Assembly (NCBI GenBank): GCA_035312185.1
Contig: DATGCI010000137.1
Coordinates: 2,557-34,556 of the forward strand
Reading direction: 5' to 3'
From: a bacterium
GTDB taxonomy: Bacteria; Fidelibacterota; UBA2242; JAFGTP01
Length of the DNA stretch: 32,000 bases
The notes beneath the pieces are model-generated. The model was given only the letters and a program-made list of their open reading frames with translations, had not been told where the DNA came from and did not search any database. Of this stretch, positions 1 through 32,000 are shown one piece after another. Position numbers and translations under genes: made by a program. Numbering within the stretch: position 1 is the first letter of the stretch; the number at the start of each line of letters is the position of its first letter.

Positions 1-1418
1 ATGCCAGACGGTTTGCGCTTTTGGAGGTGACAGGTACCACTTTTTAACTCATAAAGGCCATCTTGAGGCAGTTCAGGGATAGAATATTCTTCAATTTTAT
101 CATACCATTCGGGAATAGTTTTAGTTGTTTCGTTGTTTTCTGATGAAGCCAGCAGTTTGATTTTATTATTGTTAGTGAGTCGCCACTCGCTTTGACAATT
201 TTTGCAATAAATCTCTGCCTGCCCCCTTTCTTCAACACTTCCAATCTGACCACATTCCGGACAACGCCAAAACAGTCGCTCAATTCCCTGGTTGAGTTTG
301 TGGGTTGTAAAAATTTTATGCTCAAAATTATGATTAGGTTGATGAAGCACATTGTATAATCTATTTCTGATTTCCTGACTGTTTTCCTTCCTATCCACTT
401 TTAAAGGCGGATGATAGACAACTTTTGCATTGGTTCGGCGCCAGGAATCACTCCAGCGGGGCATAAATCCATCTAATCCACACAGACTTACTGGAATGAT
501 TGGTTGCTTAATTAATTTTAAAACGCGAGCAATGCCCCTGGGAAAAGGTACTGGTTTTCCGCTCCAGCTGCGTTTACCTTCCGGAAAATAACCCACGCTA
601 TCTCCGCTTCGCAAGGATCGCAGCATTTTTCTTATTGCTCCCGGGTCTTTTGTATATTTTTTTACCGGTATTGTATCCATTTTCCTGAGAACATAGGCAA
701 AAATTGGATTATGATAAATATCTGCAGTTGTAAAAAATTTGAGATCATGATGGCAATAAACAGAAATAAAATGAGGATCTAGGTAACTTAGATGATTGGA
801 AATGAAAAGTGCACCTTCATGTTCAGGAATATTTTCTCTACCCTTTACCTCAAGTTCAAAGACAAACTTGGCCAAGAATCTGAATAGCGGGTAATTAATT
901 AATTTCAACCAGGAGGGTCCTTTTTTGCCTTTTCTATTAATTTTATAGAAAAATGGAACTCTTTCTTTATAATTGTCAAATTTTTTAGAAATTTTCTTTC
1001 CATAGCGCTTCTCTTTCACTAAGTAAAGAGCCAATAAAAGGAATATTATCAAAGCAAAAATAATCATATCTATGGTGGTATTCTCGAAAAATCCACTCAA
1101 TCCTAAAAGTATTAAAAAATAACCCATAAAAAAAGGATGGCGAGAACGGCTGTAGGGTCCGGATTGGGGAATTATTTCAGGAACAAAAATCAGGGAGGGC
1201 AAATAATCAGTTTTTACATAAAATAATAACAGCGATTTAAAGGCTAAAAAGAATCCGGCTATAATAAAAAAAGCCGAAACAATTTTCAAAATAATGCCAA
1301 TATAATCATCAGAGGCATAATTATTAGATTGATCAATTATGAAAAGTATTATTGGAATTAAAAGCCAATATATGGCAAAGTGGGCAGAAAAATTAAGCCA
1401 TCTTCTATTATTTTGCAT
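1..1418 (-). CDS. Partial CDS (3' end lies beyond position 1): ICMT/PEMT-like membrane methyltransferase domain fused to a PlsC-type lysophospholipid acyltransferase domain and a C-terminal zinc ribbon
   Basis: Absent from the ORF track because it has no stop in the window. My minus-strand translation from the ATG at 1418-1416 stays open to position 1 (MQNNRRWLNFSAHFAIYWLL...). Motifs read directly: SGPYSRSRHPFFMGYFLILLG (RHPxY..G methyltransferase box), FISNHLSYLDP (HX4D acyltransferase box), GYFPEGKRS (FPEGxR box), and RCPECGQ...YCKNCQ (CxxC...CxxC). The listed ORF 44..352 is an out-of-frame shadow of this gene. Confidence 0.75.
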   Translation of the reverse strand, partial: MQNNRRWLNFSAHFAIYWLLIPIILFIIDQSNNYASDDYIGIILKIVSAFFIIAGFFLAFKSLLLFYVKTDYLPSLIFVPEIIPQSGPYSRSRHPFFMGYFLILLGLSGFFENTTIDMIIFALIIFLLLALYLVKEKRYGKKISKKFDNYKERVPFFYKINRKGKKGPSWLKLINYPLFRFLAKFVFELEVKGRENIPEHEGALFISNHLSYLDPHFISVYCHHDLKFFTTADIYHNPIFAYVLRKMDTIPVKKYTKDPGAIRKMLRSLRSGDSVGYFPEGKRSWSGKPVPFPRGIARVLKLIKQPIIPVSLCGLDGFMPRWSDSWRRTNAKVVYHPPLKVDRKENSQEIRNRLYNVLHQPNHNFEHKIFTTHKLNQGIERLFWRCPECGQIGSVEERGQAEIYCKNCQSEWRLTNNNKIKLLASSENNETTKTIPEWYDKIEEYSIPELPQDGLYELKSGTCHLQKRKPSG

Positions 1419-1441
1419 TCGAATCTCTCCAATTAACTTTT

Positions 1442-1472
1442 CAAATATACCTTTATTTCTATTTTTTCTCAA
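1442..1472 (-). promoter_or_regulatory. Candidate FCB/Bacteroidota-type sigma-A promoter (TTG-N20-TAtaTTTG) for the acyltransferase-fusion gene
   Basis: Plus-strand caaatata at 1442-1449 is TATATTTG on the minus strand, matching TAnnTTTG. A TTG (reverse complement of 1470-1472) lies 20 nt upstream. The -7 box ends about 24 nt before the ATG at 1418. Confidence 0.35.
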
Positions 1473-1523
1473 CAAGTTTAACAAATCTATCTCAAATCCA
1501 AACTAAATTTTAATCTGGGTAAA

Positions 1524-1531
1524 TAAATTTG
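1524..1531 (+). promoter_or_regulatory. Candidate FCB-type -7 box (TAAATTTG) upstream of lepA
   Basis: Exact TAnnTTTG match 62 nt upstream of the lepA ATG. No clean -33 TTTG was found, so this is weak. Confidence 0.3.
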
Positions 1532-1592
1532 TAAATTATCGAGTTGATTATCGTACTTTAGAACCTAATTTGAAAATGAAAATAGAAGTAAT

Positions 1593-3389
1593 ATGGATAT
1601 AAATGTAAGAAATTTTTCAATAATCGCCCACATTGACCATGGTAAATCCACACTTGCTGATCGCATGCTGGAAGCCACCAAGACTGTTCAGCAGCGGAAT
1701 ATGAAAGATCAGGTGCTGGATAATATGGATCTGGAGCGAGAGCGAGGCATTACTATAAAATCCCATCCCATTCGCATGAAATATCATCATTCTGATGGTG
1801 AAGATTATATTTTAAATTTGATCGACACTCCCGGTCATGTGGATTTTTCCTATGAAGTATCCCGCAGTTTGGCAGCCTGTGAAGGTGCTTTGCTTTTAGT
1901 TGATGCTGCTCAAGGTGTCGAAGCCCAGACTGTAAGTAATGCCTACCTGGCCATAGAAAACGACCTAGAAATCATACCTGTGATCAATAAAATTGATCTT
2001 TCCAGTGCCAGGCTCGAAAATACAACTAGAGAAGTGGTCGATCTGGTGGGCTGTGATGAAGATGAAATTATTTACGCCAGCGCCAAAGAAGGCGACGGCA
2101 TCGAAGATATTTTCTCAGCCATTATTGAGAAGGTTCCTCCTCCTGAACATGAACCTGACAAACCGCTTCGGGCTTTAATATTTGATTCCAATTATGATCC
2201 TTATCAGGGAGCAGTGCCTCATATCAGAATCTTCGAAGGTCAAGTTGAGGTCAATGATTTTGTCCAATTCTTCTCTGATAAGAAGAAACTGGAAGTTTCT
2301 GAATTGGGCTACTTCATTATGGGCAAGCAAAAGACCAAAAAACTTACTTCCGGTGATGTTGGCTATCTGGTATGTGGCTTAAAAGATATTTCCCGAATTG
2401 AAGTTGGCGACACAATTACTGGCTGGAAAAATCCGGCCGAGGAGAGATTACCAGGCTACAAATCTATCAAGCCTATGGTTTTTAGTGGAATGTATCCTGT
2501 CAATCCGGATGATTATAAAGAGTTGCGCAAGGCTCTCGACAAAATGAAATTAAATGATTCTTCATTGACCTTTGAGCCGGAAAATTCTGGTGCTTTGGGT
2601 TTTGGATTTCGCTGTGGCTATCTGGGCATGCTGCATATGGAAGTTATTCAGGAAAGGCTAGAGAGAGAATTCGATATAGAGCTGATCACCACAGTACCCA
2701 ATGTTAAATATTATGCTATTCTCAAAGATGGTGAAAAAATTGAAGTTGAAACACCATTCGATATGCCTCAAGCTAGTAAGATCGAAACTATGCTGGAGCC
2801 CTATGTAAAAGCTGAGGTTATTACGCCTGATGAATATGTTGGTAATGTGATGAAATTATGCGAAGCCAAACGCGGTAATTATGTTTCCACTCATTATTTG
2901 GATATGAAAAAAGTTCAAATAGAATATGAACTACCTATGATGGAAATGATCTATGATTTTTATGATAAATTGAAATCAACCACCCGTGGTTATGCCTCCT
3001 TTGATTATGAATCTATTGGTTACAAGGAAGGTGATCTTGTTAAAGTTGATATTCTGGTTAACAAAGAGCCTCTTGATCCTCTCTCTTTTATCACTCACGA
3101 TGATGATGCTTATTATAAAGGCCGAGAACTTTGCCGCCGACTCAAAGAATTGATCCCCAAGCATATGTTTGAGATACCAATTCAGGCCGCGATTGGCAAC
3201 AAAGTTGTCGCAAGAACTAATATCAAAGCTCTTCGCAAAAATGTAACTGCTAAATGTTATGGTGGTGATGTTACCAGGAAAAGAAAATTGATAGAAAAGC
3301 AAAAAGAAGGCAAAAAACGATTAAAGAAAGTGGGGAGCGTTGATGTCCCTCAGGAAGCCTTTTTCGCTATTCTGGATACCAATAAATAG
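1593..3389 (+). CDS. lepA: Translation elongation factor 4 (LepA)
   Basis: 598 aa. The N-terminus [21 protein letters not shown] carries the G1 box, followed by DTPGHVDF (G3) and NKIDL (G4). The LepA-specific C-terminal region reads [25 protein letters not shown]. Confidence 0.97.
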
Positions 3390-3390
3390 T

Positions 3391-4824
3391 TTACTCTTCA
3401 CAAAATTCTATATAAGCACGTGAGATAATAATTCCATTATTTTTGACTACAACCGGGTACTTTTTGCCCTGTCCATTTACTGAATATTTACTCCACATGT
3501 CCTGTGGAGTTATCCAGTAATTGCGGTCTTCTCCTCTATTAAAATCAACTGGCGGAACAAAGCCTTTCAGATTGACTTGCAAATGCTGTCCCGGAAATTC
3601 CGGAGAGTAAACATCAATAATCTTAAAACGGACACCATTGGTTAATCGGGCGGTCTGACCATCAAGAAAGACAATTTTATGACCACCATTCGCCAGTACA
3701 TAGGTTATTCTCTGGCTATCAATTGATTTTAAATCGATATAGATCTTACCAATTAAATCAGAATCTTTTTTAACCCGGATTTCTGTGGATCTGGTAATAG
3801 TTATTTCCTGCTGAAAATCCTGTTCGGTTCCCGAGCCAATAATATTGCAACTGATTCCTCTTTGATAATTGGAATTAACCCGGGTAATTTTTATTTGATC
3901 GCCGGGAAAGACCCTCAGTGTATCATAATTTTCCACAAAGACAGGCCGTTGCCTATTAACAGAAATATTCATATTATTAAGTTTGGGAGGCGAGATAATG
4001 ACCGAGGGAAATTCAGGCACTACTCCCATCATTTCCAGAAAGGCGTTGATTGCATAATTATGATATCTGATTTTATCTTCAAGGTTGTCAATATTTTTTG
4101 AGGCTTCTATTCCAAAAGCCGGTATTCCTAGATTGGAGACCGCATAAAAAGTGGCTGATTGTTTCATTTCAGGAAAATTACTATTCTTGGCCAGCGTCTT
4201 TGTATTCATAAAATGGAGTTTATGATAGGAATTGGTGATATGATTGTTGGCTTTTTCAACTGCTTTTCGGGCCATTTTCCCTAAATAAATTGTATCGCCC
4301 TGGTGAACATAGGTTTCAGTATCGGCAATAATTGATTGGCCGAATCTATTTGGATTGCGCCCCGGCCCTTCCCACTTTTTAGAGTAGAAGCCCCAGCCAT
4401 CGTGTAAATTCAAAACCAGATCCGATTCTTTCATGAGATCGGTAATTATCTGGACAATTTTGTCTTCATAAATATTATCGGGGGATACATTAAATCTTCG
4501 ATTCATATCTGTGTTTATATAGCGCCGCTTTTTGATAATGGAATGAAAATTAGTGCGGGGTACGACTATTAGATTGCCTTTTTTCAGCATAAGATCTGAA
4601 TATAGATCAGCAGACAGATATCCGCCAGGTTCATCTCCCTGTATTCCCCCAATGATCAAAACAGTTTTACCGTCCTCTTCACCGTACAATTTATAGACAT
4701 TGAGTTCATTACGTGTGTTTTCATAATAGACATTGTGGTCCCGGCGAGGCTGCTTAGCAGTAAGAATGCCCGCCAATATGTTCATTAGTACTAATATTTT
4801 GATAATGTTCTTCATTGCCACCAT
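3391..4824 (-). CDS. Secreted M14-like carboxypeptidase with a Q-x-x-E metal motif (Csd4/Pgp1-like, peptidoglycan peptide trimming) plus a C-terminal beta-rich region
   Basis: 477 aa with a signal-like N-terminus (MKNIIKILVLMNILAGILTA). VLIIGGIQGDEPGGY sits where M14 enzymes carry HxxE. NLHDGWGF is a candidate third metal ligand. An alternative start at 4815 would give an ATGA overlap with the upstream stop. Confidence 0.6.
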   Translation of the reverse strand: MVAMKNIIKILVLMNILAGILTAKQPRRDHNVYYENTRNELNVYKLYGEEDGKTVLIIGGIQGDEPGGYLSADLYSDLMLKKGNLIVVPRTNFHSIIKKRRYINTDMNRRFNVSPDNIYEDKIVQIITDLMKESDLVLNLHDGWGFYSKKWEGPGRNPNRFGQSIIADTETYVHQGDTIYLGKMARKAVEKANNHITNSYHKLHFMNTKTLAKNSNFPEMKQSATFYAVSNLGIPAFGIEASKNIDNLEDKIRYHNYAINAFLEMMGVVPEFPSVIISPPKLNNMNISVNRQRPVFVENYDTLRVFPGDQIKITRVNSNYQRGISCNIIGSGTEQDFQQEITITRSTEIRVKKDSDLIGKIYIDLKSIDSQRITYVLANGGHKIVFLDGQTARLTNGVRFKIIDVYSPEFPGQHLQVNLKGFVPPVDFNRGEDRNYWITPQDMWSKYSVNGQGKKYPVVVKNNGIIISRAYIEFCEE

Positions 4825-6662
4825 TTTTCATCTATGATTTTAAAATTTCCAGGCCTTCCTGTGATGATCAGCAATTTATTACCACTGTCAGCATACCCGG
4901 TTGAATTATAGTCCTGCTTAAAGCTAACTTCCCAGGTATATTTCTGATCACTTTCCACCTCATAACCATAAGTTTTTACTTCAATCTTATCTGTTGCCTG
5001 AAACTTTGAGGCCTTGTCATCTTCCCAGCCTTCTCGGTCGAATTCACCGGAGTTAAAATCCTGAGCATAGTATTGCATATAATTATCAATCTGCTGTGAT
5101 TCCCAGGCTTTCTGCCATTCATCAACAAATTGGATTAATGCTGTGCGAATATTTGTTCTTTGGCCGCGAGTGAAGTCTTCAGTTATTATTTTCCAGCCCT
5201 GTGACTCTCTTGATAAAACAAGAGATTTCTGGCCTTTTGAGAAAAATCGAGGACAATTGTATCGCTGATCAAATTTTATCTGAATATTTTCGCCTTCAAC
5301 AGTATAATCCAAACTATCTATATTGACATCTTTCCAGGCATAAACCTGTTCAAGCCGTTTTTTTCTACGAGCAAAACTTTGATAATTATCACTAGAAGTT
5401 GAAAAATTATCCTGAGAATAATGGGCCAGGTATTCATCCATCTGTCCCTTATTCCAGCTCTGAACCCAATTTTCAGAAAATGTTCCTGTAAATTCTTTTA
5501 GACTAACTTCTTTTTGTTTTTTATAATTTTCTTCGATAGGAGTCCAGTTTCCATTATTGAAATCCAAAAAGGCTTTGTTACTGGCTTCAACTATTTTTTG
5601 GTTATTCAGAAAAGTGAGATCGAAAGCTGCAAATACTTTCTCAGATTCAAGACCAGTATCGAGATCATTAATTAAAATTTTTCCCGGCACTGTATCCTGA
5701 TTTCCGGAATTGATATTTTTTCTATTGTTTTCAGTCCACTGAGAAAGGAATTCATCAATAGTTTCTTGAAAATCAAAGCGTTGATCAGACGGTCCATAAT
5801 CTTCAGTAATAATCTTCCAATCATGGGAGTTCTTAACAAAAGTTAGTTCTTTCGGACCGACTGAAATAAAATCGGGAGTTATATATTCCTGTTCAAATAC
5901 AATTCGAGCTTCATAATCAGCAGAAAAAACCTGTACATTTTCAGTATTAATCTTTTTCCAGTTAATATTCTGATCGATTCGCTCTTTCCGCTCGATATAG
6001 GATTCCAGACTCTGATCAGAATGGAAATTTGGTGAGTAAAACTTTTCATAGGAATTAAATTTACCAGTCTGCCAGGCCTGTTTCCAGTTCTGCAGAACTA
6101 ATTCCCAATTTTTTAATCTAGCATGATAAGTTGAAAAATCGGTACGAGCCAGAGAGTCATAGATTAATACCTTCGTCTTTCCCAGATCAACAAATTTTTT
6201 ATTGACCTCCAGGATTCTATGATTTTCCAGTGACACACAACCTTTGGTCTGACGGGGTTCCAGTTTTTCATTTCGTCCGTGAACCCAGATATTAGTACCG
6301 CCATTTCCCAGAGCTCTGTCCACATGATTAGGATAATCCAGAATCAAAGCTAGAGGGCCATATATTTCTGGCAGATCCCTATCAGTGAGCTTGCTGACAA
6401 TTGTGTAAACCCCTTCCGGAGTTTTTTTATCACCTTCTACTCTTTTATCGCCCCGGCTGGAACCTGTGCTGGCCTCAATAGAATCTACCACTTTCAACCT
6501 TCCCGGTCCCTGACTGGTAAATATATAAAACATCTGCCTGGACTTATCCACTACAAAAACAGGATCAGTAGAATCTGATGAAATATTATAGAATCCAGGT
6601 AAATTGTACCCCCAGAGCACATAGCCAAATATTAATACAACAGAAATAATCCTTTTACACAA
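4812..6662 (-). CDS. YkuD-fold L,D-transpeptidase/L,D-carboxypeptidase domain protein with four tandem NTF2-like C-terminal modules (Csd6/Pgp2-like architecture)
   Basis: 616 aa. The YkuD signature reads NIWVHGRNE...RQTKGCVSLEN (HG...GC). Repeated modules follow of the form W..AW....Y...Y..F ... WKIITEDY/F. The start is TTG at 6662, preceded by AGGTGG 7 nt upstream. The N-terminus is hydrophobic. Confidence 0.8.
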   Translation of the reverse strand: MCKRIISVVLIFGYVLWGYNLPGFYNISSDSTDPVFVVDKSRQMFYIFTSQGPGRLKVVDSIEASTGSSRGDKRVEGDKKTPEGVYTIVSKLTDRDLPEIYGPLALILDYPNHVDRALGNGGTNIWVHGRNEKLEPRQTKGCVSLENHRILEVNKKFVDLGKTKVLIYDSLARTDFSTYHARLKNWELVLQNWKQAWQTGKFNSYEKFYSPNFHSDQSLESYIERKERIDQNINWKKINTENVQVFSADYEARIVFEQEYITPDFISVGPKELTFVKNSHDWKIITEDYGPSDQRFDFQETIDEFLSQWTENNRKNINSGNQDTVPGKILINDLDTGLESEKVFAAFDLTFLNNQKIVEASNKAFLDFNNGNWTPIEENYKKQKEVSLKEFTGTFSENWVQSWNKGQMDEYLAHYSQDNFSTSSDNYQSFARRKKRLEQVYAWKDVNIDSLDYTVEGENIQIKFDQRYNCPRFFSKGQKSLVLSRESQGWKIITEDFTRGQRTNIRTALIQFVDEWQKAWESQQIDNYMQYYAQDFNSGEFDREGWEDDKASKFQATDKIEVKTYGYEVESDQKYTWEVSFKQDYNSTGYADSGNKLLIITGRPGNFKIIDEKWWQ

Positions 6663-6988
6663 ACTTTTACCACCTAAAATTTATTTTGCTGATTACGGAA
6701 AATTGCATTCTAAATAGTGCCTCAAATAAATCTCAACTTTAGTTACAATCTTTTTTGTTTGCCCATCCTTCTTTTAATGGATTACAAACAACAATTCAAT
6801 TTTGTGCTCGAAATATAACAATTATTGATTTTAAAGACAAAAATATTTTTAATTCGATATATAAACTTTTTTATATGAAATGCAGTTTAAACAAATCATG
6901 TCTAATTCATAATACAGAATTTTTCCAATATTATACAGAAAAAAATAGTTCCTGGTCAAATTATCTTTATTCTTAGTCTTCAAAAAAG

Positions 6989-7003
6989 TAGATAACTTAT
7001 CTA
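6989..7003. promoter_or_regulatory. Perfect 15-bp palindrome TAGATAAcTTATCTA (operator-like) in a divergent intergenic region
   Basis: Read directly from the sequence. An additional TATCTA half-site lies at about 7019. The palindrome sits about 117 bp upstream of the CPBP gene. Confidence 0.25.
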
Positions 7004-7119
7004 TAAACTTAAGGTGCCCTATCTATTTTATAAATAAAGTTATTATAATTTATTCTCCGGAAAGTTAAATTTCATCCTGCTTTTCCTTGATTAATTAAGA
7101 TAATTAATATAATCTAGAG

Positions 7120-7866
7120 GTGTTTGTAAAGCATTTAATGGTCAGGAAATCGATGGATTATTTCAAAGAATACTTCCAGGAATCCCGGACACCACTTTAT
7201 AGTTTGCTGATTACCACGCCTTTGCTTATTATCTATGAAACCCTGCTATATAAATTAAACCAATCAGATGTAACCGGGATTCGAAATGCTGCTGATGTGC
7301 TTATCCGCAGAATATTTCATCATTTTGATATTTATGGTTTCTATATTGTAGGCGTTATTATTTTTGTGAGTATGTTCCTGGCCTTTTATTTTCGTTTTCA
7401 GAGAAACAAAAACGCCCATCTTAATCTGAACTTTTTTGTTTTAATGGTAGTCGAAAGTCTGGTTTATGCTTTCGTTCTGGTAATAGTGATGAATCGAAGT
7501 AGTTATCTTCTATCTTCTCCTTCCCAATTTAATACTCACTCCCAATTATTTGTCATGGCTTTAGGAGCGGGAATTTACGAAGAATTTGTTTTTCGCTTCA
7601 TTATGATAAGTGCAGGCCTGTTTTTTTTCAACAAACTATTGAAATGGAATAAGAATCCCAGCAAGATAGCCTCAGTTATCCTGGGTGCTCTGCTTTTCTC
7701 ACTCTTTCATTATATTGGCCGTTTTGGGGAAGCATTTCAAATCAAATCATTTTTACTGAGAACTATTGCCGGACTTTTGCTATCAATTATTTATGTATTT
7801 CGCGGCTACGGAATTACAGCCTACACCCACATTTTATATGATTTGATTCTTATTTATATATATTGA
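7120..7866 (+). CDS. CPBP family (CAAX/Abi) intramembrane glutamic endopeptidase
   Basis: Polytopic membrane protein with GIYEEFVFRF (EExxxR), FSLFHYIG (FxxxH) and HILYDL (HxxxD/N) motifs. The track start is GTG at 7120. In-frame ATGs at 7138 and 7153 are alternatives; AGGAAA precedes 7153. Confidence 0.8.
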   Translation: MFVKHLMVRKSMDYFKEYFQESRTPLYSLLITTPLLIIYETLLYKLNQSDVTGIRNAADVLIRRIFHHFDIYGFYIVGVIIFVSMFLAFYFRFQRNKNAHLNLNFFVLMVVESLVYAFVLVIVMNRSSYLLSSPSQFNTHSQLFVMALGAGIYEEFVFRFIMISAGLFFFNKLLKWNKNPSKIASVILGALLFSLFHYIGRFGEAFQIKSFLLRTIAGLLLSIIYVFRGYGITAYTHILYDLILIYIY

Positions 7867-7878
7867 TAAATTTTGGAA

Positions 7879-8616
7879 CTAGTCATCCAGATTTAGGACA
7901 AATTTGGTTACAAAAACAGTTATCAGATCTAACACTACAAAATAGATCAGAGGTATTAGCAGAGCATTAAAATCTCCGGCTAATATACTGGCTGTACCCG
8001 AGAGCATCATTCCCGTTGGCAAGTAATGCAATATCAAAGCATAGAGATTATCGAATTGGAAAAGAGGAATCACAGCTCCGCTGATCAAAAAGAATACAAC
8101 AATGACCACTGGTAAAGCAGAAATATTAAGAGCCGATCTTTTACTAAAATAGCCGACTAGATTACCGATATTTAGAAAAAATAGACCTGTTAGCAAGAAG
8201 TAGAGAATTAATAAAAGAAAATTCCATGAAACTCCCTGCGGTTTAGCCATAATAAGTAGCAATATTGCAGAAATTATTATCTCAAATAAAAGCGCTAAAG
8301 AGATGCCGGTTATTTCTCTCAAATAAAATCTATCAGCCAAACATTGCATAGTTTTTAAATAATCCATGCGATTATCCCGTCTATAATTTGCATGGATGAG
8401 CAGGGCACCACCTTGAAAGGCAAGCAGTCCAGCCATTATTGTCAAAATGCTGCCAATACTTTCCATTTTCGTCGGAACAAAACCAGCCTGAAGGGTCGGC
8501 TCTAGAAATTGGAAGAATAAAAGATACAAACCTAGAGTTAGCAAAAGATTATAAATAGTGACGATCACTAGTTTATATCGATTTTCTATAAACATATTTT
8601 TACCAATTATCTTCAT
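7879..8616 (-). CDS. ABC-2 type transporter permease
   Basis: 245 aa with about 6 hydrophobic segments. It has a 4-nt overlap with the upstream ABC ATPase gene. Confidence 0.7.
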   Translation of the reverse strand: MKIIGKNMFIENRYKLVIVTIYNLLLTLGLYLLFFQFLEPTLQAGFVPTKMESIGSILTIMAGLLAFQGGALLIHANYRRDNRMDYLKTMQCLADRFYLREITGISLALLFEIIISAILLLIMAKPQGVSWNFLLLILYFLLTGLFFLNIGNLVGYFSKRSALNISALPVVIVVFFLISGAVIPLFQFDNLYALILHYLPTGMMLSGTASILAGDFNALLIPLIYFVVLDLITVFVTKFVLNLDD

Positions 8617-9542
8617 TGCAAGCCCTCATCAGATGTAAGTTGATCAAGTAAATAATTCATATTGACCGAATTACCGGCGATTCTGCAGAAATTTTCCTCA
8701 CCAAGTTCCTGAATCAATTGCAAAAAATTGGTGGCGGAATCTGTTGCTATCTGAATTGTATTACCCAGATCCTGGATATTATTGACTAGAGAGCTGGCTT
8801 CGAGTTCTTGCAAAATTTCTGAGCGCTGATCGGCCTTTATTTCCAGGTAACCAGTAAAATCCAGATCCACATGCTCGACCATTGTCTCTAGATCTCCGTC
8901 ATAGCGCACCATTCCTTTATGAAGCACTATCCAGCGATCTGTTACAGTTTCAATTTCAGTGAACTCGTCTGTAGCAATTACTGTAGTTTTTTCGCCTTTT
9001 ATCTCTTTTAAATAATTGAGCAACTTGCCCCGGGTATGGTAGTCTAGATCTTTTAAAGGTTCATCAAGGAGCAAAATGGGAGCATCCTGAATCAAGACCA
9101 GAATTAGATCGAGCCGGCGCTTGATTCCTTTGGGATAATGTTCCGGGATACTATCCAGATATTGATCAAATTCTAAAAGCGAAGAAAATTGCTTCATTTT
9201 TTTGCGAAATTTGCGCTCCGTTGTTGATGAATAATCCAGATATTTCTCAATATTTTGCCGGCCTGTTATCCAGGGATTATGAATATTATGGGGTGGTAAA
9301 AAAGCCAGATTATGACGGAATTCCTGACTCGATTTATTAATCTCCTGTCCCTGAATGTATACCTGTCCGCTATCTATTCCCGTTAAACCGGATAGAATCT
9401 TGAGCAAAGTACTTTTACCGGCTCCATCTCGGCCAACAATAGTAAAGGTACTCCCCTTTTCAATACCAAATGACAGGTCGCTGATAACATGATTTTCTTT
9501 GAATCTTTTGCCAACATTCTTGAGAGTAATTGATGCTTCCAT
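8613..9542 (-). CDS. ABC transporter ATP-binding protein
   Basis: Walker A reads GRDGAGKSTLLKIL and Walker B reads ILLLDEP. A C-terminal accessory domain is present. The start codon overlaps the polA stop by 1 nt. Confidence 0.9.
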   Translation of the reverse strand: MEASITLKNVGKRFKENHVISDLSFGIEKGSTFTIVGRDGAGKSTLLKILSGLTGIDSGQVYIQGQEINKSSQEFRHNLAFLPPHNIHNPWITGRQNIEKYLDYSSTTERKFRKKMKQFSSLLEFDQYLDSIPEHYPKGIKRRLDLILVLIQDAPILLLDEPLKDLDYHTRGKLLNYLKEIKGEKTTVIATDEFTEIETVTDRWIVLHKGMVRYDGDLETMVEHVDLDFTGYLEIKADQRSEILQELEASSLVNNIQDLGNTIQIATDSATNFLQLIQELGEENFCRIAGNSVNMNYLLDQLTSDEGLQ

Positions 9543-12235
9543 TAATGGGCCTCATACCAGGATTTTCCAATTCCAATATCAACTCTGACTGGAATATCGA
9601 GTGTAAGTGCAGATTCCATCTCTTTTCTTACCATTTTTGTGAGTTCTTCGACTTCATCTTCAGGAACTTCAAAAATCAATTCATCATGGACCTGCAAAAT
9701 CATCTTAGTTTTCCAGTCTTCTTGATTTAGGCGTTTATCAATATTGATCATTGCTATTTTTATCATATCTGCTGCTGTTCCCTGAATTGGTAAATTGATA
9801 GCAGTTCGTTCAGCAGCTCTCTTTTTATTCTTATTGTCGCTATTGATGCCATGAGTATAGCGGATACGGCCTGCCAGTGTTTCTACATAGCCTTTTTGGC
9901 GGGCCCCATCAAGCGTATTTACAATGTATTGATTAATGCCGGGATAAGTGGAGAAATATTTATCTTTGAGCTCCCGGGCTTCAGCCATAGGAATATTGAG
10001 TTCATTGGACAATCTATAGGGCCCAGCGCCATACATAATCCCATAGTTAACAACTTTGGCAGCTCTGCGCATCTTAGAAGTGACCTCGTCCTCTTCCACT
10101 TTGTTAACCAGAGCCGCTGTTCTAGTGTGAATATCAACATCGTCACTCTGGAAAGCCTCAACAAGGTTGCTGTCTTGAGATAAATGAGCCATGATCCGTA
10201 ATTCAATTTGCGAATAATCGGCTGACAATATTTTGTAATTCTCCTGCTGAGGTTTGAAGGCTTTGCGAATCTGTTTACCAATATCTGTACGAATCGGAAT
10301 ATTCTGAAAATTAGGTTTGCTGCTGGTCAATCGACCAGTAGAAGCGATTGTCTGGTTAAATGATGTGTGAATGCGCCCGGTTTCGGGATTGACCATTTCC
10401 GGAAAAGCATCGAGATAGGTATTCTTGAGTTTGGTTAATTTTCTATATTCCAGCACCAGTCCGGGAATAGGATTTTTATCTTCCAATTTTTTAAGCACTT
10501 TTTCAGCAGTTGATCTTTTTCTGATCTGCGGTAATTCCAGCCGGTCAAATAAAATTTCGCTGAGCTGCTTTGGTGAATTAAGATTAAATTCTACACCTGC
10601 TTCCTCGTACACTTGTTCAGAAATATAATTGATCTTTTCTGTAATTTCAGCCGACATCTCTTCTAGATAAGGGATTTCAACATAGACACCATTTTGTTCC
10701 ATATCCATGAGGACAGGAATCAGGGGAATTTCAATATCATAATAAATTTCATCAAGATTTTTCTTTTCAAGTTTTTCTTTCAAAATGGGCGTCAGTTGAT
10801 AGGCAACATCGGCATCTTCACAAGCATAAAAAGTTATCTCCTCTAGCGGGACATCAGCCATTGACTTCTGATTTTTGCCTTTGCCAATTAGTTCCTCAAT
10901 TGGTTGCATTTTATAGTATAAATATTGCTGACTGAGTCGATCCAGGTTAAATTTCCTATTATCTGGCTGCAATAGGAAAGCAGCGATCATAGTATCAAAA
11001 TGTAATCCCTGGACATCAATTCCATATCGCCTTAGAATAAGCATGTCATATTTTAGATTTTGGCCACATTTTTTGATCTCAGGGTCTTCAAGGATCGGCT
11101 TCAATTTCTGGAGCGTTTCCAGCTGGGGTTTATCAGAGAACAAAGTCTTTTGCTTTGCAGCATAATTTACCGGAACATAGCTTCCACTATGTTTCTCCGC
11201 ACTCAATGAGACGCCCACAATTTCTGCCTGCATAGGATCCACAGATGTTGTTTCCAGATCTACGGATAAAAGATCAACATCCTTATATTTTTCTATAACT
11301 TGATCGAGATCTTTCTCAGTTTTAACTGCTTGATAATCTTTCTTTTTCCTAATCTTTTCCTGATCCTCCTGAAAGCGCTGAATAAGGGAATGGAATTCCA
11401 GGTCTTTGAAGAGTTCCATCAATTTATCTTTGTCAACCTGCTTGTGATTGAATTTTTCCAGATCTAATTTCACTGAAACATCAGTATCGATTTTGGTTAG
11501 TTTTTTGGAAAATTGAGCCTGCTCTTCACCCTTTTTAAGATAATTTCTAAGCCGTTTACTTTTTACTTTATCCAGATTATCATAGATATCTTCAATTGAC
11601 TCAAATTGGTTTAATAATTTTGCTGCTCTTTTTTCTCCAATTCCTTTTACTCCAGGAATATTATCAGAAGTATCACCCATTAAAGCCAGGAAATCAGCAA
11701 CCTGACCGGGCTTGATGTTCCATTTTTCCTGCAATTCTTTGCTGGTAATGATCTCATCTTTTTTCTTGCCTCGACCGGGTTTGAACATGTAAACATTATC
11801 ATCAAGAATCTGCATGAGGTCTTTGTCACCAGTTACCATATAGACTTCCAGATCTTCTTGATCAGCCTTGCGGGCTAAGGTTCCCAGCACATCATCAGCC
11901 TCGTAACCTGGCTCGATCAGAACTTCAATATTGAGAGCACTGGTTAGATCATGGATATAAGGCAGCTGCTTAACCAGATCTTCGGGCATGGCTTCTCGGG
12001 TGGCTTTATATTCAGGATAGATTTCATGTCGAAAGGTCTTTTCCGAAGCATCAAAAACCATGGCAATATGGTCGGGATTCTGATTTTCCAGAAGATTCAG
12101 CATAGAATTAACAAAAGCATAACAGGCTCCAGTAGGAAAGCCATCTGATCTGACCAGACCAGCTCTGATCATTCCAAAATAAGAACGGTAGGCTATAGCC
12201 GAACCATCTATAATATAAAGGTTTTCTTTCGACAT
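9542..12235 (-). CDS. polA: DNA polymerase I (5' nuclease, 3'-5' exonuclease and polymerase domains)
   Basis: 897 aa. Features read directly: the N-terminus LYIIDGSAIAYRSYF, the Exo I-like motif VDLETTS, the polymerase motif A region LSADYSQIELRIMAH, RRAAKVVNYGIMYG, and motif C QVHDELIFE. Confidence 0.97.
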   Translation of the reverse strand: MSKENLYIIDGSAIAYRSYFGMIRAGLVRSDGFPTGACYAFVNSMLNLLENQNPDHIAMVFDASEKTFRHEIYPEYKATREAMPEDLVKQLPYIHDLTSALNIEVLIEPGYEADDVLGTLARKADQEDLEVYMVTGDKDLMQILDDNVYMFKPGRGKKKDEIITSKELQEKWNIKPGQVADFLALMGDTSDNIPGVKGIGEKRAAKLLNQFESIEDIYDNLDKVKSKRLRNYLKKGEEQAQFSKKLTKIDTDVSVKLDLEKFNHKQVDKDKLMELFKDLEFHSLIQRFQEDQEKIRKKKDYQAVKTEKDLDQVIEKYKDVDLLSVDLETTSVDPMQAEIVGVSLSAEKHSGSYVPVNYAAKQKTLFSDKPQLETLQKLKPILEDPEIKKCGQNLKYDMLILRRYGIDVQGLHFDTMIAAFLLQPDNRKFNLDRLSQQYLYYKMQPIEELIGKGKNQKSMADVPLEEITFYACEDADVAYQLTPILKEKLEKKNLDEIYYDIEIPLIPVLMDMEQNGVYVEIPYLEEMSAEITEKINYISEQVYEEAGVEFNLNSPKQLSEILFDRLELPQIRKRSTAEKVLKKLEDKNPIPGLVLEYRKLTKLKNTYLDAFPEMVNPETGRIHTSFNQTIASTGRLTSSKPNFQNIPIRTDIGKQIRKAFKPQQENYKILSADYSQIELRIMAHLSQDSNLVEAFQSDDVDIHTRTAALVNKVEEDEVTSKMRRAAKVVNYGIMYGAGPYRLSNELNIPMAEARELKDKYFSTYPGINQYIVNTLDGARQKGYVETLAGRIRYTHGINSDNKNKKRAAERTAINLPIQGTAADMIKIAMINIDKRLNQEDWKTKMILQVHDELIFEVPEDEVEELTKMVRKEMESALTLDIPVRVDIGIGKSWYEAH

Positions 12236-12287
12236 ATTAAAGAGTCTCCTTACAGATTGTTTTTATATATTTTTTCGATCTAACCGG

Positions 12288-13076
12288 CTAGGGCTTAACT
12301 ATTATATAATTTAAATTTAATTTGCGCTCAATTTCCATCCCTATCTGTTTGGCTCTAGCCCGCGATGGATAGGGTCCCAGTTTGACAGCTTGAAACTTCT
12401 GATTGGTCTCTTTCTCCTGAAGGTAAGCTTTATACCCCTGTGATTTGAGTTCCTTCATCAAAGAGCGGGCATTATCAGGATTGGAGAAAACACCGATCTG
12501 AATAGAAAATTGTTCGGAGTCCTGGTGAGCCGGGCGACTTTTTCTCTGCCCCTCACTAATCGTGTACAGAGACAGATATTCCGAATCTTTCAGATAGGGT
12601 TGCAATTCCGGATAGCTATTTTCCAATTTGTTTCTATAAAAATCGATCAAGTCAGTCCTATTAATAGCCTTTAAGCTGCAAAACAGAAGAGGCACTACAT
12701 CTTTGGTCAATTCTGAATCCGAATGCTCGGTGATAAACTCTTTGGACATCTCCACAGTTTTATGATATAGGCCCGTGGTATAATTATATTTGATCAATTC
12801 AACAGTGGCTTTGAGAGCGGTTTGAGAATCAGGATATTGGTTTATTATCCGGTTATAGATGCGGACAGATGTTTCAGCATCATCTTCTACAACAGCAGAT
12901 AGAAAAAGCACTTCAGGATTATCTGGATAATTGTCCAGAAGCTGTTCTACGGCATTTCGAACCGATTTTAATTTGCCAGCCTCAATATCACGGTAATATT
13001 TCTCCAGATTTTGGCCAGTCAATAGAATTGTTGTGAAAATAAATAATGTAATTAATTTTTTCATAGCTCTAATCAT
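12288..13076 (-). CDS. SPOR-domain protein with signal peptide and TPR-like helical region
   Basis: The C-terminal FSIQIGVFSNPDNARSLMKELKSQGYKAYL...VKLGPYPSRARA fits the SPOR fold pattern. An alternative start MKKLITLF lies at 13064. Confidence 0.75.
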   Translation of the reverse strand: MIRAMKKLITLFIFTTILLTGQNLEKYYRDIEAGKLKSVRNAVEQLLDNYPDNPEVLFLSAVVEDDAETSVRIYNRIINQYPDSQTALKATVELIKYNYTTGLYHKTVEMSKEFITEHSDSELTKDVVPLLFCSLKAINRTDLIDFYRNKLENSYPELQPYLKDSEYLSLYTISEGQRKSRPAHQDSEQFSIQIGVFSNPDNARSLMKELKSQGYKAYLQEKETNQKFQAVKLGPYPSRARAKQIGMEIERKLNLNYIIVKP

Positions 13077-14214
13077 TAAAAAATGTATCGATTAAACCGC
13101 ATTCCGGACAGATCCAGGATATTTTATCAACCTTATGTCCACAATTGGAGCAAACATATTCATTTTTACGTTCAATTTGCTCCATAATATCAATAAGTAA
13201 ATTTTTTGTTTTATGGCTATTGTCATCAACGAGAATGCGGGCCAGACTGATCTTGGCTTTTAAAGATTCAGGATGCTTGTCAATAATATTTTCGATCAGG
13301 GAAATGGCTTCATCAGTTTTTCCCTTGCGAACTTTATATTCAGCCAGTTCAATGCTCGTTTCCAGATGATAGGGTACTTCTTCCAGCACATCTTTGTAAT
13401 AATTGTAAATTTCGTCAAAACGATTCTGCTGAAAGAGCACTTTTTTGAGTTGGGGATAGATCAAGTGGGAGCGTTGAGGGGCTTTATCCAGAAATTTTTT
13501 CCACCATTCTATAGCATCATCCGGACGATCATCTTTAATATAAGAGTCAGCCATATAATAATAGGGCGCCTCACAGCTGCGATCGTATTTGCGAGCCTTG
13601 CGAAATATCAAGCGGGCGTCATGATAATTTTTATTATCATATTTTTGAAGTCCTTCTCTGGTTTTGTAGATTGCTAGCAAACGTTTATTGGACTTATTTT
13701 TCTTATCATAAGTCTTTAAATGCTCAAAAGCCTCTTTCCAGCGATTCAAATCCCGGTATAATTTCCAGGCCGTTTTCAAAGCCCATTCATTGTCACTGTC
13801 CAAGTCAAGGACTTCCTGAGTAGTTTTTATAGCTTTTTCTTTATCATCAAGAGCTTTATAATCCTCAGTCACTTGAGTCAGAACACTAATTCTTTGACTT
13901 TTAGTAATGTTCTGGCGAAAAAGGAGACTTTTATGAATCTTAAGAGCTTTCCCCGGCTTATCCACTTTTCGGAAAAGCATGCCCAATTTGATATAAACAT
14001 CAATATTTTTGGTATGTTCTGTGTCATTGTAAACATATTTCTTAAAACAGTCGATAGCCTCCTGATAATTACCACTGATCATATGATTGAGGCCGCGTGT
14101 ATATAGGCTTCCACTATCTTCCTGTCCCCTATTTGAGAAGAAAAAATAGTAGATCACCCAGGCTAAAATAGCCACGACAATAATTATTGCTGGAATGAGA
14201 ATATTTGCACCCAT
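13069..14214 (-). CDS. lapB: LapB/YciM-like protein: N-terminal TM helix, TPR repeats and a C-terminal rubredoxin-like zinc finger
   Basis: 381 aa. One N-terminal TM segment is followed by repeated TPR-like helices. The C-terminus reads CSNCGHKVDKISWICPECG. It lies immediately downstream of a LapA-like gene. Confidence 0.7.
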   Translation of the reverse strand: MGANILIPAIIIVVAILAWVIYYFFFSNRGQEDSGSLYTRGLNHMISGNYQEAIDCFKKYVYNDTEHTKNIDVYIKLGMLFRKVDKPGKALKIHKSLLFRQNITKSQRISVLTQVTEDYKALDDKEKAIKTTQEVLDLDSDNEWALKTAWKLYRDLNRWKEAFEHLKTYDKKNKSNKRLLAIYKTREGLQKYDNKNYHDARLIFRKARKYDRSCEAPYYYMADSYIKDDRPDDAIEWWKKFLDKAPQRSHLIYPQLKKVLFQQNRFDEIYNYYKDVLEEVPYHLETSIELAEYKVRKGKTDEAISLIENIIDKHPESLKAKISLARILVDDNSHKTKNLLIDIMEQIERKNEYVCSNCGHKVDKISWICPECGLIDTFFND

Positions 14215-14235
14215 AATATTACCTGTTTTTATAAC

Positions 14236-14541
14236 TTATTCTTCTTCAATTTCTTTCAATTCTTTGTTCCTGAGCAAATTAACTTCTTTTTCTAACTTTT
14301 CATATTCTTTTGTAATGACTCTAAGTTTTCTTTTGACCTTGATCAACTGAATTCCAGAAAAAAGCATTCCGAAAATTGTTCCCAATATAAAAGCAATAGT
14401 AACAACCACAATCATTTCAGTAGATATAATGTTTTCATTGGAGAAAAATTTAATACTTACTGGTTGTCCAATATTTTGTACAACAAACAAAACAATAAAA
14501 ACAAGCAGGAGGAAAAATAAGATTACTTTTGCAATTTTCAT
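14236..14541 (-). CDS. lapA: LapA-like (DUF1049) small inner-membrane protein with a C-terminal coiled coil
   Basis: Two TM segments (MKIAKVILFFLLLVFIVLFVVQN... and VVVTIAFILGTIFGMLF) are followed by a basic/coiled tail. I prefer the ATG at 14541, which has GGTGGAGG 5 nt upstream, over the track's GTG at 14553. Confidence 0.6.
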   Translation of the reverse strand: MKIAKVILFFLLLVFIVLFVVQNIGQPVSIKFFSNENIISTEMIVVVTIAFILGTIFGMLFSGIQLIKVKRKLRVITKEYEKLEKEVNLLRNKELKEIEEE

Positions 14542-14583
14542 GGCGACCTCCACCTAGGTTAATTTTTATAATAATTTCCGAAA

Positions 14584-15876
14584 CTATTCTTCAATTTCAC
14601 CGAAGAGTGAGACTCCGGCAGTTTCGGTTATTTTTACATCAGAAAATTGGCCTACAGTGCCCTGGCCGGACTTCATGATGACCAATTTATCGCTTTCCGT
14701 TCTGCCCACCAGCTCATCTGGATCTTTCTTACTGGGACCTTCTACAAGAACCTCCATAGTCTGGCCAATTAATTTTCGATTCTTCTTGCGGGTGTGAGAA
14801 TGCTGAAGTTTAATGACCTCTTGCAGACGTTCATTTTTTAATTTATAAGGAATATTATCCTCCAGATTTCGGGCAGCATAAGTTCCCGGCCGTGGCGAAT
14901 ACTGGAACATAAAAGCATTATCAAATTCGACCTTTTTCATGACATCGATTGTATCAGCAAAATCCTGATCCGATTCTCCTGGAAATCCAACAATCACATC
15001 GGTTGTCAAAGCAATTCCCGGAATAATGGTTTTGATTTCATTCGCCAGTTCAAGATATTCTTCCTTTGTATAGGTGCGGTTCATAGCCTCCAGGATTTTT
15101 GTAGAACCGGATTGAAGAGGTAAATGAATATGATTGCAAATATTATCATATTTGCCCATAACTTTTAACATCTCAGTGGTAAAATCACTGGGATGCGGAG
15201 ACATGAAACGAATTCGACGAATACCATCCACCTGAGCAACACCTTCAAGTACATCGCTAAAGACTTTGCCTTCATAATTATATGCATTAACATTTTGACC
15301 TAGTAATGTTATCTGAGGAATACCCTCTTGAGCGATATTCCGGGCCCGTTTCAATATTGAGTCTAAAGGCCTTGATCTTTCCCTTCCCCTTGTAAAAGGA
15401 ACGATACAATAGGAACAAAATTGATTGCAGCCCCGCATAATTGAAATCCAGGCATTTAGATCATTATCCCGATGAGGTTCCACATCATCATATAACTCTT
15501 CTTTTGATAATTGGGTATGGCCGTAGGGTAACTGCTGATTATCCAGGATTTCATCAAATTTTCTATAAGAATCAGGACCTAATAAAATATCAATAAAATC
15601 ATATTTTTGTTGCAATTTTTCTTTACCACGAGCAGGAACGCATCCCAATAAACCCAATTTGACATCATCATTTTTTTTGTAGCCTTTATACTGGGCCAAT
15701 CGAGCAATTGCCCGGTCTTCTGCGTTTTCCCTGACCGAGCAGGAATTTACCAGAATCATATCAGCTTCTTTAGCATTGTCTGTTCTCTGGTAGCCATATC
15801 TTTCGATAATAGAAGCCACAATCTCTGAATCAGCCTCATTCATCTGGCAACCATAAGTTTCAAGATAATATTTCAT
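14584..15876 (-). CDS. miaB: tRNA-i6A37 methylthiotransferase MiaB (radical SAM)
   Basis: MKYYLETYGCQMNEADSE marks the UPF0004 N-terminal domain. The radical-SAM CxxxCxxC motif reads GCNQFCSYCIVP. A C-terminal TRAM-like region is present. Confidence 0.92.
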   Translation of the reverse strand: MKYYLETYGCQMNEADSEIVASIIERYGYQRTDNAKEADMILVNSCSVRENAEDRAIARLAQYKGYKKNDDVKLGLLGCVPARGKEKLQQKYDFIDILLGPDSYRKFDEILDNQQLPYGHTQLSKEELYDDVEPHRDNDLNAWISIMRGCNQFCSYCIVPFTRGRERSRPLDSILKRARNIAQEGIPQITLLGQNVNAYNYEGKVFSDVLEGVAQVDGIRRIRFMSPHPSDFTTEMLKVMGKYDNICNHIHLPLQSGSTKILEAMNRTYTKEEYLELANEIKTIIPGIALTTDVIVGFPGESDQDFADTIDVMKKVEFDNAFMFQYSPRPGTYAARNLEDNIPYKLKNERLQEVIKLQHSHTRKKNRKLIGQTMEVLVEGPSKKDPDELVGRTESDKLVIMKSGQGTVGQFSDVKITETAGVSLFGEIEE

Positions 15877-15979
15877 ATAGAGACGTTCTCTTCCTTTCTT
15901 ACTGCAATGATTAAGTTAAGAATAATACCAATTTTATTAAAGGAAATATTTGTTAGCGCTTATAGAGAAAAAATAATGA

Positions 15980-16891
15980 TCAGTCCAAAAAGCCCTGGAA
16001 ATAATACTTAGCAGGATTCTTTTTTATACCATAACGGCGTACTTCATAATGCAGGTGAGGGCCAGTACTGCGACCACTGGAGCCAATCTCGCCAATTTTT
16101 TCACCTCTTTTAACTTCCTGTCCGGCATCTACATCATACCTAAGAAGGTGGGCATAAACTGTAGTATATCCATTCCCATGGTCTACATAAACAAGCCGGC
16201 CGTAAGAATGACTATAACGTACTTTGCGTACCACCCCATCAGCGGTAACCAAAACCGATGTCCCTGCTGGTGCAGCAAAGTCAAGACCCCAGTGAAATTT
16301 ACGCTCATTTGTAAAAGGATCCCTTCGATAGCCAAAGCCATCACTAATATAAGCGGCTCGGTCAACCGGTCTTATTGAAGGCGTTGATTTAATCTTGTCA
16401 GAATATTTGCGAAAAGATTCGTAGATCTTGTTGTAGCTAATTCTTTCTAGCTTTATCTTACGCTCTAACCGATCCAGGTCACGAATCAGAGTTGAAATCT
16501 CGAGAGAATCACCAGGCATTAATTTATCCATAGCCTGAGTTTTCTGGATAATTTTTCCACCTATACCGATCTTATTAATGTCTTTATCTATGGAGGGTAA
16601 ATTTACATATGTTCGCAAGGCCTGATCCTTTTTCTCCAGGCTAGATATACTGGATTCCATTTCATCTATCTTTGTGCGGGCCTGCTGAACTGTTTTTGCT
16701 AATTTTTGATTACCCTGTTTTACTTTTGTGAGCTGGGCTTTGTATAAATAGCTCATAAAAAACTTTGCTCCCAGCAAACTTAATGTCAAAACGAGGAGCA
16801 AAAACACAACACCGGAGATTACTAATCTCCGTGTATTTAATTCAATTATATTGGAACTATCATCTGTATTTAAAAACAAGAATTTTTTCAC
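15980..16891 (-). CDS. M23 family metallopeptidase (murein endopeptidase, EnvC/MepM-like) with N-terminal TM and coiled coil
   Basis: HWGLDFAAPAGTSVLVTADG matches HxxxD. The C-terminal GSSGRSTGPHLHYEV matches HxH. Confidence 0.9.
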   Translation of the reverse strand: MKKFLFLNTDDSSNIIELNTRRLVISGVVFLLLVLTLSLLGAKFFMSYLYKAQLTKVKQGNQKLAKTVQQARTKIDEMESSISSLEKKDQALRTYVNLPSIDKDINKIGIGGKIIQKTQAMDKLMPGDSLEISTLIRDLDRLERKIKLERISYNKIYESFRKYSDKIKSTPSIRPVDRAAYISDGFGYRRDPFTNERKFHWGLDFAAPAGTSVLVTADGVVRKVRYSHSYGRLVYVDHGNGYTTVYAHLLRYDVDAGQEVKRGEKIGEIGSSGRSTGPHLHYEVRRYGIKKNPAKYYFQGFLD

Positions 16892-16982
16892 AATTCTACC
16901 ATCATAGATTACAAACTGTCTAGTGTTTACAATTTAAATTTTTTATGGTAATATTACAACTAATAATTGCAGAATCACAAAT

Positions 16983-17822
16983 TTACAAATACCTTTGTAA
17001 ATGTGAAATCCGTGAAATATGGCGTAACTTCCTGAGAGCTCGTTCTTTGATCTGACGAATGCGTTCCCGTGTCAGATCAAAAATTTCTCCGATTTCTTCT
17101 AGTGTAGCTGGTCTTTCCTGGTCAACTCCAAAATACAATTTCAGAATCTTTTTTTCTCTGGGTTCAAGAGTGTTCAAAGCATGATTCAATTCCTGTTTAA
17201 AAGATTTTTCAAATTGCACCTTTTGCGGAGAACCGTCCTCCTCTGAGGGTAGGATATCTTTTAAAGTATTTTTACTGTCGTCATCAAGAGGAGCATCTAT
17301 GCTCATTGTGCGATTGTTATACTGTTTAAGGGTGGATTTCTTAATGTCCTCGGATTCCATAATTTCATCCAGTTCCTTGGCCGTTGGTTCTCTTTCAAAA
17401 TCCTTGGCAAATTGCGCAGATACCTTCGATATTTTGTTTATATCCCCCACAATATTGAGTGGTAAACGGATCAGCCGAGAATGCTCAGAAATTGCCTGTA
17501 ATATCGTTTGCCTGATCCACCAAACAGCATAACTAATAAACTTAAATCCCTTGGTTTCATCAAATCGTTTAGCCGCTTTAATTAAACCGATATTGCCTTC
17601 ATTAATTAAATCACCCAGAGATAGATTGTGACCCTGATATTTTTTGGCAACTGAAACAACAAAACGAAGATTAGCCCGTAGCAGCTTATCAAGTGCCTTT
17701 GAATCACCTTTTTTGACTTTTTTAACTACCTCAACTTCTTCTTCAGGACTTAAAGGCTTCTCATTTCCGATTTCTTTGAAATATTGCTTTAAAATATGAT
17801 TGTAACTATTGGATGGCGCCAT
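16983..17822 (-). CDS. rpoD: Primary-type sigma-70 family factor, short form lacking region 1.1 (Bacteroidota sigma-AB-like)
   Basis: 279 aa. Region 2 reads ANLRFVVSVAKKYQGHNLSLGDLINEGNIGLIKAAKRFDETKGFKFISYAVWWIRQTILQAI. Region 4.2 reads TLEEIGEIFDLTRERIRQIKERALRKLRH. From memory, this is very close to the roughly 285-aa primary sigma factors of Bacteroidota. Confidence 0.85.
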   Translation of the reverse strand: MAPSNSYNHILKQYFKEIGNEKPLSPEEEVEVVKKVKKGDSKALDKLLRANLRFVVSVAKKYQGHNLSLGDLINEGNIGLIKAAKRFDETKGFKFISYAVWWIRQTILQAISEHSRLIRLPLNIVGDINKISKVSAQFAKDFEREPTAKELDEIMESEDIKKSTLKQYNNRTMSIDAPLDDDSKNTLKDILPSEEDGSPQKVQFEKSFKQELNHALNTLEPREKKILKLYFGVDQERPATLEEIGEIFDLTRERIRQIKERALRKLRHISRISHLQRYL

Positions 17823-17857
17823 AAAATTCCCAGATTAAATTTAACCATATTTTTCGG

Positions 17858-18301
17858 TTAATCATTTTTACTGGATTTTTCCTCGTTTTCCTCACTTTCT
17901 TCGCTTTCAACCTGCTTATTGGGCTCTTCCTTTGATTTTCCATCAGTTCTTTTTTCTTCTACGGGGGTTTCAGCTGCTTCCTTCTTAATCTTTTCTAGTT
18001 TTTCTTCTAGTTCTTTCAACTTCTCATCAATTTCATGAATATCATCAATGTAGCCAGATACTTTTTCATTATCAGCAACTTCTTCTTTATCTTCTATTAA
18101 TTCCAGTGTAATTTTACCAATTTTTCGAAGAATTTTGTCCTTCTTTTTCTTTAATTGAAGCCTGTCCAGTTTTATTCTGCCCATTCGAGACATTTTCTCT
18201 GCCTTAACCGAAGCTTCCCGGGTAAAGTCACCAGCCTTGTCAGCTGCTTTAGAAACAAAATCTTCCATTTTACCTCTGATTTTATCCCAATCTATAGCCA
18301 T
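17858..18301 (-). CDS. Hypothetical coiled-coil protein with an acidic/lysine-rich tail
   Basis: 147 aa with a clean ATG. It is co-directional with rpoD, 35 bp upstream of it. No motif was recognised. Confidence 0.6.
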   Translation of the reverse strand: MAIDWDKIRGKMEDFVSKAADKAGDFTREASVKAEKMSRMGRIKLDRLQLKKKKDKILRKIGKITLELIEDKEEVADNEKVSGYIDDIHEIDEKLKELEEKLEKIKKEAAETPVEEKRTDGKSKEEPNKQVESEESEENEEKSSKND

Positions 18302-18386
18302 GGTCTTACCTCCTTATATATTGAATATGATATGGATGCTAATTTTGTTAAATAAATGCTTTTCTCTTCTACAATTATACTCTTTT

Positions 18387-18417
18387 CAAAAGTATTCATT
18401 TTTTGTGTATTTTCAAA
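18387..18417 (-). promoter_or_regulatory. Candidate FCB-type sigma-A promoter TTTG-N19-TACTTTTG driving the coiled-coil gene and rpoD
   Basis: The reverse complement of 18387-18394 is TACTTTTG (TAnnTTTG). The reverse complement of 18414-18417 is TTTG. The spacer is exactly 19 nt. The -7 box ends about 85 nt upstream of the ATG at 18301. Confidence 0.45.
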
Positions 18418-18534
18418 ATGTTAAATAAAAAATAATGAAATAATTTTACTATTGGGAAATCAAGGAATGCTAGTGGACTAAATTTTATTTTTTCATATCA
18501 TTAATAATTGTATTAGAAATATTTTTTTTAAAAC

Positions 18535-19122
18535 TCATTTTGATAGGAAGTCACTTTTAGGATCAAAAAATCGCCAGGGTTTGGATTTATCCGGACCAGA
18601 ATAATCAATATTAATTCGAGGTGAACTGGCAATTGATATTTTTTCATTGCTATTACTGATATATAATTCTCCCCCATTTTTTAGATCATAGCCGTATAAT
18701 TGCTTATCAATGCGCAAAGACTGACATAGTTTAGATGGACCGTTTGTCAGATTTTTAATTTTACTGATTTCAGTCTTACGGTATTCTCTCATGTTTTCTA
18801 GCCCTACGATCGGCTCTAGAGCACGGATGAATACTGCCTGAGGAATAGATTCATGATTTGCCACAATATTCAAACATTGATAAATTCCATAGATTGTGTA
18901 AACATATGCAAATCCACCCTCACCATATAGAATCTCAGTTCGTTTGGTCTTTTTACCTCTATAAGTATGACTGGCCCGGTCATCAATACCCATATAGGCT
19001 TCTGTTTCTACAATCTTGCCAGTGAGTTCGTGTCCATCAATAGTTCTGGTAATATGTTTACCTATTAAATCTTTTGCCAGACTAATGGCGTCCTGATTAA
19101 AAAATTCCTCTGAAGTGATCAA
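18535..19122 (-). CDS. mpg: DNA-3-methyladenine glycosylase (AAG/MPG family)
   Basis: The stretch LAKDLIGKHI...GKIVETEAYMGIDDRASHTYRGKKTKRTEILYGEGGFAYVYTIYGIYQCLNIV is typical of the family. The start is TTG at 19122. Confidence 0.88.
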   Translation of the reverse strand: MITSEEFFNQDAISLAKDLIGKHITRTIDGHELTGKIVETEAYMGIDDRASHTYRGKKTKRTEILYGEGGFAYVYTIYGIYQCLNIVANHESIPQAVFIRALEPIVGLENMREYRKTEISKIKNLTNGPSKLCQSLRIDKQLYGYDLKNGGELYISNSNEKISIASSPRINIDYSGPDKSKPWRFFDPKSDFLSK

Positions 19123-19181
19123 GATTTAATTTCCCCTGGTATTAGGTTTGCCATAAATCCCAAAATTATAAGATAGATATT

Positions 19182-19757
19182 TTATAGTTCTGCTCGATAA
19201 TACTCAAATATATGTCCTGTATTTTTCCAGTTTTTAAATTTTTTAATGATTTGGGCATTTTTAGTAAAACTTTTAGAAACGCCTTCTCGAACATGGCCTG
19301 TGATATATTTGAAGCCCTTTTTCTTAATTGTGCTCTGGTAAACCCGCTTTAAAATTTTTGCATACCCTAATCCCTGCAGATTTTCGGAAATGATATAGGC
19401 ATAAGTATATATGGTATTTCCTTTTTGCAGGTTAATATCACATTTTGCCCAGGCCTCATCACTAAAATTCTCCAGAGGCACTCCGATTATGAATCCATTT
19501 ATATTGCCTTTATACCGTAATATAAAAGGAAGAGTGCGGGGATAATTGAAATATTTTTTGATGGTTCTTTTATTAAAACGGGCTTCTTCACCATATTCTT
19601 CAACAAGGGTCTTAGATATTTTTATGACATCTTTGTATTCATTTTCTCCGAGGAATTCTATAAGTTCTACCTGAATACCATCCGGAGATTTAGCCAGCAC
19701 CCGCGACCTGGTCTCCGATAGATTAATATTGAAAATTTCTGATGTAGATTTTAACAT
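19182..19757 (-). CDS. GNAT family N-acetyltransferase
   Basis: Motif A-like LQGLGYAKILKRV is present, and the size (191 aa) is typical of the family. Confidence 0.7.
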   Translation of the reverse strand: MLKSTSEIFNINLSETRSRVLAKSPDGIQVELIEFLGENEYKDVIKISKTLVEEYGEEARFNKRTIKKYFNYPRTLPFILRYKGNINGFIIGVPLENFSDEAWAKCDINLQKGNTIYTYAYIISENLQGLGYAKILKRVYQSTIKKKGFKYITGHVREGVSKSFTKNAQIIKKFKNWKNTGHIFEYYRAEL

Positions 19758-19859
19758 AACGTAAATATATTTTTTATCTGTCTATTTGAAGATACATCAG
19801 GTAATAACCTTTGCATTACCTGACCTTTTAAAAAATGACATATAATATAGGAGTTTTTA

Positions 19860-21359
19860 GTGGTTAAAGTAAAGGTTATTCCGCTCAATAAAACAATAAA
19901 AGTTAAAAAATCTACCAATCTGGGCAAAGCCCTTCAGGAACTAGGATTTGAATTGCCCTGCGGGGGTGAAGGTAGCTGTGGAAAATGCCGTGTAAAAATA
20001 ATTGACAGCGATTTACCCATCAATTCGGCTGATGGGAAATACATTTCATCGGAAGATATTGAGAAAGGCTGGCGCCTGGCCTGTCAGCATCATGTTGAGC
20101 AGGATTTAACAGTTGAAGTTGAACAGTGGGAAATCAAAATTGAAGAGAAGATTATGGACCAGTCAGCTGTTCAATATTCAGGAGAATATGGAATAGCTAT
20201 TGATGCAGGTTCCACCACAATCGCCGGACGTTTAATAGACCTTTCATCAGGGAATATATTAATGACCAAGGTCGCCTACAATTCCCAAAAAAAATATGGC
20301 GCCGATATCATGACCAGAATGAATTTCGCCAGCAAAGAAGGTGCAGAGAGACTACAAAAAGAGTTAAGAGAATCCATTTACAAAATTGTCAAAAGCATGG
20401 CAGTACAAACTAAATCTACCATATCTAAAATTAATATTGTCGGTAATACTTTCATTCATCATAGCTTTTGTGGCCTTGACCTAAAACCTTTGATGACCAT
20501 TCCTTATAAGGCTACCAGTTTGGATAAATATACTTTTCAATTATCAGAATTGAGCTGGTCATTAGACGGTCATCCTCAGGTAACTTTTCTACCCAATTTA
20601 GGCGGTTATGTGGGTAGCGATATCCTGGCTGGAATTCTTAGCACCGGTCTTTTTAAAAAAGACAAAATTTCTTTACTCATCGACATCGGGACGAATGGCG
20701 AAATTGTTCTTGGTAACCGGGAGCAAATCTATTTTGCCTCCACCGCTGCCGGTCCTGCTTTTGAAGGTGGCAAGATCAAAATGGGAATGCGCGCTGACAA
20801 AGGTGCTATAACTCATGCTCACTGTAAAGATGGAAAGATCATTGCCGATGTAAAAGATAATGCTACCCCTCGCGGCATTTGCGGTAGCGGTTTGCTCGAT
20901 GCTGTGGCCTGTGGACTCAAACTTGGTAAAATTGATCAATCAGGAAGAATCCAGGATGGAACCGATCAACTTGTAATTAAAGAGCCAGTCAAAATATTTC
21001 AACAGGACGTGCGTGAATTGCAATTGGCCAAAGGTGCCATAGCAGCCGGAGTGGAAGTTTTGCTCCAAAATGCCAGCCTCTCACTCGATCAAATTGACAA
21101 TCTCTACCTGGCCGGTGCTTTTGGTAATTATCTTAATATCGACAGTGCCATCATTCTAGGACTACTCAAACTCGAAAAAAACAAAATTCAGAGCGAGGGT
21201 AATACGGCATTAAGAGGAGCGGTTCTATCCCTCTTTCAGGAAAATTTCTCCCAAATAACATCAGTAGTTAAACACATAGAATTAAATTCAGTTGATGAAT
21301 TTCAAAATATTTTTATCCAGAATATGAGCTTTCCGGAAAATTATGAAAATCTGATCTAG
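19860..21359 (+). CDS. [2Fe-2S] ferredoxin domain fused to an ASKHA-fold ATPase (DUF4445/RACo-like, putative corrinoid reductive activase family)
   Basis: The N-terminus LPCGGEGSCGKCRVKI...ACQ shows the plant-type 2Fe-2S cysteine pattern. It is followed by IAIDAGSTTIAG and LIDIGTNGEIVLG phosphate-binding-like ASKHA motifs. The start is GTG, with GGAG upstream. Confidence 0.7.
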   Translation: MVKVKVIPLNKTIKVKKSTNLGKALQELGFELPCGGEGSCGKCRVKIIDSDLPINSADGKYISSEDIEKGWRLACQHHVEQDLTVEVEQWEIKIEEKIMDQSAVQYSGEYGIAIDAGSTTIAGRLIDLSSGNILMTKVAYNSQKKYGADIMTRMNFASKEGAERLQKELRESIYKIVKSMAVQTKSTISKINIVGNTFIHHSFCGLDLKPLMTIPYKATSLDKYTFQLSELSWSLDGHPQVTFLPNLGGYVGSDILAGILSTGLFKKDKISLLIDIGTNGEIVLGNREQIYFASTAAGPAFEGGKIKMGMRADKGAITHAHCKDGKIIADVKDNATPRGICGSGLLDAVACGLKLGKIDQSGRIQDGTDQLVIKEPVKIFQQDVRELQLAKGAIAAGVEVLLQNASLSLDQIDNLYLAGAFGNYLNIDSAIILGLLKLEKNKIQSEGNTALRGAVLSLFQENFSQITSVVKHIELNSVDEFQNIFIQNMSFPENYENLI

Positions 21360-21394
21360 TTTTTGGGATAATGGTAAAAAAACTGGTTCTACGA

Positions 21395-21418
21395 GCTCAA
21401 CCATCTGAGCATTTTTTT
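21395..21418 (+). terminator. Weak intrinsic terminator after the ASKHA gene
   Basis: A 5-bp stem gctca(aaccatc)tgagc is followed by aTTTTTTT. The stem is short. Confidence 0.3.
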
Positions 21419-21600
21419 GAATTTGGCACCTGCCGTATCATATTTTTCAAATTTATACCGATTTGTAAAAGTTTTACCTGGTTTTGTTTTTATGAGAACT
21501 GCTGAAATATTTATGGTTGAAATTGTTTTGATAATTAATGCAATCTAGTTTAAACCAAAAATTATTATGAGATTTTATCTACTTAATTGCAACAAGTTAG

Positions 21601-21780
21601 AACCACGAATGTGGTTCAATGTGAGTAACTCCGGGTAGGACCCGGAGCATAAACGTAATCCTTCTTAGCTAATCCCTCCTGTGCTTCGCCTGGGAAGGAT
21701 TGCCGGGTAATTCCTTTCTACCGATTCCATCGGCAGTTACTAATATTGAACTCTTCCAGAGTTCTTATTTATCTTTTTTC
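21601..21780 (+). ncRNA. Candidate structured RNA of unknown class (stand-alone sRNA or cis-regulatory leader), ending in its own terminator
   Basis: A GC-richer island sits in very AT-rich spacer. A long-range helix pairs 21614-21630 with 21735-21751 (16 of 17 positions, including one G-U and one G-A mismatch). It encloses hairpins ccggg/cccgg (21631-35:21641-45), aatccttc/gaaggatt (21657-64:21694-701) and ccgat/atcgg (21721-25:21729-33). A 5' hairpin aaccac-gaat-gtggtt lies at 21601-16. Duplicated strands (CCGGGTA x2, TAATCC x2) offer alternative pairings. Confidence 0.45.
21748..21780 (+). terminator. Intrinsic terminator-like hairpin plus interrupted U-tract at the 3' end of the RNA candidate
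   Basis: The hairpin gaactct-tcc-agagttc (7 bp) is followed by ttatttatcttttttc. Its 5' arm overlaps the 3' strand of the long-range helix by 4 nt. Confidence 0.4.
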
Positions 21781-21922
21781 CCAATTATACAACAATTTTC
21801 ATCATAGAAATTTAATCTCGATTATAAATATATCCTTATCCAATATAATAGGAGTGCAAGTTAAAAAAAACTGTGTTTCTATTTTTTAATATAAAGTAAC
21901 ACTTATCTTATTTTAACTATTT

Positions 21923-21960
21923 AAAGGGTGTTTAAAGACCTTTTAAAAAGGTGTTAAAAA
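21923..21960. repeat. Direct repeat AAAGGGTGTTTAAAG / AAAAGGTGTTAAAAA, starts 23 bp apart
   Basis: Read directly from the sequence. It lies about 270-300 bp upstream of the sigma-54-like element, so it is a possible activator binding site. Confidence 0.25.
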
Positions 21961-22100
21961 TTTTTTCAATATTTAATTATTTTGATTTAATACTTTTAAT
22001 CCAATTTTTTTATGTTTAATAAATTCAATTGTATTTAAATTACTATTATTTTGCGATATACCTCTCCTAATAATGCTAATTTTGCAAAACATTTTGATTT

Positions 22101-22113
22101 GGAAATAATTTCC
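22101..22113. promoter_or_regulatory. Palindrome GGAAAT-A-ATTTCC (possible upstream activator site)
   Basis: 6+6 perfect arms, about 115-125 bp upstream of the sigma-54-like element. A TTTATCAGG direct repeat lies nearby at 22130-22138 and 22168-22176. Confidence 0.2.
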
Positions 22114-22225
22114 TAGAGTCATGAAAAAATTTATCAGGAAGTCTATTATTTGATAATAATTCTATTTTTTATCAGGTCTTCTTTGTATAGGGAGATCTAC
22201 TTTTTTTAGCATAATTCTTCAATTT

Positions 22226-22240
22226 TGGCATATTAATTGA
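22226..22240 (+). promoter_or_regulatory. Sigma-54-like -24/-12 element TGGCAT-N5-TTGA upstream of flgB
   Basis: The spacing matches TGGCAC-N5-TTGC exactly. The -24 GG is present, but -12 reads GA instead of GC. No TAnnTTTG box is present here, unlike at the housekeeping genes. Confidence 0.3.
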
Positions 22241-22261
22241 CACCTATAATATAGGAAAAAA

Positions 22262-22651
22262 ATGAGGACTTGTATGAAATTTGACATTTTTAACACCAAC
22301 AAATCGGATCTGCTCAAGAACGGGCTCAATGTTTATACAAAGCAAGTTCGTAATAATGCCAAAAATATCGCTAATATTGACAATCCTACTTATAATCGAG
22401 CGAAAACGGATTTCTCTGATGAATTAGTGGCTGCCAAAGAAAAAGCCCGTCTAAAAGCCACCAATAATAAGCATATTCTAAAACCACATTACCAGCCCAA
22501 AATGGGAATAAAAGAAAGAAGCAAAAAAGAGGTCGATCTGAATAAGGAAATGAGCCAGCTGGCCGAAAATCAAATTCGATACAACTTTGCTTCCCGGGTA
22601 TTAAGAAAACATTATGCTGGTCTCAAGAAAAGTATCAGTGGTAGAATTTAA
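22262..22651 (+). CDS. flgB: Flagellar basal-body rod protein FlgB
   Basis: The stretch VRNNAKNIANIDNPTYNRAKTDF carries the rod-protein N-terminal signature (ANNIAN...T.GY-like). C-terminal heptads read LAENQIRYNFASRVL. An alternative start at 22274 (MKFDIF) has GAGGA 5 nt upstream. Confidence 0.9.
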   Translation: MRTCMKFDIFNTNKSDLLKNGLNVYTKQVRNNAKNIANIDNPTYNRAKTDFSDELVAAKEKARLKATNNKHILKPHYQPKMGIKERSKKEVDLNKEMSQLAENQIRYNFASRVLRKHYAGLKKSISGRI

Positions 22652-22662
22652 GGAGAAAATTC

Positions 22663-23157
22663 ATGAGTAATGATGGAATGTTCACAATTTTTCGCGTAAG
22701 CCAGAGTGGTTTGAATCGACAGATGAAAAAACTGGAAGTTACTGCTGAAAATATTGCCAATGCTGATAAAACAGCCGGGCCAAATGGAGATGTTTACAAT
22801 AAAAAAGTTGTAATTGATAAAACAATTAAAGCTGACCCGCCTTCCCAATTTGGTAGCCAACTCAACCTGCAAATGAAAAAAATGGGAAGCCGCCATCTGG
22901 ATCATGGCAGTAATAATAAATCACGCTTGCGAAACAAACAGAATCCAAATGAATCTCAAATCCGTGAAATTCAAAAGCCGAAATTAGTTTACAATCCCGA
23001 TCATCCTCTGGCCGGTCAGGATGGCTATGTTCGAGTATCAAATGTAAATATGGTCGAGGAGATGGTAGATATGATGTCAGCTTCAAGAGCTTATGACGCC
23101 AATTTGAGTGCAATTGAAGCTGCCAAGAATCTAGCTGAAAAAGCATTGAACATTTAA
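22663..23157 (+). CDS. flgC: Flagellar basal-body rod protein FlgC
   Basis: The N-terminus reads SGLNRQMKKLEVTAENIANADKT. The C-terminus reads YVRVSNVNMVEEMVDMMSASRAYDANLSAIEAAKNLAEKAL. A low-complexity insertion of about 50 aa lies mid-protein. Confidence 0.93.
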   Translation: MSNDGMFTIFRVSQSGLNRQMKKLEVTAENIANADKTAGPNGDVYNKKVVIDKTIKADPPSQFGSQLNLQMKKMGSRHLDHGSNNKSRLRNKQNPNESQIREIQKPKLVYNPDHPLAGQDGYVRVSNVNMVEEMVDMMSASRAYDANLSAIEAAKNLAEKALNI

Positions 23158-23163
23158 AGCTGA

Positions 23164-23457
23164 GTGGAGCATATGTCAGATTTAAATTCCATTAAAGCCA
23201 ATAATCTTTACAATAAAATATATAGTAGGCAAAGTGCCTATTCTGAAAACCAGAAGACTCAGAAAAGCACGCAAGATCCTCAACAATTATCCCAAAAAGA
23301 GGATCAGAAAGTAAAAAATGACGAGTTTCTGTCCAATTCTGAAATCAATACTTTGCATATGTTTTTTGGTTCTGACAAACCTGAGGAAATGCAATTTTAT
23401 GGAAATAATAAGGTCAAAAGTATCCACAAAGGCCAATTTTTAGATCTGAAAGGATAA
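23164..23457 (+). CDS. Small Q/K-rich hypothetical protein inserted between flgC and fliE
   Basis: 94-97 aa (GTG at 23164 or ATG at 23173). It is tightly packed, 6 bp after the flgC stop and 2 bp before the fliE start. It has no TM segment. There is only a faint FlgM-like flavour (NLYNKIY near the N-terminus, KVKSIHKGQF near the C-terminus). Confidence 0.6.
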   Translation: MEHMSDLNSIKANNLYNKIYSRQSAYSENQKTQKSTQDPQQLSQKEDQKVKNDEFLSNSEINTLHMFFGSDKPEEMQFYGNNKVKSIHKGQFLDLKG

Positions 23458-23459
23458 TT

Positions 23460-23771
23460 ATGACTAAAATAAGTGATCTTATCCAGTCGAGACCAGTCCA
23501 TTCGATAGAAGAACACAATAAGACCGAGACCAATCAGGAAGAAAAGAGCGATATTAATTTTTCCGATACGATCAAAGATTTCCTTGACGCTGTCAATGAT
23601 GATAGTAAAGAGGCTGAAAAGGCAGTCCATGATGTAATTACTCACAAGTCCGACAATATCGCTGAAGCCATGACCAAGTTAGAGGAAGCCAATCTCAGCT
23701 TTAGCCTAATGCTCAAAATTCGTAACAAAGTTCTCGATGCCTACAATGAAATCAAGGATATACCGGTCTAA
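23460..23771 (+). CDS. fliE: Flagellar hook-basal body complex protein FliE
   Basis: The C-terminal half AEAMTKLEEANLSFSLMLKIRNKVLDAYNEIKDIPV matches the FliE signature (..A.lslq....vRNK...AY.EI..m). The size is 103 aa. Confidence 0.88.
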   Translation: MTKISDLIQSRPVHSIEEHNKTETNQEEKSDINFSDTIKDFLDAVNDDSKEAEKAVHDVITHKSDNIAEAMTKLEEANLSFSLMLKIRNKVLDAYNEIKDIPV

Positions 23772-23794
23772 ATTAAAATCTGGAGTTATGGAAT

Positions 23795-25369
23795 ATGGAA
23801 CAAATTTTTACTCAAATTGCACAATTATTCAAAAAATATAGTCCAGGCCAGCGCATTTTGATCGTAATGGTCTTTGTTGGAATAGTTTCCGCTATTATTG
23901 CCCTTTTGCTGTGGGCTAATCGTCCTGAATATGAACTATTGCATTCAGAATTGCCTCCCAACAAGGCTTCCAAGATCGTCAATGAATTGCGGGATAAAAA
24001 TATAAAATATAAGATTCAAGATAATGGTACAACAATAAAGGTTCCCCGAGAAAATGTAGATGAGTTAAGGCTTGAATTTGCAGAAAAAGGTTATTTAGGT
24101 GAAGATATCAAAGGTTATAAAGTTTTCGACGAATCCAAAATTGGAATGACCACTTTTATGCAGCGTTTGAATATGAAACGGGCTCTAGAAGGAGAACTTT
24201 CTAAAACCATTGATAAATTTGCTGAGGTCAAAAGCTCGCGCGTCCATCTAGTCATGCCCAAAGAAAAATTGTTCGAAGAAAAAGCCCGGGGCAAAGCATC
24301 AGTTGTACTCTACCTTAATAATGGTAATTATTTAAACGATAACCAGGTCAAAGGTATTGCTTCCCTGGTTGCTAATAGTGTAGAAGGTATTCAATCCAGT
24401 GATGTCGCTGTTCTGGATTCAGATGGTAATCTACTTTCCGGCAGTAAAGAAGATGAAAACGATGTTCTCTCAGCTTCCGGCAATCAATGGAATCTGCGCC
24501 ATCAGGTCGAGCAAAAATTGCGCAACAAAGTCTCCGGTTTAGTTGAGGGCGTTGTAGGTCAGGGCAATGCTAAAGTCCAGGTCTCAGCCGAACTCAACAT
24601 GGAAAAACTAGAGGAGACAATAGAAAAAGTTGATCCAGAAAATCTGGCAGTGGTCAGTGAGGAGCGTCAGATTGAATCTCAGACCAGCATGGATACCTTA
24701 AACAACACAAATCAAAAGCACTCCAGTGAAAATGTTATTACAAATTACGAAACAAATAAAACAGTCCGGCATCATGTTCATAGCACAGGCGATATCAAAA
24801 GACTCAGCGTGGCTGTTCTGGTTGATGGAACCTATCAGGATAATAGTGATGAGGGCCAGCAATATGTTCCTCGTAATCAACAGGAAATTAATCAAATAAC
24901 TCAGCTCGTCAAAGGCGCAGTTGGCTTTGATCCAGAGCGAGGCGATGTTGTTGAAGTTAAAAATCTTCAATTCAGCCGAACCCAGTTACAACAGGATCGA
25001 GAATATTTTAAAGAGCAAGAACGTCAAAATCTGATCAGCAATATAATTAATAAGGGTTTAATTGTAGTTGGTATTCTTGTGGCCTTTTTCCTGATTCGAA
25101 GTATGATCAAGCGCTCTCCCGATATACTCGAAATTTCTGCATCTTCTGAAACAGCTGCCCTAAAGGCTGGTGATGAGAAATATCTAGCGGCAGAATCGGA
25201 AGAGGAGGATGATGATATTGACGAAGATCAATTCATTAAAAAACTGACTCCTGAAGCCCGGGCCAAATTAAAGGCTAAACGCAAAATGCTCGATTCTGTT
25301 GAAGGATTTGTTGAAGAAAAACCAGAAGAAGCAGCCCAGATGTTACGGACCTGGATCCATGATACTTAA
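23795..25369 (+). CDS. fliF: Flagellar M-ring protein FliF
   Basis: 524 aa with N- and C-terminal TM segments flanking a periplasmic ring-building region (RALEGELSKTI...). The acidic C-terminal tail could bind FliG. Confidence 0.93.
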   Translation: MEQIFTQIAQLFKKYSPGQRILIVMVFVGIVSAIIALLLWANRPEYELLHSELPPNKASKIVNELRDKNIKYKIQDNGTTIKVPRENVDELRLEFAEKGYLGEDIKGYKVFDESKIGMTTFMQRLNMKRALEGELSKTIDKFAEVKSSRVHLVMPKEKLFEEKARGKASVVLYLNNGNYLNDNQVKGIASLVANSVEGIQSSDVAVLDSDGNLLSGSKEDENDVLSASGNQWNLRHQVEQKLRNKVSGLVEGVVGQGNAKVQVSAELNMEKLEETIEKVDPENLAVVSEERQIESQTSMDTLNNTNQKHSSENVITNYETNKTVRHHVHSTGDIKRLSVAVLVDGTYQDNSDEGQQYVPRNQQEINQITQLVKGAVGFDPERGDVVEVKNLQFSRTQLQQDREYFKEQERQNLISNIINKGLIVVGILVAFFLIRSMIKRSPDILEISASSETAALKAGDEKYLAAESEEEDDDIDEDQFIKKLTPEARAKLKAKRKMLDSVEGFVEEKPEEAAQMLRTWIHDT

Positions 25370-25391
25370 ATCAAGATAATTAGAGAGTAAT

Positions 25392-26474
25392 ATGAATGAA
25401 GAAGCAACACCTGAATTAAATCCAGCTCCTGAAGAAACTCCATCTGAAAATCAGGAGAGTACGCAACAAAAACCGAAAAATAATTTATCCGGAGTTGAAA
25501 AGGCGGCCCTATTATTAATATCAGTTGGCGAAACAAAGGCCGCTGAGATCATGAAACATCTGGATGAGAAGGAACTAGAGGAGATCGCTGTAGAAATTGC
25601 CAAAAAGAATGAAGTAAAAGGCAATGAGATTGGCTCTACAGTCGAAGAGTTCTTCCAATCAATGCAAGCCAAGGACTATATTTCCAAAGGTGGCCTGGAC
25701 TATGCAAAAAAGGCTTTGGAAGAAGCCTGGGGACATAAAAAAGCAGAAGAAATTATTCAGAAAGCAGAAGCAGCCACCAAAGTCAGCGCTTTTTATCTTC
25801 TTCAAACTGTTGATGACAAACAGTTACAAAATTTTCTACAAAATGAGCACCCCCAAACAGTCGCCCTCATTCTGGCCAATATCAATCCGAAGAAGGCTGC
25901 TACAATCTTATCTGAACTTCCTGAAGATCAGCAAACAGAAATTTCCTACCGTCTGGCAACCATGGAAAAAACATCCCCCGAATTGATTAATGATATTGAA
26001 TCAGCATTGAGAGAACAAATGGGCTCAGTATTTGGTCAGGAAGTCAGTAAAATGGGTGGCTCAGAAGCAGTTGCTGAAATACTTAATTCCGCCTCCCGAT
26101 CAGCAGAAAAAACAATTTTATCGGACATTAAAGAAAAAGATCCCAAACTGGCCGAAGATATCAAAAGTAATATGTTCCTCTTTGAAGATATTGAAAAACT
26201 TGCCGATTCTGCCGTCCAAAGGATTAACAAAGAAACTGACTCCCAATCCATTGCTCTTGCACTCAAGGGTGCTACTCCATCTTTAAAGAAAAAATTCCTC
26301 AAAAATATGTCCAAACGTGCTGCTGATATGCTTGAAGACGAATTACAATATCTTGGGCCCGTTCGAGTAAGAGAAGTCGAAAATGCCCAAAAAGGCATCA
26401 TCGATGTCATACGAAATCTAGAAGAATCAGGAGAGATAAGACTTAATCGCGAAGACGAAGAGATCATAGAATGA
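25392..26474 (+). CDS. fliG: Flagellar motor switch protein FliG
   Basis: LSGVEKAALLLISVGETKAAEIMKHLDEKELEEIAVEIAK is followed by armadillo-like repeats. The C-terminal torque-helix region reads MSKRAADMLEDELQYLGPVRVREVENAQ. An N-terminal extension of about 30 aa is rich in acidic residues and proline. Confidence 0.95.
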   Translation: MNEEATPELNPAPEETPSENQESTQQKPKNNLSGVEKAALLLISVGETKAAEIMKHLDEKELEEIAVEIAKKNEVKGNEIGSTVEEFFQSMQAKDYISKGGLDYAKKALEEAWGHKKAEEIIQKAEAATKVSAFYLLQTVDDKQLQNFLQNEHPQTVALILANINPKKAATILSELPEDQQTEISYRLATMEKTSPELINDIESALREQMGSVFGQEVSKMGGSEAVAEILNSASRSAEKTILSDIKEKDPKLAEDIKSNMFLFEDIEKLADSAVQRINKETDSQSIALALKGATPSLKKKFLKNMSKRAADMLEDELQYLGPVRVREVENAQKGIIDVIRNLEESGEIRLNREDEEIIE

Positions 26475-27148
26475 AAACCCTCAAATTAAACCTTGAAGAT
26501 CCTGTCACAAATCTAACCTCAGAACAGGAATCAGATCCTTCATCGCAAACTAGCGGAGATTCAGCAAATCGACCCAGGACAGCAGCGGAATACGAACAGG
26601 AAATCGAGCAATTGCAAAATCAGATCAAAATGATGGAAGAATCTCTCCAAAATGCCCGTGAAGAGACCTTTCAAGCTGGTGTAGAAGAAGGCAAAGAGCA
26701 GTCTCAGGTCGAGTTTAAAAAACTTGAAAAAAATTATCGCCAAAAATACAAAAATATGTTTGAATCTCTGGAAAAAAAACTTGATGATACTCTGCACAAT
26801 ATGACTGAGCCTATTTTAGAATTGGCTTATACAATTGCTAAAAAAGTCATTGAGCGAGAATTAGAGCACAAAGACGATTACAAACAATATTTAGAAAAAA
26901 TGATCAACAAATATATAACCGAATTTATAGATCAGGGCGAATTAACAATCCATATTCCATCTGAAAAAATACCAGATATATCGATTGAAAAATTGAATAG
27001 CGAACTTACTTCCCAGAGTAAAGTTCATCTCATTGAGAACACTGAATTAGAGCCGGCTGACTGTATTCTGGAGACACATGACTTAAAAATTGACGCCCGA
27101 ATCAACAGGCAATTAGAAAACCTACAAACCCAAAATGATAATATATAA
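26471..27148 (+). CDS. fliH: Flagellar export apparatus protein FliH
   Basis: 225 aa. A coiled-coil N-terminal half is followed by the FliH/V-type E-subunit-like C-terminal region (ILELAYTIAKKVIEREL...). It overlaps fliG by 4 nt and fliI by 1 nt. Confidence 0.75.
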   Translation: MKTLKLNLEDPVTNLTSEQESDPSSQTSGDSANRPRTAAEYEQEIEQLQNQIKMMEESLQNAREETFQAGVEEGKEQSQVEFKKLEKNYRQKYKNMFESLEKKLDDTLHNMTEPILELAYTIAKKVIERELEHKDDYKQYLEKMINKYITEFIDQGELTIHIPSEKIPDISIEKLNSELTSQSKVHLIENTELEPADCILETHDLKIDARINRQLENLQTQNDNI

Positions 27149-28473
27149 TGGTAATTGCTAATAATCTACAGGAACATGCCAACCAAATTGATGAAACTGA
27201 CTCTGTCCTTACTATCGAAGGTAAGGTGTCGAAAGTCATCGGTCTGATAATTGAAGCCAGTTTGCCTGATGGCACGATGGGAGAATTGTGTAAAATCAGG
27301 ACTCGAACTGGTGACTTCATTCGCGCTGAGATTGTGGGCTTTCGTCAGGACAAGGTTCTGCTCATGCCTCTTGATGAAACAGTAGGCATTTCACCGGGAA
27401 GTACAGTTACCAGAAGTCCCAAGCCCCTTTCTATTAAAGTTGATGATAAAATTTTAGGCAGAGTCATCGATGGTCTTGGGAATCCTATTGATGGTAAGGG
27501 GCCTGTCAATGCTGAAGATGAACAGCCAGCCTATAATGATTCTCCCAATCCTATGACTCGCCAGCGAATCACAGAACATTTAACAACCGGAATTCGCGCT
27601 ATAGATGGACTGACAACAATTGGTAAAGGTCAAAGAGTTGGACTCTTTGCTGGAAGTGGCGTTGGTAAAAGTGTTTTATTAGGTATGATTGCTCGCTATG
27701 CAGAAGCTGATGTGAATGTTATTGGATTAATTGGGGAACGGGGTCGCGAAGTTCGGGAATTTATTGAACGGGATCTCGGAGAAAGCGGATTGAAAAAATC
27801 TGTGGTGGTAGTTGCTACTTCCGATCAGGCCGCCATGGTACGGGTTAAAGCAGCCCTGATCACAACTGCTATTGCTGAATATTTTCGGGAACAGGGAAAA
27901 TCGGTGCTCTTGCTCATGGATTCTCTGACTAGAGTTGCCATGGCCCAAAGAGAAATCGGGCTGGCTGCAGAAGAGCCGCCAACCACTAAAGGCTATACTC
28001 CATCTGTTTTTGCTCTTCTCCCCCGCTTACTGGAAAGAGCAGGAACTGATAAACATGGTAGCATTACCGGACTATATACAGTCCTGGTCGAAAGCGATGA
28101 TCTTGATGAACCAATCAGTGACGCTGCTCGCTCTATTCTGGATGGTCATATTGTACTCTCCCGTTCTCTGGCTACAAAAGGCCACTACCCGGCTATTGAT
28201 GTTCTGGAAAGTGTCAGCCGTCTAAAAAATGACATTACTTCCGATGAACAAAAGCACTATGCTCAGAAAATTCTGGAAACTCTAGCAATCTACAGAGATA
28301 ACGAGGATTTGATCAGCATTGGCGCATATCAAGAAGGTAGCAATCCAAAAGTTGATAATGCTATCAACAACATTGAAGAAATTAATGATTATTTAAGACA
28401 GGATATTTACGAGTCCATCGACTTTAAAAGCAATCTTGAGCATCTCCAGGAACTGGCTGATAAAATTGGATAA
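27148..28473 (+). CDS. fliI: Flagellum-specific ATP synthase FliI
   Basis: Walker A reads GLFAGSGVGKSVLLGMIA and Walker B reads SVLLLMDSLTRVA. The F1-beta-like core includes GSITGLYTVLVESDD. Confidence 0.96.
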   Translation: MVIANNLQEHANQIDETDSVLTIEGKVSKVIGLIIEASLPDGTMGELCKIRTRTGDFIRAEIVGFRQDKVLLMPLDETVGISPGSTVTRSPKPLSIKVDDKILGRVIDGLGNPIDGKGPVNAEDEQPAYNDSPNPMTRQRITEHLTTGIRAIDGLTTIGKGQRVGLFAGSGVGKSVLLGMIARYAEADVNVIGLIGERGREVREFIERDLGESGLKKSVVVVATSDQAAMVRVKAALITTAIAEYFREQGKSVLLLMDSLTRVAMAQREIGLAAEEPPTTKGYTPSVFALLPRLLERAGTDKHGSITGLYTVLVESDDLDEPISDAARSILDGHIVLSRSLATKGHYPAIDVLESVSRLKNDITSDEQKHYAQKILETLAIYRDNEDLISIGAYQEGSNPKVDNAINNIEEINDYLRQDIYESIDFKSNLEHLQELADKIG

Positions 28474-28479
28474 GCAGAT

Positions 28480-28944
28480 ATGTCAAAACAGTTTAAATTT
28501 TCATTACATCGCGTCTTAAAATTCCAAAGTGATAAAGAAGATCTGAAGGCTACAGATCTGAGTAAATCCAAACAACAGCTCAAACGTGAAAGAGAACGCT
28601 TGAAAAAATTGCAGAGTAAAAAAAGTGATCACCTGGGACGAACTGAAACTCTCATAAACGGTGACAACTCCATTTCTCTGGAAAAGTTGAGAGCTTCAGC
28701 AGATTATCTTTCCCAATTGAATGAAAAAATTTCCTCGCAGGATCAAAAAGTTGAAAAATCAAACCAAGAAGTTGAAAAAGCCCGTAAAGATTTAATCGAA
28801 GTAAGTAAAAATCGCAAAATTCTAGAGAAATTACGGGAAAAACAGTATCAGGATTACCGAGAAAAAAGTAAAAAAGAAGAGCGCAGGAAAGAAAGCGAGA
28901 TTGCCTTGCGAAGAAAAACTCGAAACAATGACATTAAGGATTGA
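28480..28944 (+). CDS. fliJ: Flagellar export chaperone-like protein FliJ
   Basis: 154-aa all-coiled-coil protein beginning FKFSLHRVLKFQSDKEDL. It sits immediately after fliI. Confidence 0.75.
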   Translation: MSKQFKFSLHRVLKFQSDKEDLKATDLSKSKQQLKRERERLKKLQSKKSDHLGRTETLINGDNSISLEKLRASADYLSQLNEKISSQDQKVEKSNQEVEKARKDLIEVSKNRKILEKLREKQYQDYREKSKKEERRKESEIALRRKTRNNDIKD

Positions 28945-28946
28945 TA

Positions 28947-29468
28947 ATGCGTAAAGCCCTTTTCTGGATATTAATAGGATTCATTTCTTTTGCTGTGCTG
29001 GTTGCAATCATATTTGGCTATCTATCTTATATGGAGAAAAAAAATGGTGAGGATCAGGCAACAGCCGAGTCCGGTAAAATACCAGAATACATTGACAAAT
29101 CCCAGAGAGACAGCCTTGTAAATTTGATAACTATGAAGGACAGCTTAATGTCCGTAAAGAACAGCAAATATGATAGTCTCACCAATCTCATTCAGACTCA
29201 TGAGACAACTATTAATGAGCAGAAGCAGAGTATCCAGGAACTTCGGGAACAAATGAAAAATAATCAGAATAAATCTGAAAATATCAAAAGTCTGGCTAAA
29301 ACCTACGAATCTATGCGGGTGGAAGATCTTCGGCCAATTCTCAAGGAAATCAATGATAATACTCTTATCAATATTTACCAACAGATGAGCAGCCGCAAGC
29401 GTCAAAAACTAATTCAGGCCCTCACTCCACAACGTGCAGCACGATTAACCACCAAATTGGCCAGTTAG
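28947..29468 (+). CDS. YlxF/MotE-like flagellar protein (N-terminal TM, coiled coil, MgtE-N-like C-terminus)
   Basis: MRKALFWILIGFISFAVLVAIIFGY forms the TM segment. The C-terminus reads MRVEDLRPILKEINDNTLINIYQQMSSRKRQKLIQALTPQRAARL. Its position after fliJ matches Bacillus ylxF. The ATG at 28947 (AAGGA 7 nt upstream) is preferred over the track's TTG at 28941. Confidence 0.6.
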   Translation: MRKALFWILIGFISFAVLVAIIFGYLSYMEKKNGEDQATAESGKIPEYIDKSQRDSLVNLITMKDSLMSVKNSKYDSLTNLIQTHETTINEQKQSIQELREQMKNNQNKSENIKSLAKTYESMRVEDLRPILKEINDNTLINIYQQMSSRKRQKLIQALTPQRAARLTTKLAS

Positions 29469-29485
29469 CAGATTGATAATCAGCT

Positions 29486-29743
29486 ATGGATTTCATAGCA
29501 TTTTTCAAACAAAAATGGATAAAAATGAACACTAATCTACAAATTAATACAAATCAATTTTCCGAACTTGTGGAAATAATTTCCGAATCAAAATCATTTC
29601 TATTTGTGATTAATTTAATATATTTACTGCTGTTTATAGTTTCTAACATATTGTTATTTATTAACTTATTTTTATATAAAGTTAAACTCATTAAAAATAT
29701 CAAGAAAAATTTTTACCCTGGCATATTAATTGAAACTGTATAA
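29486..29743 (+). CDS. Possible small single-pass membrane protein (doubtful)
   Basis: 85 aa (72 aa from the ATG at 29525). It has one strongly hydrophobic segment, FLFVINLIYLLLFIVSNILLFINLFLY. The DNA is extremely AT-rich, no SD was seen, and it could be a chance ORF. Confidence 0.3.
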   Translation: MDFIAFFKQKWIKMNTNLQINTNQFSELVEIISESKSFLFVINLIYLLLFIVSNILLFINLFLYKVKLIKNIKKNFYPGILIETV

Positions 29744-29792
29744 ATGGAATTTTTGAAATTATGAATCAGAAACTAGATAAAATGATAATTAA

Positions 29793-32000
29793 ATGAACCA
29801 GACTCTTAACATAGTAAATTTTGGCAAAACCCAAAGCCCGGAAAAGGCTGGATCCAAAGGCCAGTCTTTTTCTATGGAGAATGGGACTAATTTTGAGGCT
29901 TTCTTTTCGGGAGAATTGCATCCCAGGCCAGCCAAAATTAGAAATCAGGCCGCTAATTCCAAGCAGCCACAATCTGTCCAATCAAAATCTGCGTCTAATA
30001 TATCTGATGTGTCTGATTCAAAAAAAGCCACAAATGGAAACAGTGGCAACAAAATATTTCGTTCTTCCAATCAAAATATTTCCAACAATAATACTGATAA
30101 TAATGCCAAAACCAAAAAAGTAAATTCAGGTGAAAAACAGTTTAATTCTGAATCAGCAAAAAATTCCGATAATAACCAAAAAGCAAAAAATCAAGATAAT
30201 AGAACTGCTGAAAACAAAATAGCATCTAATGATAAGAACAAGGCAGCAATACAGGAAGCCAGGCCATTAGATGATAATCAGCAAGCCCAAAAAACTACTC
30301 AAAAACCAAACAATTCTAATCAGGTTAAAGAAACTCCGCAAGAGAATAGGCCTTTAGAAAACGACTCGCAGTCGAAAAATACTAAAACTGATTCAAACGG
30401 GTCAAACAGTTCGAAGAATATAAGGTCTAAACAGTCTGAAAATATTGCTCAGAATATATCCAACAGAACGAAAGAACAAGTAACCAATATAAAAAACAAT
30501 AATTCAAATCAAACATCACAAAATAATAAGTCCGAAAAGCTACCTAATGAATCTATTAATACTGGCAATGCCAAAACTGAATCCACTCAAAACAATAAAA
30601 AAACAGCTACGATATCAAACAAAACTCATTCAGAGGGTTCAAAAAATAATTCTTCTGAAAGTCACCCTATTCAAAACCGATCAGCAGCAAAAACTGAAAA
30701 TCCAGGTTCCGAAATCAAGTCTTCAGAAAATATGACAGCCAATACTTCTGAAATACAAAATCAGAATGTAAAAAATCATTCTACTCAAAATAATGGCATC
30801 TCAGAAAATAAAATTAATGTAAAAACTCAAAGCCAACAAGAATCACACAATAATCAATCAACACCTGTAAAAGCGGAACCAGTTCAGCACAAAGATGCTC
30901 AAAACTCAAACGCTAATCAAGAAAAAAGCATTAATAACAATTCCTTTGAAAATGCAAGCCCACAGAGCAAATCAAATAATAATCTCTGGCCTTCTAAACA
31001 AAAAAATATAAAATCTGAACCAGGCCAGCAAAATATTTCTAATCACAAGGCTAACAACAAAAATCAAAACACTTCTACTGAAAATATTGCTAATAATCCG
31101 TCAAATCATAAGTCCAAAAAAGTAGAGACACATACTAATCCTTCAACTGCAAAACAGGAGAATTCTTCGGCTGCTGATCGCTCCCCCCAAAACAATCAAA
31201 CAAATTCTAGAACAGAGTTTAAATCAAAAAATATTAACCAAAATACGGATGAGCCGAATTTTCAGCCTAACACTTCTAATCGGCCAGAGACTCCCGGAAA
31301 CAAAATAAACTCAGATAATCAAGCCAAACAATCCCAACAATCCAGCCAGCCTTCGACAATAGTAAAACATAATTCTCAAAATCAGTCCAATGTAAAAAGT
31401 CAAATTGATAGTAAACAGAATATTGAGAGTAGCCAGAAAAAGGCAATAAAATCAGAAATTGCAAATCAAAAACAAACTCATTCCAGTAATAATTTAAAAG
31501 TAGACCAAAACCAAAATAACAGCCAAAATCTCACAGCTCAGCAAAAAACACAAACCCAATCTAATTCCAATCAACAAAACTTGAATCGATCCAATCTAGA
31601 TAGCGAAAAAATCCAGAACAATTCTGATAATCAGAACAACAATCAGAGAGTTTTTTCAACTCGATCAGGAAAACAAAAATCAAACTCTCAGGAAAACGTA
31701 AATATAGTTAATGAATCCTCAGAAAAAGTATATCAGAAAACAATAAATAATCCTGATAAAAATCATCCCCATTCTAATCAGGAAATCCAATCCAAAAATC
31801 AACAAACAACTACAGCACGATTAAAGCAGAATCAAACTATCAAAAAAATTCAAACCAGACAAAAATCTGCTCAACAGACTGAATCCGAGCCAGAACAACA
31901 TTTTGTAAAAGCCGATAAACAGCAAAATACTTCGCAAAATAATACAATCCGAAATCAGGATAAGGCTTCGACTATACCTAATTCAGAAGCAAAATCACAC
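29793..32000 (+). CDS. Partial CDS (continues beyond window): very long N/Q/S/K/T-rich disordered protein in the fliK (hook-length control) position
   Basis: Absent from the ORF track because it has no stop in the window. My translation from the ATG at 29793 (preceded by an in-frame TAA) is open for exactly 736 codons to position 32000 (MNQTLNIVNFGKTQSPEKAGSKGQSFSMENGTNFEAFFSGEL...). The other five frames are full of stops. There is no signal peptide, no Cys and almost no hydrophobic residues. Coding status is about 0.9 confident; the FliK assignment is inference from synteny and composition only. Confidence 0.55.
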   Translation, partial: MNQTLNIVNFGKTQSPEKAGSKGQSFSMENGTNFEAFFSGELHPRPAKIRNQAANSKQPQSVQSKSASNISDVSDSKKATNGNSGNKIFRSSNQNISNNNTDNNAKTKKVNSGEKQFNSESAKNSDNNQKAKNQDNRTAENKIASNDKNKAAIQEARPLDDNQQAQKTTQKPNNSNQVKETPQENRPLENDSQSKNTKTDSNGSNSSKNIRSKQSENIAQNISNRTKEQVTNIKNNNSNQTSQNNKSEKLPNESINTGNAKTESTQNNKKTATISNKTHSEGSKNNSSESHPIQNRSAAKTENPGSEIKSSENMTANTSEIQNQNVKNHSTQNNGISENKINVKTQSQQESHNNQSTPVKAEPVQHKDAQNSNANQEKSINNNSFENASPQSKSNNNLWPSKQKNIKSEPGQQNISNHKANNKNQNTSTENIANNPSNHKSKKVETHTNPSTAKQENSSAADRSPQNNQTNSRTEFKSKNINQNTDEPNFQPNTSNRPETPGNKINSDNQAKQSQQSSQPSTIVKHNSQNQSNVKSQIDSKQNIESSQKKAIKSEIANQKQTHSSNNLKVDQNQNNSQNLTAQQKTQTQSNSNQQNLNRSNLDSEKIQNNSDNQNNNQRVFSTRSGKQKSNSQENVNIVNESSEKVYQKTINNPDKNHPHSNQEIQSKNQQTTTARLKQNQTIKKIQTRQKSAQQTESEPEQHFVKADKQQNTSQNNTIRNQDKASTIPNSEAKSH

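Follow-up and report, generated by a model that had tools for sequence, protein, structure and literature searches.

Two overlapping genes in the window (the whole stretch of 32,000 nucleotides that was analysed) encode a YkuD protein of the Csd6/Pgp2/Bd1075 family and a Csd4/Pgp1-type M99 peptidase, and the reading that we favor, with reasonable though far from complete confidence, is that they constitute an operon for trimming the uncross-linked stem peptides of peptidoglycan step by step, likely shaping the cell. The host genome is a 76%-complete Marinimicrobia (Fidelibacterota) MAG, assigned to this phylum by the names given to close homologues of its proteins, and fliF, fliG, fliH and fliI are also encoded in the window. 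A reading made from the sequence alone (hereafter the sequence-only reading) had described the genome as FCB-like and flagellated, and this is correct, since Marinimicrobia (Neomarinimicrobiota) is a phylum of the FCB group.

Gene organization and the overlapping junction

Both open reading frames are on the minus strand, at 4812–6662 (616 aa, with a TTG start) and 3391–4824 (477 aa), and their features are as follows.

3391–4824, minus strand: csd4/pgp1-like gene, downstream; 477 or 474 aa
3394–3987, minus strand: two C-terminal beta-rich domains (residues 280–365 and 372–477)
4021–4746, minus strand: M99 carboxypeptidase domain (residues 27–268)
4639–4641 (Q62), 4630–4632 (E65), 4402–4404 (H141) and 4105–4107 (catalytic E240), minus strand: M99 site residues
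4812–4824, minus strand: gene overlap, with the upstream-gene stop codon TGA at 4812–4814
4812–6662, minus strand: csd6/pgp2/bd1075-like gene, upstream; 616 aa, TTG start
4815–5150, minus strand: last NTF2-like domain, Cds6_C (residues 505–616 in the AF2 model; Cds6_C match 4824–5138)
5151–5501, minus strand: NTF2-like domain, Cds6_C (residues 388–504; best Pfam stretch 397–495; match 5178–5474)
5502–5771, minus strand: truncated alpha+beta module (residues 298–387 in the AF2 model)
5796–6137, minus strand: NTF2-like domain 1, Cds6_C (residues 176–289 in the AF2 model; Cds6_C match 5802–6095)
6159–6593, minus strand: YkuD catalytic domain (residues 24–168), with H128 at 6279–6281 and C142 at 6237–6239
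6603–6662, minus strand: N-terminal hydrophobic helix, signal peptide or signal anchor (residues 1–20), beginning CKRIISVVLIFGYVLWGY
6663–7119: divergent intergenic region upstream of the operon, candidate promoter region with sigma-70-like consensus matches

The downstream gene has two potential start codons, an ATG at 4822–4824, which gives a 13-nt overlap with the upstream gene, and an ATG at 4813–4815, which forms the sequence ATGA and gives a 4-nt overlap. The junction is thus as the sequence-only reading had it, with an overlap of 4 or 13 nt depending on the start, and the database copy of the csd4/pgp1-like protein is 474 aa, which fits the 4-nt version. The stop-to-stop frames of the two genes overlap or abut in Marinimicrobia and Deferribacterota loci too, and the two-gene unit is probably a translationally coupled operon. 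Its promoter is probably within the intergenic region at 6663–7119, where there are minus-strand sigma-70-like matches at 6959–6930 (11/12) and 6736–6707 (10/12), although these are matches to a consensus only and the host may use Bacteroidota-type promoters.

The YkuD and M99 proteins

The upstream gene product matches Pfam YkuD (PF03734; E 1.6e-12, residues 35–167) and, in three stretches, Cds6_C (PF24125; E 5.5e-46). Its best PDB sequence matches are Bd1075 (7o21, 1.7e-29), Csd6 (4xzz, 9e-26) and Pgp2 (6xj6, 1e-18), and the AF2 model (pLDDT 93.3) has Bd1075 as its best Foldseek match (E 5.5e-22, target-normalised TM 0.88, rmsd 2.8 Å). The kinship with Csd6 and Pgp2 proposed in the sequence-only reading is therefore upheld, with characterised LD-carboxypeptidases as the top matches in both sequence and fold, and the combination of a YkuD fold (HG...GC) with NTF2-like modules is seen alike in the Pfam matches, the translation and the AF2 model. 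At the N-terminus there is a hydrophobic helix, placed by AF2 at residues 2–16, and the protein is predicted to be exported or membrane-anchored. The YkuD domain starts right after it, at about residue 24, and the N-terminal helical dimerisation domain is absent from the protein; Bd1075 also lacks this domain, and it is therefore not defining for the wider Csd6/Pgp2/Bd1075 family.

The minus strand at 6237–6281 translates to HGRNEKLEPRQTKGC, which contains the HG...GC motif, and the triad (H128-G129...C142) shows little or no variation among 40 homologues; K73, Y101, W126, H128 and C142 are invariant in all 40. Six residues are required for Csd6 activity (E110, Y133, H155, W158, H160 and C176; PMC4599014), and five of them correspond to E76, Y101, W126, H128 and C142. 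The sixth, H155, is replaced by T123, at a position where the homologues vary (Y, H, S, T and others) and where Bd1075, an active enzyme, has Ser. The spacing from the second triad residue to the Cys is 12 residues, compared to 14 in Csd6 and 13 in Bd1075, and is thus outside the x14–19 range quoted for the family motif (PMC4599014). Two residues past the Cys is S144, a position occupied by A, S, V, E or K in the 40 homologues and never by the Arg that marks most LD-transpeptidases (PMC8938487).

The C-terminal part of the YkuD protein is an array of three Cds6_C NTF2 domains and one truncated NTF2-like module, seen in the AF2 model as four alpha+beta modules. The truncated module (one long helix and four strands) has no Pfam match and only weak similarity (E 0.06) to the NTF2 domain that follows it, which itself resembles the last NTF2 domain (E 3e-9). 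The monomeric Bd1075 of Bdellovibrio bacteriovorus (PDB 7O21) has the same order of YkuD then NTF2, likewise lacks the dimerisation domain and has a residue other than His where Csd6 has H155, but it has a single NTF2 domain and a C-terminal extension with W303. The dimeric LD-carboxypeptidases Csd6 (HP0518; PDB 4XZZ) and Pgp2 (PDB 6XJ6) have in common with the window protein the triad, the counterparts of E110, Y133 and W158, the YkuD and NTF2 combination, and the lack of an Arg two residues after the Cys. The departures from Csd6/Pgp2 are the missing dimerisation domain, Thr in place of H155 and the multiplied NTF2 domain, together with a His-to-Cys loop that is two residues shorter.

The downstream gene product matches Peptidase_M99 (PF17033; residues 52–268, E 1.6e-38) with 133.2 bits against a cut-off of 27, and its PDB sequence matches are the Csd4 entries 4q6m and 4wck (E 1e-25). 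Foldseek aligns the AF2 model (pLDDT 91) with Csd4 over the full chain (E 1.3e-28, 446 columns on a 420-residue target, ~23% identity), and the profile, PDB sequence and fold searches all agree with the earlier assignment of this gene as a Csd4-type M99. The global TM is only 0.51–0.58 and the rmsd ~15.6 Å, which we read as a difference in relative domain orientation in the model. The three-domain plan (carboxypeptidase, beta-barrel and Ig-like) is found in the AF2 model, with Csd4 as the best fold match; residues 280–477 are all-beta (pLDDT mostly 88–94, with one block at 84) and match the beta-barrel and Ig-like domains of Csd4, although the Pfam M99_m and M99_C models have no match to the sequence. 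Conserved positions in this C-terminal part include N418, G421, the G431-E-D-R434 stretch and W444.

The IQGDE motif, in which the sequence-only reading recognized Q-x-x-E in place of H-x-x-E, is evident in the translation (QGDE from the minus strand at 4630–4641), in the alignment with Csd4 and among 43 homologues. The metal site Q62-x-x-E65...H141 aligns with Csd4 Q46, E49 and H128, and E240 with the catalytic E222; Csd4 R86, N93, R94 and R147 correspond to R101, N108, R109 and R160, and E202, M203 and T208 to E219, M220 and T225 (residue roles in Csd4 are from PMC4220969). All of the Csd4-equivalent catalytic and substrate residues that were checked are invariant in the 43 homologues, and the residues that hold mDAP in Csd4 are kept save for two contacts, H126 (N139) and W148 (F161). 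The product is predicted to be a secreted M99 DL-carboxypeptidase that resembles Csd4 (HP1075; PDB 4Q6M, 4WCK) and Campylobacter jejuni Pgp1 in its Gln-x-x-Glu...His site, catalytic Glu, two key Arg residues, most mDAP-contacting residues, three domains and N-terminal export signal.

We also considered other identities for the two proteins, namely an AstE/AspA-type deacylase for the M14-like protein and an ordinary LD-transpeptidase or DpaA-type amidase for the YkuD protein, and regard these as highly improbable. There is a partial match of the M99 protein to Pfam AstE_AspA_cat (39.5 bits, residues 51–143), and the YkuD protein has weak matches to NCBIfam LdtF/DpaA (25 bits against a cut-off of 365) and, in sequence, to the DpaA structure 8ikr (E 0.0016), but the matches to Csd4, Csd6 and Bd1075 are far stronger than any of these, which also fail to reach curated cut-offs. 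With the 477-aa protein, the aspartoacylase and desuccinylase models of NCBIfam reach 12–21 bits, against cut-offs of 170–306, and Foldseek gives E 1e-9 for AstE/AspA and 1e-28 for Csd4. AstE/AspA enzymes are cytoplasmic, whereas both window proteins have N-terminal export-type helices, and the Q-x-x-E motif, like the Cds6_C domains, is specific to the Csd families. Both the C-terminal domains, which are the family's own Cds6_C NTF2, and S144 in place of Arg speak against an ordinary L,D-transpeptidase. Neither of the outcomes named in advance as fatal to the sequence-only reading, placement among AstE/AspA deacylases or among ordinary transpeptidases with unrelated C-termini, was thus observed.

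Conservation and context of the gene pair

A survey of co-occurrence across genomes, suggested in the sequence-only reading, was run on genomes of the order and the phylum. In 38 of the 39 M99-positive genomes of the order, Cds6_C domains are encoded on the contig that carries M99 and immediately upstream of it. In a broader set of M99 loci from several phyla, 70 of 80 have a Csd6-like gene upstream on the M99 strand, and nine of the ten exceptions have less than 1.9 kb of upstream sequence. Most of the phylum has no M99 match (237 of 277 genomes, with matches in the other 40). Deferribacterota and Desulfobacterota have the two genes in this order as well, which suggests an old unit whose members have remained side by side. 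In the M99 tree, which broadly tracks phylum boundaries, the Marinimicrobia sequences group by themselves (support 98), next to a group of four that includes the two Deferribacterota sequences and apart from the Desulfobacterota group.

In Desulfobacterota, a four-gene cluster encodes a Csd6-like protein, a bitopic membrane protein, a long Csd4-like protein and a bactofilin; among loci of this type the bactofilin is on the strand of the pair in 40 and the bitopic membrane protein in 53. The enzyme genes are orthologous to those in the window, with the same order and strand and M99 identity of 43–46%, but the window carries no more than these two genes of the cluster and its M99 protein lacks the ~130-aa C-terminal extension. 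In the window's genome the bactofilin is encoded away from the pair, side by side with an M23 peptidase; no clear homologue of the bitopic membrane partner is present in this genome, a second M23 peptidase is encoded in the window at 15980–16891, and MurB is present in the genome. The comparison with the Helicobacter-type helical-shape gene set (Csd1/2/3, CcmA, Csd4, Csd5, Csd6 and Csd7) covered, besides the pair, M23 peptidases and bactofilin. Bactofilin is in 271 of the 277 phylum genomes, and its mere presence therefore says nothing specific. The pair does not follow flagella across the 277 genomes, with 19 of the 40 M99-positive genomes lacking a FliM match and 42 FliM-positive genomes lacking an M99 match. 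The arrangement in Helicobacter pylori also differs, in that the locus tags HP1075 and HP0518 are not neighbours, whereas the two window genes overlap; Csd5 binds Csd4 in H. pylori. The NCBI annotation already names the M99/Csd family in other phyla.

Proposed role in wall trimming and its alternatives

By homology with the characterised enzymes, the YkuD LD-carboxypeptidase would remove the terminal D-Ala from tetrapeptides in the periplasm, with its NTF2-like array (three canonical, one truncated) holding it on the sacculus or aiming it there. The M99 DL-carboxypeptidase would then remove mDAP from the resulting tripeptides to give dipeptides that could not cross-link, and coupled expression would supply both enzymes together, with the second acting on what the first produces. 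What would probably follow is local control of cross-linking potential and, through it and by analogy with Helicobacter, Campylobacter and Bdellovibrio, of cell curvature or shape. Bd1075 generates vibrioid curvature, and the family is thus already known outside Campylobacterota; in the Bd1075 paper Csd4 is unmentioned and Pgp1 is only in the reference list (PMC8938487). A shape role for the pair in the Marinimicrobia cell is plausible but unproven, and it is by inference that we go from the presence of the enzymes to a curved or helical morphology programme.

A different role that we find possible, though appreciably less probable, is that the same two activities serve general peptidoglycan maturation or turnover in ordinary rods, setting the share of tetra-, tri- and dipeptides, for example to limit cross-linking or LD-transpeptidation or to adjust wall stiffness. 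The pair is almost universal in the order regardless of a FliM match, no sequence feature predicts asymmetric localisation, and related loci come from taxa labelled Desulfonema, which is a filament, and Desulfosudis oleivorans, which is a short oval rod. Against this, all members of the two families that have been characterised determine cell shape (PMC3310797, PMC4599014, PMC8938487), the NTF2 domain sends Bd1075 to one cell face (PMC8938487), and the repeated bactofilin linkage in Desulfobacterota points to cytoskeleton-guided placement.

The only isolate of the phylum, F. multiformis IA91, is a peptidoglycan auxotroph for which scavenged muropeptides are both wall material and food, and its authors traced the auxotrophy to ancestors of the phylum (PMC11652737). 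This raises the prospect that the enzymes trim wall fragments, foreign or salvaged, within the periplasm, releasing D-Ala and mDAP and tailoring stems ahead of import or re-use. Of the 40 M99-positive genomes of the phylum with at least 85% completeness, 22 had no MurB_C match, among them genomes that are 96–99% complete, and of the 237 M99-negative genomes 188 had one, but this association is essentially one clade and is thus phylogenetically confounded; the window's own genome has MurB, and one family of the phylum lacks both MurB and M99 matches. Known wall-recycling pathways re-use the tripeptide unit, which would be lost on cleavage to dipeptide, and the pair is also conserved in Desulfobacterota and Deferribacterota, for which we know of no report of auxotrophy. 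We think salvage as the primary role quite unlikely. A coupling of salvage with shape, in which Fidelibacterota keep the pair to re-tailor the stem peptides of salvaged foreign wall and the NTF2 array acts as a multivalent reader of peptidoglycan state, is also unlikely, if slightly less so; if it were true, the array would decide where trimming happens in a phylum where the synthesis of wall precursors has been lost repeatedly.

Returning to trimming for cell shape, the gain is incremental, as the families are already in Pfam and the NCBI annotation and the gene pair has a wide distribution in other phyla as well. To our knowledge, however, curvature via stem-peptide trimming has been studied in few organisms (Helicobacter, Campylobacter and Bdellovibrio), and Marinimicrobia/Fidelibacterota are abundant in the environment. 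The window presents a minimal, overlapping two-gene unit of the two key trimming enzymes in this phylum, and the pair gives a concrete handle on predicting and testing cell shape in uncultured lineages, with a YkuD protein that lets one ask what the extra NTF2 domains do.

Csd6- and Csd4-type enzymes encoded by an overlapping gene pair

The two open reading frames assigned to this region by the sequence-only reading are both present on the minus strand, and their junction can be drawn in two ways.

4812-6662, minus strand: csd6/pgp2/bd1075-like gene, 616 aa, TTG start (open reading frame confirmed)
3391-4824, minus strand: csd4/pgp1-like gene, 477 aa (open reading frame confirmed)
4812-4814, minus strand: TGA stop of the upstream csd6-like gene (from the sequence)
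4822-4824, minus strand: csd4-like start option 1, ATG, 13-nt overlap (from the sequence)
4813-4815, minus strand: csd4-like start option 2, ATG within ATGA, 4-nt overlap (from the sequence)

The proposed overlap of 4 or 13 nt is thus borne out by two candidate ATG codons, and the public copy of the csd4-like protein, at 474 aa, is the 4-nt-overlap version. The two active-site motifs named earlier also read as described, with window positions 6237-6281 translating to HGRNEKLEPRQTKGC (HG...GC) and 4630-4641 to QGDE (the Q-x-x-E metal motif). The host is a MAG of 3.0 Mb in 336 contigs and is 76% complete. For both proteins the nearest homologues carry the names Candidatus Marinimicrobia or Neomarinimicrobiota (today Fidelibacterota), fliF, fliG, fliH and fliI are inside the window and the genome has fliM, and therefore the description of the host as FCB-like and flagellated is correct. 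The pair stands alone in this genome, flanked by lepA (convergent) and a CAAX-protease gene (divergent). Elsewhere in the window (12288-14214, minus strand), just downstream of polA, are mutually overlapping, envelope-related genes for a SPOR-domain/TPR protein and a LapB-like TPR protein with a zinc ribbon.

The 616-aa protein contains a YkuD domain and three Cds6_C domains (the Pfam NTF2-like domain of the Csd6 family), and the solved structures closest in sequence are Bd1075 (1.7e-29), Csd6 (9e-26) and Pgp2 (1e-18). Its AlphaFold model (pLDDT 93) retrieves the same three structures with Foldseek (Bd1075 at E 5.5e-22, TM 0.88, rmsd 2.8 A), and the next unrelated match is 13 orders of magnitude weaker. 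Identity as an ordinary LD-transpeptidase was tested with Pfam, NCBIfam, a PDB sequence search and Foldseek, and is rejected. Mutagenesis has identified residues that Csd6 needs (PMC4599014), and these provided a checklist: in the alignment, Csd6 E110, Y133, W158, H160 and C176 correspond to E76, Y101, W126, H128 and C142, and K107, G161 and G175 to K73, G129 and G141. The Csd6 H155 position, which is variable among 40 homologues, is T123 here, and is Ser in the active LD-carboxypeptidase Bd1075. Most LD-transpeptidases have an Arg two residues after the catalytic Cys (PMC8938487); the equivalent residue is S144, and Arg is found there in 0 of 40 homologues. The N-terminal dimerisation domain of Csd6 and Pgp2 is absent from both the window protein and Bd1075. 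C-terminal to the catalytic domain the model has four alpha+beta modules.

Residues 176-289, 388-504 and 505-615: canonical NTF2 domains (AlphaFold model, Pfam Cds6_C)
Residues 298-387: short module of one helix and four strands (AlphaFold model)

Residues 298-387 have no Pfam match and their similarity to the neighbouring NTF2 domain is not significant (E 0.06); we call this segment a putative truncated module, on AF2 secondary structure alone.

The 477-aa protein scores 133 bits against Peptidase_M99, the Pfam family of Csd4 and Pgp1 (cut-off 27). The AstE_AspA model reaches 39.5 bits over residues 51-143 only, and the desuccinylase and aspartoacylase models of NCBIfam, with cut-offs of 170-306, give 12-21 bits. 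H. pylori Csd4 entries are the top solved structures by sequence (E 1e-25), and in a Foldseek search with the AlphaFold model (pLDDT 91) Csd4 is first (E 1.3e-28, 446 columns, all three domains), with AstE/AspA structures ranking behind it at 1e-9. On all four counts (Pfam, NCBIfam, PDB sequences and Foldseek) an AstE/AspA identity is rejected. The global TM to Csd4 is 0.51-0.58 with a large rmsd, which we read as a difference in relative domain orientation. Residues were mapped through the PDB sequence alignment to Csd4, with roles taken from PMC4220969. The Csd4 metal ligands Q46, E49 and H128 are Q62, E65 and H141 here, the catalytic E222 is E240, the pair of mobile arginines, R86 and R94, is R101 and R109, and the residues that hold mDAP and D-Glu (N93, R147, E202, M203 and T208) are N108, R160, E219, M220 and T225. 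The only differences among the residues mapped are at H126 (N139 in the window protein) and W148 (F161), and Q62, E65, R101, N108, R109, H141 and E240 are invariant among 43 aligned M99 homologues.

The HMM and structure searches proposed in the sequence-only reading, as run, all support its two assignments, and the Q62/E65/H141 mapping agrees with a Csd4-like, M14-like enzyme with a Gln ligand. Each of the two proteins starts with a hydrophobic helix, which makes a periplasmic location likely.

Distribution of the pair and its neighbours

Among 41 genomes of the window's order, M99 is present in 39 and Cds6_C in 38, and 38 of the 39 with M99 have the Cds6_C domains immediately upstream of it on one contig; neither was found in two of the genomes scanned (completeness 90-91%). 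The Csd6-like form of the window's genus is 616-622 aa with three Pfam-detectable NTF2 domains, and that of most other genera is ~430 aa with two. In one relative, the Csd6-like frame beside M99 (G037:C299:5454-6105) is broken by TGA and TAA stops, pointing to a pseudogene or to an assembly error. A single Csd6-like gene is present in the window's own genome; extra Cds6_C frames of ~400-545 aa, not adjacent to an M99 gene, occur in several relatives (G003:C42/C2, G006:C125/C9, G010:C3, G012:C2, G005:C270, G009:C64/C16).

A survey of 277 genomes of the phylum (completeness at least 85%) gave strong M99 matches in 40, which comprise the window's order, two other families and a single outlier, and none in the large pelagic families. 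Outside the order, a 448-aa frame at G258:C25:21122-21808 scores 229.8 bits (Pfam) against ~135 bits for the Marinimicrobia type, and could be a separately acquired, different M99 lineage or a binning artefact. The downstream neighbours of the pair are secDF and purA in other Marinimicrobia genera and lepA in the window, and a GT2 glycosyltransferase is upstream in seven Marinimicrobia loci; across these loci no wall-related conserved neighbour was found.

A bacteria-wide scan using one genome per species yielded 80 M99 loci, from Neomarinimicrobiota/Fidelibacterota, Deferribacterota (Deferribacter abyssi, Denitrovibrio), Desulfobacterales, Desulfarculia, Syntrophales and one Latescibacterota bin. 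Of these, 70 have a Csd6-like gene upstream in the same orientation, and nine of the other ten have <1.9 kb of upstream sequence. In H. pylori, by contrast, the Csd4 and Csd6 genes (HP1075 and HP0518) are not neighbours. Marinimicrobia sequences form one group in the M99 tree (support 98), beside a four-sequence group holding both Deferribacterota sequences (together 99) and apart from a Desulfobacterota group (99), and therefore the tree broadly follows phylum boundaries. The M99 of the Candidatus Latescibacterota bin (L027) is nested within a Desulfobacterales clade, a placement that would reflect either horizontal transfer or a mis-binned contig.

The Desulfobacterota-type loci (L027-L091; e.g. 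L035:1494-6229 and L059:1445-6132) carry a four-gene cassette on one strand.

Gene 1: Csd6-like
Gene 2: bitopic membrane ORF, 230-340 aa (53 loci by purpose-built HMM)
Gene 3: longer Csd4-like, ~600 aa, with a C-terminal extension of ~130 aa
Gene 4: bactofilin (40 loci, nearly always directly downstream)

A Pfam search found no family for the membrane ORF, and the window's genome has no convincing homologue of it (best E 1.6e-4, a 115-aa frame). A literature search found no paper describing a Csd6/Csd4/bactofilin cluster and none linking Marinimicrobia to Csd4.

Cell shape, flagella and wall synthesis

The only bactofilin gene of the window's genome is away from the pair, immediately downstream of parB and an M23 peptidase gene in a tight same-strand row (L092, G000:C1:7535-10825; positions within the locus).

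1450-1866, minus strand: parB
1884-2666, minus strand: M23 peptidase
2673-3266, minus strand: bactofilin

The M23-bactofilin arrangement resembles csd1-ccmA in H. pylori. Since 271 of the 277 phylum genomes have a bactofilin, its presence is not specific and its co-variation with the pair is uninformative. A second M23 peptidase gene (303 aa, window 15980-16891, minus strand) is directly downstream of a 279-aa sigma-70 gene (16983-17822); its product has a weak coiled-coil-type Pfam match near the N-terminus and may be EnvC-like.

FliM matches occur in 21 of 40 M99-positive phylum genomes (absent in 19) and in 42 of 237 M99-negative ones. The pair thus does not track flagella: in these 277 genomes the association is weak and confounded by phylogeny, and the co-variation gives no support to an obligate link between shape and motility. 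A literature search for the morphology of named carriers (Deferribacter abyssi, Denitrovibrio) returned nothing usable, so we claim no correlation of shape with genotype.

Among the 40 M99-positive genomes, 22 gave no MurB_C match, and several of these are 96-99% complete; 188 of the 237 M99-negative genomes did give one. MurB_C is missing from families f5, f6 and most of f30, only roughly half of the genomes in the window's order have it (2/5 in f1, 12/27 in f4), and it is nearly universal in other families, which points to de novo synthesis of wall precursors having been lost repeatedly in clades with the M99/Csd6-like pair. The phylum's only isolate, F. multiformis IA91, is a non-motile, irregular to curved rod that cannot synthesise peptidoglycan precursors and lives on muropeptides that it scavenges (PMC11652737). 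This raises the reading that the enzymes process salvaged wall material. However, a single-contig genome that is possibly (putatively) IA91 has no M99, FliM or MurB match, and its family lacks both MurB and M99. The MurB-M99 association is moreover essentially that of one clade, MurB is present in the window's genome, and the same pair is kept in Desulfobacterota and Deferribacterota. We regard salvage as improbable.

Function of the pair

Most likely, the two enzymes trim stem peptides one after the other in the periplasm. The co-expressed proteins would act in turn, from tetrapeptide to tripeptide to dipeptide, with the array of NTF2-like modules aiming the first (YkuD) enzyme at the wall. 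Homology, and the linkage to bactofilin in related phyla, make a role in curvature or helicity plausible, and the Desulfobacterota-type linkage would be the best indirect evidence for such a role. Both enzyme families are already curated, and Bd1075 has already shown the mechanism outside Campylobacterota. What is distinctive here is minor: the NTF2 domains are multiplied, the unit is a minimal one of two overlapping genes, and the pair occurs in a little-known phylum.

Follow-up and report, generated by a model that had tools for sequence, protein, structure and literature searches.

Termite-flg and flg-Rhizobiales are Rfam motifs associated with flagellar genes, and a GC-rich patch in AT-rich intergenic DNA is a classic signature of structured RNA. 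In Clostridioides difficile, flgB is preceded by a 498-nt 5′ UTR with the c-di-GMP riboswitch Cd1 and termination at 160 nt, while the flagellar switch of this organism spans 154 bp with 21-bp imperfect repeats, AAGTT(A/G)CTAT(A/T)TTACAAAAAA (PMC5386303). Here, we describe a structured block upstream of flgB in a 32,000-nt stretch of DNA (the window, in whose coordinates all positions are given) from an uncultured bacterial member of the Fidelibacterota/Marinimicrobia lineage.

The locus resembles the C. difficile flgB 5′ UTR in that, several hundred nucleotides 5′ of flgB, it carries a structured element with a terminator as well as a segment flanked by inverted repeats. Unlike Cd1, however, the block matches neither the c-di-GMP-I nor the c-di-GMP-II model; the flgB promoter, which is of the sigma54 type, lies 3′ of the block, so that the block may be outside the flgB transcript. 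It is seen in one orientation only, in contrast to that flagellar switch, and is not conserved in relatives. With Termite-flg and flg-Rhizobiales it shares the character of an orphan structured motif 5′ of flagellar genes, but these motifs are conserved across many sequences, whereas the block occurs in one species only and leaves both models unmatched.

Genomic context of the block

The block lies in a 902-nt non-coding gap (21360–22261). On its 5′ side, the gap is bordered by the gene of a RACo/ASKHA-type iron–sulfur protein (19860–21359, plus strand), and on its 3′ side by a plus-strand flagellar operon starting at 22262/22274 with the order flgB-flgC-(94 aa)-fliE-fliF-fliG-fliH-fliI-fliJ. 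FlgC of the host is identical to HMA61986.1 (“MAG TPA: bacterium”), and its nearest named relatives are found in Fidelibacterota/Marinimicrobia MAGs. The upstream gene is separated from the block by a terminator of its own:

21395..21418, plus strand: intrinsic terminator of the RACo/ASKHA gene, GCTCAACCATCTGAGC (stem 21395–21410) then T7 (terminator scan)

With 46% GC (21600–21770, likewise 21600–21779), the block stands out from the rest of the gap (23%) and from the window (37%), which bears out the sequence-only reading of a compact, GC-richer block in an AT-rich non-coding gap of about 900 bp. A pseudogene or coding remnant was considered and rejected, as all six frames contain stops and no convincing ORF is present. 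Likewise, no tRNA or tmRNA fragment was found in the block.

At the 3′ border of the gap, the FlgB homologue (22262–22651) has no Pfam match at E ≤ 0.001, and the public annotation places the flgB start at 22274 (125 aa), after a GAGGA Shine–Dalgarno sequence, rather than at 22262. Within the gap, the AT-rich stretch 21876–22088 has a GC content of 12–22%, and assemblies fail there: the NCBI MAG contig (L110) carries 100 N at this stretch, the JGI contig L010 ends at 21765, before it, and the sister-species contig L004 begins at 22086, its far edge. Contig breaks at the block were considered as a sign of a repeat, which we rejected because the breaks and the 100-N scaffold gap sit in this 12–22% GC stretch; their position points to a drop-out of coverage rather than a repeat. 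The AT-rich spacer further contains a palindrome (21913–21976) with arms of 35 nt, within which AAGG(G)TGTT(T)AAA occurs twice in direct orientation (~21922–21935 and ~21948–21960); these copies could be protein-binding sites upstream of the flagellar enhancer.

Fold and intrinsic terminator

On the plus strand, the block folds with a minimum free energy (MFE) of −60.6 kcal/mol (z −4.4), and none of 200 dinucleotide shuffles was as stable. It also leads a scan of 532 window-strands of 180 nt, with z −5.1 on the plus and −4.1 on the minus strand, while the next unrelated segment reaches −3.95. Chance structure is left with the remainder of the probability after the readings weighed below. The MFE fold consists of a 5′ hairpin (H0), a four-way junction (P1–P4), and an intrinsic terminator:

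21600..21617, plus strand: H0, 5′ flanking hairpin GAACCAC-GAAT-GTGGTTC, 7 bp (MFE; pair probability 0.98–0.99)
21618..21628, plus strand: P1 5′ strand, core of 10 bp with 21737–21747 (core pair probability 0.50–0.66)
21629..21647, plus strand: P2 hairpin CUCCGGGU-AGG-ACCCGGAG (MFE; pair probability 0.69–0.97)
21655..21703, plus strand: P3, 14-bp stem with three U–G pairs and the CU-rich apical region UAAUCCCUCCUGUGCUUC (MFE)
21721..21733, plus strand: P4 hairpin CCGAU-UCC-AUCGG (MFE; pair probability 0.74–0.96)
21737..21747, plus strand: P1 3′ strand, core (MFE and pair probabilities)
21748..21779, plus strand: intrinsic terminator, stem GAACUCU-UCC-AGAGUUC (21748–21764) and U-rich tract UUAUUUAUCUUUUUU (21765–21779) (terminator scan)

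Pair probabilities in P3 reach 0.95–1.0 for 13 of the 14 pairs (0.59 for the innermost), and those of the terminator 0.98–0.99 for six of seven (0.80 for the innermost). In the DNA, the terminator stem GAACTCT-TCC-AGAGTTC is followed by TTATTTATCTTTTTT. Several elements had been recognized from the letters alone and recur here. The 17-position helix 21614–21630/21735–21751 is present with one G–U (21621/21744) and one G–A (21623/21742), the three hairpins it encloses correspond to P2, P3, and P4 of the MFE fold, with H0 as an additional 5′ flanking hairpin, and the hairpin at 21748–21764 plus U-tract is a canonical intrinsic terminator in the terminator scan.

The same reading had seen in this arrangement the layout of a conformational switch such as a riboswitch, since the closing helix overlaps the 5′ arm of the terminator. 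The overlap does exist, but it is restricted to the outer 4 bp of the helix, which have a pair probability of 0.01 against 0.98–0.99 for the terminator; the ensemble is thus free of competition between the two (terminator ~0.98, competing 4-bp extension 0.01). Forcing the full 17-position helix, which would have to borrow GUUC from the 3′ arm of H0, costs +3.5 kcal/mol over the MFE. In the MFE structure, P1 core, H0, and terminator coexist, and the coexistence of P1 core and terminator means that no antiterminator is obligatory. The duplicated motifs held to provide alternative pairing partners are present (CCGGGTA at 21631 and 21703, TAATCC at 21656 and 21670), but occur at chance frequency (P = 0.47 for the 7-mer and 0.26 for the 6-mers, 2000 shuffles), and the proposed role was not upheld. 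A kinetic or ligand-driven switch may still exist, but nothing in the sequence requires one.

A separate regulatory module of flgB

Whether the block could serve as a leader of flgB, as had been supposed, depends on what lies between the two. This region carries the following features:

21877..22261, plus strand: flgB upstream regulatory region, 385 nt, outside the block (74% identity with the sister species)
22100..22115, plus strand: palindrome TGGAAATAATTTCC (conserved region 5′ of flgB)
22174..22198, plus strand: terminator-like hairpin between block and flgB (terminator scan)
22226..22239, plus strand: sigma54-like (−24/−12) promoter TGGCATATTAATTG, 22–35 nt upstream of the flgB start codon

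Both the palindrome and the sigma54-like promoter are located 3′ of the block's terminator, and the module lies 325–450 nt downstream of it. Its core is kept upstream of flgB in four relatives (L001, L003, L004, L012), including some at ~70% protein identity. A second copy, composed of a palindrome at 29571–29586 and an identical TGGCATATTAATTG at 29719–29732 (plus strand), precedes the next flagellar transcription unit, a 1315-aa ORF from ~29793. In the two copies, the palindrome is positioned 126–148 nt upstream of TGGCATATTAATTG. Moreover, the gene directly 5′ of flgB in more distant relatives encodes a sigma54-dependent response regulator. The repeated and conserved occurrence of the module indicates a probable control of flagellar genes in this lineage by sigma54 and an enhancer-binding protein, and flgB is served by a putative enhancer–promoter module of its own, separate from the block. 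Since this conserved module lies 3′ of the block and the hairpin 22174–22198 intervenes, the block is unlikely to take part in flgB regulation and is most likely not a leader or riboswitch of flgB, though a further promoter upstream of it, with read-through to flgB, may exist. As a by-product of the analysis, the flagellar module is more solid than the block itself.

The 1315-aa ORF extends from 29793 past 32000 (L110 11314–15261) and contains no Pfam domain. It sits between fliJ/MgtE_N-like genes and flgD-flgE of the flagellar cluster; judged by this position, its product may be a FliK-like hook-length protein of giant size.

These data bear directly on a ligand-responsive conditional terminator, a riboswitch-like ON switch in which the 17-bp P1 would act as antiterminator and permit read-through to the flgB operon. 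An aptamer-like four-way junction does abut the terminator, the P1 extension would take GUUC from H0 and GAAC from the terminator in an alternative only 3.5 kcal/mol above the MFE, and the C. difficile flgB 5′ UTR offers a precedent (PMC5386303). We nevertheless regard such a switch as quite improbable: the P1 extension has a probability of 0.01 and the terminator of 0.98, no Rfam aptamer matches, the duplicated motifs are at chance level, the block is absent 5′ of flgB in every relative examined, and flgB has its own palindrome and sigma54-like promoter, with the hairpin 22174–22198 in between.

Family and homologue searches

Rfam 15 was searched with all 4227 models at three settings. At the gathering threshold, cmscan returned no match in the whole window, and a cut-off of E ≤ 10, applied to 911 nt as well as to 201 nt, let through noise only (viral CITE, snoRNAs, and RAGATH-19, whose 15.6 bits fall far below its gathering score of 85.6). 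Neither c-di-GMP-I, c-di-GMP-II, nor any other riboswitch model was matched at the gathering threshold or at E ≤ 10 on 911 nt and 201 nt, and the Termite-flg and flg-Rhizobiales models remained unmatched at every threshold used. The original description, a block of strong structure that ends in an intrinsic terminator and fits no class, therefore holds (z −4.4, no Rfam family).

The models for 6S, 6S-Flavo, and Bacteroidales-1 were unmatched even at E ≤ 10 on 201 nt, which counts against a housekeeping RNA, perhaps of the 6S-like kind, that has diverged so far in a poorly sampled phylum that Rfam models miss it. A length of ~170–190 nt, paired 5′ and 3′ portions, a GC content high for the genome, and an autonomous terminator would suit such an RNA. 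The predicted fold, however, is a four-way junction and not a rod with a central bubble, and a housekeeping RNA should be recognizable in the sister species, where nothing similar exists in the sequence covered. We thus consider this reading very unlikely.

Searches for homologues gave only chance matches. With nhmmer and blastn, the block matched only itself among all loci compared, and a single-sequence covariance model run over 162 kb likewise recovered self matches only. In genome contigs, an exact-pattern scan for CCGGGTA..AATCC..GGATTNCCGGGTA, which is insensitive, gave 0 matches, while TAATCCCTCCTG..GGGAAGGATT gave one, in an apparently coding region of an archaeal-labelled contig and without flanking similarity. 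An 18-mer search of metagenome contigs yielded 17 matches of 19–21 nt and one of 35 nt at 86%, a weak negative because this collection evidently lacks the source sample; 15-mers in viral contigs produced chance matches only, and blastn against phages and plasmids found nothing. Within the same genome, a single copy is present in ~50 kb (the window plus ~18 kb of extra flank).

Absence of the block from the sister species

Loci of relatives were collected by synteny via FlgC and RACo (12 contigs). The closest relative, the sister species (RACo 82%, FlgC 93%), keeps the RACo-to-flgB order, but lacks the block despite this shared synteny. Its gap, assembled from contigs L005 and L012 of one sample with a 30-nt overlap, measures 564 nt; positions 21381–21876 (496 nt) are replaced by ~145 nt. 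The replacement segment has no fold (z −0.3), and the local alignment of the sister gap with the block is not significant, as 21 of 300 shuffles score as well. Relatives at 62–72% protein identity have other neighbours on both sides and nothing similar to the block: there, a convergent aminotransferase gene comes after RACo, and the gene of a sigma54 activator stands in front of flgB. No homologue of the block precedes flgB in any relative examined. Within the species, the three remaining assembled contigs, represented by four excerpts, show 100% identity with the window at the block and are therefore uninformative.

Among the collections searched, the block is apparently confined to one species. 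The lack of conservation in relatives, including a sister species with the same gene order, speaks against a conserved riboswitch. Further, with no homologue and a sister species devoid of the block, a function gains no support from conservation or covariation. Confinement to one species also makes comparative validation impossible and limits the practical value of the element.

In two relatives at ~70% identity (L001 3740–5107; L003 3897–5264), FapA, a GAF response regulator, a response regulator, and a sigma54-dependent activator precede flgB. This FapA-to-activator cluster is swapped for the RACo gene in the window's species and its sister, and the synteny break falls exactly at the gap.

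Palindromic architecture and strand assignment

The block forms an inverted repeat with 34-nt arms at 71% identity, in which the outer 17 positions match at 15 of 17. In this DNA, about three inverted repeats of such quality (16–17 nt, 88%, no more than 250 nt apart) are found per 12 kb, which is chance level. The minus strand folds equally well (−64.9 kcal/mol, z −4.4), and the reverse complement matches the plus-strand single-sequence covariance model with 57.6 bits over all 169 positions, in addition to an nhmmer self-reverse match. The block is a structural palindrome, and for this reason the strand is not settled. Four G–U pairs of the plus strand in P1 and P3 become A–C mismatches on the minus strand, which would favour the plus strand for an RNA. 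No sigma70-like promoter was found on the plus strand in 21411–21599, with the reservation that the promoter consensus may not be that of this phylum; the minus strand has a sigma70-like match at 21828–21801, and the terminator scan found no terminator on that strand.

An imperfect palindrome of this kind raises the main rival to an RNA: functionless or selfish quasi-palindromic DNA, which would fold well only because it is palindromic. Such DNA could have inserted as a MITE/REPIN-like element or been left behind as a scar when rearrangement brought the RACo gene next to the flagellar operon. Like MITEs and REPINs, the element is intergenic, ~165 bp long, bears terminal inverted repeats, and is an imperfect palindrome over its whole length. 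The arms (34 nt at 71%, outer positions 15 of 17) and the match of the reverse complement to the structure model over all 169 positions fit this origin, as do its presence in one species and absence from the sister species at the same locus, the coincidence of this locus with a synteny breakpoint relative to relatives at 62–72% identity, and TTA at both ends of 21600–21764 (21597–21599 and 21765–21767). Unlike MITEs and REPINs, however, the block is a single copy in ~50 kb of genome, has no copies in any collection searched, and is associated with neither a transposase or RAYT nor a convincing target-site duplication, since a 3-nt flanking repeat is weak evidence in AT-rich DNA and none surrounds 21614–21751. 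Moreover, both flanks are unalignable with the sister species, so that the insertion is not clean, and, unless recent, a GC-rich remnant should have been eroded in a background of 23% GC. On balance, we judge a DNA relic rather unlikely, although it is the competitor to be taken most seriously.

The 17-bp inverted repeats could alternatively be recombinase sites of an inverton upstream of the flagellar operon. They flank 104 bp 5′ of flgB, and the right arm AGTTACTAATATTGAAC (21735–21751) shares AGTTACTA and TATT with the C. difficile repeat, a resemblance noted post hoc and by eye that may be coincidence in AT-rich sequence. Inversion of 21631–21734 would create the junction GAGTAACT then GCCGATGGAATCGG. 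A single orientation, however, is shared by the window and the three further contigs of the species (L010, L011/L111, L110), all of them assemblies. In addition, no recombinase is found among the Pfam-annotated neighbours, and the interior is GC-rich, self-structured, and without promoter-like sequence. The terminator, situated at the edge of the repeat or beyond it, would form in either orientation, and the element precedes the enhancer–promoter module of the operon by 325 nt. An inverton is therefore highly improbable.

The minus strand was further inspected for GGA motifs. The plus strand of the block contains four, which is no enrichment, while the minus strand contains seven in 171 nt (mean 2.7), two of them in loops. 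At least seven TCC per 171 nt are reached at 2.6% of window positions in 11 clusters, which places the TCC count of the block in the upper tail without making it exceptional. A TCC-rich plus strand is common to both unalignable gap segments, with 7 in 171 nt here and 6 (and 0 GGA) in 169 nt of the sister species (L005 2922–3090).

A GGA-rich minus-strand RNA could act as a sponge for a CsrA-type protein linked to flagellar regulation. Besides the seven GGA counted above (mean 2.7), two hairpins present GGA as loops (CCGAU-GGA-AUCGG and GAACUCU-GGA-AGAGUUC), the non-homologous gap of the sister species carries 6 TCC and 0 GGA on its plus strand, and the minus strand combines the sigma70-like match at 21828–21801 with a fold of −64.9 kcal/mol. 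The same TCC density, however, recurs at 2.6% of window positions (11 clusters), no minus-strand terminator exists, the plus-strand G–U pairs turn into A–C mismatches, and no csrA gene was seen in the sequence covered. GGA triloops, moreover, are not the usual geometry of CsrA sites. In our estimate, a CsrA sponge has very little probability.

A species-restricted small RNA as the tentative assignment

The block is bounded on its 5′ side by the upstream gene's terminator and on its 3′ side by the sigma54-type module of the flagellar operon. We tentatively favour, at less than even confidence, a species-restricted, independently terminated plus-strand small RNA (sRNA) of ~170–200 nt. This reading is based on a GC-rich, structured, non-coding island with its own terminator, on the strand bias of the G–U pairs, and on the termination of the upstream gene. 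If functional at all, the block would belong to a known class, the orphan intrinsically terminated sRNAs of bacteria. It shares with them a compact GC-rich body in a long AT-rich intergenic region, a terminal stem with U tract, and autonomy from the terminator and promoter of its neighbours. It differs from them in that no homologue was found and in being a structural palindrome of uncertain strand.

In the proposed mechanism, transcription would begin at a putative promoter in ~21540–21599 and end in the U tract 21765–21779. The RNA would act in trans via CU-rich segments exposed at the P3 apex (UAAUCCCUCCUG, with its anti-Shine–Dalgarno-like CCUCC), in the junction (UAAUUCCUUUCU), and in two UUCCA loops, one of P4 and one of the terminator. 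Ribosome-binding sites rich in purines (GGA/GGAG) might be their pairing partners. When duplexes with 28 translation-initiation regions were predicted, the RNA performed no better than shuffled RNA.

A more ambitious proposal, a new lineage-specific regulatory RNA of a flagellated Fidelibacterota/Marinimicrobia bacterium, appears quite improbable. It would be either a ligand- or protein-controlled antiterminator or the first trans-acting sRNA described for the phylum. In the former version, H0 would serve as anti-antiterminator, the 17-bp P1 would be the antiterminator to the terminator T, and read-through would add to the sigma54-driven transcription of the flagellar operon; the latter would operate through anti-Shine–Dalgarno-like CU-rich loops. 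Should the block prove to be a real RNA, it would rank among the first non-coding RNAs noted in uncultured Fidelibacterota/Marinimicrobia and exemplify a very young sRNA, specific to one species, beside a flagellar operon.

Elsewhere in the window, the minus strand at 15980–17822 carries an M23 peptidase gene followed by the gene of a 279-aa sigma70-family factor, resembling an nlpD-rpoS pair. This pair is kept in all relatives examined (L006, L007, L009).

Follow-up and report, generated by a model that had tools for sequence, protein, structure and literature searches.

The 32,000-nucleotide stretch of DNA analysed here (the window) belongs to a metagenome-assembled genome (MAG) of an uncultured member of the phylum Fidelibacterota, formerly Marinimicrobia/SAR406, and carries flagellar genes in the order fliF-fliG-fliH-fliI-fliJ-ylxF-like-fliK. 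The last of these is a long open reading frame (ORF) that runs off the window. An earlier note, made from the letters alone, had placed this frame in the slot that fliK takes after fliJ and a ylxF-like gene, and both neighbours bear this out: fliJ is recognized by its Pfam family, and the MgtE_N-like protein in the ylxF position is 93% identical in a genome of the same genus (G001) and holds the same position in a relative known from an ENA contig. The 85-aa ORF that follows is most likely not a gene, because its frame is not open in G001, where stops break it although the blocks of DNA are conserved.

That ORF overlaps a putative regulatory module. The sigma-54-type pattern has two matches in the window against 0.37 expected; upstream of fliK its form TGGCAY-N5-TTGA is invariant in four relatives, and the genome encodes rpoN and at least nine sigma-54 activators. 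The palindrome further upstream is a possible site for an enhancer-binding protein. It also occurs twice in the window, against 0.31 expected, and five times genome-wide; three of the five are paired with a sigma-54-like site, all in the flagellar cluster, and the palindrome is kept in relatives.

Features of the fliK locus (positions in the window unless another contig is named)
Feature	Position	Strand	Remarks
fliJ	28480..28944	+	PF02050, 53.9 bits
175-aa gene in the ylxF position, with N-terminal TM helix and MgtE_N-like C-terminus	28941..29468	+	PF03448, 27.4 bits (cut-off 25.9)
85-aa ORF between ylxF-like gene and fliK	29486..29743	+	no Pfam match; overlaps regulatory module
13-bp palindrome GGAAATAATTTCC	29572..29584	.	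147 nt upstream of promoter candidate
Candidate sigma-54-type -24/-12 promoter TGGCATATTAATTGA	29719..29733	+	60 nt upstream of fliK ATG
5' part of fliK (codons 1-736 of ~1315)	29793..32000	+	open frame; matches orthologue residues 1-761
First 50 residues, conserved; presumed signal for hook-type export and tip in contact with hook or cap	29793..29942	+	82% identity
Predicted-disordered N/Q/S/K-rich spacer, window portion	29943..32000	+	hydropathy, pLDDT, no Pfam family
Predicted isolated alpha-helix, residues 661-695	31773..31877	+	AF2 pLDDT 66-91; best-conserved linker block of the window piece
3' part of fliK	G000:C249:23781-25520	minus	off-window; 580 codons, Flg_hook/T3S4 domain at end

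The long ORF opens with an ATG immediately after a TAA and continues for 736 codons to an open 3' end; the contig itself (C137) stops 2 nt beyond the window. Its frame is free of stops, and the remaining five frames over the same interval hold between 30 and 95. The earlier judgement that so long a frame could not credibly arise by chance is upheld, since the probability of its openness is ~7e-23 with the local T-poor composition allowed for, and in 2000 shuffles no open frame exceeded 195 codons. Even in such T-poor DNA a codon has a stop probability of 0.067, which led to the rejection of a compositional artefact. The encoded sequence is strongly polar (N 19.2, S 14.4, Q 12.0, K 11.0, and T 7.2% of residues, with zero Cys) against a background of N 4.9 and Q 4.6% in six neighbouring proteins. 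Its highest 19-residue Kyte-Doolittle mean is 0.31, and the ORF therefore lacks a transmembrane segment. No meaningful tandem repeat was found in its DNA by TRF, which returned two trivial rows, and no internal protein repeat in the window piece by chunked self-comparison (whole-protein self-BLAST returned the identity match alone). The A- and C-rich coding strand described earlier is likewise seen, with an AT skew of +0.40 and a GC skew of -0.22 to -0.32 owing to AAT, CAA, AAA, TCN, and ACN codons.

In all likelihood, the window ORF and an ORF on a second contig of the MAG (C249) form a single fliK of ~1315 codons that was split by the assembly. The window piece aligns with residues 1-761 of the G001 orthologue, which is uninterrupted, 1465 aa long, and set in the same operon order, and the C249 piece with its residues 762-821 and 934-1465, so that the joined pieces align without a gap across the junction. 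The contig ends share an in-frame 7-nt overlap with one mismatch; a comparable overlap occurs in 0.4% of random contig-end pairs. Adjacent orthologue residues and an in-frame overlap together point to a FliK of ~1315 aa with ~1170 residues before the fold, of which the window ORF is the first 56%. The earlier note's figure of more than 730 residues before any folded domain was right in direction and too low in number. It is very improbable that the two ORFs are separate genes, come from a chimeric bin, or flank a gap hiding repeats, with a true protein that is longer or interrupted. Such a reading could appeal to the one-letter difference between the last bases of C137 and the start of C249, to the extra duplicated segments nearby in G001, and to the division of the MAG into 336 contigs. 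It could also appeal to the searches for independent evidence, which gave no junction-spanning contig: an exact-match scan of public metagenome contigs found no match to the C137 end, a protein-pattern scan of metagenome contigs found no relatives of the window piece, and an exact look-up in a collection of 15 billion proteins found neither piece nor the G001 protein. Against it stand the gapless junction at orthologue residues 761/762, the rarity of the overlap, and the uninterrupted gene in two relatives (the second, on the ENA contig, encodes 1120 aa in the same operon slot). Both contigs are, moreover, equally diverged from G001, with flanking genes at 86-98% identity. A hidden repeat-containing gap was judged unlikely because of the gapless alignment and because no further fliK-like sequence was found on the other contigs of the genome.

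The C249 continuation carries the C-terminal Flg_hook domain (PF02120) that the earlier note had expected, at residues 454-528 of the piece, with 44.9 bits against a Pfam cut-off of 29.8. In a six-frame search, the same family scored 48.1 bits at its sole match in the genome, and therefore no separate canonical fliK was found; because the MAG is 76% complete, this count leaves some room for a second copy. AF2 modelled residues 436-528 of the C249 piece with a pLDDT of 81-92 as a helix followed by a beta-beta-beta-alpha-alpha-beta fold (E461-465, E471-479, E482-489, H492-499, H502-511, and E518-523), using a multiple sequence alignment of four sequences; the AF2 alignments are shallow because word-indexed homologue searches gave two and one matches. 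The only significant Foldseek matches of this model were the PscP switch domain (5cuk; TM 0.64, rmsd 3.1 Å) and FliK-C (2rrl), at a probability of 1.00. When the C-terminal 195 residues were compared with PDB sequences by phmmer, all matches were at chance level, and kinship to FliK-C and PscP is visible solely at the level of the Pfam profile and the fold. Beyond the core, where FliK proteins have a conserved disordered tail that switching requires, a 52-residue tail of low pLDDT is 88% identical to G001 and ends in YGYNT.E..A (Y-G-Y-N-T-x-E-x-x-A), invariant across four relatives. Domain, fold, gene context, and orthologues agree, and the gene is very probably a true fliK, from a flagellated bacterium of the Fidelibacterota.

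The complete protein would consist of a conserved N-terminus of 50 residues, an N/Q/S/K-rich spacer of ~1120 residues, a helix plus T3S4 switch domain at ~1171-1263, and the 52-residue tail. The N-terminus, for which dN/dS relative to G001 is 0.24, retains beyond the genus a weak F..FF..EL-type motif alone; its role as export signal and tip is presumed from Salmonella FliK-N (PMC6972891). The full spacer, residues 51 to about 1170, is predicted to be disordered. Its Kyte-Doolittle values lie between -1.3 and -2.3 throughout, and it has no Pfam family. The pLDDT is below 50 in 655 of 735 residues of the AF2 window piece, which lacks a tertiary fold, and in residues 1-435 of the C249 piece. Disorder was thus judged from composition, hydropathy, and AF2 pLDDT as a proxy, and all three concur with the earlier description of this region. 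The window piece contains three isolated predicted helices, two of which are weaker (residues 211-234 and 535-561). The third lies in a block, residues 651-700, with 70% identity to G001 and a dN/dS of 0.22, and the corresponding stretch of G001 (626-704) has a second copy at 899-955.

On C249, fliK is followed by flgD, a small flagellar gene (Flagellar_put), flgE, and motAB, and then by fliL/M/N, fliOPQR, and flhBA. The flgD and flgE genes foreseen in the earlier note are therefore both present, with the small gene between them, and the block fliJ-ylxF-like-fliK-flgD-Flagellar_put-flgE-motAB is contiguous in G001 and on the ENA contig. FlgE is large, at 656 aa. At its autocleavage site, FlhB reads NPTF in place of the canonical NPTH, a point against the reading as FliK; G001 likewise has NPTF, and G004 has NPVF. 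Because cleavage persists in the T266A and H267A mutants of HrcU, a paralogue of FlhB (PMC3040844), the NPTF variant may be functional. The fliK gene appears to head its own sigma-54-dependent unit, fliK-flgD-flgE-motAB.

FliK is a secreted "ruler" that halts growth of the flagellar hook, and its loss gives polyhooks. To our knowledge, no flagellum of the phylum has been imaged. Following the Salmonella-based model, the protein would be exported intermittently through the flagellar type III channel while the hook grows. Once rod and hook are long enough, the N-terminal tip would still be held in the hook or cap when the C-terminal domain is at the export gate, where it would act on FlhB and change export from hook protein to filament proteins. 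The 2-nm channel forces the chain into single file, and a three- to fourfold longer spacer would accordingly be expected to give a hook longer in proportion, an extrapolation to which we give an even chance at best. Engineered FliKs of 363-785 aa produced hooks of 42-135 nm, or 0.2 nm per residue, and all insertions tested, whether in Salmonella or in the rulers of injectisomes, gave a linear gain in the length of the structure, up to 785 aa (PMC6126814). At this rate, the hook would measure ~240 nm, and ~270 nm for the 1465-aa congener, both values being extrapolated beyond the calibrated range; extrapolated bounds are ~190 nm for a helical and ~390 nm for a fully extended chain. A bolder proposal, less likely than not, is that hooks of this genus are ~200-400 nm long, four to seven times those of Salmonella, that they are set by a fully disordered N/Q-rich ruler and not by a helical one, and that their length evolves fast between sister species through segmental duplications in fliK. 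A search of the accessible literature found no natural FliK this large and no ruler-controlled hook above 135 nm, an absence that is not proof. Salmonella swimming is impaired by hooks above about 75 nm (PMC6126814), and the sole isolate of the phylum has been described as non-motile (PMC11652737).

The orthologues differ in length as well as in rate of change. No part of the operon evolves faster than the linker, which has 53% identity to G001 and a dN/dS of ~0.39, rising to 0.9 in some windows, as opposed to 86-98% identity in adjacent genes. The C-domain has 91% identity and a dN/dS of 0.08, and residues 1001-1150 have 68-78% and 0.09-0.22. Conserved ends around a fast linker look typical of FliK. 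Length ranges from 694 to 1465 aa across the family, and the difference between the congeners includes a 124-aa duplication; this fast-shifting ruler length speaks against a long hook. Both proteins of the genus (g1; ~1315 and 1465 aa) are the longest among 401 genomes of the phylum and also the most N/Q/S-rich. Lengths above 1000 aa occur in ~14 of the 150 closest representatives, and the other long FliKs include P0005 (1051 aa, named FliK by NCBI), P0004 (1120 aa), and G007 (1198 aa); in genus g2, fliK no longer sits next to fliJ-ylxF. The present protein stands at the extreme of a family already known, and FliKs longer than 1000 aa recur in the phylum.

The same data can be read, with comparable reserve, as those of a real FliK most of whose spacer does not measure; the earlier note had itself weighed an unusually long hook against another role for the disordered stretch, and either may hold. 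Measurement would then fall to residues ~1000-1170, the better-conserved stretch beside the switch domain, or to a single one of the short helices that are conserved. The long chain at the N-terminus would exit the hook tip first, and the hook would be ordinary or moderately longer, with the spacer a loosely constrained, drifting low-complexity sequence. Rapid divergence of the linker, length change by segmental duplication, the clearly better conservation of residues 1001-1150, and the harm done by long hooks in Salmonella all fit such a protein. The linearity of every tested insertion argues for the measuring spacer, as do the conservation of the N-terminal 50 residues, expected of a measuring or export tip, the purifying selection on the spacer as a whole (dN/dS 0.39), and the finding that, two duplications aside, the congeners differ by small indels alone over ~1100 residues.

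We consider it improbable that the N/Q-rich region takes on another role once secreted, such as that of a sticky or self-associating (prion-like) extracellular polymer, with the ruler using only part of the protein. While hooks are being assembled, FliK does reach the medium (PMC6972891). N and Q together account for ~31% of residues, a prion-like content far from the proteome background, and among its relatives this genus is the most extreme in composition. Composition is nevertheless the whole support of this idea: Pfam, self-comparison, and TRF gave no domain, repeat, or motif for binding or catalysis, each hook in the systems studied takes only a few exported FliK molecules, and the spacer sequence is poorly conserved.

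Joining the two pieces would repair the annotation, turning two orphan partial ORFs of the MAG into one fliK. The flagellar cluster appears complete and sigma-54-controlled, in a phylum represented mainly by members that are non-motile or have had little study. The ruler model has been calibrated solely on engineered Salmonella FliKs of up to 785 residues, and the genus supplies natural rulers of ~1315 and 1465 residues with a spacer predicted to be pure coil, along with close relatives of 694-1198. If the bolder proposal holds, 1315 and 1465 residues form a natural series on length measurement by a disordered chain in a 2-nm channel. Should the hook track the ruler, these would be the longest controlled hooks known, and their joint mechanics with the 656-aa FlgE would be worth studying; should it not, the simple ruler picture would need amending for long disordered chains.

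The 405-aa FliK of Salmonella enterica comprises FliK-N (residues 1-207), a linker (208-267), and FliK-C (268-405), with a core at 268-352 and a disordered tail (PDB 2RRL). The two proteins share an order of parts, with an N-terminal export and measuring end (presumed here), a flexible middle, a T3S4/Flg_hook domain, and a disordered tail of ~50 residues, as well as fold (Foldseek match 2rrl), Pfam family, and the genomic partners flgD, flgE, and flhB. They differ in length, by a factor of ~3.2 here and 3.6 in the congener, and in the residues that precede the switch domain, ~1170 as opposed to 267. The spacer is N/Q/S/K-rich and predicted coil here, whereas that of Salmonella is Pro-rich or partly helical; phmmer does not detect the solved domain, identity to it being too low, and the FlhB partner has NPTF where that of Salmonella has NPTH. 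The engineered long Salmonella FliKs (Spöring et al. 2018, PMC6126814) likewise place extra residues between tip and switch domain, and they are the sole calibration (0.2 nm per residue) for the hook prediction; the protein described here occurs in nature, has almost double the length of the longest engineered ruler, and owes its extra length to residues predicted to be disordered, where the variants carry YscP helices. The YscP/PscP injectisome rulers provide the best structural match (PDB 5CUK) and the same logic of a secreted ruler acting on an FlhB paralogue, but they belong to needle systems, and the present gene is flagellar by both its operon and the Pfam model that it matches. A further comparison is with the long FliKs of Fidelibacterota and neighbours, which have in common with it the family, the YGYNT.E..A motif, and a trend to enlargement, and which the g1 proteins exceed in length and in N/Q/S content.

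The frame at 29793-32000 of the forward strand begins with an ATG directly 3′ of a TAA and has no stop in the 736 codons up to the end of the window; over the same stretch, the remaining five frames carry 30-95 stops. With base frequencies of A 46% and T 21% in this stretch, the stop probability is 0.067 per codon, which puts the odds of 736 codons staying open by chance at ~7e-23; among 2000 shuffles, open frames reached at most 195 codons. The product contains N 19%, S 14%, Q 12%, K 11%, T 7%, and zero Cys, compared with N 4.9% and Q 4.6% in the proteins of neighbouring genes. Hydropathy windows revealed no membrane-spanning hydrophobic segment, chunked self-BLAST no internal repeat, and TRF two trivial two-copy rows only. 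The coding strand is A- and C-rich (AT skew +0.40, GC skew down to -0.32), owing to the codons AAT, CAA, AAA, TCN, and ACN. On the 5′ side lie fliF, fliG, fliH, fliI, fliJ (PF02050), and, in the ylxF position, a gene for a 175-aa protein of MgtE_N type. Thus, the earlier note was right that an uninterrupted frame of no credible chance origin leaves the window after fliJ and a ylxF-like gene, that its product is polar and of low complexity, without Cys, transmembrane segment or obvious tandem repeat, and that the strands are asymmetric.

The window covers positions 2557-34556 of contig C137, which ends 2 nt past it, in a genome (G000; a MAG) of 336 contigs that is 76% complete. Scanning all G000 contigs for long N/Q/S/K/T-rich frames yielded exactly one besides the window piece: a 580-codon open-ended frame at the start of contig C249, on the minus strand. 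This piece ends in a match to Flg_hook (PF02120; 44.9 bits, cut-off 29.8), the only one in the incomplete genome, and is followed by FlgD, a Flagellar_put protein, a 656-aa FlgE, motA, motB, a fliL-like gene, fliM, fliN, a fliO-like gene, fliP, fliQ, fliR, flhB, and flhA. The switch domain, flgD and flgE predicted beyond the window are therefore all present, and no separate canonical fliK appeared in what is assembled. In a genome of the same genus, G001, a single contig carries fliG-fliH-fliI-fliJ-ylxF-like, one 1465-codon ORF, and flgD-Flagellar_put-flgE-motAB; an 86-kb ENA contig from a relative has the same order around a fliK of 1120 codons. The window piece aligns to G001 FliK residues 1-761, and the C249 piece starts at residue 762 (QINTKPNQS versus QIKTKSNQS) and runs to the C-terminus, with a gapless junction in the global alignment of the concatenated pieces. 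The ends of C137 and C249 share a 7-nt overlap containing a single mismatch (CACACAT versus CACAAAT), which keeps both pieces in frame; just 0.4% of random contig-end pairs in G000 overlap this well. Further G000 contigs held no fliK-like sequence at the protein or DNA level, and the genes flanking both pieces share 86-98% identity with G001. From this adjacency, the gapless junction, the in-frame overlap, the lack of another fliK-like contig, and the equal range of flank identity, we conclude that the two pieces most probably belong to a single gene of some 1315 codons (735 + 580), although public metagenome contigs and the protein collection contained no independent record bridging the junction. 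Frame 29793-32000 was correctly assigned to fliK: it represents the first 56% of a real fliK of great length.

The Fidelibacterota were formerly named Marinimicrobia or SAR406, and G000 FliI is 71-72% identical to that of Neomarinimicrobiota MAGs. A FliK relative of 1051 aa bears the NCBI name FliK [Fidelibacterota bacterium]. Flg_hook is matched in 74 of 401 genomes of the phylum, mostly in frames of 600-900 codons; eight reach at least 1000, the longest being that of G001. The proposed comparison of orthologue lengths gave 694-1465 aa in the family after start correction (694 in genus g3, 1049-1198 in sister genus g2, 1120 on the ENA contig, about 1315 in G000, 1465 in G001), the 1120- and 1465-codon genes being uninterrupted, and N+Q+S content climbs with length. 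An exhaustive phmmer search with the C-terminal 195 residues against 1.84 billion representatives (E ≤ 0.001) matched 324 proteins; of the 150 top matches, about 14 are longer than 1000 aa, and 1198 aa is the greatest length of a single-domain relative among the matches listed. In a 1638-aa relative, P0008, the query matched 10 separate stretches, a multi-copy Flg_hook architecture unlike the single-domain giant of G000. A search of a limited literature collection found no paper describing natural FliK rulers of such size.

The ruler length of the sister species G000 and G001 differs by 150 residues. The extra G001 length lies in insertions of 22 and 124 residues, the larger consisting of copies from its own linker (626-704 matches 899-955; 821-905 matches 1054-1138), and therefore the ruler grows by segmental duplication.

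By inference from Salmonella, FliK would be exported while the hook grows, and its C-domain would flip FlhB at a time when the hook still holds the N-terminal tip. At the textbook rise of a helix, 0.15 nm per residue, the hook would extrapolate to about 190 nm, beyond the calibrated range and assuming the Salmonella baseline. Salmonella FliKs of 363-785 aa give hooks of 42-135 nm, a slope of 0.2 nm per residue (PMC6126814), and a fully extended chain is limited to 0.37 nm per residue (PMC6972891); under the same assumption, and again beyond calibration, these values would yield about 237 nm for 1315 aa and 267 nm for 1465 aa, or about 390-450 nm, respectively. Such literal figures are doubtful because spacer length and sequence change fast, because the better conserved last 150 linker residues could be the effective measuring part, because Salmonella hooks longer than about 75 nm hamper swimming (PMC6126814), and because the sole Fidelibacterota isolate is described as non-motile (PMC11652737). 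A spacer decoupled from measuring, with a hook of ordinary or moderately increased length, is conceivable, at a probability clearly below even; given a functional gene, a long hook in G000 would come only a little short of an even chance. With the giant fliK, nature offers a way to test the ruler model. FlgE of G000 has a FlgE_D2 domain and is large, Salmonella FlgE having about 400 aa and that of relatives 629-642 aa. In Campylobacter, additional FlgE domains make the hook stiffer (PMC5097172), and the large FlgE could matter should the hook be long.

Coordinates of fliK-associated features in G000 (G001 where stated) and conservation of FliK regions
Feature	Position	Remarks
13-bp palindrome GGAAATAATTTCC	window 29572-29584	between ylxF-like gene and fliK; conserved
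Sigma-54-type element TGGCATATTAATTGA	window 29719-29733	147 nt downstream of palindrome; conserved
Module copy before flgB-position ORF	window 22101-22113 + 22226-22240	
Module copy before fliK	window 29572-29584 + 29719-29733	
Module copy before fliL-like gene	C249 minus strand, reverse-complement 6740 and 6969	after motB
129-aa ORF	window 22262-22651	flgB position
97-aa ORF	window 23164-23457 (+)	between flgC and fliE
85-aa ORF	window 29486-29743 (+)	probably spurious
flgE	C249 minus strand, reverse-complement 2929-4899	
flhB	C249 minus strand, reverse-complement 11997-13142	
G001 fliK	L016:3750-8144	
FliK conserved N-terminus	residues 1-50 of reconstructed 1315	82% identity to G001; dN/dS 0.24
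FliK spacer	residues 51 to about 1170	53% identity, dN/dS 0.39 (both over 51-1135, vs G001)
FliK helix + folded switch domain	residues about 1171-1263	91% identity to G001; dN/dS 0.08
FliK C-terminal tail	residues 1264-1315	88% identity to G001; terminal Y-G-Y-N-T-x-E-x-x-A invariant in four relatives

Upstream of fliK lies one of three copies of a paired module, in which a sigma-54-like TGGCAY-N5-TTGM lies 125-229 nt downstream of the palindrome GGAAATNATTTCC; each copy precedes a flagellar transcription unit. The palindrome occurs just five times in the 3-Mb genome, and this rarity, with the recurrence of the pair before flagellar units, suggests a putative flagellar regulon of RpoN and an enhancer-binding protein with a defined operator; rpoN is present in G000, as are nine or more sigma-54 activators. 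The 85-aa ORF overlapping the palindrome and promoter candidate is probably not a gene, since stops break its frame in G001 despite conserved DNA blocks; a 90-aa called gene in the same place of the ENA relative shares only the N-terminal ‘..QTN.FSEL.EIIS’. In genus g2 (G003, G007, G006; L017, L018, L019), an unrelated gene of about 525 aa replaces fliJ-ylxF upstream of fliK, and flgD-flgE-motAB still follow; the cluster is broken exactly at the fliK promoter region.

Elsewhere in the cluster, the 97-aa ORF has no Pfam family and is 55% identical to a 93-aa gene in the same position of the ENA relative (L101:1341-1622), sharing the C-terminal motif LH.FFGS.KPEEMQFYG.NKV..I.KGQFLDLKG; it is a small protein of the flagellar operon that is conserved but lacks annotation. 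No Pfam match was obtained for the 129-aa ORF either. The FlhB autocleavage motif (compared in G000, L103, and L104), canonically NPTH, reads NPTF in G000 and NPVF in G004; three genera of the family share the variant, which therefore characterizes the lineage rather than reflecting an error. In the paralogue HrcU, alanine mutants at the T and H positions still cleave (PMC3040844).

AF2 models, used as a proxy for disorder prediction, place 655 of 735 window-piece residues below pLDDT 50, with three isolated helices, of which 661-695 coincides with the best-conserved linker block of this piece. In the C249 piece (4-sequence MSA), residues 1-435 lack secondary structure (pLDDT 30-40), and residues 436-528 (pLDDT 81-92) form a helix and then a beta-beta-beta-alpha-alpha-beta core. 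The estimate of more than 730 residues before any folded domain holds as a minimum, the true figure being larger. In sequence, fold, and genomic context, G000 FliK matches what is expected of FliK; it stands at the extreme of a known family and does not represent a novel type of system. Its parts follow the order of Salmonella FliK, namely FliK-N, linker, FliK-C core, and disordered tail (PMC6972891), but about 1170 residues precede the switch domain, compared with 267 in Salmonella. The C-domain model has only two significant Foldseek matches, whose fold it shares: the FliK C-terminal domain (2rrl) and, from the injectisome ruler PscP, the switch domain (5cuk; TM 0.64, rmsd 3.1 Å).
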